From assembly GCA_030390025.1 (NCBI GenBank), contig CM059431.1, forward strand, positions 103,046,001-103,110,000: a stretch of DNA of 64,000 nucleotides. The letters are read 5' to 3'. Under the pieces are notes generated by a model. The model was not told where the DNA came from. It did not search any database and saw only the letters and a list, made by a program, of their open reading frames with translations. This DNA is from Squalus acanthias. Its lineage: Eukaryota. Below, in pieces: positions 1 through 64,000 of the stretch. Both the position numbers and the translations under genes were made by a program. Positions within the stretch are counted from its first letter, which is position 1. Each line of letters opens with the position of its first letter.

Positions 1-20
1 GCTTGAACTGTATAAAACAC

Positions 21-599
21 ACTGTATGGACCTTGTACAGCAGGCACCTCAAAGCACTGGAGAGGTAACACCAACGTTGCCTCCGCAAGATAGGCGCGCC
101 AATGTCAATGTTCTCGCTCAGGCCAACATCCCCAGCATCAAAGTTTTGATCAGCTCTGATGGACCGGCCACATCGTCCGCATGCCTGATACGAGACTCCC
201 AAAACAAGCGCTCTACTCTGAGCTGCGACACGGCAAGAGAGCCCCAGGTGGGCAGAGGAAATGCTTCAAGGACACCCTCAAAGCCTCCTTGAAAAAGTGC
301 AACATCCCCACCAACACCCGGGAATCCCTGGCCCAAGACCGCACAAAGTGGAGGAGAAGCATCCGGGAAGGCGCCGAACACCTCGAGTCTCTTCGCTGGG
401 AGCAAGCGGAAGCCAAGCGCAAACAGCAGAAGGAGCGCACGTCAACCCAAGCACCCCACCCACCCGACCCTTCAACCACCGTCTGCCCCACCCGTGACAG
501 AGACTGTAGGTCCCGCATTGGACTCATCAGTCACCTGAGAACTCATTTTTAGTGTGGAAGCAAGTCATCCTCAGTTCCGAGGGACTGCCTAAGAAGAAG
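21..599 (+). mobile_element. RTE-clade LINE, 5'-truncated 3' end, inserted into a CR1
   Basis: ORF 181-552 (MPDTRLPKQALYSEL..GKRAPGGQRKCFKDTLK; C-terminal SRIGLISHLRTH) is typical of the RTE ORF C-terminus. (AAG)n tail. TSD TATAAAACAC at 11-20 and 600-609. Confidence 0.85.
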
Positions 600-1170
600 T
601 ATAAAACACTAGTTAGGCCACAGCTAGAGAATTGAATACAGTTCTGGTCACCACATGACAGGAAGGATGTGATTGCCCTAGAGAGGATACAGAGGAGATT
701 TACGAGGGTGTTGCCTGGGCTGGAGAATTTTAGCTATGAGGAAAGATTGGATAGGCTGGGGTTGTTTTCTTTGAAACAGAGGAGGCTGAGGAGAGACTTG
801 ATTGAGGTGTATAAAATTATGAGGGGCCTAGATAGAGTGGATAGGAAGGACCTATTTCCCTTAGCAGAGAGGTCAATAACCAGGGGGCATAGATTTAAAG
901 TAATTGGTCGAAGGATTAGAGGGGAGTTGTGGAGAACTTTTTTCACCCAGAGGGTGGTGGGGATCTGGAACTCACTGCCTGAAAGGGTGATAGAGGCAGA
1001 AACCCTCATCACATTTAAAAAGTGCTTGGATGTGCACTTGAAGTACCGTAACCTACAGGGCTACGGACCAAGAGCTGGAATGTGGGATTAGGCTGGATAG
1101 CTCTTTCTCGGCCGGCACAGACACGATGGGCCAAATGGCCTCCTTCTGTGCCGTAAACTTCTATGATTCT
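600..1170 (+). mobile_element. CR1 LINE 3' fragment
   Basis: ORF 669-1091 (LERIQRRFTR..RGHRFK..FFTQRVVGIWNSLP) followed by the CR1 3'UTR and an attctatg-type tail. Confidence 0.9.
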
Positions 1171-1395
1171 TTAATCATTGTGTTGTGTTATCTGGGTTTT
1201 ATCTGTGTCCTAGTCTTTCTGTGTAATGATATTGGGAGAGGGCGATCCTGATTCATTTGTAATGGGCTACACTTGGTCACTGTTTTGATATCAATTACTT
1301 TGAATTATGAAATAACATTGACGTTGGTCCAGATTGACAGACACTGAATTATTTTTGATTTATTAATATTTAAATTCAAATACAACAACTTCTTA

Positions 1396-2220
1396 GAGCT
1401 GGATTTTGGCAGCCGACACGAGTTGGGGGTGGGTCTGCTGCCTTCCGGGTTCTAGTCCCGCTCCCCAGCGACATCTGACGAATGCACGCTATTTTCCCTT
1501 GATTGGTCTTACCGGCCAATTAAGGGAAAGCTGGTGACAGATGATGTCAGCGTATGACGCTTCATCTGTCGAAAAAATTTTGACAGATGAATTATCAGCG
1601 TTTGACAGCTTTGAGAAGCTATCAAACACTGACAACCTCTGTTCTAAGGTGAGCCCTTGCACAAAGGCTCACCAAGACCTCTCTCCTCAGCAGAAAGCAG
1701 ATGGCTGCTGCATCTGAGAATGCAGCAGCCATTCTGTCATCTCTGCCGTTGAGATGAGGCACCTCCGGTTCCCCAAGGGTTGAAGCCTACAGAAAGAAGC
1801 AAAGGTAAGGAAACTTTTTCCAACTCTTTACACTCACCTCTCATACTTTCCTGTCCACACTTACACCCATCACTCACCTCTACAGCTGACATTTCGACCC
1901 CTCTCACCCCCGCAGACCCACTGCTCGCCTCGCTGACCCTGGCGAGGGTCGCAGCCGTCGGGAAGCCCGCAATTGCAGGCGTAAAATGGGGAAAAGCCTC
2001 AAAACTGCCTGTTAACTACCTGTTAACAGGCAGTTAATTGGCTGTAATCCACTTCCCGCCTCGAGGAGACGGGTCCCTGCGCGACTCAGGGACCCGCCTC
2101 CCGGGAAGATGGCACGGAGGCGGGTTGGGAGCGGGGTTGGTACCCACTCCCAGTTTCTGCCATTTTCCCGGCAGTCTCGCCTCCATACCCGCCTCCTCAG
2201 GGCTGGGGAAATCCCCCCCC
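1396..2220. mobile_element. Harbinger-type MITE (~825 bp, GGGCTGGATTTT TIR family)
   Basis: Left end GAGCTGGATTTT, degenerate right end GAAATCCCCCCCC. 3-bp TSD TTA at 1393-1395 and 2221-2223. Internally similar to 61490-62313 in the opposite orientation. Confidence 0.75.
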
Positions 2221-2257
2221 TTAGTGGCTATGGAACATGCTGATGCAAAATGACAAA

Positions 2258-3103
2258 GGGCTGGATTTTCCAAGCCCCGAGGAGGCGGGCATGGAGGCGG
2301 GACAGCCGGTAAACTCGGAGAAAGTGGGGGCGGATGGCAAACCCGCCCCCATCCCACCTCCGTGCCCTTTTGCCAGGAGGCGGGAAGATGTGCAACTTCG
2401 GGTCCCGTCTCCTGGAGGCGGGAAAGGCACTTAATCCTTTTAACTGCCTGTTAACAGGTAGTTAACAGGCAGAAAAAAGGATTAGTGCCATTTTACCTTC
2501 ACAGGTGAAAGCTTCCCGACCTCGGAGAACCCCGTCGGGTTGGAGGAGACGTGGAGGAGGTCTGCGGCGGTCGGAGGCACCTGGAAGTAAGATGTAGAGG
2601 TGAGTGATGGGTGCAAGTGTGGAGTGGTAAGTATGTAAGGTGAGTGATAAGTTTTAAAAAATGTTCACTTACCTTGTTTTCTTCCTACAGCCTTTAGCCA
2701 CGGTGGATCGGGAGAGCCAACATCCTCCTTGTCAATTTCACAGACTGGCTGTTGGAACCTCCGTTCCAATAGTCATGTGAAATTTACAAATTTGAAATGT
2801 TTGATGAGTCCTGAACACAAGGAGCCATCAAACTAAAGAGAATGTCAATGTTTGACAGCTTCATAGAGCTGTCAAACGCTGACATTTCTTCTTTCAAGAA
2901 GTCTTGACAGATAGCACATCTGACGTTGACGTGCTCTGTCAGTGACTTCCTCCCTAATTGGCCTGCTGAGCCCGCAGGGCGGGCTTAACAAGCTCAATCA
3001 GGGGAAAATCCTTCTGAATGGTCAGGCGAGGATGGAGGCGGGACATTGACACGACAAGCAGCAGTCCCGCCTCCAACTTGCCTCCATTCACAAAATCCAG
3101 CCC
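2258..3103. mobile_element. Harbinger-type MITE (~845 bp)
   Basis: Perfect TIRs GGGCTGGATTTT...AAAATCCAGCCC. Flanks AAA/AGA (imperfect 3-bp TSD). Closely similar to 56110-56905. Confidence 0.8.
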
Positions 3104-3114
3104 AGAGGGTTTAT

Positions 3115-3360
3115 AGCATCATACTATACAGAAGGAGGCCATTCAGCCCATCGTGCCTGTGCCGGCTCTTTGGAAGAGCTGTTCAATTATTCCCACTCCC
3201 CCTGCTCTTTCCCCGTAGCCCTTCTAATTTTTCCATTTCCAATATTTATCCAATTCCCTTTTAAAAGTTATTATTGAATCTGCTTCCACCGCCCTTCCAC
3301 TGACCCTCCTGCCAGTGGGAACAGTTTCTCCTTATTTACTCCATCAAAACCTTTTCATAA
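3115..3360 (-). mobile_element. CR1 LINE 3' fragment
   Basis: Reverse complement of the CR1 3' end (agaaggaggccattcagccc...tatttatccaattcccttt). Confidence 0.75.
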
Positions 3361-3812
3361 TAGGATAGACATGGAGATGTTTCCACTTGTGGGGGAGACC
3401 TTATGATTTTTTATTTATTACAAACTCCATTTTTTGGTCCCTTGTTCCCATACTAATTATTTTACACTTACTTGCATTGAACTGTACCTGTCACCTCACT
3501 TAGAAAGATCACAGGGATTGCTGCATCGAAATGTCTGGCAAATACAGTAGACCAGGGGCGGGGGTGGGGGAGAGGGTATTCCCTTCTGAGGTTGGGGGTT
3601 AAAGCATGTTGTTGGGGCAGCGTTGTGAGATAACCTCGATAACTGTTGATGGTTGAAGCTAGATAGAGTGGAGCCAATCAGGATCTGTACAATACCTCGT
3701 TAACTGTTAGATGGCCTTCGATGGACTTAACTTTGTCAGCTGTTATCAACTTATCAATTGTACGCTTTGACAATTGATTAGAGGGAAGTCACATCTAATT
3801 CCAGGACACATA

Positions 3813-4855
3813 GAAATAACAACAGAAAGTGCTGGAAACACTCAGCAGGTCAGGCAGCATCGAAGAGAGGAGAAACAGAGTCAACATTTCGGGTCGAACC
3901 CTTCGTCAGAACTGGAAAAGGCTAGAGAGGAGAGATTTTTAAGCAGGGGCAGGGAGGAGGGGAGGAAATAGCAAAGGGAAGGTCTGTGATGGGATGGAAG
4001 GCAGGAGAGATTGACTGACAAAAGGGATGATAGTGCAAGGCAAAAGGTAATGGGACAAGTTAAGAAACAAAAGATGGCTCTAGATGATGTGTACCTCCTC
4101 CCTTCCCACCGTCCAGGACCCCAAACACTCCTTCCAGGTGAAAGAACGATTTACTTGTACTTCTTGCAATTTAGTATACTGTATTCGCTGCTCACGATGC
4201 GGTCTCCTCTACACTGGGGAGACCAAACGCAGATTGGGTGACCACTTTGCGGAACATCTCTGTTCATTCCGCAAGCGTGACCCCGAGCTTCCGGTCGCCT
4301 GTCACTTAATTCACCATTCCACTCACACTCTGATCTCTCCATCCTCGGCCTCTTACATTGTTCCAATGAAGCTCAACGTAAGCTCGAGGTACAGCACTTC
4401 ATCTTTCTATTAGGCACTTTACAGCCTTCTGGACTTAACATCGAGTTTAACAATTTCAGACTATAAATTGGCCCCTGTAGTTCTTTCTTTTTTCTTCTCT
4501 TGTTTCCTCACATGGTAGCTGTTAATGTTGCTGCCATCATCATTCACACATCATCTAGAGCCACCTTTTGTTTCTTAACTTGTCCCATTACCTCTCCTTT
4601 TGCCTCGCACCATCATCCCTTTTGTCATTCAATCTCTTCCATCCCATCACAGACCTTCCCTTTGTTCTTTCCTCCCCTCCTCCCTGCCCTGCTTAAAAAT
4701 CTCTCTTCCCTAACCTTTTCCAGTTCTGACGAAGGGTCCCCGACTCAAAACGTTGACTTTGTTTCTCTCTCCTCGATGCTGCCTGACCTGCTGAGTGTTT
4801 CCAGCACTTTCTGCTGTTATTTCAGATTTCCAGTATCCGCAGTATTTTGCTGTTA
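3813..4855 (+). mobile_element. Penelope-like element, 5'-truncated, with GIY-YIG remnant and inverted terminal copy
   Basis: 4093-4400 encodes FTCTSCNLVYCIRCSRCGLLYTGETKRRLGDHFAEH (PLE GIY-YIG endonuclease motif). 3813-4092 is an inverted copy of ~4546-4823. Hammerhead-like cores lie in both arms. Confidence 0.88.
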
Positions 4856-5714
4856 TATTATTCCAGCACACAGTAGTCTGTGTAAGAGAATGGTTGGTTG
4901 AAACTTGACAGGGTGGAGTTTTAGCTGATGCGAGAATATTCATGCCGCACAGAACTGTAAGGAAAAGGGTAGAAGTGTAAGATCACAACCAGAACGAAAC
5001 ACAGCAGATTTTTGAACAGGACCTTCCACGGTGCATGGAAGCTCAGGTAATACCAATCTTGAATCTGTTAATTGTTGCTTGATTACTGTGTGCATGATTG
5101 ATTCTGCTAATGTTACAATAAAGCCTTGTTATACCCAATTGGGATTGCCAAGCCGAATCATTGACGGGGTAAGCGAGGGTTGAGCATCCCTGACACGAGG
5201 GAACCCAACAGCAGCAGGGAAGAAACTTTCCATCTGTCCACAGCACCTGACTCAAGTGTACTTGACGCTAACACTGGGTGAAAAAAAAAGCACAGTGTAG
5301 AGTTTCCTCTTCATGCACTTGGATGTAAAGGGATCACCTGGACACAGAGGAGAGTCGAGGCAGGGGGGAGTGCATGTTTGTCACGGAGCCTGTTTGATTC
5401 TCCTCAAGGCTCGAGCACAATGAAGAGTAAAATGCGTCCCTATATTTCAATCACCAACTCTTAACATCTACCATCCAAATAAAAAAATGCTCAGACACCG
5501 TGGTCCTGGAGTTACGCTGGCGGACAACGGTTTCCTGCGGTCCTGCCGACCGACCTCCTTGGGCGCGATTCGTGCAGGATCCCAATTTCTCGGCCAATAT
5601 TCATAATTAGAAAATTTCAGGATTAACCAGCAAATGGAACACTTCCTGCGCAACGTACGATGAGTTGGTGGGTATCAGTAGCTGTCGCCCTCCCACGTGG
5701 AACTGGAGCTCCAG

Positions 5715-6112
5715 AAAGGGGAAGGCTGAGGGATGACCTAATAGAGGTCTTTAAAATGATGAAAAGGTTCGATAAGATAAACGTAGAGAAGATGTTTCCA
5801 CTTGGGAGGGAGTCCAAAACTAGGGGCCATCGATATAAGACAGTCACTAATAAATCCAATAGGGAACTCAGGAGAAACTTCTTTACCCAGAGAGTGGTGA
5901 GAATGTGGAGCTCGCTACCACAGGGAGTGGTTGAAGCGAATAGCACAGATACATTTAAGGGGAAGCTCGATAAACACATGAGGGTGAAAGGAATAGATGG
6001 TTATGCTGATACGGCGAGATGAAGAGGGGTGGGAGGAGGCTCGTGTGGAGCTCGTGTGTGGCACAGACCAGTTGGGCCGAATGGCCTGTTTCTGTGCTGT
6101 GAATTCTATGTA
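5715..6112 (+). mobile_element. CR1 LINE 3' fragment
   Basis: RLRDDLIEVFK..RGHRYK..FFTQRVVRMW plus 3'UTR. Confidence 0.85.
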
Positions 6113-6264
6113 CCAGATGCTGTATGTCACCACAGAGGGAAGGTGAAATACTCCTACGCCAAACAAGAAAGGCAGTTGCATGCTCTGCCCCAGAGCTGGA
6201 GAATACGGACATTGATATTCCCGAGCTTTATTGGGATTATTTTCATTTTTGGAATTCATGTATG

Positions 6265-6622
6265 AAAGAAAGACTTGCATTTATTTCTACAGCGCCTTTC
6301 ACGACCACCGGACGTCTCAAAGCGCTTTACAGTTAATGAAGTACTTTTGAAGTGGAGTCACTGTTGTACTGTGGGAAACGCGGCAGCCAAATTACGCACA
6401 GCAAGCTCCCACAAACAGCAATGTGATAATGACCAGATAATCTGTTTTTGTTATGTTGATTGAGGGATAAATATTGGCCCCAGGACACCGGGGAGAACTC
6501 CCCTGCTCTTCTTCGAAATAGTGCCATGGGATCTTTTATGTCGACCTGAGAAAGTAGACAGGGCCTCGGTTTAACGTCTCATCCGAAAGACGGCACCTCT
6601 GACAGTGCAGCACTCCCTCAGT
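6265..6622 (-). mobile_element. Deu-domain SINE (SacSINE1-like), lacking head
   Basis: Contains the rc of gtgccgtctttcggatgagacgttaaaccgaggcc and the L2-like tail aaatgcaagtctttct. Confidence 0.75.
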
Positions 6623-7349
6623 ATGGGGGAGGAAATGGTCAGGTTTAGTTGGGTTCGACCCAAAAATCTGGAGGCTTTTTTAAAATTCAGTAATGTCCTG
6701 AATGCCTCCTTTCAGCCAGAAGTGGGGCCCCTTAACCGGAAGGGAGTTTGTAAGTTATATACTTTCATTTGTGGCTTTGAGTTATAGCGGTTCTGGTAGG
6801 CGGCTGGCAGTCTAAAGCAGAACTGTTTTTAGACGCAGCTATGTCTGCAGATGAATAGCTATTTTCAGACAAGGGTTGTGATTACGTGCTTCCCATGAAG
6901 GTGATCTGTCCTCAACGAGACGCAACATCAATTACTGAGCTCAATAATCGTCTCGGACCCAAACCAATGGCTTGATACAGCTCCTTAAAAACATAAAATA
7001 GATTATCTCTTTCAAATACTGTACAACCATTGTTGGTGTCATAAAGAACAACACAGTAACGTCACCAATAGCTCACTGATGGAGTGAAACTGATTGTTCA
7101 CCTTGTCTATTCATCTTGGACTGCTATTACTGCGAGATATTTTACTTTTTTATCTTGTGTACATTCTGTTCACACGTACAGATTATATACAATACTTTAA
7201 CAGCTGGTTCTTTTATTGGTGATTTTTTTGGGGGGTGGTATTATTTTTCTTATTACTTATAAGTATCAATTTGGTTCATTGGTAGCACTCTTGCCTTTAG
7301 GTCAAAAGATCATGAATTTATTCCCCACACTAGGATTCCAGCACAAATT

Positions 7350-8596
7350 TATTAGAGTTTTTTGAGGATGTAACTAGCAGGGTAGATAAAGGGGAACCAG
7401 TGGATGTAGTATATTTGGATTTCCAAAAGGCATTCGATAAGGTGCCACATAAAATATTATTACACAAGATTAGGGCTCATGGAGTTGGGGGTAATATAAT
7501 AGCATGGATAGAGGATTGGTTAACGGACAGAAAACAGAGAGTAGGGATAAACGGATCTTTTTCAGGTTGGCAGGCTGTAACTAGTGGGGTGCCGCAAGGA
7601 TCAGTGTTGGGTCCTCAGCTATTTACAATCTATATTAATGACCTAGATGAAGGGACCGAGTGTAATGTATCCAAGTTTGCTGATGATACAAAGCTAGGTG
7701 GGACAGTAAGCTGTGAGGAGAACACAAAGAGTCTGCAAAGGGATATAGATAGACTAAGTGAGTGGGCAATAAGGTGGCAGATGGAGTATAATGTAGGGAA
7801 ATGTGAGGTTATCCACTTTGGTAGGAAGAATAGAAAAACAGAATATTTTTTAAATGGTGAGAAACTTTCAAATGTTGGTGTTTAGAAAATTTGGGTGTCC
7901 TCGTGCAAGAAACACAGAAAGTTAGCATGCAGGTACAGCAAGCAACAAGGAAGGCAAATGGCATGTTGACCTTTATTGCAAGGGGGTTGGAGTATAAGAG
8001 TAAGGAAGTCTTGCTACAATTGTACAGGGCCTTGGTGAGGCCACACCTGGAGTACTGTGCACAGTTTTGGTCTCCTTATCTAAGGAAGGATATACTTGCC
8101 TTGGAGGCAGTGCAACGAAGGTTCACTAGATTGATTCCTGTGATGAGAGGGCTGTCCTATGATGAGAGATTGTGTAGAATGGGCCTATACTCTTTGGAGT
8201 TTAGAAGAATGAAACATACAAGATTCTGAAGGGGATTGACAGGGTAGATGCTGAGAGGTTGTTTCTCCTGGCTGGAGTGTCTAGAGCTAGGGGGCATAGT
8301 CTCATGATAAGGGGTCGGCCATTTAAAACTGAGATGAGAAAGAATTTCTTCACTCAGAGGGTTGTGAATCTTTGGAATTCTCTGCCCCAGAGGGCTGTGA
8401 ATGCTGAGTCTTTGAGTATATTCAAGGCTGAGATCGATAGATTTTTGGACTCTAGGGGAATCAAGGGATATGGAGATCGGGCGGGAAAGTGGAGTTGAGG
8501 TCGAAGATCAGCCATGATCTTATTGAATGGCGGAGCAGGCTTGAGGGGCCGTATGGCCGACTCCTGCTCTTACTTCTTATGTTCTTATGTTCTTAT
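7350..8596 (+). mobile_element. CR1 LINE ORF2 RT region to 3' end (degraded)
   Basis: ORFs 7400-7885, 7891-8229 and 8259-8498: YLDFQKAFDKVPH, GVPQGSVLGP, KFADDTKL. Stops and frameshifts present. (ttcttatg)n tail. Confidence 0.93.
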
Positions 8597-9609
8597 AATT
8601 TAGGCTGGTGCTTCATTGCAGTACTGAGGGAGTGCAGCAGTGTCTGAGGTGTTGTCATTTGGGACACCTTGGGACTTTTTACTACGTTAAAGGCACTATA
8701 TAAATCCAAGTTGTTGTTGTTGTTGTTGGATGAGACGTTGAATGATGGCCTGTCCACCTGCTCAAGTTGGTGTCAAAGATTCCCGTTAGGAGTCTTAGCC
8801 CTTCTCTCAGGTCGAGAGGGGCTAGTCACTCCTGCAAGCAGTCTGATGTCTCTCATGTTTAGGGGGATGCGCCCACGCTAACTGTACGATAGCAAAATCC
8901 GGGCTGTATCAATAGTATGTCCATGTGATCTGAACTGGACAGTCATGTCTTTTACAGTTGCTCCCAACGTGTACCTCTTCAATCCTTTGGAAGTTGAAAA
9001 CCCTAAAGATGAGGAATCGTTAAGCTGCTTTATTTCACAGCACCTGAACATATAAGGCAACAGATATGATCAAACTCAATCAGTACAACTTGTCTTTACA
9101 TAGTATTATAAAATAGCGAATGTGCGACACTTCCCTACATCAGTGGGTTGTTTTGCTTGACAGCCGAGCGTCAGCCTAGACTTTTGTGCTCAAGTTTCTG
9201 GAGCGGGGCTTGAACTCATGACCTTCTGACTCAGAGGCGAGAGAGTGCTACCCACTGAGTCACGGCAGACACCTGCCAGAGGTGTTTTAACCAGGTGAAA
9301 CTCTCATTCTTGAAATTAATTAGTTATGTGTTGATAACAAATGATTGTGGCCGGAAAGTTCCTCGGAGCTGCTCTTGACTGGCCGCCAAAACTTAACCGG
9401 AAGCGCGGCAGAAACCCCTTCTACTTGCACACACAGGGTTGCTGTTGCAGTTCTGCTGCAGCTCCGAGGAAATCTCTATCGTATCTCTTAGGCTTTTCAA
9501 GCATATTTGTCAATTGAAAAAAATAAAAGGTTCCAACACGTTGCCACATGATATCAAGTATCATTCCTCCAGATAAGATTCGTCATTTTAGGACTTTTGA
9601 GAGTTTTGC

Positions 9610-9943
9610 TTCCAGCTCCTCCAACCCCACAACCCTCTGAGATCTCTGCGCTCCTTCAATTCTGTCCTCCTGCGCATCCCCGATTTTCATCGCTCCACCA
9701 TTGACGGCCGTGCCTTTAGCTGCCTGGACCCTGAGCTCTGGAATGCCCCGCCTAATCCTCCCCGCCTCGCTACCTCTCTTTCCTCTTTTTAAGACGCTCC
9801 TTAAAACCTACCTCTTTGACCAAGCTTTTGGCCAGCTGTCCTAGGTGACTCGGTGTCAAATTTTGTTTGGTAACGCTCCTGTGAAATACCTTGGGACGTT
9901 TTGCTACGTTAAAGGCGCTGTATAAATGCAAGTTGTTGTTGTT
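9610..9943 (+). mobile_element. L2 LINE 3' end
   Basis: ggccgtgcctttagctgcctggaccctgagctctggaat...aaaacctacctctttgaccaagc...aaatgcaagttgttgttg, shared with other L2 tails in the window. Confidence 0.75.
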
Positions 9944-9984
9944 GCAAAAGAACAGGATTACAACACCTTCCTAAGCCTCATGGA

Positions 9985-11510
9985 GAAAGAAAGAAAGACT
10001 TTCACGACCACCGGACGTCTCAAAGCGCTTTGCAGCCAATGAAGTACTTTTTTCAAGTGGAGTCATTGTTGTAATGTGGGAAACGCAGCAGCCAATTTGT
10101 GCACAGCAAGCTCCCACAAGCAGCAATGTGATAATGACCGGATCATCTGTTTTTTTTTGTTATGTTGGTTGAGTGATAAATATTGGCTAGGACACCGGGG
10201 ATAACTCCCCTGCTCTTCTTCGAAATAGTGCCGTGGGATCTTTTACGTCCACCTGAGAGAGCAGACGAGGGCCTCGGTTTAACGTAGGAATTAATGGGTC
10301 TTTTTCCGAGTGGCAAGCAGTGACTAGTGGGGTACCGCAGGGATCGGTCCTTGGACCCCAGCTATTCACAATATACATTAATGATCTAGATAAGGGAATT
10401 AAATGTAATATCTCCAAGTTTGCAGATGACACAAAGCTGGGTGGGAGGGTGTGCAGCGAGGAGAATAGCGAGAAACTCCAGGATGATCTGGACAGGTTGG
10501 GTGAGTGGGCAGAAGCGTGGCAAATGCAATATAATGTGGATAAGTGCGAGGTTATTCACTTTGGTGTCAAAAACAGAAAGGCAGACTATTATCTGAATGG
10601 CAATAGATTGGGAGAAGGGGAAGTGCAACGAGACCTGGGTGTCTTTGTGCACCAGTCGCTGAAAGTAAGCATGCAGGTGCAGCAGGCGGTGAAGAAGGCA
10701 AATGGTATGTTGGCCTTCATAGCGAAAGGGTTTGAGTATAGGAACAGGGATGTCCTGCTGCAGTTGTACAGGGCCTTGGTGAGACCACACCTTGAGTACT
10801 GTGTGCAGTTTTGGTCGCCTTATCTGAGGAAGGATGTTCTTGCCATGGAAGGAGTTCAGCGAAGATTCACAAGGCTGATACCTGGGATGGCAGGAATGAC
10901 ATATGAGGAGAGATTGGGTCGATTGGGCTTATACTCACTGGAGTATAGAAGAATGAGAGGGGATCTCATCGAAACATATAAAATTCTGACAGGTCTGGAC
11001 AAACTAGATGCAGGAAGAATGTTCCCGATGGTCGGAGAGTCCAGAACCAGGGGTCATAATCTACGGATAACGGGTAAACCATTTAGGACAGAAATGAGGA
11101 AGAATTTCTTCACCCAGAGAGTGGTGAACCTGTGGAATTCTCTACCACAGAAGGTAGTTGAGGCGAAGTCATTAAATATATTCAAGGATGAGTTAGATAT
11201 ATTTCTTAAAGCTAAAGGTATCAAGGGATATGGGGAGAAGGCAGGTACAGGGTACTGAGTTTAGATGATCAGCCATGATCTCATCGAATGGCGGAGCAGG
11301 CTCGAGGGGCCGAATGGCCTACTCCTGCTCCTATCTTCTATGTTTCTATCCGAAAGACGGCACCTCTGACAGTGCGGCGCTCCCTCAGCACTGCACTGGG
11401 AGCGTCAGCCTAGATTTATGTGTTCAATTCCCTGGAGTGGGACTTGAACCCACTGACCTTCTGACTCAGAGGCGAGAGAGTGTGCTACCCACTGAGCCAC
11501 AGCTGACACT
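9985..11510 (-). mobile_element. tRNA/Deu SINE split by a CR1 insertion
   Basis: SINE body 9985-10285 breaks at ...ggtttaacgt and resumes at atccgaaagacggcacc (~11348), continuing to the tRNA-like head (~11510). Confidence 0.8.
10284..11348 (+). mobile_element. CR1 LINE 3' ~1.06 kb with uninterrupted ORF2 C-terminal 312 aa
   Basis: ORF 10320-11258: SGVPQGSVLGP, KFADDTKL, RPHLEYCVQFWSP through to the natural stop, then the 3'UTR. Confidence 0.93.
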
Positions 11511-13099
11511 GTCCAGTAAGAGATGTATGAGATTGTCTGAGGTGATTGTCTCACCCTCTTTCCCTCATGCCCTGTAGGGTAGGGTACAGCCTTCATCCAC
11601 CCTTTCATTCATGACACAGCTAAAACTGCGAGCTTTGTGTGTTGGAACCATGGGCATAAACTTACTTCTTCGTATTTGAGGCAGAGCATGTTACTGTACT
11701 TTTTATACACAGCAGGTATTTACACAAGGAAAGCAAATGTTGCTAATTACACTCTTTAAATATACTGTAACCAGGTAAAAATGTAAAATCAAAAGATGCC
11801 AAATAAGGAATATATCACATTATGCATAGGACTCATGGGAATGAATTAATGCAAGAAATTCTATTCCATGTCTTTATCTCTATATATTTATATTCTTCAT
11901 AAATAGTAAATTGTTCCAATGTAAGATAAGTTACTAAGATATCTTTTGTATTAACAAGCAACTTGCATTTATATAGCGCCTTTAATGTAGTAAAACGTCC
12001 CAAGGAGCGATTATCAGACACCGAGCCACATAAGGAGATGTTAGGACAGGTGACCAAAAGTTTGGTCAAAAAGTTAATGTAAAAAAAATATAAAACCTAC
12101 CTCTTTGACCAAGCTTTTGGTCATCTGTCCGACTATCTCCTTCTGTGGCTCGCTGTCAAACTTGTCTGGATGAAAAAAAGTTGGTTAAGTGCTTGTGAAC
12201 TTCTTATTAATGGTTGGAATGTCCTTACTGAGGCCATGCACAGAGAAACACATGTAGCGTTCCCCAGGACAGAATTAAAACAAATTGGGGAATACTGGGG
12301 ATGATTTTCATGTTGCTACTGCCCATTTGCATCTCAAACGGGTGGTAGCAAGACCGAATTCAAGCAGAGTGTAGTTGTGTTGACTTACCGATGTAATGCT
12401 GCCCAGCCTGACTTTTAGGCGGACTTACGGCCCGGAAAATGGAGCTTCTGCCAAAACCAGGCGGGCGGCTTATACAGATACGCAAGTCGAGTTTCTCCAC
12501 CTGCCCACCAACCGTGGGTGGTTTAAGTTGGGGGCTGGTCATTTGCAGCGATAATGGGATCCTCAGCAGCAGTAGGTTAGGTAGACACGCTGCTTATTGC
12601 CCCCAGAGTTCTGCTTCTTTTCATTCCCAATGTTAATGCCCGTCCTCTTTAAGGTGCTGCTGCAGGTCTTCCGTGGGATGGTTTGCGCCCACCTGAAAGG
12701 ACAGATGGGGGCCTTGGCTTAAAGCCCCATCCGAAAGACGGCACCTCCGACAGTGCAGCACTCCCTCAGTACTGGGAGAGGTGGTTGAAAATGTGGGTGC
12801 ACCACGCACGATTTCCCACCTAATAGCCAACAAATCAGACGCCCCACAGGCCCAAATTTCCAATACACGTTCGGGACTGGTAAGGATTCTCAACAGGAGC
12901 GCGAAGCTGTAAAATGATCCTTGACATCTCATCAAACAGTATGTTATTGGGATAAATTGCTGAAAGCATCCCATAGCTATAAATGATTAGACTGGACAAG
13001 TAGATGTATGTAGTATTTCAGTGCTTCCTCTGCGCGAGTATAAGTGAGACTGACCTGTGTGTGACTTAAGAGATGTGTAGCATTTCAAACAAAACAATT

Positions 13100-13766
13100 A
13101 GAGTCTTTGTGCACAAATCTCTGAAGGTGGCAGGACAGGTTAACAAAGCAGTTCATAAAGCGTATGGGATCCTGGGCTTTATAAATAGAGGCATCGAGTA
13201 CAAAAGCCAGGAATTATGCTAAACCGGTATAAAACACTAGTTCAGCCCCAGCTGGAGTATTGTGTCCAACACTTTAGTAAGGATGTGAAGGTTTGGAGAA
13301 GGTACAGAAGAGATTTACTGGAATAGGTACCAGGGATGAGGGATTAGAGTTAAGTGGATAGACTGGAGAAGCTGGCGTTGTTCTCCGTGGAGTAGAGAAG
13401 GCTAAGAGGAGATTTGATAGAGGTGTTTAAAATCATGAAGGGTTTCGATAGAGTGAATAAAGAGAAACTGTTTCCAATGGCGGATGGGTCGGTAACCAGA
13501 GGGCACAGATTTAAGGTGATTGGCAAAAGAACCAGAGGTGAGATGAGCAAAAACGTTTTTACGCAACGAGTGGTTGGGATTTGGAATGCGCTGCCTGATA
13601 GGGCGGTGGAGGCAGATTCAATAGTAGCCTTCAAAAGGGAATTGGATAAATACATGAAGGAGAAAAAAATTGCAGGGCTACGGGGAAAGAGCGGGGGGCG
13701 GGGGAGTGGGACTAACTGGATTGCCGAATGGCCTGCTTCTGTGCTGTACTATTCTATGATTCTATG
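13100..13766 (+). mobile_element. CR1 LINE 3' fragment
   Basis: IEVFKIMKGFDRV..RGHRFK..WNALP and an attctatg tail. Confidence 0.88.
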
Positions 13767-14627
13767 TAACATTACCCACTTCGTGGAATACGAAGAAACG
13801 CACTGAATGGAACTTTGCCTTTAACTTTAGAAAGTCCTTCTGCAAATAAAATGATGTTGTCATAGTTTAGACATAAGCAGTGCTATCAGTCACATGGAAA
13901 TAGATTTGTTCGACTCCTGTTCAGCCTGAGGGCATGCACTTAAAGTGGCACTCACAGAAAATGTTACTCCCAGTTTCCAAGAGCAAGAAGCAAAGTTTCC
14001 CCAGGTGGGTACAATCTTAAAAAAAAAACTTGCATCTCAAATCACAAACTGCCATCTGAAAGTGACATGTAATATTTTACCGAGCGGAGTTTAGATAATG
14101 GCAAATGGAAAAGATGGGGAACACCACTAGATTGCTCTCTACCCTTGAAAGTAAGAGTTATATGGGACAGAAAGTAAGGGCTTCAAGGAAACATACCCTT
14201 CTAGCGCACCATATGTAACAAATGCTAATGGGGCGACCATAGGTCACGGCTATTATAACTCAATACAAATGGAACTGAAAGTAAAATGCAACGCACATTA
14301 GAATTTAAGCAATATTTCAAATTCACGCCAGCAAAAATGAAATTTCCTGCAATAAGTACACCTTGAATTTACACACTGCGGCACATGAGAAATATTAACC
14401 TGCAGCCCCTAAGGAAATTAAACTGGGATAAATTCAGCAAAGTACTTGACGGTATTACCATAAACTCTGTTAATAGATTGAGATAAATAAACAAAATACA
14501 CTTTCACAGTGATGCTAAATATGACCATCATCACTAAGAGTATTGATTTAATGTCTCACGTCCAAGGTTTTTCAGATTCTTGCCCTGTGGTTCTTTAGTG
14601 ATTCGTTCCTTTTATTCGCAGGACTCA

Positions 14628-15008
14628 CTGAAACGTATAGGATTCTGAGGGAGGATTGACAGGGTAGATGCTGAGAGATTGGTTCCCCGTGGCTGGAGAG
14701 TCTAGAACCAGGGGTCACAGTCTCAGGATAAGGGGGCGGCCCTTTAAGACTGAGATGAGGAGGAATTTCTTCACTCGGAGGGTGGTGAATCTTTGGAATT
14801 CTCTGCCCCAGAGGGCTGTGGATGCTCAGTCATTGAGTATATTCAAGACAGAGATCGATAGATTTTTGGACTCTAAGGGAATCAAGGGATATGGGGATCG
14901 GGCGGGAAAGTGGAGTTGAGGTCGATGATCAGCCATGATCTTATTGAATGGCGGAGCAGGCTCGAGGGGCCGTATGGCCGACTCCTGCTCCTAATTCTTA
15001 TGTTCTTA
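14628..15008 (+). mobile_element. CR1 LINE 3' fragment
   Basis: RTRGHSLRIRGRPFKTEMRRNFF and 3'UTR. Confidence 0.88.
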
Positions 15009-15326
15009 TTTAGGTTATACAGTGAATAATGTTCCAAGTTCTTTTACACAGATATGATACGCATGCTATACCATAGATATATGTGACACAGTTGTGTAGT
15101 TCTTTGCGATACAGTGATGCAATGTCATCATAAATTACTTTAAAAAAAATAATTTCCAGTCCAGTGGAGTGGCTGCATGTCAGGAGGGCTCCTTGCAATC
15201 CAACCTTGTATTTAAGTCTAAATCCACACATACCATGGTGGACAGATGCCAAAAATCAATCACCCGCAGCACACAGTGGAAGATAGGTTCTACCAGGAAC
15301 TACCCCAATTAGAATTTAGGTAATAA

Positions 15327-15696
15327 TAAGAACATAAGAATTAGGAGCAGGAGTCGGCCAGTTGGCCTCTCGAGCCTGCTCCACCATTCAATAAGATCAT
15401 GGCTGATCTTCGACCTCAACTCCACTTTCCTGCCCGATCCCCATATCCCTTGATTCCCCATGAGTCCAAAAATCTATCGATCTCAGCCTTGTATATATTC
15501 AATGACTGAGCATTCATAGCCCTCTGGGGTAGAGAATTCCAAAGATTCATAACCCTCTGAGTGAAGAAATTCCTCCTCATCTCAGTCCTAAATGGCCGAC
15601 CCTTTATCCTGAGACTGTGACCCCTGGGTTCTAGACTCTCCAGCCAGGGGGGAACCAACCTCTCAGCATCTACCCTGTCAATCCCCCCTCAGAATC
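15327..15696 (-). mobile_element. CR1 LINE 3' fragment
   Basis: ORF 15416-15658 belongs to the same subfamily as 14628-15008, inverted. Confidence 0.88.
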
Positions 15697-16802
15697 AACT
15701 TGGGGAAATGACTTGACACTGGGATAGTTCCATTGCCCTAAGCTCAGTACAAAGTCTTAGCCGATTCGGCAAATTCAGAGAGAGAGGTGGAGGAATTATA
15801 GGAAATCTCTGTCCTAAGGAAGATTATATAGTTCAGCACAGGTAGAAGCAAAGTTTAAGGCAGATCATCAGAAATGCAATCAAAGGGAACAAAAGATTGA
15901 AGTAAATTCATAAAGGAGAGGCCTGAGAGAGGCTTAACTCAAAGGAGATAAACGGAAGAGATAAAGAACTAATGGGGCACAGGTCTAAATCAAAAGCAAA
16001 AAGGAGTGAAATAGAAAAGTAAGATTTGAGGAGGAGTGGAAGAGAGAAGGAAGAGTAAGATAGAAGTCATGAGGTGTGTTCTCCGTGGGATGTTTAAGAA
16101 GGAAAATGGCAGGTTTATTAGATGGTCTAAAACTGCAAAATTACCAACAGATCTATAACCTTAAAGGAAAGATAATGGGTTGAGCGAGAAAGGTACAAAC
16201 GTTTACGAGGACAGACATAAGCGACAGTATTATTGAGGCAAAATGGATAGTATTAAACAACAACAACAATAACTTGCATTTATATAGCACCTTTAACGTA
16301 GTAAAACATCCCAAGGATGCTTCACAGGAGCGATTATCAGACAGAATTTGACACCGAGCCACATAAGGAGATATTAGGGCAGGTGACCAAAAGCTTGGTC
16401 AAAGAGGTCGGTTTTAAGGAGCGTCTTAAAGGAGGCGAGAGAGGCGGAGAGGTTTAGGCAGGGAATTCCAGAGCCTAGGGCCCCCGGCAGCTGAAGGAAC
16501 GGCTACTTGGTAAGTGAGTCACCACAGATTAGTGAAAGGTCCAGGGTATCACTGGACCTTGAGAGTGAAGCATGAGAGACTGGAGCTGGAGGACAGGGCA
16601 ACCAAGGGTGGGGTTTTGGAAACAAGTGCTGTGGGAAATGAACAAAATGGGGGTTATGGATACGCTAAGTTTGGTAAAAGAAGAAAAATAGGTAAGAAAG
16701 TCTGCAGACAGAGCTCACCAGATAGATTATATTAACAAACAGATACCCAGCCACTGACCACAACTGATGAATGAAACAAAGGGGGGGGCAATTTTAACTT
16801 GG

Positions 16803-17190
16803 AACATAAGAACATGAGAAATAGGAGCAGGAGTCGGCCATACGGCCCCTCGAGCCTGCTCCGCCATTCAATAAGATCATGGCTGATCTGATCTTGGCCT
16901 CAACTCCACTTCCCTGCCCGCTCCCCATAACCTTTGACTCCCTTATCGTTCAAAAATCTGTCTATCTCCACCTTAAATATAGTCCATGACCCAGCCTCCA
17001 CAGCTCTCTGGGGCAGAGAATTCCAAAGATTCACCACCCTCTGAGAGAAGAAATTCCTCCTCATCTCCGTTTTAAATGGGCAACCCCTTGTTCTGAGACT
17101 ATGCCCCCTCGTTCTAGATTCCCCCACCAGGGGAAACATCCTCTCAGCATTTACCCTGTCAAAGCCCCCCTCAGAATCTTATAAGTTTCA
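16803..17190 (-). mobile_element. CR1 LINE 3' fragment
   Basis: ORF 16900-17139 MFPLVGESRTRGHSL..WNSLPQRAV. Confidence 0.88.
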
Positions 17191-17717
17191 ATAACTTAAC
17201 TCGCTCACCAGGAAATCCACGGGATTGGGAGGAATGCCGGTTTGCCATCCCGCCCATTGAAGTCAGTAATATCGGGCGGGGTGTAAAAACCAGCGTTCCA
17301 CTCGATCTCGTGAGTTTTCGACCTGGCGAGTTAGGACAAAAATTAGCCCTCAAGGTCTCAGAAGAGGAAATAGCTAGAAAACACACAGCTTGAACTAAGA
17401 AGCAGTTTACAGGTCACAGGAAGCTTGTAATCATACTGGACTTACGAAAGCATTACTTGTAGGATGGTGAGTTGCTTACCTGGAGCAGTACATCCTGAGG
17501 AAAGAAGGGAGGGTAAAATCAGGTGGGGCGTAAATCCAGCGTTGCACCCGATCCTGTTAGTTTCCCGATGGATGGGTTAGGTTAAAATTAGCCCCCTATG
17601 TTCCCTGCTGCAGTACAGCGTGCACCTGAAGCGGGGAAAGAACGGTCTTATCACGCTCGACATGCAGCTCAATCATGGTTTAACAGAGAAGACTCTTTGT
17701 GGGCTTTGAGATTTTAA

Positions 17718-17995
17718 AATGCTCTCCTGGCCGGCCTCCAACCTTGCACACTCCGCAAACTTGAGCTCGTCCAAAACTCGGCCGCCCCCGTGTCCTAACT
17801 CGCACCAAGTCCCGTTCACCCATCACCCCCTGGGCTCGCTGACCTACACCGGCTCCCGGTCCGGCAACGCCTCGATTTTAAAATTCTTTTCCTTGTTTTC
17901 AAATCCCTCCATGGCCTCGCCCCTCTCTATCTCTGTAACTTCCTCCAGCCCCAACAACCCTCCGAGACCTCCAATTCTGGCCTCTTGAGCATCCA
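17718..17995 (+). mobile_element. L2 LINE fragment
   Basis: gtcctaactcgcaccaagtcccgttcacccatcacccc matches the L2 ORF2 copy at 51130-51555. Confidence 0.75.
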
Positions 17996-19021
17996 CGATT
18001 ACAAGTTAATTCCAATCAGGCCAGTAATGGTCTCTTCAAGTAAAGAGTAAAGAATTCAAAACTTTATTTACAGAATATAAAATATATTTACAGTCTCCAA
18101 AGTCATTTGGCAATTAATTTTCTCCCCAATTTTGTTGTCTTCATTTTGCTTTTTTAGAGTTCTCTTTTGTCTCCAAAACAAACCTGGGTTAGAAATGTTA
18201 GGCTCGACGGTGCTTCATGGCATGCTGTGCTGTATATATGACATACCTTTATGTTAAGGGTTCCCATCCAGTTTATCTTATATGTATGTAGACTTGGCAG
18301 ACCTTCAGTTGCCTGATTTATGTGCAGTTTTTTATTGTCAGTACCATTAGCATAACGGTTATTGGCCACTGTCACTTTACAATCCTAAAGGGGGTACATG
18401 AACAGAGAGACCTGGGGGTATGTGTGCACAAATCGTCGAAGGTGGCAAGGCAGGTTGAGAAAGCGGTTAAAAAAGCATACGGGATCCTGGGCTTCATAAA
18501 TAGAGGTACAGGGGTAAAAATTCAGTTGGTTGCGCCTCCCGTTAGTGCCTTAAGAGGGCGCTAATGGGGCGCAAAGCCGATAACGCCCGGGCGCAGCGAT
18601 GTTTGCGCCGCTCGGGAACTTAACTAGAGATTGTGCGGCGGCGCGAAACTTTACCGCTGCGACCACCTGCGCGCGCAGTTTGTGACGTCATTCCATGGTG
18701 CAACGCCCTTGTGGCGCCCCGGAGCGGAAATTGAGTGGCGCCCCCTGCCTTACCGCCTGGCGCATCCAACGACTGGAAGACTGGAACGCTATCAATCGCT
18801 GTGGGGCTGGGGGGGGCGCTATTTAAAGGGGGCCTCTTCCTGTCTTTTTCTGTGGTTGACATTTTTGCACCACTCGTTCTGAGAGAGAGAGAGAGATTCG
18901 GAGAGAGAGAAAGAGAGACTTCTGCATTGACTCAACGCTTTGTGAAGTAGTTTTGCCTACTGATCCTAACTTCGCTGGTACTTTGGTTGCTGTCCTTCAT
19001 TACTTTGCTTGCAAATAGACT

Positions 19022-20181
19022 ATGGGGGCTGCACTGATTGGGGGCGTCGTCCTGCTCCAGCTGAATCGGAGGACACAGAGACGCAGAGAGAGAGTGGCAA
19101 TGATGGCCAGACGGAGGAGGGCCAACAGGCGTATCTACAGGAGAGCTTACCCTCCCAGGGTATATCGTGAACAGCTCTCCTACATTCATATGTCTGAGGA
19201 GCTGTGTTTGCGAAGGCTGCGATTCAGCAAGGAGGTGGTCACTGAGCTCTGCCACCTGCTGCAGCCAGATCTGCAGCCTCAACTGAGGTCCAGGACGTCT
19301 CTGTCGGTGGCAGTGAAGGTAACAGTGGCTCTCAACTTCTACGCTATTGGCTCATTTCAAGCTGCTGCTGGGGACCTCGCCAATATCTCCCAGTTCGCGG
19401 TGCATTGCTGCATCCGGCAGGTCACAAATGCCCTCTTTAAAAGGAGACGAGAGTTCATCTCTTTCCCCATGACCCCAGACAAGCAGCGTGACCGCGCTCT
19501 GGGCTTTGCGAGGATAGCGGGCTTGCCCATGTGCAGGACGCCTTTGACTGCACGCATGTGGCTTTGCGTGCTCCGCATGAGAATGCCGAGGAATTCCGGA
19601 ACAGAAAGGGGTTCCATTCCTTGAATGTTCAGTTGGTCTGTGACCACAGACAGCTGATACTCGCTGTCAATGCCCACTATCCTGGCAGCTGCCACGATGC
19701 TTTTATCCTGTGCCAGACTACTGTGGCAGAACTTTTCGAGGCACCGCATCAGCCAGTTGGTTGGCTTCTCGGGGACAAGGGGTATGCATTGAGCACCTGG
19801 CTGATGACACCGCTCCGTACGCCCAACACCCCTGCTGAGCTGCGGTACAATGAGAGCCATCAAGCTACCAGGAACATAATTGAGCGCACAATCGGCGTGC
19901 TGAAGCAACGGTTCCGCTGTCTCGACCATTCTGGAGGAGCCCTGCAGTACTCGCCTGAGCGAGTATCCAACTTCGTAGTTGTGTGCTGCATGTTGCATAA
20001 CATGGCAATCGTCAGGACCCAGCCAATGCCACCAGGCCTTGGAGCACCATCAGAGGAGGAGGAGGAAGAGGAGGAAGAGGACGAGGAGGATGATCATCAG
20101 CAGCACCAAGGCGGGAGGGCGGTCCACAATGGTGAAACTGCAAGGGCCGTCCGTCAATGGCTGATAGCAAGCCGCTTCTAG
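19022..20181 (+). pseudogene. Harbinger (HARBI1-like, DDE_Tnp_4) transposase with one frameshift
   Basis: ORF 19022 (..VTVALNFYAIGSFQ..ISQFAVHCCIRQVTNAL..GFARIAGLP) joins ORF 19531 (VQDAFDCTHV..RNRKGFHSLNVQLVCD..YPGSCHDAF..LLGDKGY..YNESHQATRNIIERTIGVLKQRFRCL..CCMLHN) across a 1-nt deletion at ~19529-19530. Catalytic D, D and E are retained. Confidence 0.92.
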
Positions 20182-20493
20182 GGCCCCTGCTGTGGAAATG
20201 GCTTCTGCCATTGCTAACAACATCAATGAACCCAGCACGCAACCCCTAAGCCGGCCAAGGCACCAATAATTTCAAACACCAACCATGTATATTTTGAATA
20301 CAGAAACTTATTTATTTTACAAACTCTGTGTGTGTCAATTCCTCATGACAAACTCATAGAAATAAACACAAAAAAACAGTCAATAACATAACTGGTTCTC
20401 ACAACCTGGAGATAATGTCCAAAACACTAAACAAAAGTTGGACCATGAACCTCGGCCTTTAATAAAAAAATGACCAGCATTTTGTCACACCTC

Positions 20494-22421
20494 CTACTTT
20501 TTGCCCTTCGAGGGTGATCTCCTTCCCTTGCGCACTTCCCCCCTTCTAACCCTACTGCTCCTCCGTAATGGGACCTCAGTGGCTGCAGCAAGGCTGGTGG
20601 AAGGCTGCTGCTCGTCAGACCCTGACACTGCAGATGCCCCTGAAGGACGGCCTCGACCAGTTCTGGGCCTGGAGGGCCCGGCTGCAGACTGCACCAACTC
20701 TGCATGGGCGGCAGCAGTCTGTCCTACAGGCGGTGGCAAGTGCAGTGGAGAAGTGACAGTGTTGGCAGCAGGAATGCTGTCATCGTGAGAGAGGACAGCA
20801 ACTCCCTGCTCGCCCGACACACTGGCACTCCCACGGGGCAGCACTTCAGCATCCGGAGCAATCTGCTGGAGAACAGATTGCTGGCCTGCTGCAGCGCGGT
20901 GAGAGCCCCGGGGACATGTGAACGAACCATCGAGGTTGGCAGCAGTCTGTGCTCGCGTGGCCTCAATCTGAGTCTGCATGAGAGCAGTCAGAGATGGGAT
21001 CACGGCAGCCAGTGACTGAATTGCAGCACTAAGCGTTAGTGTGGCATCCGCCTGTGCTACAGCGAAGTGCTCCACACTCCTTGCCAGTGACTCAATGCAT
21101 TCGGGCACCCTTCCCACTGCACCCATGAGCTCAGTGTGCATGCCCACCGCCTGGGTGTTCATTTCTGCGATCAGCCGCTCCTCCTCTGCGTCCATTGCAG
21201 TAGGAGTCTCTGGCCTACTCTTCCTCTGGGGAGAAGGCCCCCGTTCTTCTCTACCCCCATGGTGTTGCTGCAGCCCGCTGGGTCCTGGAGCTTCACCCTC
21301 ATCAGACCCTTCCCCCCTGCTCCCCTCCAGGGAAGGCGTGTTCCCAGTGTGGGCATGGGCTTCCTCGGGAGAGGGTGGCACTGATGCTCCGGCTTCCTCT
21401 TCCTCCTCGGCTGCAGCTTCACTCCCAGTGGCAGCTTCAGGGCCCGTCTCCTCAGCTGGTGAATCACCATCTGAAAGCAGGGAGGTACAAGAGTGGCTTT
21501 AGCGTGAGGACAGGGTGGCAGTAAGGGAGGAATAAGTGCAGCGAGTTAGCAAGTTGGATTGAAAGTGTCAAAGGCTGGTGTTGTGAGGGACAAGTGGAAG
21601 GACAGAGGACAAAAAGGTGATGACCTTACCATTGCTGTCCAGAACGGGGTCGGCGTCTCCAGTGGCGACGGGACCGATCACCCGGCTTGCCACAATCCTG
21701 TGGACGCGCTCCTCAAGATCGCTGAGGGGTTGCAGCTGAGGCCGCCCTCCACCTGTCCGTTGCTGCTGTCTCCGATTATGCGCCAGCTTAGCCTGTAAGA
21801 AAAAGGACAGCATCTGAGTAAATATACAGCCATGGTCTTGCCTGATGTGCCTCCCATAGGTGAATAGCCCTTACTGTATGCAGCCATGGTCTTGCCTGAT
21901 GTGCCTCCCATAGGTGAATAGCCCTTACTGTATACAGCCATGGTCTTGCCTGATGTGCCTCCCATAGGTGAATAGCCCTTACTGTATGCAGCCATGGTCT
22001 TGCCTGATGTGCCTCCCATAGGTGAATAGCCCTTACTGTATGCAAAGTGTGGAATGTGTGTGTGTGTTTCATGAAAGGGCCATAGGTGTTGGATGAGTGT
22101 TGTGCATTGGGGTTTTAAGACCCTCTGGCCATAGAGTGAGGTTGAGATGGAGGGATGGAGAGGTATTGAGAAAAAGCCACTCACCCTGACGACCCGAGTG
22201 AGGTCGTTGAACTTTTTGCGGCATTGAGTATGGGTCCTGGGCACCATGCTCCTGGAGGAGACGCTCTGAGCCACCTCCCTCCACACTCTTCTGTACTCGC
22301 GTGGCAAAGGCCTCCTGCCACTCTCAGGGAAGAGTATACATCTTCTGCGCTCCACCGCGCCAACCAGAGCATCCAAGGCCCGCTCGGTGAAGCGCTGAGC
22401 TCGTTCTCTCACCCTCTCCAT
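20494..22421 (-). CDS. Harbinger Myb/SANT-like (trihelix) DNA-binding protein, 3 exons, 458 aa predicted
   Basis: Exon 1 22421-22185 (MERVRERAQRFTERALDALVGAVE..WREVAQSV..RTHTQCRKKFNDL, donor GTGAGT). Exon 2 21792-21630 (AKLAHNRRQQQRTGGG..LSDLEERV, acceptor ttcttacag, donor GTAAGG). Exon 3 21470-20494 (acceptor ctttcag). Phases 0 and 1 join in frame, 1377 nt in total. Confidence 0.85.
21823..22044. repeat. 54-bp tandem repeat, ~4 near-identical copies, in intron 1 of the Myb gene
   Basis: Unit cagccatggtcttgcctgatgtgcctcccataggtgaatagcccttactgtat(a/g) starts at 21827, 21881, 21935 and 21989. Confidence 0.97.
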
Positions 22422-23779
22422 CCTTGGCAGCAAAATGGATTCACAGGTCTCTCCAGGCCGAGATTCAAGGCTGCAATGAGCAGGGTGTGGCTGGGGAGCA
22501 AGTTGGCCCCCCCCGCTTTAAGAACTGGCCGGCGCCAGTGTGTCTGTGTTCCCTCGCTAACTGGCAGCAGCTGCGCTGCGCTCGCGCGCTGAGTTAGCGC
22601 CTCACTGCTCGGCCTTTGCACCTTAAGACAGGTGTGCAGCGCCTGATTTAGCGCTCCACTCACCTCCCGGGGCGGTAAAAGTGAAGTTTCCAGTCAGTGG
22701 CGATAATTAGCGCCAGGCGCTAATATTTGCGTCCAGACGATATTTGCGCCCCAAATGGGGCGCGACCTAATTTTTCCCCCATAGAGTACAAAAGCAAGGA
22801 AATTATGATGAACATTTTATAAAACATTGTTCCGGCCTCAACTGGAGTATTGTGTCCAATTCTGGGCACCGCACTTTAGGAAGGATGTGAAGGCCTTAGA
22901 GAGGGTGCAGAAAAGATTTACGAGAATGGTTCCAAGGATGAGGGACTTCAGTTACATGGATAGACTGGAGAAGCTGGGGTTGTTCTCCTTAGAGCAGAGA
23001 AGGTTGAGAGGAGATTTGATTGAGGTGTTCAAAATCATGAGGGGTCCAGACAGAGTAGATAGAGAGAAACTGTTCCCATTGGCAGAAGGGTCGAGAACCA
23101 GAGGACACAGATTTAAGGTGATTGGCAGAAGAACTAAAGGCGACATGAGGGAAAACTTTTTCACGCAGCGAGTGGTTAGGATCTGGAATGCACTGCCTAA
23201 AAGGGTGGTGGAGGCAGACTCAATCGTGGCTTTCAAAAGAGAATTGGATAAGTACCTGAAGGAAAGAAATTTACAGGGCTACGGGGAAAGGGCGGGGGGA
23301 GTGGGACTAGCTGAAGTGCTCTTGCAGCGAGCCGGCACGGGCTCAAGGGGCCGAATGGCCTCCTTCTGTGCTGTAACCATTCTATGATTCTATAAGGCAT
23401 TCGGTAACAGCAGAAATCACATCTACTCATGTAGTTCACTCATATATATATGCATTATGTGTTGGTGAAAATATTTAATTCAAGAGTTTACTGAGCCCAG
23501 AAAGCCTTAGGCATTGGCAGTTAGTTAGAGGAAAGGAAATGCTTGGGGCTGTGAACATTGGCCATCCCTCCACCTTCACCTCACAGCGACTGCTGTGTGA
23601 GAGATTTCAGTGGAGCTGTGCTTTCTGAGAGCACTTTACATCAGTGGATAAAATTGAAAACAAGTGGTATTAAGGCCAACTTTATGTTGGAGTAGACACT
23701 GCCAGCAACTACTGCTGGAATCTGTGATGGGAAATTGTAACTAATTTGGCTTTCGTGTCACCTAACCCTAACCCTAACC

Positions 23780-24180
23780 CAATGAGGTACTTTTGAAGTG
23801 TAGTCATTGTTGTAATGTAGGAAAAACAGCAGCCAATAGGCACACAGCAAGCTCCCACAAACAGCAACGTGATAATGACCAGATCATCTGCTTTTAGCGA
23901 TGTTGGCTGAGGGATAAACTTCGGCTAGGACACCTGGGAGAACTCCCCTTGCTCTTTTTTTTTGATATAATGCCACGGTTTGTTTTTTTACATCAACCTG
24001 AAAGGGCAGATGGGGCTTTGATTTAACGTTTCATCCGAAAGACGGCACCTCCGACAGTGCAGCACTCCCTCAGCACCGCACTGGAGTATCAGGCTGGATT
24101 CTTTCCTCAAGTCTCGGGAGTAGGGCTTGAACTACACAGCCATCTGACTCAGGCGAGAGAGAGGGCCACAGCCGACACAA
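23780..24180 (-). mobile_element. tRNA/Deu SINE (degraded)
   Basis: atccgaaagacggcacctccgacagtgcagcactccctcag core and tRNA-like head. Confidence 0.75.
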
Positions 24181-24391
24181 ATTGCAGATTACGGGGAAAG
24201 GGCAGCGGGGGGAGTGGGATTGTTTGGATCGCTCTTTCAAAGAGCCGGCACAGGCACAATGGGCCGAATGGCCTCCTACTGTGCTGTATGATTCGATGAT
24301 TCTGGGTGCCTCTGAGTGACTGTAAAGCACTCTGAGATATGTGAGGATCGCTATATCAATGCATGTTGTTGTTGTAACTGTTAAGAATAAT

Positions 24392-24725
24392 GGGGGGACA
24401 ATTGGGTTGGTTTGTGCCTCTCGTTAGCGCCCCCGGGGTGCGAATCCCCGAGCGCAAAATTCAGCGGGAGGTTAGCGGCGGCGGTAACCGGTAACGCCCC
24501 CCCGCCGCTGCGGCGCCGGCGATGATGTCATCGGCGTGCGCAGCACCCCGCTCGCGCCCCGGCCGCAAACCTCCCTTGCGCCCCCTGACCTATCACTGGA
24601 CGATATGTGCGACAGGATCAGGGAGTGGTTTGGCGGCGGCGCTACGACTGAATTTATGGCGGCGTTAAAGTTAGCACCCTGGCGACGTTAGTGCCCCAAA
24701 ATGGGCGCCCCCCAATTTTTCCCCT
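24392..24725. mobile_element. Harbinger MITE (334 bp) related to the autonomous element's ends
   Basis: TIRs GGGGGGACAATTGGG / CCCAATTTTTCCCCT. Perfect TSD AAT at 24389-24391 and 24726-24728. Subterminal ggttggtttgtgcctctcgttagcgcc resembles 18524-18549. Confidence 0.82.
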
Positions 24726-25514
24726 AATATGCCTTAACAGAAAATTCAGGAAATGTTTTATTTCAAGGTGCAGCTGAAGGGAATAGTTAGCAAGTCTATA
24801 TAGAACATTCTGACCACTTGCTTACAGACACATTTATATATATATAATGGGTTAAAAATATTTTTAAAAGAGGCATTTAATGTATTTATGTAATCAAACC
24901 GATGATTTATGCCCAGTCTTCTGACAGCATATGAATTATACATAATGTTCTGACTCTTTATGAATTGTTAGAGACAGTGTCTGGAAATATTTTTAAAGAA
25001 ATATGAGTTTATGTACTTCTAAAATGCATTATGTATGAATAATCTGAACAAGATGAAAAATGCATTTCATTTCAATGTAAAACTGTACCCTGGTATTGTC
25101 ATTCACAAGATAAGACTATCACTGTTAGTAGAGCATTATGAATGTCACTTGGGAAAGGATCATATCAATCCTCCAGTCTTTAAACTTCACTACAAGAGAT
25201 ACGGGCTGTATTCTATCAGAATGTTAAATTACCTACAGTAGGAGCTGTATTCCTCATTTTGTGCAAGAAGTACAATATCTGCATGCAAATAGGATATTTG
25301 CAGCTCCCCATTGGGGAAAATCACTTAAGACAACCTCGGTCTAAGAAAGTCATATTCCCGAGTGTTCAAATGTTCTTCTTTCAGTCTGCTGTGTAAAAAG
25401 GCCTTGTTCTGGACTGAACATTCGATTCTTCGCCCAGCAGACACAGCCTTGATACCCGACGTACAGTAATGAAAACCTCCACAGGCCAGAAACAGAAATG
25501 AGGGGTTGGCTTTT

Positions 25515-27445
25515 TTAATTCATTTATGGGATCAGGGTGTCGCTGGCAAGGCCAGCATTTATTGCCCATCCCTAGTTGCCCTTGAGAAGGTGGTGGTGAG
25601 CTGCCTTCTTGAACCGCTGCAGTCCGTGTGGTGATGGTACTCCCACAGTGCTGTTAGGGACGGAGTTCCAGGATTTTGACCCAGCGACGATGAAGGATCG
25701 GCGATATACTTCTAAGTCCGGATGGTGTATGATTTGGAGGGGAACTTGGAGGTGGTGGTGTTCCCATGCGCCTGCTGCCCTTGTCCTACTAGGTGGAAGA
25801 GGTCGTGGGTTTGGGAGGTGCTGCCGAAGAAGCCTTGGCGAGTTGCTGCAGTGCATCTTGTAGGTGGTACACACTGCAGCCATGGTGCGCCGGTGGTGGA
25901 GGGAGTGAATGTTTAAGGTGGTGGATGGGGTGCCAATCAAGCGGGCTGCTTTGTCCTGGATGGTGTCAAGCTTCTTGAGTGTTGTTGGAGCTGCACTCAT
26001 CCAGGCAAGTGGAGAGTATTCCATCACACTCCTTACTTGTGCCTTGTAGATGGTGGAAAGGCTTTGGGGTGTCAGGAGGTGAGTCACTCACCACAGAATA
26101 CCCAGCCTCTGACCTGCTCTTGTAGCCACAGTATTTATGTGGCTGGTCCAGTTAAGTTTCTGGTTAATGTTGACCCCCAGGATGTTGATAGTGGGGGATT
26201 CAGCAATGGTAATGCCATTGAATGTCAAGGGGAGCTGGTTAGACTCTCGCTTGTTGGAGATAGTCATTGCCTGGCACTAATGTTACCTGCCACTTATCAG
26301 CTCAAGCCTTAACGTCGTCCAGGTTTTGTTGCATTTGGGCATGGACTGCTTCATTATCTGTGGCGTTGAGCACTGTGCAGTCATCCGCGAACATCCCCAT
26401 TTCTGACCTTATGTTAGAGGGAAGGTCATTGATGAAGCAGCTGAAGATGATTGGGCCTAGGACACTGCCCTGAGGAACTCCTGCAGCTGTGATGATTGAC
26501 CTTCAACCAACACAACCATCGTCCTTTGTGCTAGGTATGACTCCAGCCAGTGGAGCATTTTCCCCCTGACTTCAGTTTTACTAGGGCTCCTTGATGCCAG
26601 ACTTGGTGAAATGCTGCCTTGATGTCAAAGGCAGTCACTCTCACCTCTGGAATTCAGCTCCTTTGTCCATGTTTGGACCAAGGCTGTAATGAGGTCGGGA
26701 GCCGAGTGGTCTTGGCGGAACCCAAACTGCCCATGCTTTACCTGAAGCCATGAGACTTCATGGGGTAAGGAGTCAATGTTGAGGCCTCCCAGGGCCACTC
26801 CTTCCTGACTGTACCACTGTGCCACCACCCCTGGTGGGTCTGTCCTGCCGGTGGGACAGGACATACATAACCAGAGATGGTGATGGAAGAGTTTGGGACA
26901 TTGACTGAAAGGTATGATTCTGTGAGTATGACTCTGTCAGGCTGTTGCTTGACTAGTCTGTGGGACAGCTCTCCCAATTTTGGCACAAGTCCCCAGATGT
27001 TGGTGAGGAGGACTTTGCAGGGTTGACTGGGCTGGGTGTGTCGTAGCTGTTGCCATGTCCATAGCCGGGTGGTCAGTCCGGTTTCATTCTTATTATTTTG
27101 TTTCGTAGCGGTTAGTTACAACTGAGTGGCTTGCTAGGCCATTTCAGAGAGCAGTTAAGAGTCAACCACATTGCTGTGGGTCTGGAGTCACATATAGGCC
27201 AGACTGGGTAAGGACAGCAGGTTTCCTTTCCTCAAGGACATTAGTGAACCAGATGGGTTTTTACGACAATCCGATACTTTCATGGTTACCATTACTGATA
27301 CTAGCTTTTTATTCCAGATTTATTTAATTAACTGAATTTAAATTCCCCAGCTGCCGTGGTGGGATTTGAACTCACGTCTCCAGATCATTAGTCCAGGCCT
27401 ACTGGATTACTAGCCCAGTGACATTACCACTACGCGACCGTTCCC
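25515..27445 (-). mobile_element. Non-LTR retrotransposon (CR1/L2-group, distinct lineage), internally deleted, with a tRNA-like 5' head
   Basis: APE N-terminus (KLGELSHRLVKQQPDRVILTESYL) at 26738-26986. RT start QFGFRQDHSAPDLI. C-terminus IYKAQVRSVMEYSPLAW..DTIQDKAARLIG. A/B-box-like motifs at 27361-27437. Confidence 0.8.
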
Positions 27446-28099
27446 GATATGGGAGGAGTTTGTCGAAGTTGAATTTCCGTCATTGAGATAGATCACACCG
27501 ACTGCAGGTAATTTAACATTTTTCCTTGGCCAACTTCCAGACACAATCTCGGAGTGTGTTCAATTTGAGCAAAAACTGGTGACGGGATTCTGACTTTCTA
27601 CCTTTTCAGGCTAGCCTGGAGCACAGCTAAGGGCTTGTTGCCCCAAGTAGTCCAAACAGGACAGTTAAGCTCCGGTGAGTTCGTGTATACGATCCAGAAT
27701 ATTGCATTATGGATGGGCTCCAGGAGAGTTCTTTGCTTATTGTCTCAATGCGGAGCCACTTTACAAAGAAGATTGAGTGACAGGAGTCCCCCATGGGGGT
27801 CACCTGCCAGGAATTAAAACAGAGCAGCCAGTCTGTTAATCCTGGCTTAATGATAAGGCTTACCAAAAGGTTTATGTTCAAATGACACAAAACAACACGG
27901 TAGAGTGACAAAGCTTTGCACATTATCTTCATAAATAGTTAATGCCTGAGTGAAGCAACCAAGGTCTCGTTCCTTTCAATGGAAGAAATGCGAGATAAAA
28001 CTTTAACTGCTGTGGAACCCAGTCGCAATATTACCCAAAAAAAGGAAACATGGGGCAAAAACAACTTCAATGTCAGCGTACAAAATAAAAAATGCTGGC

Positions 28100-29080
28100 T
28101 CTGCCACTACCTGTGCCGAACCATCTTCAGCTGCAATGTCCTTCCCTCCATCATAAGGTCAGAAGTGGGGATGTTCGCTGATGACTGCACAGTGTTCGGC
28201 GCCATTCGCAACTCCTCAGATAATGAAGCAGTCCATGCCCGCATGCAACAAGACCTGGATGACGTGCAGGCTTGGGCTGATAAGTGGCAGGTAACATTCG
28301 TGCCACACAAGTGCCAGGTAATGACTATCTCCAACAAGAGATCGTCTAACCATAGCCCCTTGACATTCAACAACATTACCATCGCCGAATCCCCCAACAT
28401 TAACATCCTGGGGGGGTCACCATTGACCAGAAGCTTAATTGGACCAGCCACATAAATACTATGGCAACAAGAGCAGGTCAAAGGTTGGGTATTCTGCGGC
28501 GAGTGTCTCACCTCTTGACTCCCCAAAGCCTTTCCACCATCTACAAGGCACAAGTAAGGAGTGTGATGGAATACTCTCCACTTGCCTGGATGAGTGCAGC
28601 TCCAAAAACACTCAATGAAGCTTGACACCATCCAGGACAAAGCAGCCCGCTTGATTGGCGCCCCATCCACCACCTTAAACATTCACTCCCTCCACCACCG
28701 GCGCACCGTGGCTGCAGTGTGTACCATCTACAAGATGCACTGCAGCAACTCACCAAGGTTTCTTCGGCAGCACCTCCCAAACCCGCGACCTCTACCACCT
28801 AGAAGGACAAGGGCAGCAGGTGCATGGGAACACCACCACCTCCAAGTTCCCCTCCAAGTCACACACCATCCTGACTTGGAAATATATCGCATTTCTTCAT
28901 CGGCGCTGGGTCAAAATCCTGGAACTCTGTCCCTAACAGCACTGTGGGAGCACCTTCACCACACGGACTGCAGCGGTTCAAGAAGGCGGCTCACCACCAC
29001 TTTCTCAATGGCAATTAGGGATGGGCAATAAATGCTGGCCTTGCCAACGACACCCTGACCCCAAGAAAGAATTAAAAAAA
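28100..29080 (+). mobile_element. Same LINE family, 3' fragment
   Basis: MFADDCTV..MQQDLD..WADKWQV; DTIQDKAARLIG; tail ggcaattagggatgggcaataaatgctggcc. Confidence 0.85.
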
Positions 29081-29159
29081 TCCTTGATGCCAAGATAAGG
29101 GCTTGTAATGTAACTGTTATAAATGAAAGACTTTTAAGCTCTCAAGATTCCACAAGATT

Positions 29160-29462
29160 CCACTGGCAGGAGGGTTGGTAACCAGAGGACACAGAATTAA
29201 AATAATTGGCAAAAGAACCAGAGGAGAAATATTTTTTATGCAGTGAGTTGTTGTGATCTGGAATGCGCTGCCTGAAAGGGCGGTGGAAGCAGGTTCAATA
29301 GTAACTTTCAAAAGGGAATTGGATAAATACTTGAAAAGGAGAAATTTACAGGGCTGTGGGGAAAGAGCAGGGGGGAGTGGGACTAATTGGATCGCTCTTT
29401 CAAAGAGCCGGCACAGGCACGATGGGCCGAATGGCCTCCTTCTGTGCTGTATCATTCTATGA
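29160..29462 (+). mobile_element. CR1 LINE 3' fragment
   Basis: IWNALPERAVEAGSIVTFKRELDKYL and 3'UTR. Confidence 0.8.
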
Positions 29463-30452
29463 GATCAAAATTGTTCATTTATCTACCGCAATGGGTAAAG
29501 AAAATACTGCCTATCAATTTACCAACTTTCTTTCTGCTGTCATTAAACAGCTAATTCACCGTCTCTGAATACACCTCCCACAATCATCTATCCGAATCCT
29601 TTTGGCGGTAATTTCAACCCTCCCCCACTCCCCTTTGCATACCTCCGACATGCTGGTTTAAATAGCAAGGGAATTTTTTTTTAAACTTCAAAGCTTTTTA
29701 ACCACTTGCAATCTGGTACACGCTTGTTAAGCCTTCTGGCATAGAATTGAGGAACGCTCCTCAATTTAGGAATAGTATGAAAGAGGGTGATACACTCCTC
29801 CAGTCAAGCCTAACAACTTACGAGCAGAGATGAAGGTGTCCGACCGATATATTTTCCTCTGTAAAGTTGAAGAGAAACTCTGTTACAAAACTGTAATCAT
29901 GAACTTTAACAGTTTAGCTAAACAATTTTCCTTTAGCTGTGGACGCCGGTAAATTTACCCTCAAGTTGCGTGGGTCATGCTATCTGAGACAGCGTGCTTG
30001 TTTCAAAGGGTTGTGGGTGATCATGGAACTGTTGTTTCTGACCTGATCCTTGCACTCACACGTGAGATGATATACGGAGATGTGGCAGGATTGTATGAAA
30101 TAATATATATTTTTTAAAAATCATAAGACTACGAGGCTTGCGAAAATCCTGAAGCTATGCACAGTTTGGCCTTATTGAACTTTGTGGACACAGCAAACAA
30201 GGCAGTTAATCAAGGAATCAGAACACAACATGAGGCAACCTAAGGGTTTGCTGACCAAATCATCTCTGAGCAGATCAGTGAGTGATCATGCCCACAGAGA
30301 CCCTATAAAAAGTAATGAATTCTGAACTCTGGACATAGACGGGAAACACAGCCAAGAGGAAGACCGGATCCTGCTGGGTGAATCAGGCCCATTGACCTAC
30401 AACCAACTCGGATTGATCAACTGAGGGTGATTGTATGTATTGGCCAAACGCG

Positions 30453-30558
30453 TGTAAGGGCACAGATGTTGCGTGTAAGTGCATAGATATTGCATGTAAG
30501 TACACAGATATTGCATGTAAGGGCACAGATGTTGCATGTAAGTGCATAGATATTGCAA
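30453..30558. repeat. 21-bp minisatellite, ~5 copies
   Basis: Variants tgtaagggcacagatgttgca / tgtaagtgcatagatattgca in tandem. Confidence 0.9.
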
Positions 30559-31171
30559 AATAATCCATAGTTAAGTGCATAGTTATTGCAAATATTATTG
30601 ATCGAATTCATTAAATTACCATTTAATCGGATCTTGTTTGACCTTGTAGTATTTCAATAAGTCTCGGGGTCTGAACACAAAAGTGAAGTCTTACAATGAG
30701 GAGACATTTTTTTATGCAGCGAGTTGTTGTGATCTGGAACGCGCTGCCTGAACTTTCAAAAGAGAATTGGATAAATACTTGAAGGGGACAAAATATTGCA
30801 GGGCTGTGGGGAAAGAGCAGGGAGGGGGGGGAGTGGGACTAATTGGGCAGCTCTTTCAAAGAGGCACGATGAGCCGACTGGCCTCCTCCTGTGCTGTAAG
30901 AGTCTATAATTCTCTGACCCCACAGTCACTTCGCATTCGAGCCGCGCCTAAATCAATGGATCTACAGCTTGATATGAAGTGCATGAGACTCTGGTGCTGT
31001 TTCACTGATGGGCAAACCTGTATTCTCAGCATAAAGCTAATATAAGGCAAACTTCTACGGGGAGCCCACATCCTCTAACTCACCTTGTCAGCCACATAAA
31101 TTGTCACAAGAAATTGCCTTTCTTCTATAATGTATTTTACAATAATACTTACTAGCAAAGTCATGTCATTA

Positions 31172-31640
31172 GTGTCAGCTGTGGCTCAGTGGGCAGCACC
31201 CTCGCCTCTGAGTCAGAAGGTTGTGGGTTCAAGTTCCCACTCCAGAGACTTGATCACAAATTCCAGGCTGACTCTCCAGTGCAGTGCTGAGGGAGTGCTG
31301 CACTGGCGGAGGTGCTGTCTTTTGGATGAGACGTTAAACCGAGGCCCCGTCTGCTCTCTCAAGTGGACGTAAAAGATCCCACGGCACTATTGCGAAGAAG
31401 AGCAGGGGAGTTCTCCCCGGTGTCCTGGGCCAATATTTATCCCTCAATCAACATCACTAAAAAACAGATTATCTGGTCATTATCACATTGCTGTTTGTGG
31501 TAGCTTGCTGTGCGCAAATTGGCTGCCGTGTTTTCTACATTACAACAGTGACTACACTTCAAAAAGTACTTCATTGGCTGTAAAGCACTTTGGGACATCC
31601 TGAGGTTGTGAAAGGCAGGATCTAAGTGCAAGTCCCTTTT
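31172..31640 (+). mobile_element. Full-length tRNA-derived Deu-domain SINE (SacSINE1-like)
   Basis: A box tggctcagtgg, B-box-like gggttcaagttccc, Deu core ggatgagacgttaaaccgaggccccgtctgc, L2-like tail. Confidence 0.85.
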
Positions 31641-32604
31641 TAAAAAAAATTACATTTACATAATGAGGAGTTACTGCTATATATTTGGAGCTACGGAAAT
31701 GCTGAAAGTCCCAGGTTCTTTGTTTCAAACGTGAGCCCTACTTCCCCAACGGCTTTGAATGGGTCTCGGCTACAAAGGGGAAAATAAACTAAGGTCTCCA
31801 CTCCTCATCACAACCTAATGATCCTGGGTGCGGAAATAGGGGATGAGGACAGCAGTGGGGGAGGGGTGTGCGCGGGGGGGGGGGACATGCGGGGGGGGTG
31901 GGGTGCAGCGATGCCCCCCATGTGTGAATAGCTGGCTGATATTAATTTCCTGCTTCCACATGAAGGACGGCCCTGAGGGTGAGGTGCATTAGCTCTGGCA
32001 TCTGCGCAACAGTACCCCAGCGAGGATAAGAGAAAATTGAAAAATAAATTTGTTTTCTCTTGCAATCTGTCATTAACTGTACAATACAGCAGGGATGGAG
32101 TGGAGCGAGCTACTTAAGTGCATTATAGCACAATAAACACACAGATGCGTGGAAGATTCAAATTACCCAGTACACCCTTTAAACTAATTAGTTTAACTCC
32201 AGTAAATTTTGCTCTTACTGAATGTCAAAGAGCTTTAGTGATTGAAATAGTCGACTGCAATCAAAGCCTACCTCCTGCTGTAAATAGCCAAATGAAAACC
32301 ATTAACAGAAATGTTCCCCAAACATGAATAACTTTATTTAACCATCCTAGCCACCAGGGGATTGCAGAAATTTGAAAGGCAATGAGTCAGGGCAATTTCA
32401 GCCTGCTTCTCGCTGAATATCAACCAATCGCCCCAAAAAAATAAGACAGAATTAAATTTTAAAAAAGTACGCCGCCGTCTTATAGAAACAGAACATTTTT
32501 CTGTTAACAGCTATAATAGAATGAACGCTACCTGCGAGAGAGCTGGATGTTAGAAAAAAAATTCAATTTCTGTTCAAAATTTTCTGTCGTGGTCCCTAAA
32601 ATTA

Positions 32605-33940
32605 TTTGGCTGTATTTTTCCAATCATCCCGAGATGCGGGGGTGGTGCCTGAGGATTGGAAAGTGGCAAATGTGACACCATTGTACAAGAAAGGGTGTAC
32701 GAACAATCCTAGTAACTACAGGCCGATCAGTTTAACATCAGTGGTGGGTAAAGTTTTAGAAACGATAATCAAGGAAAAAATTAACGGGCACTTGGAGAGG
32801 TTTAAGCTAATTAAGGAGAGCCAACATGGATTTGTAAAAGGCAGATCGTGTTTGACTAATCTAATTGAATTTTTTGATGAAGTAACAGGGAGGATTGATG
32901 AAGGGAATGCAATGGATGTTGTCTACATGGATTTTAGGAAGGCGTTTGACAAAGTACCACATAGAAGGCTGGTTAACAAAATTGAGGCTCATGGAATAGG
33001 TGGGTCAGTGGCAGCTTGGATAAGGAATTGCTTAAGGACAGAAAACAGCGAGTTGTGGTAAGTGGCTGTTTTTCAGACTGGAGGATGATAGACAGTGGTG
33101 TTCCCCAAGGATCAGTGCTGCGGCCATTGCTTTTTTTGATATATATAAATGACCTGGATATTGGAATACAGAGTAGAATTTCTAAATTTGCCGATGACAC
33201 CAAACTTGGGGGTGTGGCAAACAGTGAGGATGATACCAATTGACTGCAACAGGACATAGAAAGGCTAGCAGAATGGGCAGACAAGTGACATATGGAATTT
33301 AATACAGAGAAGTGTGAGGTGATGCATTTTGGCAGAAGGAACAGGGAGAGGCAATATACACTTAATGGCACAGTTTTAAAGAGAGTGCAGGGACAGAGGG
33401 ACCTGGGAGTTAATGTGCATAGGTCCCTGAAGGTGGCAGGACATATTGAGAGAGTGGTTAGCAAAAGCATATGGGATCTTGGGCTTCATAAATAGAGGTA
33501 TTGAGTACAAAAGTAGAGAAGTTATGCTGAACCTTTATAAAGCGCTGGTTAGGCCACAACTGGAGTATTGCATCCAGTTCTGGTCACCACACTTTAGGAA
33601 GGATGTGAAGGCACTTGAGAGGGTGCAGAGGAGATTTACCAGAATGGTTCTGGGGATGGGGGATCTTAGCTACAAGGACAGGTTGGAGAAGCTGGATTTG
33701 TTTTCATTAGAGCAAAGGAGGTTGAGGGGTGATTTGATAGAGGTGTACAAGATTATGACGGGTTTGGATAGGCTAGACAGGGAAAGGCTGTTCCCACTAG
33801 TTGATGGTACAAGGACTAGGGGACACAGAGTTAAGGTTTTGGGCAAGAGATACAGGGGGGACGTGAGGAAAAACATTTTTACGCAGCGAGTGGTGAGGAC
33901 CTGGAACTCGCTGTCGACGGAAGTGGTGGAGGTGGAGACA
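32605..33940 (+). mobile_element. CR1 LINE ORF2 RT region (degraded)
   Basis: PEDWKVANVTPLYKKG..NYRPISLTS..QHGF..SCLTNL..DFRKAFD..KFADDTKL, spread over several frames. Confidence 0.92.
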
Positions 33941-33944
33941 CTCA

Positions 33945-34576
33945 GGGCTGGATTTTGATACTGGGGCGGGTTGGGGTCGTGTCATCCACTTTTCGTGTTA
34001 TCCACCCGACTGCAATTGGATGTGGGAAATTGATGCAATTTTCACCTAATTGGGCAATTGAGTTCCAGCATGTGGGAACCCCTGAACCAATTAGTGTTTT
34101 CAGTCTGAAAGTCGCCTCTGATGATGCCATCATTGCTGCTGCATTGAAGGTCTGCAAAGACTGCCTGGCCTTTGCTGTGAGAGGACCTGGATGCAAAATG
34201 AGCAGCAGCAGCCCTAAGTCTGCTCCCAGATATTTTTACACCACCACTCCCAGATATGCATCCCCATAGTCGGTCAGTCAGTCAGTCAGGTTTCACATTC
34301 GTGGTTCAGAACAGGCGTGTTTCACGTAGAAAAAGGGTTAAAATCACAAAGGCCTTTCAAAATGGCATTATAGAGGCAATTTAGTGCTTGTTAAGGGCCT
34401 TAACAGCCTATCCCGCCTCTTAAAGGCTGGACGGAGGCGGGACCAGCAGACACGATTTAATGAAAATTGCGTGGAGGCGGGATGGAGGCGGACTTGTGCC
34501 CGCCCGCCAGTTTTCGCATTTTTAACCCCCCACACGCCTCCAAACCCGCCTCCACGGGTCAATGAAAATCCAGCCC
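33945..34576. mobile_element. Harbinger-type MITE with the same TIRs but a different interior
   Basis: GGGCTGGATTTT...AAAATCCAGCCC. No TSD (TCA/TAT). Confidence 0.65.
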
Positions 34577-34594
34577 TATGTCTCTATGATTCTA

Positions 34595-35290
34595 TTTTGC
34601 GACCCCTATGGGTGTGGATGCGCTAGTAGGGGCCGCGCAAGTTACGGGTTTAGGCGCGCGAAGTGCATGTGCTAAAACCCGGATCTTGCGATCTGTCAAA
34701 AATCTTCTTGACAGAACCCCCACATCCCCGGGAGATGGCCCTTTGCGGGTGGAGAGTGGCGCTATTTGCCCAACTTCCGCCCGCTGAATGCCCGTGAAAT
34801 TCTTACGCCTGCTTTTACCCAGCATAGGAGTTTTAAAAAAATAGAAAAATAAAATTTTATCACTCATTTATACATTAAAAACCCTGTCCAATAAGGAAAG
34901 TTTATTTTTAGTCCCGTTAAAACATATACATTTTTTTCAAAAAATTAAATTTTCGTTTAAAATGTTTAATTAAATGGCATTTTATTTAATTTTAAATCTG
35001 AAATTTTTAAAAAATTTATTTCATGCGTTGGTGTATTTTTTTAGTGATCCCCATTCATACTTAATGGGGATTCCGTACGTACAGAACTCTCGTAAGTATG
35101 AATGGGGATTCCCTTCTTTTATTGGTTGGGCCGGCCCACGTTATTCCAGGGGCGCTTGAGAACTGCGCGGACCCGGAGAGGCCCAGGATCGCGAGTCTCC
35201 GTACCTCCTGGGCCACCAGGTAAATGCATAGATTTTTTACAGGTCGGAGGCGTCTGCCCACGGGAAGCCACCGATCGCAAATTTTCAGCC
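34595..35290. mobile_element. Probable non-autonomous DNA transposon
   Basis: CpG-rich ends around an AT-rich core. The right end tcgcaaattttcagcc resembles the MITE TIRs; the left end (ttttgcga) is only a partial match. Confidence 0.4.
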
Positions 35291-36409
35291 AGTCATGCAT
35301 TCTCCAGGATGCCCTGCAAATATTGAAACTTTCAGGCAATGTATTCCAGATCATAACAACTCGCTGTGTAACAAATAAATTCTCCTCATCTCGCCCCCTC
35401 TGGTTCGTTTGCCGATTTACCTTAAATCTGTGTCCTCTGGTTACCGACCCTCCGGCCAGTGGAAACAGTTTCTCCCGACTTACTCTCGCAAAACCCATCA
35501 TGATTTTGAACCCCTCCGTTAAATCTTTCCCTTAACCTCCTCTGCTCTAAGAAGAACAATCCCAGATTTTCAGCTCCCCCCGCTAGGCGGCAGGCAGAGT
35601 GGAGCCAGGCTACAAGGGCCTATTTATTTGTCTTACCGCATGCAGCCTGCTATATTGACTTTCTCCCTTCCTCAGTAACTCGCTTTACTTCATCCGATAG
35701 CCTCCGGAACTCAAAATCCAGACATGGTAACTGTAATGTATTATCACGTGGTTTTGTCACATGGTTTAGTATGAGCATGCTCAGTTCGCTCTGGCCTAAG
35801 CACATGGCCTAGCAACTCATCGTGTCTCTGTCCTTCATTTGTTCTACCCCATATATTACAGTAACAAAAAAAGGTGTGGTGGGGGAGGGGTTGTCCATAC
35901 CCTAAGAGATTGTCTACGAGCACACATGGACCCCGTTATTCTATGTTTAGAAAGATCAATGCGCTCAACTCTTCGATGCACAAAATACACTGTTTTCCAA
36001 GAATGAAGACTGCATTCGTTTTTTGAACTTTCTTCTGTTAACCTGCTGACCACCACTCAAAGGTTAACACTCGGGGTGTGGCGGGGGGGGGGTGGGTTTG
36101 GCATTTAGACTTTGAACGATAACATCAGATTTTTCATTGACCTCAATGGAAACGAAAATCGGGCAGAGGCGTTTAACGGGTGGGCGCGCTGACACCGCGC
36201 GTTTTACGCTGCTGTCCGAAGTAAAAAATAACCAACCCCCTCCTCCACCAGCGCCCACCCCCCACCCCTGCCAGATCTCAGCAAGGCCCCGACAGGGAGA
36301 CGGGGAAAGTTGGAGGGTGAGCCATAAGGGCCTTCGGCTTTTGCAGTTAACGGCGGTGGAGTTCAGAGCAGCATTGCTGGCTGCCGTTTGGCCAGCATCA
36401 GATGGAGGC

Positions 36410-36705
36410 AACATTCTGGCCTCTTGCGCATCCCCTAATTCCCTTCGCTCCACCATCGCCGGCCGTGCCTTCAGCTGTCTAGCCCCTAAGCTCTGGAATT
36501 CCCACCCTAAGCCTCTCCGCCTCACTACCTCTCTCTCCTCCTTGAAGACGCTTGTTAAAACCTACCTCTTTGACCAAGCTTTTCGTCACCTGTCCTAATG
36601 TCTCTTTATGTGGCTCGGTGTCAAACTTTGTTTGTTAACGTTCCTGTGAAGCGCCACGGGATAATTTACGACATTAAAGGCGCTATATAAATGCAAGTTG
36701 TTGTT
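36410..36705 (+). mobile_element. L2 LINE 3' end
   Basis: RSTIAGRAFSCLAPKLWNS..KTYLFDQAF and a gttgtt tail. Confidence 0.8.
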
Positions 36706-36767
36706 TTGTGTGTGTGTTGGGAGACCGAAGCAAGGAGAAGAGAGATAACCTTAAAATATATAATTAG

Positions 36768-37130
36768 AAAAAGAAAGACTTGCCTTTATATAGCGCCTTT
36801 CACGACCACCAGATGTCTCAAAGCGCTTTACAGCCAGTGAAGTACCTTTTGGAGTGGAGTCACTGTTGTAATGTGGGAAACGCGGCAGCCAATTTGCGCA
36901 CAGCAAGCTCCCACAAACAGCAATGTGATAGTGACCAGATAATCTGTTTTTTGTTATGTTGATGGAGGGATAAATATTGGCGCGGACACCTGGGAGAACT
37001 CCCCTGCTCTTCTTCGAAATAGTGGCCATGGGATCTTTTACGTCCACCTGAGAGAGCAGACGGGGCCTCGGTTTAACGTCTCATCCGAAAGACGGCACCT
37101 CCGACGGTGCAGCACTCCCTCAGCACTGCA
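36768..37130 (-). mobile_element. Deu SINE lacking head
   Basis: Same core and tail as 31172-31640. Confidence 0.8.
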
Positions 37131-37850
37131 GAACCTTTATGCTGTTCTTCACCGTTGCATTTTATAACTTTCCAAATTGTCCCTTTGCCTTTGTTTTTGT
37201 GCATTTTAGCTGAACATCTTCCGGTTGAGACAATTCCATTAATTAATCTTTCCCAGTTTCCCCCTTTGCAGTCTTGAAACTTTGATCCATGAAGGCAGCT
37301 ACCTTAACCTGCATTAACCGTACTAACTTTAATAATATATGGTTGCTTGTACTTCGATTTTTTGCTCTGCCTCCAGGTTACTGATCATTTCCAACTCGCT
37401 GTTGCTCACTAACTGCACCCGGCTGCACCGCACAGATTCCCTCGCTGTACCACAGAGCAGGCTTGAGCTACCTGAACACATTGATTTCCTCACTTCAGGG
37501 GTGACCTCTGCTATTCTCAGATAATTGAAATCCTCCGTGATCACAGCTTTACACGTTCCTGCTGCCTCCCTTATTTGTCCGGACTGCTCAATGTCAGCGA
37601 GCTCACTTTGCTTGTATACAATCATTTTTTCTCTCTAATCTTTTGCTTCCACCCAAATCCAGCCCCAGTCCGCCAGTTTGCCTTGCAGGGTCTCTTCCGT
37701 GTATATTTGATTTCATTATGTGATACCGCATCTTTACACTTCGAATTGTAATAGTCCCTAAAAGTCCTTGGTATTATTCTCTCCATTATCCTCCAAGCGG
37801 TTTCAATACTTGATGTAAAATAAATAATAACAATGCGCTCTTAAAGCTGG

Positions 37851-38069
37851 GAAGTCGCACAACACCAGGTTATAGTCCAACAGCTTTATTTGAAATCACA
37901 AGCTTTCGGAGCGCTGCTCCTTCGTCAGGTGAAGTCAGACTTCACCTGACGAAGGAGCAGCCGCTCCGAAAGCTTGTGATTTCAAATAAAGCTGTTGGAC
38001 TATAACCTGGTGTTGTGCGACTTCTCACTTTTGTCCACCCCAGTCCAACACCGGCATCTCCGCATCATG
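37851..38069 (+). mobile_element. Palindromic Penelope-derived short element with 14-bp TSD
   Basis: 86/87-bp inverted arms around 37937 plus a 45-bp tail. TSD GCTCTTAAAGCTGG at 37837-37850 and 38070-38083. Confidence 0.85.
37942..37979 (+). ncRNA. Minimal type I hammerhead ribozyme motif (mirror copy on - strand at 37896-37932)
   Basis: tcac CTGACGA a GGAGC agcc GCTCC GAA AGCT T gtga: helix I, catalytic core, helix II and a palindromic helix III stub. Confidence 0.7.
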
Positions 38070-38574
38070 GCTCTTAAAGCTGGATGCGGGAGAGAGACTG
38101 TTGAGGGAATGGAAGATGGTGAATCCAGAGACTCTCGCAAGATGAAGACCAGTACCATTGATTTCCTCTTATTTGTTCACCCACCCCCCACTGCCGCCCA
38201 ACTCACTCGTTCCCACACAGGCAGAACTCAAGCACAATACCACGGTTTGTGCAATATCAGCACCCTTCAACAGCAGTCTGATTAACCCTTTCCCAACAGC
38301 CTAGCCGCAATGGCGTGACCGGAATAAGCGTCTTTGGGAGCTGCTGTCTCTCTGAGTGGCTCTGCACCGACCCGGTCGGCCGAACAACAGGAGGTGGGCC
38401 AGAAAGCCGACCAGGGCGGGCCGCTCGCCACAGCGGCAGACACGATTAGAATCAGTCCCCTGCCGCAGGAACGGGCGCCTTCGTGCAAGCGCGATTTGCC
38501 CGCTGTACGCGGTGGACGCTGACTCCAGCGGAGTCCCCTATCATGTCTTCGAATAGGGGAAAACAGAAAAGAAA

Positions 38575-39040
38575 AAAAAAGACTTGCATTTCTATAGCGC
38601 CTTTCACGACCACCGGACATCGCAAAGTGCTTTACAGCCAATGAAGTACGTTTAGGAGTGCAGTCACTGTTGTAATGTGTGAAACGCAGCAGTCAAATTG
38701 CGCACAGCAAGCTCCCACAAACAGCAATGTGATAATAACCAGATAATCTGGTTTTTTTTGTTATGTTGGTTGAGGGATAAATATTGGCCCAGGACACCGG
38801 GGATAACTCCCCCTGCTCTTCTTCGAAATAGTGCCATGGGATCTTTTACGTCCACCTGAGAGGGCAGACGGGGCCTCGGTTTAACGTCTCGTCCGAAAGA
38901 CGGCACCTCTGACAGTGTAGCACTCCCTCAGCACTGCACTAGGAGCGTCAGCCTAGCTTATTGTGCTCATGTCCCTGGCGTGGGACTTGAACCCATGACC
39001 TTCTGACTCAGAGGTGAGTGTGCTACCCACTGAGTCACAG
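38575..39040 (-). mobile_element. Full-length tRNA/Deu SINE
   Basis: Head tgactcagtggg..gggttcaagtccc, Deu core and tail. Confidence 0.85.
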
Positions 39041-40792
39041 CGATTGAGCTGCTGTTGTTTCCCTGGTCCTAATATATCTCCAAGCCGCATATTATGGAAT
39101 GTACAGACTACACGCTCTTAATTCAACTCAGCGGTGCCGCTTTAATTAATAAAAATGAAACTGCCCTGGTCAATTTCAAAGTTCCTGAAACACTGCTGTC
39201 TGGTTTGTGACATTAACATTTAATAAAAAAGAAAGCCTTGCATTTCTACAGCACCTTTCACGACCTCAGGACGTCCCAAAGCGCTTTACAGCCAATGAAG
39301 TACTTTTTGAAGTGTAGTCACTGTGGTAATGTAGGAAACGCGGCAGCCAACTTGCGCACAGCAAGCTCCCACAAAGAGCAGCGTGATCGTGACCAGATCA
39401 TCTGTTTTTTGAACTCCCTTGGGATCAGCTGACCTGAACTTTAGAAGCACGTGATTCAAATCTAAGGCCAACATTTATCTGTAGATTCAGATCCAAACTG
39501 CTCAGAATTTGAGACCTTTTCAGTCACTTTGACTTGTACTCAGCGCTGCAAGAAGTAGAAATATTTTTAACCGAACAGAAGATGATTCTGAGTGACTGGC
39601 GGTTTAAAAAAAAATCAATCATTATTCTTGTAAAAATTGTGAAGCTTCGTAAGAGGAAACAGCCAGCCCCTGAACTGAAAGCCACCATAACCTCACCTTG
39701 CCTGAAATACATAGAAAGGGAATGGTATTGCTGTGCTTGTAGATTGGGTAACTGCTTTTGAAGATGTCAGCCCCACGCCGTTATCACCTCATCTCATCAT
39801 CCACCGTACCATTTGTGCGCAGAAAGCATGAAACTTACTGAAGTGATGGGAGTTGCTGATTAAGATCACTATCTTCCTGAGATGAAAGTCAATTTTGAGA
39901 CACCGAGACTGTCTGAAATGTCAGCTGACTCTGACCACCATTCCACCCCCCCGTCCCCCCCCGGGCTTCAAAGGTGAAACTGAAATCTTAGCGTTGCTTT
40001 AACTTTTGACGGCTGTGTTTCAGTACGACCTGTTCTCACGGACAATTTGAAATGTTCTTTGCTCCATTTAAGGTGGTATGTTAAGTTGGGGAGGTGGGGG
40101 TGGAAATGGAAGACGTGCAGACCCTGCTCTTCTTCGAAATAGGGCCATGGGATCTTTTACATTCACCTGAGAGGGCAGACGTTTAACGCCTCATCCAAAA
40201 GACGGCCCCTCTGGCAGTGCAGCACTTCCCTCAGCACTGCACTGGAGTGTCAGCCGAGCTTTTGTACTCAAGCCTCATGGAGTGGGATTTGAACCTATCG
40301 GCTGTTTGACCCAGAGGCATGAGTGCTCTGAGCCACAGCTGACACCAAACTACTGCCCACCTACGTGTGAACCTCTTCTTAAGATTTCTATATATTTTTT
40401 AAAGTTCTCTCCCCTTCCCTTGTAACGTTATTGACTCTCCTTAGAAGCGTACAGCACAGAAAGGAGGCCATTCGACCCATCATGCCTGTGCCGGCTCTTT
40501 GAAAGAGCCGTCCAATTCGTCCCGCTCCCCCCTGCTCTTTCCCCACAGCCCTTCTGGGACTCCTTTTTTTATAAACTATTTAACTGTGGAGGGCATCACA
40601 GTGATGCCAGATAATGCCTGTGAGTTTTGCTCGGAGCTGCTCCAGCTCTGCCGCCATTACTTTGCCAGACGGGCTGCCTTCCACGTGCATGAAGCTGTCA
40701 GTAGGGGGTCAGTGGACACCGTACAGGAGTGTATGCCCAGGCTGATACCTTCCTTCACTAAATAAGGGCCAATGAAAAGAAAGCTTGACGAA

Positions 40793-40829
40793 AGTTCTGA
40801 CGAGAGGTCATCGACCTGAAACGTTAACT
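40793..40829 (+). ncRNA. Minimal hammerhead motif in a Penelope terminal fragment (fragment extends to ~40925)
   Basis: agtt CTGACGA g AGGTC atc GACCT GAA ACGT T aact. The downstream sequence matches the 3' end of the PLE at 4720-4855. Confidence 0.7.
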
Positions 40830-40924
40830 CTGTTTCTCTCTTCACAGATGCTGCCTGACCTGCTGAGTATCTCCAGCATTTTCTGTTTTTATTTCAGATT
40901 TCCAGCATCTGCAGTATTTTCTTT

Positions 40925-41735
40925 TTGCAATTATATAGCTCCTTTCACAACCTCCGGACGTCCCAAGGCACCTTACAGCCAATGAAGTACTTTTTTGAAG
41001 TGTAGTCGCTGTTGTAATGTAGGAAAGGAAAGCAGCCAATTCGCGCACAGCAAGCTCCCACACACAGCGATGTGATAATGACCAGATAATCTGTTTTAGC
41101 GATGTTGATTCAGTGCAGTGCTGAGGGAGCGCTGCACTGGCGGAGGTGCTGCCCTTCGGATGAGACGTTAAACCGAGGCCCCATCTGCTCTCTCAGGTGG
41201 ACGTAAAAGATCCCATGGCCACTATTTCAAAGAAGAGTAGGGGAGTTATCCCCGGTGTCCTGGGCCAATATTTATCCCCCAACCAACATCACGAGAACAG
41301 ATTATCTGGTCATTATCACATTGCTGTTTGTGGGAGCTTGCTGTGCACAAATTGCCTGCCATGTTTCCTACATTACAACAGTGACCTCACTTCAAAAAGT
41401 ACTTCATTGGCTGTAAAGCGCTTTGAGACGTCCGGTTGCCGTGAAAGGCGCTGTAGAAATGCAAGTCTTTCTTTCTTTCTTTGATTGAGGGATACATATT
41501 GGCCAGGACACCAGGGAGAACTTCCCTGCTCTTCTTCGAAATACGGCCACGGGATCTTTTACATTCAGATGTTTAAAGTCTCATCCAAAAAGACGGCACC
41601 TCTGACAGTGCAGCACTTCCCTCAGCACTGCACTGGAGTGTCAGCCGAGATTTTGTGCTCAAGTCCCTGTAGCGGGACTGTGAACCCGTCAACCTTCTGA
41701 CTCAGACGCTAACTGAGCCATGGCCAACACCAAAC
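40925..41735. mobile_element. Rearranged/nested Deu SINEs (- / + / -)
   Basis: A minus SINE breaks at ~41110 and resumes at ~41481; a plus SINE body occupies 41111-41480. Confidence 0.7.
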
Positions 41736-42504
41736 TGCTATCCCAACTCAGATCAACTAACCCAGCACAGACCAGGAATCGAAAACCTGCTCTGTGACAC
41801 TTAGTACTGTGTTGAAGGTTCTTTTACCCACATGGCTTTTGGAGGAGAATAAATAGTAATACTTCTAACCAGATTACATGACAGCCTTCAGTTTTCCCAA
41901 GATTTCATAGACTGACACAGTTTGACTGCCGTACAACTCATTGAATTTCAGGCAATGCCCTTGAATTTCAACATAAGATTATGTAATCTGAAGGTTTACT
42001 AAACGAGACTCCTGATTAATTCTTTGTACTCCTACATAAAGGAAAGTCACCTTCAATAGCTCGATGATGTTTGGGTCAATATATGTGAGTCAGCTTCTCA
42101 AAACTAAGGACATTATTAAAAACTGTCAACATTTTATATTTATAGCTGCCCATCTTTGCAAATGCCTCCTAATGGTGCTGACTGGATCCTCTCCCAGTTT
42201 AAAACCTATCATTCAACAGAAAGATTTATAAGATCTCTTGCTGGTTTATGTCACAGTGTATGTTGTGTTTCTACTAATCTAGGAACTTTTCCAGTTTGGG
42301 GGGAAGAGAGGTGACTGGTTGCTAGGAGTCAATGGTAAACATTTCACGTGGGGCCATAACAGAATAATCGACTGTCGCTAAAGACCTCACCCTCACCCCG
42401 AAAAAAGTTTACAAAAAGTGGAACAGACTCTCATCTTCAGTACGAACTGGATTCTGAAAATAACCTCCTTTTTATATGCTTTTGGTGCTATGCCCAACGT
42501 GTAT

Positions 42505-42940
42505 TACATAAAATTTACAGCATAGAAACAGGCCATTCAGCCCAACTGGTCCGTGCCAGTGTTTATGCTCCACATGAGCCTCCTCCCACCCCTACTTCAT
42601 CTCACCCCATCAGCATATCCTACCATTCCTTTCTCCCTCATGTGTTTATCTAGTTACTCCTTAAATGCATCTATACTATTCTCTTCAACTACTCCCTGTG
42701 GTAGCGAGTTCCACATTCTCACCACTCTCTGGGTGAAGAAGTTTCTCCTGAATTCCCTATTGGATTTATTAGTGACTATCTTATATTGATGGCCCCTAGT
42801 TTTGTTCTCTTCCACAAGTGGAAACATCCTCTCTACCTCTACCCTATCAAACCCTTTCATAATTTTATAGACCTCTATCAAGTCAACTCTCAGCCTTCTC
42901 TTGTCTAGAGAAAGGAGCCCCAGCCCGTTCAGTCTTTCTG
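42505..42940 (-). mobile_element. CR1 LINE 3' fragment
   Basis: ORF 42654-42881. Confidence 0.85.
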
Positions 42941-42945
42941 AATCT

Positions 42946-43410
42946 TTGTCAGCTGTGACTCAGTGGGTAGCTCTCTCACCTTTGAGTCACAAGGTCATGG
43001 CTTCAAGCTTCACTTCAGAGACTTAAGACAAAATCTAGGCTGATACTTCATGCAGTACCGAGGGAGCGCTGCATTGTCGGAGGTGCTGTCTTTCGGAGGA
43101 GACGTTAGACCGAGGCCCCGTCTGCCCTCTCAGGTGGATGTAAAAGATCACATGGCACTATTTTGAAGAAGGGGAGTTCTCCCCAGTGTCTTGGCTGATA
43201 TTTATCCCTCAACCAACATTACTAAAACATATTATCTGGTCATTATCCCATTGCTGCTTGTGGGAGCTTGCTGTGCGCAAATTGGCTGCCGTGTTTCCTA
43301 CATTAACACAGTGACTGCGCTTCAAAAGTATTTCATTGGCTGTAAAGCTCTTTGGGACATCCTAAATTCATGAAAAGCGTTGTATAAATGCAAGTTCTTT
43401 CTTTCTTTTC
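42946..43410 (+). mobile_element. Full-length tRNA/Deu SINE
   Basis: Head tgactcagtggg, core and tail. Confidence 0.8.
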
Positions 43411-43599
43411 TTTAGTAATGATAATTATACTTTTATTTACAACTCTGCTACCCGTGCAGCGGTCTGCCACCCGGTCCTAAGTTTACCCCCTGGAATTCCT
43501 GGCAGTCTCTCCTATTTCTCCCTTCTCTTGCTGGTGTCCTGATTGCTCAGCCTGTCCCTGTCCTTTTGTTCAGGCTAATTCCACAATCCAGAAACGTAG

Positions 43600-44155
43600 C
43601 AGGAACACGGGAACGGGAGGAGGCCATTCAGCCCCTCGAGCCTGTTCCGCCATTCGATGAGATCATGGCTGATCTGCGACCTAACTCCATATACCCGCCT
43701 TTGGCCCGTATCCCTTAATACCTTTGGTTAACAAACATCTATCAACCTCAGATTTAAAATTAACAATTGATCGAGCATCAATCGCCGTTTACGGAAGAGA
43801 GTTCCAAACTTCTACCACCCTTTGCGTGTTTCCTAACTTCACTCCTGAAAGGCCTGGCCCTAATTTTTAGACTATGCTCCCTCGTCCTAGACTCCCCAAC
43901 CAGCGGAAATAGTTTCTCTTTATCTACCCTATCTGTTCCCCTAAATATCTTGAAAACTTCGATCAAATCACCTCTTAACCTTCTATATTCCTGGGAATAC
44001 AACCATAGTTTGTGTAATCGCTCCTTGTAATTTAACCCTTGGTATCATTCCAGTAAACCTAAGCTGCACTCCCTCCAAGGCCAATATATCCTTCCTAAGG
44101 TGTGGTGCCCAGAACTGAACACAGTGCTCCAGGTGTGGTCTAACCAGGGCTTTGT
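43600..44155 (-). mobile_element. CR1 LINE 3' fragment
   Basis: RRLRGDLIEVFKIFRG..RTREHSL. Confidence 0.85.
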
Positions 44156-44629
44156 TAATGGATTAAAGTTAATGGCCGAAAAATTACGGTCTCCAATTTT
44201 ACTCCTTTTCACATTTTAGCTTTTAGTCTTCGAAAGACAAAAATTAGTCGAAGACTTTAGGACCGATTTTAACCCTTCCCGCCCAGGCGGAAACCTGGCG
44301 GTGGGTTAAAATCCCCCGTGGGGCATACCTGCCCCGGTCCTGCTGTCTCTCCCGCAGTTTCTGATTGTGACCTGCTCTTCCGAGCAGGCGAGAGGGACAC
44401 CTGCCGGAAGCCAGCGGGGGCCATTCCTTAAATATGCAGATTGGGCTCCGGTTACATCGCGGGGCCCGACTGCCGTGTTAATCGGAGGCCTGCGTGGGGA
44501 CTAAGATGGAAAGGAATATCGGGCGGGGGCCAATTCGATATCGCCCATTTTATACCATCTCCCAAGGTTGAACTTAGCTCCGGTGTGGGTGGATCTCAGG
44601 TCAGCACAGGATCAGCCTTAACTGTGATA

Positions 44630-45345
44630 AGAGCATAAGAAATAGGAGCAGGAGTCAGCCATTCAGCCCCTCGAGCCTGCTCCGCCATTCAATAAGATCA
44701 TGGCTGATCATCGAACTCAACTCCACTTTCCCGCCCGACCTCCATATCCCTTGATTCCCCTAGAGTCCAAAAATCTATCTACCTCAGCCTTGAAGATACT
44801 CAAAGACTCAGCATTCACAGCCCTCTGGGGCAGAGAATGCCAAAGATTCACAACCCTCTGAGTGAAGAAATTCCTCCTCATCTCAGTCTTAAATGGCCGA
44901 CCCCTTATCCTGAGACTGTGACCCCTGGTTCTAGATACTCCAGCCAGGGGCGAAACAACCTCTCAGCATCTACCCTGTCAATCCCCCTCAGAATCTTGTA
45001 TGTTTCAATGAGATCACCTCTCATTCTTCTAAACTCCAGCGATGCCCTCTATAGAATCATAGAATCATAGAATCATAGAAGATAGGAGCAGGAGTAGGCC
45101 ATTCGGCCCCTCTAGCCTGCTCCGCCATTCAATGCGATCATGGCTGATCATCCAAATTCAGTACCCTGTCCCTGCTTTCTCCCCATATCCCTTGATCCCT
45201 TTAGCCTTAAGAAATATATCCAACCCTTCTTGAATCTATTTAATGAATTGGCCTCTACTGCCTTCTGTGGCAGAGAATTCCACAGGTTCACCACTCTCTG
45301 GGTGAAGAAATTCCTCCTCATTTCTGTCCTAAATGGCTTACTCCT
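44630..45345 (-). mobile_element. Two tandem CR1 3' fragments (44630-45040, 45053-45345)
   Basis: CR1 3'UTRs and RRNFFTQRVVNLWNSLP. Confidence 0.82.
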
Positions 45346-46239
45346 ATGCATCCAGGCTCATTCCGTACGGCCACTTGTAGGAGATATCAGAAAGCTGTCC
45401 GTGTGGGTGGCAGGGGAAGAGTTGCCAGGAGGAAACTGAGAGAGAATAAAAACATTACTTGAAGGGTTAACGATGTCAGGAGGCAAATGGCAGCTCCGTA
45501 AATCATTGTAAGTTATGTCACTTTTCAATAGAACTAGGTAACACTGTTGTATAAGATTTGCTGGATAAATAATTGGTTTTGTTTACCCTGTTTATGCCAT
45601 ATAACTTTTAGCACTATAAAATAGTTCCCTGGGTAAATCAATTTAGAAGTTTTCTTTCCACACATCTTCCAAACTTCATTTCGATTTTAGACACGTACAA
45701 TTCTTGCTTTGAATATAGAGCATATTTCTAAGTGCCTGCAGGGAAGAGACTTATTATTCAATGTATTCCCAGACTAAAAAGAATAACTTATGAAAGTTTA
45801 TTAGAAAAACTGGTCTGCTTAGAAAAAAGACTCTTGTGTAATCTGTTATATTCCTAAAATAATAGTGATCAGTATGACATTGGTATGTGCATTTAATCTT
45901 TGTAAAAGAAAAGCATCCGTTCTGCCTCTCTGTACTAAATGAAATGTGATAAATCAAATACATCAGTATTATTTGTGACTGCAATGAGGGGCCAAAGTCT
46001 CACAGTGCAGTATGGGTTGAAAGAAAGAAAGACTTGCATCTGTATAGCACCTTTGATATCCACAGGACGTCCGAAATCATTTCGCAGCCAATTACTTACT
46101 TCTGACGTGTACTCACTGGTGCTATGTAGGAAACGCAGCAGCCAATTTGTGCACAGCAAGCTCCCACAGACAGCAACAAGACAAATCACCGAGTTAATCT
46201 CTTTTAGTGGCGTTGATTGAGGGATTGGTCAGGACATCA

Positions 46240-48972
46240 ATTTCTCAACCGATATACATTCTCTTGAGGGATAAAAACTCCACTGGGAAAGTGGTACAAC
46301 CGTGGCTAACTGGAGAGGTTAAGGATAGTATTAGATTAAAAGAAGAGGTTTACAATGTTGCCAAAAAGTGTAGTAAGCCTGAGGATTGGGAGCATTTTAA
46401 AAATCAGCAAAGGATGACCAAGAAATTGATTAAGAGGGAGAAAATAGAATATGAGATTAAACTAGCAAGAAATATAAAAACAGATTGTAAGAGCTTTTAC
46501 AAGTATGTAAAAAGGAAGAGATTAACAAAAGTAAATATGGGTCCCTTAGAGGCAGAGACAGGGGAAATTATAATGGGGAATAAGGAAATGGCAGAGATGT
46601 TAAACAAATATTTTGTGTCTGTATTCACAGTAGAAAACACAAAGAACATACCGGAAATTGTGGGAAACCAATGGTCTAATGAGTGAGGAACTTAAAGTTA
46701 TTAATATTAGTAAAGAAAATGTACTGGAGAAATTAATGGGTCAAAAAAGCCGACAAATCCCCAGGACCTGATGGCCTACATCCTCGGGTCTTAAAAGAGG
46801 TGGCTGCAGAGACAGTGGATGCATTGGTTTTGCTCTTCCAGAATTCCCATGATACTAGAATGGCCCCCGTGGATTGGAAGGTAACAAATGTAACCCTGCT
46901 GTTCAAGAAAGGAGGGAGAGAGAAAACAGGGAACTATAAGCCAGTTAGCCTGACATCAGTAGTAGGGAAAATGCTTGAATCTATTATTAAAGATGTGGTA
47001 ACAAGTCACTTGGAAAATCACAATATGATTAGACAGAGTCAACACAGTTTTATGAAAGGGAAATCGTGTTTGACAACAACTTGTATTTATATAGCACCTT
47101 TAACGTAGTAAAATGTCTTGAGGTACTTCACAGGAGCATTATCAAACAAAATGTGATACCGAGCCACATCTTTGGGCAGATGCTTTTAAGGAGTGTCTTA
47201 AAGGAGGAGAGAGAGGTGGAGAGGCAGCAAGGTTTAGGGAGGGAATTCCAGAGCTTAGGGCCCAGGCAGCTGAAGACTCAGCCGCCAATGGTGGAGCGAT
47301 TAAAATCTTGGATGCTCAAGAGGCCAGAATTGGAGGAATGCAGATATCTCGGAGGGTCGTAGATGCAGATATCTCGGAGGGTCGTAGGGCTGGAGGAGAT
47401 TAGAGAGATAGGGAGGGGCGAGGGCATGGAGAGATGTAGGTCAGTGAGCACAGGGGTGATGGGTGAACAAGACTTGGTGCGAGTTTGGACACGGGCAGCA
47501 GAGTTTTGGATGACCTCAAGTTTACAGAGGGTAGAACGTGAGAGACCGGCCAGGAGTGCGTTGGAATAGTCAAGTCTAGAGGTAACAAAGGCATGGATGA
47601 GGGTTTCATCAGCAGATGAGCTGAGGCAGGTTACGGAAGTGAAAATAGGTAGTCTTTGTGATGGCGTGGATATGTGGTTGGAAGCTCATCTTGGGGTCAA
47701 ATATGACACCATTTTGATTTTCAGAAGACACTCGATAAGGTGCCACACAAGAGGTTGTTGCACAAGATTAGGTACATGGGATTGGGGTAATATATTAGCA
47801 TGGATTGGTTAACAGACAGAAAACAGAGAGTAGGAATAAACGGGTCATTTTCAGGATGGCATGGTAACTAGTGGAGCGCCATAAGGTTTCAGTGCTTGGG
47901 CCTCAGCTATTTACAATCTATATTAATGACCTAGATGAAGGGACCGAGTGTAATATATCCAAGTTTGCTGATGATACAAAGCTAGGTGGGAAAGTAAGCT
48001 GTGAGGATGATGCAAAGAGGCTGCAAAGGGATATAGACAGGCTAAGTGATTGGGCAAGAATGTGGAATATAATGTGGGGAAGTGTGAAATTATCCACTTT
48101 GGTAGGAAGAATGGAAAAGCAGAATATTTTGTTAGAAGGTGAAAGACTAGTAAATGTTGGTGTTCAGAGGGTTTTGGGCATCCTTGTACATGAGTCACAG
48201 AGAGTTAACACGCAGGTACAGCAAGCAATTAGGAAGGCAAATGGTATGTTAGCCTTTATTGAAAGGGGGTTGGAGCATAAGAGTAAGGAAGACTTGCTGC
48301 AATTGATGAGACCACACCTGGAGTATTGTGTACAGTTTTGGTCTCCTTACCTAAAGAAGGATATACTTGCCTTGGAACGGGTACAACTAGATTGATTCCT
48401 GGGATGAGAGGGCTGTCCTATGAGGAGAAATTGAGTAGAATGGGCCTATATTCTCTGGAGTTTAGAAGAATGAGGTGATCTCATTGAAACGTATAAAATT
48501 CTTAAAGGGCTTGACAGGGTAGATGCTGAGAGGCTGTTTCCCCTGGCTGGGGAATCTAGAAGTAGGGGTCATAGTTTCAGGATAAGGGGTCGGCCATTTA
48601 GGACTGAGACGAGGAGGAATTTCTTCACTCAGAAGGTTGTGAATCTTTGGAATTCTCTACTCTAGAGGGGTGTGGATGCTCAGTCATTGAGGATATTCAA
48701 GACTAAGATTGGTAGATTTGTGGGCACTAAGGGAATCAAGGGGATCGGGCGGGAAAGTGGAGTTGATGTAGACGTTCAGCCAAGTTCAGCGGTTCAAGAT
48801 GGCGGCTCACCACCACCTTCTCAAGGGCAATTAGGGATGGACAGTAAATGCTGGCCTTGCCGGCGGCGCCCACATCCCATAAACAAATTTAAAAAAATGA
48901 TCTTATTGAATGGCGGAGCAGGGTTGAGGGGCTGTATGGCCGACTCCTGCTCCTATTTCTTATGTTCTTATG
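46240..48972 (+). mobile_element. Long CR1 ORF2 remnant interrupted by L2 (47074-47710) and a LINE tail (~48785-48898)
   Basis: KSFYKYVKRKR..KEMAEMLNKYFVSVFT; KSPGPDGLHPRVLKE; DWKVTNVT..NYKPVSLTS; KFADDTKL; 3'UTR. Confidence 0.9.
47074..47710 (-). mobile_element. L2 LINE 3' fragment nested in CR1
   Basis: rc of the L2 tail and ORF2 (tagacttgactattccaacgcactcc). Confidence 0.8.
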
Positions 48973-49734
48973 ACACTTAAGAGAACTCGCCTACTCTTCT
49001 TTGAATAGTGCTGTGGGTTCTGTTATGCCTCTCTGAACAGGCAAACTGCCTCAGTTTAAGAGCACATCCAAAAGACAGGCTTCCAGAAACACAGATGTCC
49101 CTCAGTACTGCCAACCTAGATTACACGCTTAAGTCCTGCAGTTGTGCTTGGACCCACGACCTTCGGACTTAGAAGGTGAGGTGAGCTACACTTGAGGAAA
49201 AGAAAAAGTAAAAGAAGGCAAAAATCACAAATTAATGATTGGGTTTTAAAAGCTTGAAGATTGTTTAGTTTCTTTGACCGAGTTATCTCGGTGCTGTGGG
49301 CAGGGTGGAAACAGGACTTGCGTGATTTGCACGGGCAGGTTTGAGAGAGATGAGCACAGAGCTGGGAAGCAATGAGACATGTGAGAAGCTTAGAGAGGAA
49401 AAGGGAGGCTTGCGATGGGCTGGTAATCATTTTACCTGCCATTGTTCTGTGGACTTGCACCCTTTTCCAACCCATTCTGTAACTTCGTAGCTGCCTCTTC
49501 CGATTCCACAGCCCCTCCAAGTTGGGCACAATTTGCCGATCTCTGCATCCGATATTGCCTTACACCTCCACACTTATTCTATCCCAGATATTAATAAAAT
49601 AAACCAAATGTGTGGTCTTCCATGAGCATTCCCTTGCTGTCTCTATTCTTGCATTGATCACACCTGCTCCTACTTTGAAATGGACTAAAACCCCTGCTCA
49701 TAGCTCCAGGACCGTCCGTTATTGTGTTTTTTAA

Positions 49735-50297
49735 AATTCGTTTATGGGATGTGGGCGTCGCTGGCAAGGCCAGCATTTATTTATGGCCCATCCCTAGTTG
49801 CCCTTGAGAAGGTGGTGGTTAGCCGCCTTCTTGAACCGCTGCAGTCCGTGTGGTGAAGGTGCTTCCCACAGTGCTGTTAGGGAGGGAGTTCCAGGATTTT
49901 GACCCAGTGACGATGAAGGAATGGCCGATATACTTCTAAGTCAGGATGGTGTGTGATTTGGAGGGGATCTTGGAGGTGGTGGTGTTCCCATGCGCCTGCT
50001 GCCCTTGTCCTTCTAGGTGGGAGAGGTCGCGGGTTTGGGAGGTGCTGCCGAAGGAGCCTTGGCGAGTTGCTGCAGTGCATCTTGTAGATGGTACACACTG
50101 CAGCCACGGTGCGCCGGTGGTGGAGGGAGTGAATGTTTAAGGTGGTGGATGGGGTGCCAATCAAGCGGGCTGCTTTGTCCTGGATGGTGTTGAGCTTCTT
50201 CAGTGTTGTTGGAGCTGCACTCATCCAGGCAAGTGGAGAGTATTCCATCACACTCCTTACTTGTGCCTTGTCGATGGTGGAAAGACTTTGGGGAGTC
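49735..50297 (-). mobile_element. LINE 3' fragment (family of 25515-27445)
   Basis: MEYSPLAWMSAAPTTLKKLNTIQDKAARLIG. Confidence 0.87.
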
Positions 50298-51129
50298 CAC
50301 TCCGAAGCACTGATTTGTCCAGCATAGTGAGGGTTAATCTACAATTCCGACTTGGAAAATATGCAGTAAATAATTTATTTCACGCTGGCGAAACAGCAAA
50401 CTAGAGCTCAGTACTAATCAATTAATTAATCTTATGAACATTGTTCCATCTCCATTATAAGCAGAATCCAGCCGAACAGCAGAAAATACCTCGGGAATTG
50501 ACATAAGCGGAATGCTCGCGCTCATCCAGTTCTTCAAATAAAAACTGTGAAAGTGATTTTCCTACATTTTTGTCCTGGCCATTAGTTATGAGGGGATGAT
50601 GTATTAGTCAATGTTTACAAGCCAGCCATGTGCATTATCACTTTCACCCAAGACAGACGCAATTTAATAGTGCATTAAAAGACCATTTGCTGTGCCATTT
50701 GTCAGCCACTATGTTTATACAATCCATGCTATAAGGTTCTGTTTGAGCACTAATTAATCTAGCATCCACCTCATTAACTTTTAAACTCCTAATGGTCCCT
50801 TAAGGTTAATTGTTTAGTCATTTTTTGTCATTAGCAGTACCCTGTGTGCATGCATACCAAGATTTATTGCATCTCTCACATCAGATTTCTGATACCTCAT
50901 CACTTATGAAAGGTGTTTTATGGCTCAATTTGTCTGGGTATCTGAGCAGAGAATAAACAGCAATGAACGAACGCTAAACACCACGGTGATAAACTTTGCA
51001 ACTTTTAAGGCCTTTAATAATTACCGATCATTAAGTGTTGTAGCCCAGTTGAACACTCCCATATGTAGGTCTGCCTGTTAACCTAGGCTTATCCTTTCAG
51101 GAAATGGAATGTCACACTCTTAGCCGATG

Positions 51130-51555
51130 GTCCCCACCGCAAACTCCGTTCCCGAGCCTCCGACTCCATCCCTCTCCCTGGCAACTGTCTGAGGCTGAAT
51201 CAGACTGTTCGCAACCTTGGTGTCATATTTGATCCCGAGATGAGCTTCCGACCACAGATCCGCGGCATCAGTAAGACCGCCTATTTCCACCTCCGTAACA
51301 TCACCCGTCTCCGCCCCTGCCTCAGCTCATCTGCTGCTGAAACCCTCGTCCATGCCTTTGTTACCTCTAGACTCGACTATTCCAACGCACTCTTGGCCAG
51401 CCTCCCACATTCCACCCTACGTAAACTTGACATCATCCAAAACTCGGCTGCCCGTGTCCTAACTCGCACCAAGTCCCGTTCGCCCATCACCCCTGTGCTC
51501 GCTGACCTACATTGGCTCCCAGTTAAGCAATGCCTCGATTTCAAAATTTGCATCC
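51130..51555 (+). mobile_element. L2 LINE ORF2 fragment
   Basis: KTAYFHLRNITRLRPCLS..LVHAFVTSRLDYSNALL..IQNSAARVL..LHWLPV. Confidence 0.9.
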
Positions 51556-51981
51556 TTAAATTTTCTTTGATAACACACCTTCTTCTTCTTTTTTCCTATG
51601 GTAGTAGCAAAGCAAATTAAATGTCAACATCTACGTCAGATATCCAGGCCAAACCTTCTGGTGTAACAGTGTGGATATCTTGTAGGTTGCCTGTGAATTT
51701 CCTCTGGGGGCAGTGCGCAATGATGAGCTCCACAGTCGCATGATGGGGATGCTTTAATTTTCCATCAATAAAGCTCCTCCTGAAAACCGCCTTGGGACGT
51801 TTTACTACGTTACAGGCGCTATATAAATACAAACTGTTATTGTTGGATTCCTATGCATTCCGTTGCCCCTTATCAAGCACTGGCTAATGGCATAAACGGA
51901 CAAACTTAACACTTTAAAATAAAAACAGAAAATGCTGGAGATACTCAGCAGGTCAGGCAGCATCTGTGAAGAGAGAAACAG

Positions 51982-52018
51982 AGTTAACGTTTCAGGTCGA
52001 TGACCTTTCGTCAGAACT
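51982..52018 (-). ncRNA. Minimal hammerhead motif in a Penelope terminal fragment (fragment ~51915-52130)
   Basis: rc reads agtt CTGACGA a AGGTC atc GACCT GAA ACGT T aact. Confidence 0.7.
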
Positions 52019-52494
52019 GGAAAAAAGCAGGAAATGGGACAGAGTTTTAAGCAAGTGCAGGGGCTGGGAAAGGGGGGAGGGGATGTAAGAACAAAAGGGA
52101 AGGTCTGTGATAGGATGGAAGGCAGGAGAGGCTAAGAGAGGTTACGAGACATGAAGAGATATTCAAGGCAAAACTTAATACTTTGGTGAGTTGAAGATAG
52201 GCTTACAGAACAGTCACTGGCCCTCTGTTAAATCTCATCGGGACACTGATGCAAAATACATTTTCTTTTCCTTTACTGATGCAAACGTTTGAATTTTTAC
52301 GGAGCTGCGCATTCGGACCAAGGTGTCCAAACTTCGAGTCAATGAGACCGCAGATGGTACACGAGCCGGCCGGCCAGAACTCTGGAGATCTGTGCCTTCC
52401 GTGGCATATCTTGGCTGGCCACTGGGCAAAGTGAGCAACTGATAACAAAACTTGTATCAATCTGAACACTTCTTACTGAATCCCTTGACTGATT

Positions 52495-52899
52495 CTTACA
52501 TTTATCCAGCACTTTTCACGACCTCAGGGCACCCCAAATCACTTCACAGCCAATGAAGTACTTTCTGAAGTGTAGTCACTGTTGTAATGCACACACAATT
52601 TGCACACAGCAAGCTCCCACAAACTGCAATGTGATAATGACCAGATGATCTGTTTTTCAGTGATATTGGTTGAGGGAGAAATATTGGCCCCAGGACACCG
52701 GGGGATAACTCCCTCTGCTCTTTTTCGAAATAGCGCCGCGGGATCTTTTACATCCACCTGAGAGGGCAGACGGGGCCTCAGTTTAGCGTCACAGCCGAAA
52801 GACGGCACCTCCGACAGTGCAGCACTCCCTCGGCACTGCACTGGGAGCGTCCGACCTGGATTATGTGCTCAAGTCTCTGGAGTGGGAACTTGAACCCAC

Positions 52900-52933
<34 letters not shown>

Positions 52934-52950
52934 GGAGCCTGTGCTGACAC
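52495..52950 (-). mobile_element. Full-length tRNA/Deu SINE
   Basis: Head, Deu core and tail. Confidence 0.8.
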
Positions 52951-53354
52951 AATAAAACATGCAAGCCTGTGGAGGTAACAAAAAAAATGGGAGTTAAAGA
53001 AAAAACCTTAATTTATATAGCACCTTTCACATCCTTGGGACATTCACCTTTGCACTTCACAAGCAGTAAATTACTTCTGGATTGTGGACATTGATGTTAT
53101 GTAAGCAAGTTGTATTCCACATTGAAGCAACTGTGAAGAACGAAGTTAGGTTCCATTATTTTCTTTTACTGCTCATGTGTTTAGAAAATGCAAATTGATC
53201 TGTAAACGATAGTAATGTGTTTCTGCTGTAAATAACTCAACCAGGTAAAACTCTGCATTATCTTTTCATTGGATTTACATGGTCTTTCTGTCTAGTCCTG
53301 CTCTCCGTGACTGGCCACGTGCATTTCTTCTGCGCTCTCGATCTATCTTAAAGT

Positions 53355-53755
53355 ATTTACAGCACAGAGACAGGCCATTCGGCCCAACTGGTCCATGCCG
53401 GTGTTTATGCACCACACGAGCCTCCTCCCACCCCTCTTCATCCCACCCTATCAGCAGAACCCTCTATTCCTTTCTCCCTTATGTGTTTATCCAGCTTCCC
53501 CGTAAATGCATCTATACTATTCGCCTCAACCACTCCCTGTGGTAGCGAGTTCCACATTCTCACCACTCTCTGGGTAAAGAAGTTTCTCCTGAATTCCCCA
53601 TTGGATTTATTGGTGACTATCTTATATTTTTATGGACCCTAGTTCTGATCCCACCGGCAAGTGGAAATATCTTTTCTCTCTATGTCTACCCTATCAAACC
53701 TTTTCATAATCTTAAAGACCTCTATCACCCCTCGGTCTTCTCTTTTCTAGAGAAA
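53355..53755 (-). mobile_element. CR1 LINE 3' fragment
   Basis: rc of the CR1 3' end, same subfamily as 5715-6112. Confidence 0.8.
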
Positions 53756-54332
53756 ACGACATGGTCTACCTGTAGCCACTGCAGGAATTGGGAACTAATG
53801 TGTCTCTTAGTATCGAGTTCACTCTCTCCTGCATGACCACCACTAAAAATCTATCTCTATCCATTTTGTTGCCTCCTCACATGCTGCTGTTTTCTTAGTC
53901 TTCCACCTCAAGTGTTTAATAACTTAAAAAACAGAACTTGCATTCAGATAGAGCCTTTCATTACCTCAGGACGTCCCAAAGCGATTTACAGACAATGAAG
54001 TACTTTGTTTTTTGAAGTGTAGTCACTGCTGTAATGTAGGAAATGCGGCAGCCAATTTTGCACACAGCAAGCTCACAAAAATAGCAATGTGATAATCTGT
54101 TGTAGGGATGTTGGTTGGGGAATAAATATTGGCCCCAGGACACTGGGGCAGAATTCCACAGTAAACTTACTGGCTGGAATTTCTTTCGGGAAGGCAGGTT
54201 GGGGGTGGCGGGGTTCTGAGGTGGGGCCCTGCTGAATGTGAGGCCTCAGATTCCCTCCCGCAGCCGGCCAGCTTGAGAGGCCGGCTGACTGCGGGCGGCT
54301 GGGCCTCAGTTGTGAGGAGTCGGTCTGGGGGA

Positions 54333-56065
54333 GGGATCGTGGGGGGGTCAGGGATCGCGGGGGGATGGGGATCGCGGGGGGGTCAGGGATCGCGGGGGGA
54401 TGGGGGATCGCGGGGGGATGGGGGATCGCGGGGGGATGGGGGATCGCGGGGGGATGGGGGATCGCGGGGGGATGGGGGATCGCGGGGGGATCGGGGATCG
54501 CGGGGGGATGGGGGATCGCGGGGGGATGGGGGATCGCGGGGGGGTGGGGGATCGCGGGGGGGTGGGGGATCGCGGGGGGATGGGGGATCGCGGGGGGATG
54601 GGGGATCGCGGGGGGGTGGGGGATCGCGGGGGGATGGGGGATCGCGGGGGGATGGGGGATCGCGGGGGGATGGGGGATCGCGGGGGGATGGGGGATCGCG
54701 GGGGGATGGGGGATCGCGGGGGGATGGGGGATCGCGGGGGGATGGGGGATCGCGGGGGGGTGGGGGATCGCGGGGGGGTGGGGGATCGCGGGGGGGGTGG
54801 GGGATCGCGGGGGGATGGGGGATCGCGGGGGGATGGGGGATCGCGGGGGGATGGGGGATCGCGGGGGGATGGGGGATCGCGGGGGGGTGGGGGATCGCGG
54901 GGGGATGGGGGATCGCGGGGGGATGGGGGATCGCGGGGGGATGGGGGATCGCGGGGGGATGGGGGATCGCGGGGGGATGGGGGATCGCGGGGGGATGGGG
55001 GATCGCGGGGGGATCGGGGATCGCGGGGGGATGGGGGATCGCGGGGGGATGGGGGATCGCGGGGGGATGGGGGATCGCGGGGGGATGGGGGATCGCGGGG
55101 GGGGGTCGGGGATCGCGGGGGGATGGGGGATCGCGGGGGGGTGGGGGATCGCGGGGGGGTGGGGGATCGCGGGGGGATGGGGGATCGCGGGGGGATGGGG
55201 GATCGCGGGGGGGGTGGGGGATCGCGGGGGGGTGGGGGATCGCGGGGGGATGGGGGATCGCGGGGGGATGGGGGATCGCGGGGGGATGGGGGATCGCGGG
55301 GGGGGGTCGGGGATCGCGGGGGGATGGGGGATCGCGGGGGGGTGGGGGATCGCGGGGGGATGGGGGATCGCGGGGGGGGGGTCGGGGATCGCGGGGGGAT
55401 GGGGGACCGCGGGGGGATGGGGGATCGCGGGGGATGGGGGATCGCGGGGGGATGGGGGATCGCGGGGGGATGGGGGATCGCGGGGGGATGGGGGATCGCG
55501 GGGGGATGGGGGATCGCGGGGGGATGGGGGATCGCGGGGGGGGGTCGGGGATCGCGGGGGGATGGGGGACCGCGGGGGGATGGGGGATCGCGGGGGATGG
55601 GGGATCGCGGGGGGATGGGGGATCGCGGGGGGATGGGGGATCGCGGGGGGATGGGGGATCGCGGGGGGGATGGGGGATCGCGGGGGGGATGGGGGATCGC
55701 GGGGGGATGGGGGATCGCGGGGGGATGGGGGATCGCGGGGGGATGGGGGATCGCGGGGGGATGGGGGATCGCGGATGGATTGGGGACCGCGGGGGGTTGG
55801 GGGATCGCGGGGGGATGGGGGATCGCGGGGGGATGGGGGATCGCGGGGGGATGGGGGATCGCGGGGGGTTGGGGGATCGCGGGGTGATGGGGGATCGCAG
55901 TGGGATGGGGGATCGTGGGGAGTCAGGGATCGCGGGGGGCTCGGGGATCGCGGGGGGGTCAGGGATCGCGGGGGTGATCAGGGATCGCGGGGGGGTCGGG
56001 GATCGCGGGGGGGTCGGGGATCGCGAGGGGGTCTGGGATCGCTGGGGGGTCGGGGACCGTGGGGT
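54333..56065. repeat. G-rich 18-bp tandem repeat (GGGGGATCGCGGGGGGAT)n, roughly 95 copies
   Basis: Directly visible. Homogeneous centre, degenerate edges. Confidence 0.97.
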
Positions 56066-56109
56066 GGGGGGTCGGTCAGGATGCGGGGTGGGGGGAGGGG
56101 AGGGTCGGC

Positions 56110-56905
56110 TGCTTTGTCGTGTCAATTTTCCGCCTCCATGCTCGCCTGACCAACCAGAGGGATTTTCCCCTGATTGAGCTCGTTAAGCCTGCCCTGCGGG
56201 CGCAGCAGGCCAATTAGGGAGGAAGTCACTGACAGAGCACGTCAACGTCAGACGTGCTATCTGTCAAGACTTCTTGAAAGAAGAAATGACATCGTTTGAC
56301 AGCTCTGTGAAGCTGTCAAACACTGACATTCTCTTTAGTTTGATGACTCCTTGTGTTCAGGACTCATCAAACTTTTCAACTTTGTAAATTTCACATGACT
56401 GCAGGAATGTAGTCTGTGAAATTGACAAGGAGGATGTCGGCTCTCCCGATCCAGCGTGGCTGAAGGCTGAAGGCTGCAGGAAGAAAACAAGGTAAGTGAA
56501 CACTTTTTAAACTTATCACTCACCTTGCATACTTACCACTCCACACTTGCACCCATCACTCACCTCTACACCTTACTTCCAGGTGCCTCCGACCGCCGCA
56601 GACCTCCTCCACGTCTCCTCCAACCCGACGGGGTTCTCCGAGGTCGGGAAGCCTTCACCTGTGAAGGTAAAATGGCACTAATCCTTTTTTCTGCCTGTTA
56701 ACTACCTGTTAACAGGCAGTTAAAAGGATTAAGTGCCTTTCCCGCCTCCAGGAGACGGGACCCGAAGCTGCACATCCTCCCGCCTCCAGGCAAAAGGACA
56801 CGGAGGCGGGATGGGGACGGCTTTGCCATCCGCCCCCACTTTCTCCGAGTTTACCGGCTGTCCCGCCTCCATGCCCGCCTCCTCGGGGCTTGGAAAATCC
56901 AGCCC
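56110..56905. mobile_element. Harbinger-type MITE, one end replaced by the satellite
   Basis: Close reverse complement of 2258-3060. Ends in AAAATCCAGCCC. Confidence 0.8.
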
Positions 56906-57458
56906 AGTGACTCTGTTTCTCTCTCTCCACAGATGCTGCCTGACCGGCTGAGTATTTCCAGCATCTCCTGTTTATATTTCAGATTTCCAGCATCCGCAGT
57001 ATTTTGCTTCTGTCTAAGTGAACCGGTCTCTTTTAGCAGCCTTCACTCACACCCATAAATGCCATCAAGACACAATCCCTCCCACTGGATCCAACACTTT
57101 TGTCGTATCAAGCCCCAAAGCCAAATGACATTTATGTTTTGAAAGGCTTACCTGGGCATCATGGAGTTTGTTTGCTTCTCCTGCTGCAGGCATCTCCAGA
57201 CTGAAGCTCAAACTTCTCCCCTGATGCACTCCAGGGTTCCAGATTGACACACCGCCGTCACCATTGTAGATTCGGGCCTCCCCACCAGATCTATGCCCTC
57301 CGCTTCCCCATCAGATGTTTTCAGACTCCCAGGTGGCCCCTCGGCATTCATACTTGAGCAGAGGCTCCTTATCCACTCACTGTTTCATTTCTGGTGGGAC
57401 TGATTCGCCAGTTTCATATAACAATTTTGCAAGGCAACTACAATCCCATGCAATTTTC

Positions 57459-58005
57459 TCTTCTTCTTCTTCTTAGGCAGTCCCTCGGAACCGAGGATGA
57501 CTTGCTTCCACACAAAAGATGAGTTCTCAGGTGACTGATGAGTCCAATGCGGGACCTACAGTCTCTGTCACAGGTGGGGCAGACGGTGGTTGAAGGGGCG
57601 AGTGGGTGGGGTGCTTGGGTTGACGTGCGCTCCTTCCGTTGTTTGCGCTTGGCTTCCGCTTGCTCCCGGCGAAGAGACTCGAGGTGTTCGGCGCCTTCCC
57701 GGATGCTTCTCCTTCACTTTGTGCGGTCTTGGGCCAGGGATTCCCAGTTGTCGGTGGGGATGTTGCACTTTTTCAAGGAGTTTTTGAGGGTGTCCTTGAA
57801 GCATTTCCTCTGCCCACCTGGGGCTCTCTTGCCGTGTCGGAGCTCTGAGTAGAGCGCTGGTTTTGGGAGTCTCGTATCGGGCATGCAGACAATGTGGCCC
57901 GTCTTCGGAGCTGATCGAGCGTGGTCAAAGCTTCGATGCTGGGGATGTTGGCCTGAGCGAGAACACTGACGTTGGTGCGCCTATCCTGCCAATGGATTTG
58001 CAGGA
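57459..58005 (-). mobile_element. RTE-clade LINE 3' end
   Basis: Reverse-complement copy of 21-599 with an (AAG)n tail. Confidence 0.85.
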
Positions 58006-58639
58006 TTTTAATGAAATTTTAATGAAAGGGCACAGGAACCTATATTTTTCCAAACCACTTTTGGGGTTGTCTCAGTGACTGAAATTATTTTGTGCAAAAT
58101 GTATCATAGTAAGATCCAGATAAATGTATACCTCAGGCAGTATAATTCTGGTCCAAACGTAGAACCCCAATATGCCAACCACTTTCCGGTTGACTCCCAT
58201 CGTGCAGAGTTCCTAATCCAAGCACAGCACTTGGACAGGAAATCTTGAACCTAGAATTAAATACTCCTTCATGATATGCTCTTAACATGTAGTGCACAAC
58301 AACAATTTGCATTTATATAGTGTCTTCTGACAACAGCAACAGCTTCCATTTAACTCCATCACTAACGACAGCCTACTTCCACCTCTGTAACTTTACATAG
58401 GATACACAGCACAGAAACTGGCCATTCGGCCCAACCAGTCCATGCTGGCTCCACTCGAGCCTCCTCCCATCTTTCCTCATCTAACTCTATCAGCATAACC
58501 CTCTATTCCCTTCTCCCTCATATGCTTATCTAACCGCCCCTTAAATGCATCTATACTATTCGCTTCAGCCACTCCCTGTGGTAGCGAGTTCCACATTCTC
58601 ACCGCTCTCTGGGTAAAGAAGTTTCTCCTGAATTGCCCA

Positions 58640-59265
58640 ACTTCACCCAACTCCGACCCTGCCTCAGCTTATCTACTGCTGAAACCCTCATCCATGCCTT
58701 TTGTTACCTCTAGACTTTACTATTCCAATGCTTTCTTGGCCGGCCTCCCATGTTGCATTTACATAAACTTGCGCTGATCCAAAACTCGGTGTCCTAACTC
58801 GCACCAAGTCCGTTCACCCATCACCCCTGTGCTTGGACCTTCACTGGCTTCCCGTCTGACAATGCCTCAGTTTTAAAATCCTTATCCTTGTTTTCAAATC
58901 CCTCCATGACCTCGCCCCCCCTCCCTATCTCTGTAACCTCCTCCAGCACTACAAGTCTTCGCGATCTCCACGCTCCTCTAATTCTGGCCTCTTGTGCGTC
59001 CCAGATTTCAATCGCTCCACCATTGGCGGCCGTGCCTTCAGCTGCCTGGGCCCTGAGCTCTGGAATTCCCTCCTTAAACCTCTCCTCTCTCTCTCCCCTC
59101 CTTTAAGACGCTCCTTAAAAGCTCCCTCTTTGACCAAGCTTTCGGTCATCTTTCCTGGTATCTCCTTCTGTGGCCTGGTGTCAAAACATGTTTTTCTTGA
59201 TATCGCTCTCTTTAAGCGCCTTGGGACGTTTTGCTACATTAAATGCGCCATGTAAGTTGTTGTTG
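58640..59265 (+). mobile_element. L2 LINE 3' fragment
   Basis: RSTIGGRAFSCLGPELWNSL and the L2 tail. Confidence 0.8.
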
Positions 59266-60993
59266 TTATATAGTGTCTTCTGACAACATAGTAACATAGA
59301 AGATAGGAGCAGGAGTAGGCCATTCGGCCCCTCGAGCCTGCTCCGCCATTTAATGAGATCATGGCTGATCATCCAAATTCAGTACCCTGTCCCTGCTTTC
59401 TCCCCATATCCCTTGATCCCTTTAGCCTTAAGAAATATATCCAGCTCCTTCTTGAATATATTTAATGAATTGGCCTCAACTTGCATAGGCTGGTGTGGAG
59501 CATAAACACCGGCACGGAGCTGTTGGGCCGAATGGCCTGTTTCTGTGCTGTAAAATTCTATGTAATTCTATGTAAGTTGTTGTTGTTTCATTGGACTTTG
59601 ACCTACGGATCCATTCCATACAAATACTTTGATCCGAAGTGCTAGCTTTGCCGTGGGATTAAAAAGGATTACAGGAAGCGTTAATAACTGTCTCGGACCT
59701 ATTTGAACGCAGGTTGTGCAACGTTCTACCCAGCACGATTCTTTGGGGGCTACTTTAGCTCCATTACAGAGATGATTCTTAAACGGGCACATCTGAGTGC
59801 TTCCAATTTATGAAATTAGCTTAGACCGAACAGCTGCATCATTTCTGAAGGGAGTCTCTCAAGGCCCATCAGCCCCGTGCGGTCCAGCTGACCATTTGTC
59901 AACTGGAAAACAAATCTGGCAGAACCCATGTTTCAACCGTGTTACAAATACAATTACCTGCCGTTTCATTGTGTTCTTCTTAAGCAGTCATTTGTTTGAA
60001 GAATTACCTTTCATTAAATGAGAGTTCTGTAAAATCGAAAGAGAAAGCTAACCGATGACACCCATTCTGTCAGCCCCTGACTAACTCTGCTTCCTCCTCT
60101 ATTATGCGCACATAAATATTCAGTGAGATGGTCCATATGGTTGCACTATATTACCAGGAGGAGGTGCCACTGTTGGGATTGCGAACTGTAAAGCTGTAGA
60201 TGTACCCTCATCTGAATTAGACACGGACTACTTAGAATCATACAGCACAGAAGGAGACCACTTGGCCCGTCCTGCCTGTGCACCGTGCTTTGAAAGAGCT
60301 CTCCAATTAGTCCCACTCCTCCTGCTCTTTCTCAATAGCCCTGCAGATTTGACCCCTATGAGTATTTATCAAATTCCCTTTTGGAAATTACTATTGAATC
60401 GGCTTCCACCGCCCTTTCAGGCAGCGCGTTCCAACAACAACAACAACAACTTTTATTTATATAGCGCCTTTAACGTAGTAAAACACCCCAAGGTGCTTCA
60501 CAGGGTTGTAATCAAACAAAATTTGACACCCAACCCCATAGGGAGATATTAGTACAGGCGAGTGGTAGGCTTTAAGGAGCGTCTTAAAGGAGGAGAGAGA
60601 GGTAGAGAGGCGGAGAGGTTTAGGGAGGGAATTCCAGAGCTTAGGGCCTCGGCAGCTGAAGGCACGGCCGCCAATGGTGGAGCGATTAAAATCGGGGATG
60701 CTCAAGAGAATAGAATTGGAGGAGCGCAGGTATCTCGGAAGATTGTAGGGCTGGAGGAGATTTCAGAGATAGGGAGGGGCAAGAAGGGATTTGAAAACAA
60801 GGATGAGAATTTTAATTCCAGATCATGACAACTCGCTGCGTAAAATCATTTCTCCTCATCTCGCCCCCTCTGGTTCGTTTTGCCAATTACCTTAAATCTG
60901 TGTCCTCTGGTTACCGACACTCCTGCCACTGGAAACAGTTTCTCCTTATTTACTCCATCAAAACTCTTTATAATTTTGAACACCTCTATTAAA

Positions 60994-62478
60994 GCAAATG
61001 GTATGTTGGCCTTTATTACAAGAGGATTTGAGTATAAGAGTAAAGACGTCTTACTGCAATTATATAGGGCCCTGGTGAGACCACACCTGGAGTATTGTGT
61101 ACAGTTTTGGTCTCCTTACCTAAGGAAGGATATACTTGCCATAGAGGGAGTGCAACGAAGGTTCACCAGACTGGTTCCTGGGATTGGGGGGATTGTCCTA
61201 TGAGGAGAGATTGAGTAGACTAGGCCTATATTCTCTAGAGTTTAGAAGAATGAGAGGTGATCTCATTGAAACATACAAAATTCTTACAGGGCTTGACAGG
61301 GTAGATGCAGGGAGGATGTTTCCCCCTGGCTGGAGAGTCTAGAACCAGGGGTCACAGTCTCAGAATAAGGGGTCAGCCATTTAGGACTGAGATGAGGAGA
61401 AATTTCTTCACTCAGAGGGTGGTGAATCTTTGGAATTCTTTACCCCAGAGGGCTGTGTAGGCTCAGTTGCTGAGCATATTCAAGACAGAGGGCTGGATTT
61501 TGCCAGCCCTGGGGAGGCGGGTTTGGAGGCGGGGCTGCCAGGAAAATGGCAGAATTTTGGGGCGGGTGCCCAACCCGCCCCCAACCTGCCTCTGTACCAT
61601 CTTGCCAGGAGGCGGGTAGCTGTCCCGCGCTGCGTTCCGTCTCCTTGGAGGCGGGAAGGGATTACAGCCACTTAACTGCCTGTTAACAGGTAGTTAACAG
61701 GCAGATAAGAGGATTATCCCCATTTTGCCCACACAAGTGCGGGCTTCCCGAAGGCTCTGAAACCTGCCAGGGTCTGCGGGGTCGGAGGGGTGCAAAAGTG
61801 CGCTGTGAAGGTAAGTGATGGGTGCACGTGTGGAGAGGTGAGTATCTGAGCTAAGTGCAAAGTGTTAGAAAAAGTGTACTTACCTTTGTTTCTTCCTGCA
61901 GGCTTCAATCGGTGGGTCTGCGGAGAGTCTCGCACCTCCGCGGCAGAGATGACAGATGGCCGTTGTATTCTCCAATGCAACAACCATCTAATTTTTGCAA
62001 AAGTAAGAGGTTTGATGAGGTCTTGAATTCAAGAACTCATCAAACTACAGAGAATGTCAGTGTTTGACAGCTTCACAGAGCACTCAAACGATGACAGTTC
62101 ATCTGTCAAAATTTTTGACAGATGAAGCGTCATATGTTGACGTTCTCTGTAACCGGCTTCCCCTTAATTAGCCTGCTAAGCCTGCTGGGCGGGCTTAACA
62201 AGGTCAATCAAGGGAAAATAGCGTGGGTTGGCCAGAAGTTGATGGAGGCGGGACTGAAACCCGACAAGTGGGAGTCCCGCCTCCAAAAGCTCCCCATTGG
62301 CAAAATCCAGCCCAGAGATCGATGGATTTTTGAATATTAAGGGAATCAAGGGATATGGGGATAGTGCGGGAAAGTGGAGATGAGGTAGAAGATCAGCCAT
62401 GATCTTATTGAATGGCGGAGCAGGCTCGAGGGGCCAAATGACCGACTCCTGCTCCTATTTCTTATGTTCTTATGTTCT
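60994..62478 (+). mobile_element. CR1 3' fragment split by MITE 61490-62313
   Basis: [36 protein letters not shown]. The sequence ttcaagacaga|gatcgat rejoins across the MITE. Confidence 0.9.
61490..62313. mobile_element. Harbinger-type MITE (824 bp) with perfect TIRs and TSD
   Basis: GGGCTGGATTTTGCCA...TGGCAAAATCCAGCCC (16-bp perfect TIR). TSD AGA at 61487-61489 and 62314-62316. Confidence 0.9.
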
Positions 62479-63489
62479 TAACCTTCTCTGCTGGAAGGAG
62501 AACCACTCCAGTTTCTCCAGTCTCTACAAAAATATGTTGAAACGGGAAGAACAAAAGAAAGTGGCAGTATCGGACCTCAGTTATTATCATTTCTTTTGTG
62601 CTTCTAAATACAACTTTGAGAAAAATTGAGTAACGGCTTAGGTATTTGAGACCAAAATATTAGGTGCCATATCGAGTGTGCTATCTCGTTGTGTTTTTTC
62701 TATTTGAAACTGCAGATGATTTCTGAACTTTAACAGCTAGTTTCCGTTACACAGATTAGCTGGAACTGGATTCAGAACTGAAGATAAAAGAGAGTGACCC
62801 GAGAGTCTCAAAAGCTGTCAATCTGGCCACACGTTCATAAAGGTACAAACAATATAATGATCTCTCCGCATAAAAATTCAAGCGAACTAAAATTGGATTC
62901 CATCCGGTCCCCTCGACCAAACTCCCCTCATGATTAGGTCTTGTCATTCAAACGCCTGATAACTACATCCCCTGGCAGCGCTTTGTAAAGCCTCCTGAAG
63001 CAAGGTTACTATCCTTACAGTCCTCCCGGGTGAACTGTCATTCTCTGTCGTTTCCCTTGTCAAAGTGGACAGGAGATGTTGTGATCTCCAGTGGCCATGT
63101 GTTGTGCCCTGCTTGACTAACGACTCACTGCTACCTTAGGCTTCTGACCTGGTCAATATTTATCCCTCAATCAACATCGCTCAAACAGATGATCTGGTCA
63201 TTATCACATTGCTGTTTGTGGGAGCTTGCTGTGCGCAAATTGGCTGCCGCGTTTCCTACATTACAACAGTGACCACACTTCAAAAAGTACTTCATTGGCT
63301 GTAAAGCGCTTTGAGACGTCCGGTGGTCGTGAAAGGTGCTGTATAAATCCAAGTCTTTCTTTCTTTCTTTCATCCTACACTTCTCGCCCATCCCAGCATT
63401 TATCATCGCATATATACAGCAATCCTAACCACAAACAGGAACTTCAATTGGGGCTATTTTACTACCCAACTATAGTGAGTACACTTTAA

Positions 63490-63908
63490 AAAAGAAAGAA
63501 CTTGCATTTATATCGTGCCTTTCACAACCTCACAACGTTTCAAAATGCTTTACCGCCAATGAGGTGCTTTTGAGATGTAGGAAACTAATTTGCGCACAGC
63601 AAGCTCCCATAAACACAGCAATGATATAATGATCAGTTAATCTGTTTTAGTGATGTTGGTTGAGGGATAAATATTGGCCCAGGACGCCGGGGATAACTCC
63701 CCTGCTCTTCTTCGAAATAGTGCCATTGGATCTTTTACGTCCACCTGAGAGAGCAGACGGGGTCTCGGTTTAACATCTCATCCGAAAGACGGCACCTCCG
63801 ACAGTGCAGCACTCCCTCAGCACTGTACTGGGAGGGTCAGCCTAGATTTTTGTGCTCAAGTCTCTGGAGTGGGACTTGAACCCACGACCTCTGACTTAGA
63901 GGTGAGAG
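63490..63908 (-). mobile_element. tRNA/Deu SINE
   Basis: B box gggttcaagtccc (rc), Deu core and tail. Confidence 0.8.
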
Positions 63909-64000
63909 GCTTACATTGTGCAGCTGGCATAGAAGATCTGGTAGAGGGTTACTGATACATTTCCTGGAGACATCACTAGAAAGCCTGTGGCTCAATGCTA

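What the first reader, a model, noticed from the sequence alone, without database searches (positions are those of the whole stretch)
18511..22780. Near-intact two-gene PIF/Harbinger transposon
Seen: TIRs, 3-bp flanks (ACA/ATA), clean interruption of a CR1 ORF, a transposase with one frameshift, a convergent Myb/SANT gene, high CpG content, and AATAAA signals on both strands between the genes (+20361, +20461; - at 20311-20316). Established: Harbinger needs both the transposase and the Myb-like protein, and vertebrate HARBI1/NAIF1 derive from such pairs. Inference: a young family, possibly uncatalogued and potentially reconstructable as an active system.
Basis: partly seen in the sequence, partly recalled or inferred. 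Interest (0 to 1): 0.75.

Follow-up and report, generated by a model that had tools for sequence, protein, structure and literature searches.

The report
Shark Harbinger transposon, transposase frameshifted
This is a real, full-length cut-and-paste "jumping gene" from an abundant family in a shark-like genome whose cutting enzyme is broken by one missing letter; it is ordinary in itself, but its lineage seems to have given sharks and rays several permanent genes of their own.

Summary
Confirmed: a 4,270-bp Harbinger-superfamily DNA transposon (12-bp TIRs, 11/12; 3-bp flanks ACA/ATA) inside a CR1-type LINE. It has a DD35E transposase (19022-20181, one 1-nt deletion near 19531) and a convergent, open, three-exon Myb/SANT gene (458 aa). 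The closest proteins are elasmobranch (best 70%). Public contigs show a very abundant family about 1-1.6% from this copy, plus a 6-7% subfamily; three contigs stop fitting exactly at the frameshift, so it is probably private to this copy or an assembly error. Not upheld: CpG is high only at the ends; "young" is unproven on the slow shark clock; splicing was not seen in RNA. A Harbinger has already been reconstructed (zebrafish Harbinger3_DR), Harbingers are reported in shark genomes, and this scan noted similar broken copies elsewhere in this genome. The target triplet fits none of the TWA/CWG/TNA subgroups. Side lead: the transposase nests (UFBoot 99) among several cross-order, species-tree-like, mostly catalytically dead "putative nuclease HARBI1" proteins of sharks and rays that are not HARBI1: candidate elasmobranch-specific domestications, synteny untested.

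The parts
18345..18510 (+). 5' part of the interrupted CR1-type LINE (C-terminal coding region)
   Evidence: 79-85% to other LINE copies in the window; frame continues across the junction
18508..18510 (+). left target-site copy ACA (probably mutated from ATA)
   Evidence: two other CR1 copies in the window read ATC and ATT (Ile) at this codon
18511..18522 (+). left TIR, 12 bp
   Evidence: 11/12 to right TIR; similar ends on the MITE at 24392-24725
18523..19021 (+). CpG-rich left subterminal region and likely transposase promoter
   Evidence: CpG o/e 0.99 over 18511-19000; GGCGCTAA-type motifs occur only at the element's two ends and in the MITE; promoter role inferred
19022..20181 (+). Harbinger transposase, about 386 aa, DD35E triad intact (D176, D252, E288), 1-nt deletion near 19531
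   Evidence: three contigs of two other runs stop fitting at 19531
20311..20316 (-). candidate poly(A) signal of the Myb gene
   Evidence: use not shown
20361..20466 (+). two candidate poly(A) signals of the transposase gene (20361, 20461)
   Evidence: use not shown
20494..21470 (-). Myb-like gene exon 3 (acidic and low-complexity region, basic C-terminal tail)
   Evidence: open and in phase with exons 1-2; no Pfam hit
21630..21792 (-). Myb-like gene exon 2
   Evidence: GT-AG borders; two homologs align without a gap across the exon 1-2 joint
21823..22044 (.). about four tandem copies of a 54-bp unit inside Myb intron 1
22185..22421 (-). Myb-like gene exon 1, Myb/SANT-like DNA-binding domain
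   Evidence: PF13873 E 4.2e-10
22422..22768 (-). CpG-rich right subterminal region and likely Myb promoter
   Evidence: CpG o/e 0.78; promoter role inferred
22769..22780 (-). right TIR, 12 bp
22781..22783 (+). right target-site copy ATA
22784..23394 (+). 3' part of the interrupted CR1-type LINE, with its own frameshift near 22815
   Evidence: 73-81% to other window copies
24392..24725 (+). 334-bp non-autonomous element (MITE) with related ends and a perfect AAT duplication
   Evidence: 73% over 64 nt to the right end and 63% over 120 nt to the left subterminal region

Best explanation
A full-length copy of an abundant elasmobranch Harbinger-superfamily DNA transposon that inserted by cut-and-paste into an older CR1 LINE and duplicated the triplet ATA. 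In a working copy the Myb-like protein binds the ends and partners the DDE transposase, which excises the element and inserts it at a 3-bp staggered cut (mechanism taken from the literature, not shown here). This copy cannot make transposase if the deletion is real, but it keeps both ends and an open Myb gene, so it could supply Myb protein or be moved in trans, as could MITEs such as 24392-24725. The family expanded in more than one wave and was probably inherited vertically by related sharks. Shown: anatomy, homology, abundance, empty sites. Inferred: host group, private origin of the frameshift, age, trans-mobilisation.
For: TIRs, triplet and restored LINE frame. Pfam domains. Open three-exon Myb gene, first joint backed by homologs. 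The 17 best hits and the 33 best are all elasmobranch; best 70% over 305 aa. Summed contig depth in run X1 is 2e5-1.8e6 across the element against about 15 in unique DNA at 24916-25400 (not a copy number). 18 of 23 listed runs hold at least 0.6 of the words, some with only about 100 million letters. Long contigs differ from this copy by 25/2194 (X18), 23/1826 (X8) and 14/978 (X10) letters, leaving out two contigs per run that differ by 5-8%. Three contigs stop at 19531 with 9-13 letters left over. Two-protein mechanism: PMC9179366 introduction.
Against: The triplet is imperfect and is not TWA, CWG or TNA. No splice joint at either Myb intron is among the 15 of 394 joints shown, and contigs of both putative RNA runs cross intron borders unspliced. 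No insertion at 19531 is listed in the indel table; the evidence is only where contigs stop. No genome was held, so copy number, intact copies and a target logo were not measured. Two runs with label D from the same study as a holder contain 0.00 of the words, so the labels are not a reliable host range.
Confidence: 0.9

Rival explanations
1. This copy is in fact intact and autonomous; the frameshift is an assembly error.
For: The lesion is one missing base; other contigs seem to lack it; the triad is intact; at three sites (19016, 19135, 19347) run X1 shows no contig with the window's letter.
Against: Three further residues beside the break depart from columns conserved in about 80% of elasmobranch homologs (L168, D173, F175); the left triplet has also changed; the copy is 1% or more from the dominant sequence; only about 55% of X1 was read, and it may be another individual.
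Confidence: 0.12
2. The family is recently or currently active and may have moved horizontally between the organisms labelled A-G.
For: About 99% identity of long contigs in runs labelled B and G; 7 labels hold 0.6 or more of the words; horizontal transfer of Harbingers is documented.
Against: The flanking CR1 and other host repeats also lay at 90% or more in the B and G runs, which points to related sharks or shark DNA in the sample; the transposase nests in an elasmobranch-only clade; the slow shark clock explains high identity; only 1 of 13 checked private differences is a CpG transition.
Confidence: 0.1
3. The locus is being domesticated: transposase lost, Myb gene kept by selection.
For: Myb gene open with canonical splice sites; the lineage seems prone to domestication.
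Against: At about 1% divergence one open gene of two is expected by chance; TIRs and triplet are still present; the putative RNA contigs carry letters that differ from this copy.
Confidence: 0.03

Closest known systems
Harbinger3_DR of zebrafish (reconstructed; seen through passages of PMC3016246 and the introduction of PMC9179366; primary paper not read)
   Same: Transposase plus Myb-like gene, TIRs, 3-bp duplication; 3 of 5 insertion sites in this window have C before and G after the triplet, as in its palindromic target.
   Different: Central triplet here is ATA (AAT and AGA for neighbouring MITEs), not CWG; TIR only 12 bp; activity untested; no sequence comparison was possible.
Elasmobranch 'putative nuclease HARBI1' gene models, above all the many divergent Pristiophorus japonicus copies
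   Same: Same transposase clade; up to 72% identity over the trimmed core; 18 of 36 sawshark copies keep the DDE triad.
   Different: None is above 73% to this copy, so the family itself is not in the protein collection searched; they are annotated as genes, not as transposons.
HARBI1 and NAIF1/MSANTD (domesticated vertebrate genes; PMC9392472, passages)
   Same: Same two protein families.
   Different: HARBI1 orthologs form a separate clade (UFBoot 100) only 40-42% identical to this transposase; this element is not their immediate sister.
Harbinger-Snek of sea kraits (PMC8437027, passages)
   Same: Abundant two-ORF vertebrate Harbinger with non-autonomous derivatives.
   Different: That one arrived by horizontal transfer; here the evidence favours a resident elasmobranch lineage. 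Sequences not compared.

Membership tests
Harbinger superfamily (PHIS; as defined in PMC9179366) | DDE transposase of the Harbinger type | tested here: met
   PF13359 E 3.8e-39; D176, D252, E288 aligned with homologs; frameshifted in this copy
Harbinger superfamily (PHIS; as defined in PMC9179366) | second ORF with Myb/SANT-like domain | tested here: met
   PF13873 E 4.2e-10; 458-aa open gene
Harbinger superfamily (PHIS; as defined in PMC9179366) | terminal inverted repeats | tested here: met
   12 bp, 11/12, starting with G; shorter than the usual 25-50 bp but within the 5-1042 bp range of PMC4482050
Harbinger superfamily (PHIS; as defined in PMC9179366) | 3-bp target-site duplication | tested here: met
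   LINE frame restored only when three bases are removed with the element; 2 of 3 bases match; perfect 3-bp duplications at 2 of 4 neighbouring MITE-like elements with clear ends
Harbinger superfamily (PHIS; as defined in PMC9179366) | transposition that needs both proteins | not testable with these tools
   needs a cell assay
PIF/Harbinger group in the narrow sense (PMC4482050) | TWA target-site duplication | tested here: not met
   ACA/ATA here; AAT, AGA, AAA/AGA and TCA/TAT at other window elements
PIF/Harbinger group in the narrow sense (PMC4482050) | HTH motif in the transposase N-terminus | tested here: inconclusive
   no significant Pfam hit in the N-half, though it aligns with HARBI1 and homologs
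NuwaI / NuwaII groups (PMC4482050) | CWG or C|TNA|G target | tested here: not met
   triplet is neither CWG nor TNA on either strand; the flanking C...G is present at 3 of 5 window sites and T...G here
Pangu group (PMC4482050) | ANT duplication and second ORF without known motif | tested here: not met
   second ORF has a Myb domain; only the MITE at 24392 has an ANT triplet
HARBI1 gene | orthology with vertebrate HARBI1 | tested here: not met
   separate clade, 40-42% identity; element has TIRs and many copies
Catalogued Dfam/Repbase family | 80% or more identity to a deposited consensus | not testable with these tools

The most novel reading that the evidence does not exclude
The element is a near-intact, revivable member of an elasmobranch Harbinger lineage that was domesticated again and again: at least five conserved shark or ray genes, now filed as 'putative nuclease HARBI1' but not HARBI1 orthologs and mostly lacking a catalytic residue, derive from this lineage. 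Mobile and tamed versions could then be compared directly. The lineage may also use a relaxed A-N-W target triplet outside the described TWA, CWG and TNA groups.
Probability: 0.5. Interest if true: 0.6.

Novelty: new member of a known kind. Interest (0 to 1): 0.33.

Why it matters
The copy itself adds little: one more broken member of a known superfamily. It does speak to a gap named in PMC9179366, where Harbingers were not detected in elephant shark and other cartilaginous fishes were left to be tested. A two-gene family near 99% identity could be rebuilt as a second vertebrate Harbinger tool with a different target triplet. If the cross-order groups are true genes, sharks and rays hold an unreported set of transposase-derived genes whose mobile relatives are still readable, which makes the step from transposase to host gene testable.

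Tried and rejected
No genome is held for this window, so the copy search, intact-copy count and target logo are open. High CpG as a sign of youth: rejected except for the ends. Splicing: no joint at either intron among the 15 of 394 joints shown; contigs cannot show absence. Horizontal transfer: not supported, since host repeats accompany the element in the B and G runs; lack of cover at unique DNA in those runs is no evidence. No solved structure matched by sequence (best E 0.13, low-complexity). The Myb domain search gave 1 hit among 221 candidates. The look-up of earlier findings by sequence found nothing, so I cannot say that the other copies noted in this genome are the same family. The Squalomix preprint 10.1101/2025.06.08.657570 has 0 occurrences of PIF, Harbinger or HARBI in its main text; its supplements and those of the shark genome papers were not seen and may list such families. 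Searches for printed shark-specific Harbinger domestications showed no such title or abstract; the library lacks most subscription papers. The tree left out 29 of 174 proteins (26 under 280 aa, three set aside by hand); the tree used 55 chosen proteins plus the window's. No fold or complex was run: it would not change the verdict.
Full report
Observation. The element spans 18511-22780 (4,270 bp). Its ends match at 11 of 12 bases and the flanks read ACA and ATA. It sits in the C-terminal coding part of a CR1-type LINE (family label from recalled motifs; Pfam gave no hit). The LINE frame runs through the junction only if three bases are removed with the element. Two other copies in the window have an Ile codon there, so the target was probably ATA and the left copy has since changed. 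Joints skipping 4,273-4,278 bases at this place were listed for all four runs laid, as expected of LINE copies without the insertion. The host LINE has another frameshift near 22815. CpG o/e is 0.56 for the element, like the window (0.50, 0.54); only the ends are high.

Genes. The transposase runs from ATG 19022 to stop 20181 in two frames that meet near 19528-19533, a net loss of one base. The C-half matches PF13359 (E 3.8e-39). Read through with X, it is 386 aa with D176, D252 and E288, a DD35E triad. Three residues close to the break (L168, D173, F175) differ from columns about 80% conserved in elasmobranch homologs. On the minus strand three exons (22421-22185, 21792-21630, 21470-20494) with GT-AG introns of 392 and 159 nt give an open 458-aa protein with a Myb/SANT-like domain. 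A sawshark and a ray protein align without a gap across the first joint; the second joint rests on signals and phase alone.

Host and family. No genome was held. The 17 best hits and the 33 best are elasmobranch, most from Pristiophorus; the best is 70% over 305 aa. I infer a shark host. Of 23 runs listed, 18 from 10 studies hold 0.60-0.88 of the element's words; they carry 7 organism labels, three have none. A share of 0.60 equals about 1.6% difference. In the lay, summed depth in X1 is 2e5-1.8e6 over the element and about 15 in unique DNA; the tool warns that this is no copy number, so I take it only as very abundant. Long contigs differ from this copy by 25/2194 letters (X18), 23/1826 (X8) and 14/978 (X10); two further contigs in each run differ by 5-8%, a second subfamily. 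Two X18 contigs and one X8 contig stop fitting at exactly 19531 with 13, 13 and 9 letters left over, which suggests that the family does not share the deletion. No spliced joint was among those shown, and contigs of the putative RNA runs cross intron borders. X8 and X10 share letters at 18931, 18940, 18958 and 19349 that make up 0.2-3% of X1's depth and are absent from X18, a hint that one other locus or small subfamily supplies most of their signal.

Age. At 7e-10 per site per generation (95% CI 1.4-14.1e-10; PMC10587355, passages), 1.1-1.6% is 16-23 million generations, and 8-11 million at the upper limit. Of 13 private differences that I picked from the 40 of 307 rows shown, 1 is a CpG transition and 6 are transversions. 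The rate is from another species and some differences may be subfamily or assembly differences, but low divergence does not mean recent here.

Target. Four other TIR elements with clear ends lie in the window: triplets AAT/AAT (24392-24725, ends related to this element), AGA/AGA, AAA/AGA and TCA/TAT. None is TWA or CWG. C precedes and G follows the triplet at 3 of 5 sites, as in the Harbinger3_DR palindrome. Five sites from at least two families are a hint only. By the groups of PMC4482050 (passages) the element fails the TWA, CWG, TNA and Pangu definitions, so I file it under the Harbinger superfamily with a Myb-type second gene and leave the subgroup open.

Mechanism. From PMC9179366 (introduction read): the Myb-like protein binds the transposase and the ends, and both genes are needed. 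Applied here by inference, this copy is non-autonomous if the deletion is real, yet keeps ends and a Myb gene and could move in trans.

Phylogeny and side lead. In an IQ-TREE tree of 56 proteins and 291 columns (a FastTree of 146 gave the same groups) the transposase falls with sawshark copies in a clade (UFBoot 99) that also holds group C (Heptranchias, Mobula, Narcine, Chiloscyllium, Carcharodon, Scyliorhinus) and group D (Narcine, Mobula, Hypanus). Groups A (Pristis and four sharks in that tree) and A2 (four sharks) join at 99; B, E and F lie further out with weak support (63-73). HARBI1 is separate (100). Each group has support 100 and short branches, largely follows the species tree (Heptranchias in C does not), and shows one gene model per species in the clusters read, apart from isoform-like pairs. 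Ray-to-shark identity is 85-90% in A and 78-81% in C among the named full models, against a median of 51% among 36 sawshark copies. All rows of A2 (4), B (4), C (6), D (3) and F (2) lack at least one triad residue; A keeps the triad in 3 of 5 and E in 2 of 2. This pattern fits domesticated genes, but synteny, copy number and dN/dS were not tested, and slow evolution or old transposon families could mimic part of it. Searches (listings only) showed no paper on it; PMC9392472 (passages) has no mention of 'shark' and covers genes shared by jawed vertebrates.

Known context. PIF-Harbinger is listed for whale shark (PMC8455134, passage) and is the commonest DNA transposon type in grey reef shark (PMC12498223, passage); it was not detected in elephant shark (PMC9179366, passages). 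A reconstructed Harbinger is active in vertebrate cells (PMC3016246, passages). This scan has noted other broken full-length Harbingers in the same genome and a domesticated Myb gene (unchecked notes).

Verdict. Interest 0.33, most of it from the domestication lead and the odd target triplet.

Noticed in passing
proteins P0085, P0091, P0175-P0177 (A); P0095, P0096, P0180, P0181 (A2); P0010, P0012, P0185, P0187 (B); P0007, P0014, P0015, P0017, P0020, P0090 (C); P0004, P0006, P0190 (D); P0022, P0040 (E); P0021, P0196 (F): Seven cross-species groups of elasmobranch 'putative nuclease HARBI1' that are not HARBI1 orthologs, mostly lacking a catalytic residue: candidate shark and ray domesticated transposases.
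   Followed up: partly
proteins P0105, P0169, P0147, P0160 and P0044-P0048, P0051: Two further non-HARBI1 groups: coelacanth, turtle and caecilian proteins of about 350 aa, and a songbird group; some lack triad residues. They may be other domestications.
   Followed up: no
window 24392-24725: 334-bp MITE with ends related to the element and a perfect AAT duplication.
   Followed up: yes
window 2258-3103, 33945-34576, 61490-62313, 16784-17595; lone end at 56905: Further Harbinger-like MITEs, most with GGGCTGGATTTT ends; triplets AAA/AGA, TCA/TAT, AGA/AGA; the site at 33945 resembles the Harbinger3_DR palindrome outside the triplet.
   Followed up: partly
window 21823-22044: About four near-identical 54-bp units in Myb intron 1; the long contigs shown stop on either side, so the unit number in the family is unknown.
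   Followed up: partly
runs X8 and X10 on window 18931-19349: Two putative RNA runs with different organism labels share letters that are rare in DNA run X1: one expressed locus or subfamily common to both?
   Followed up: no
protein P0008: A sawshark gene model fuses a Myb domain to a Harbinger transposase (523 aa); may be a chimeric annotation or a real fusion.
   Followed up: no
window 54076-56182: A long G-rich, CpG-rich short-period tandem array (GC 70-78%, strong skew).
   Followed up: no
runs X13, X22, X23: Same organism label and study, yet shares of 0.61, 0.00 and 0.00: mixed or mislabelled material is possible.
   Followed up: no
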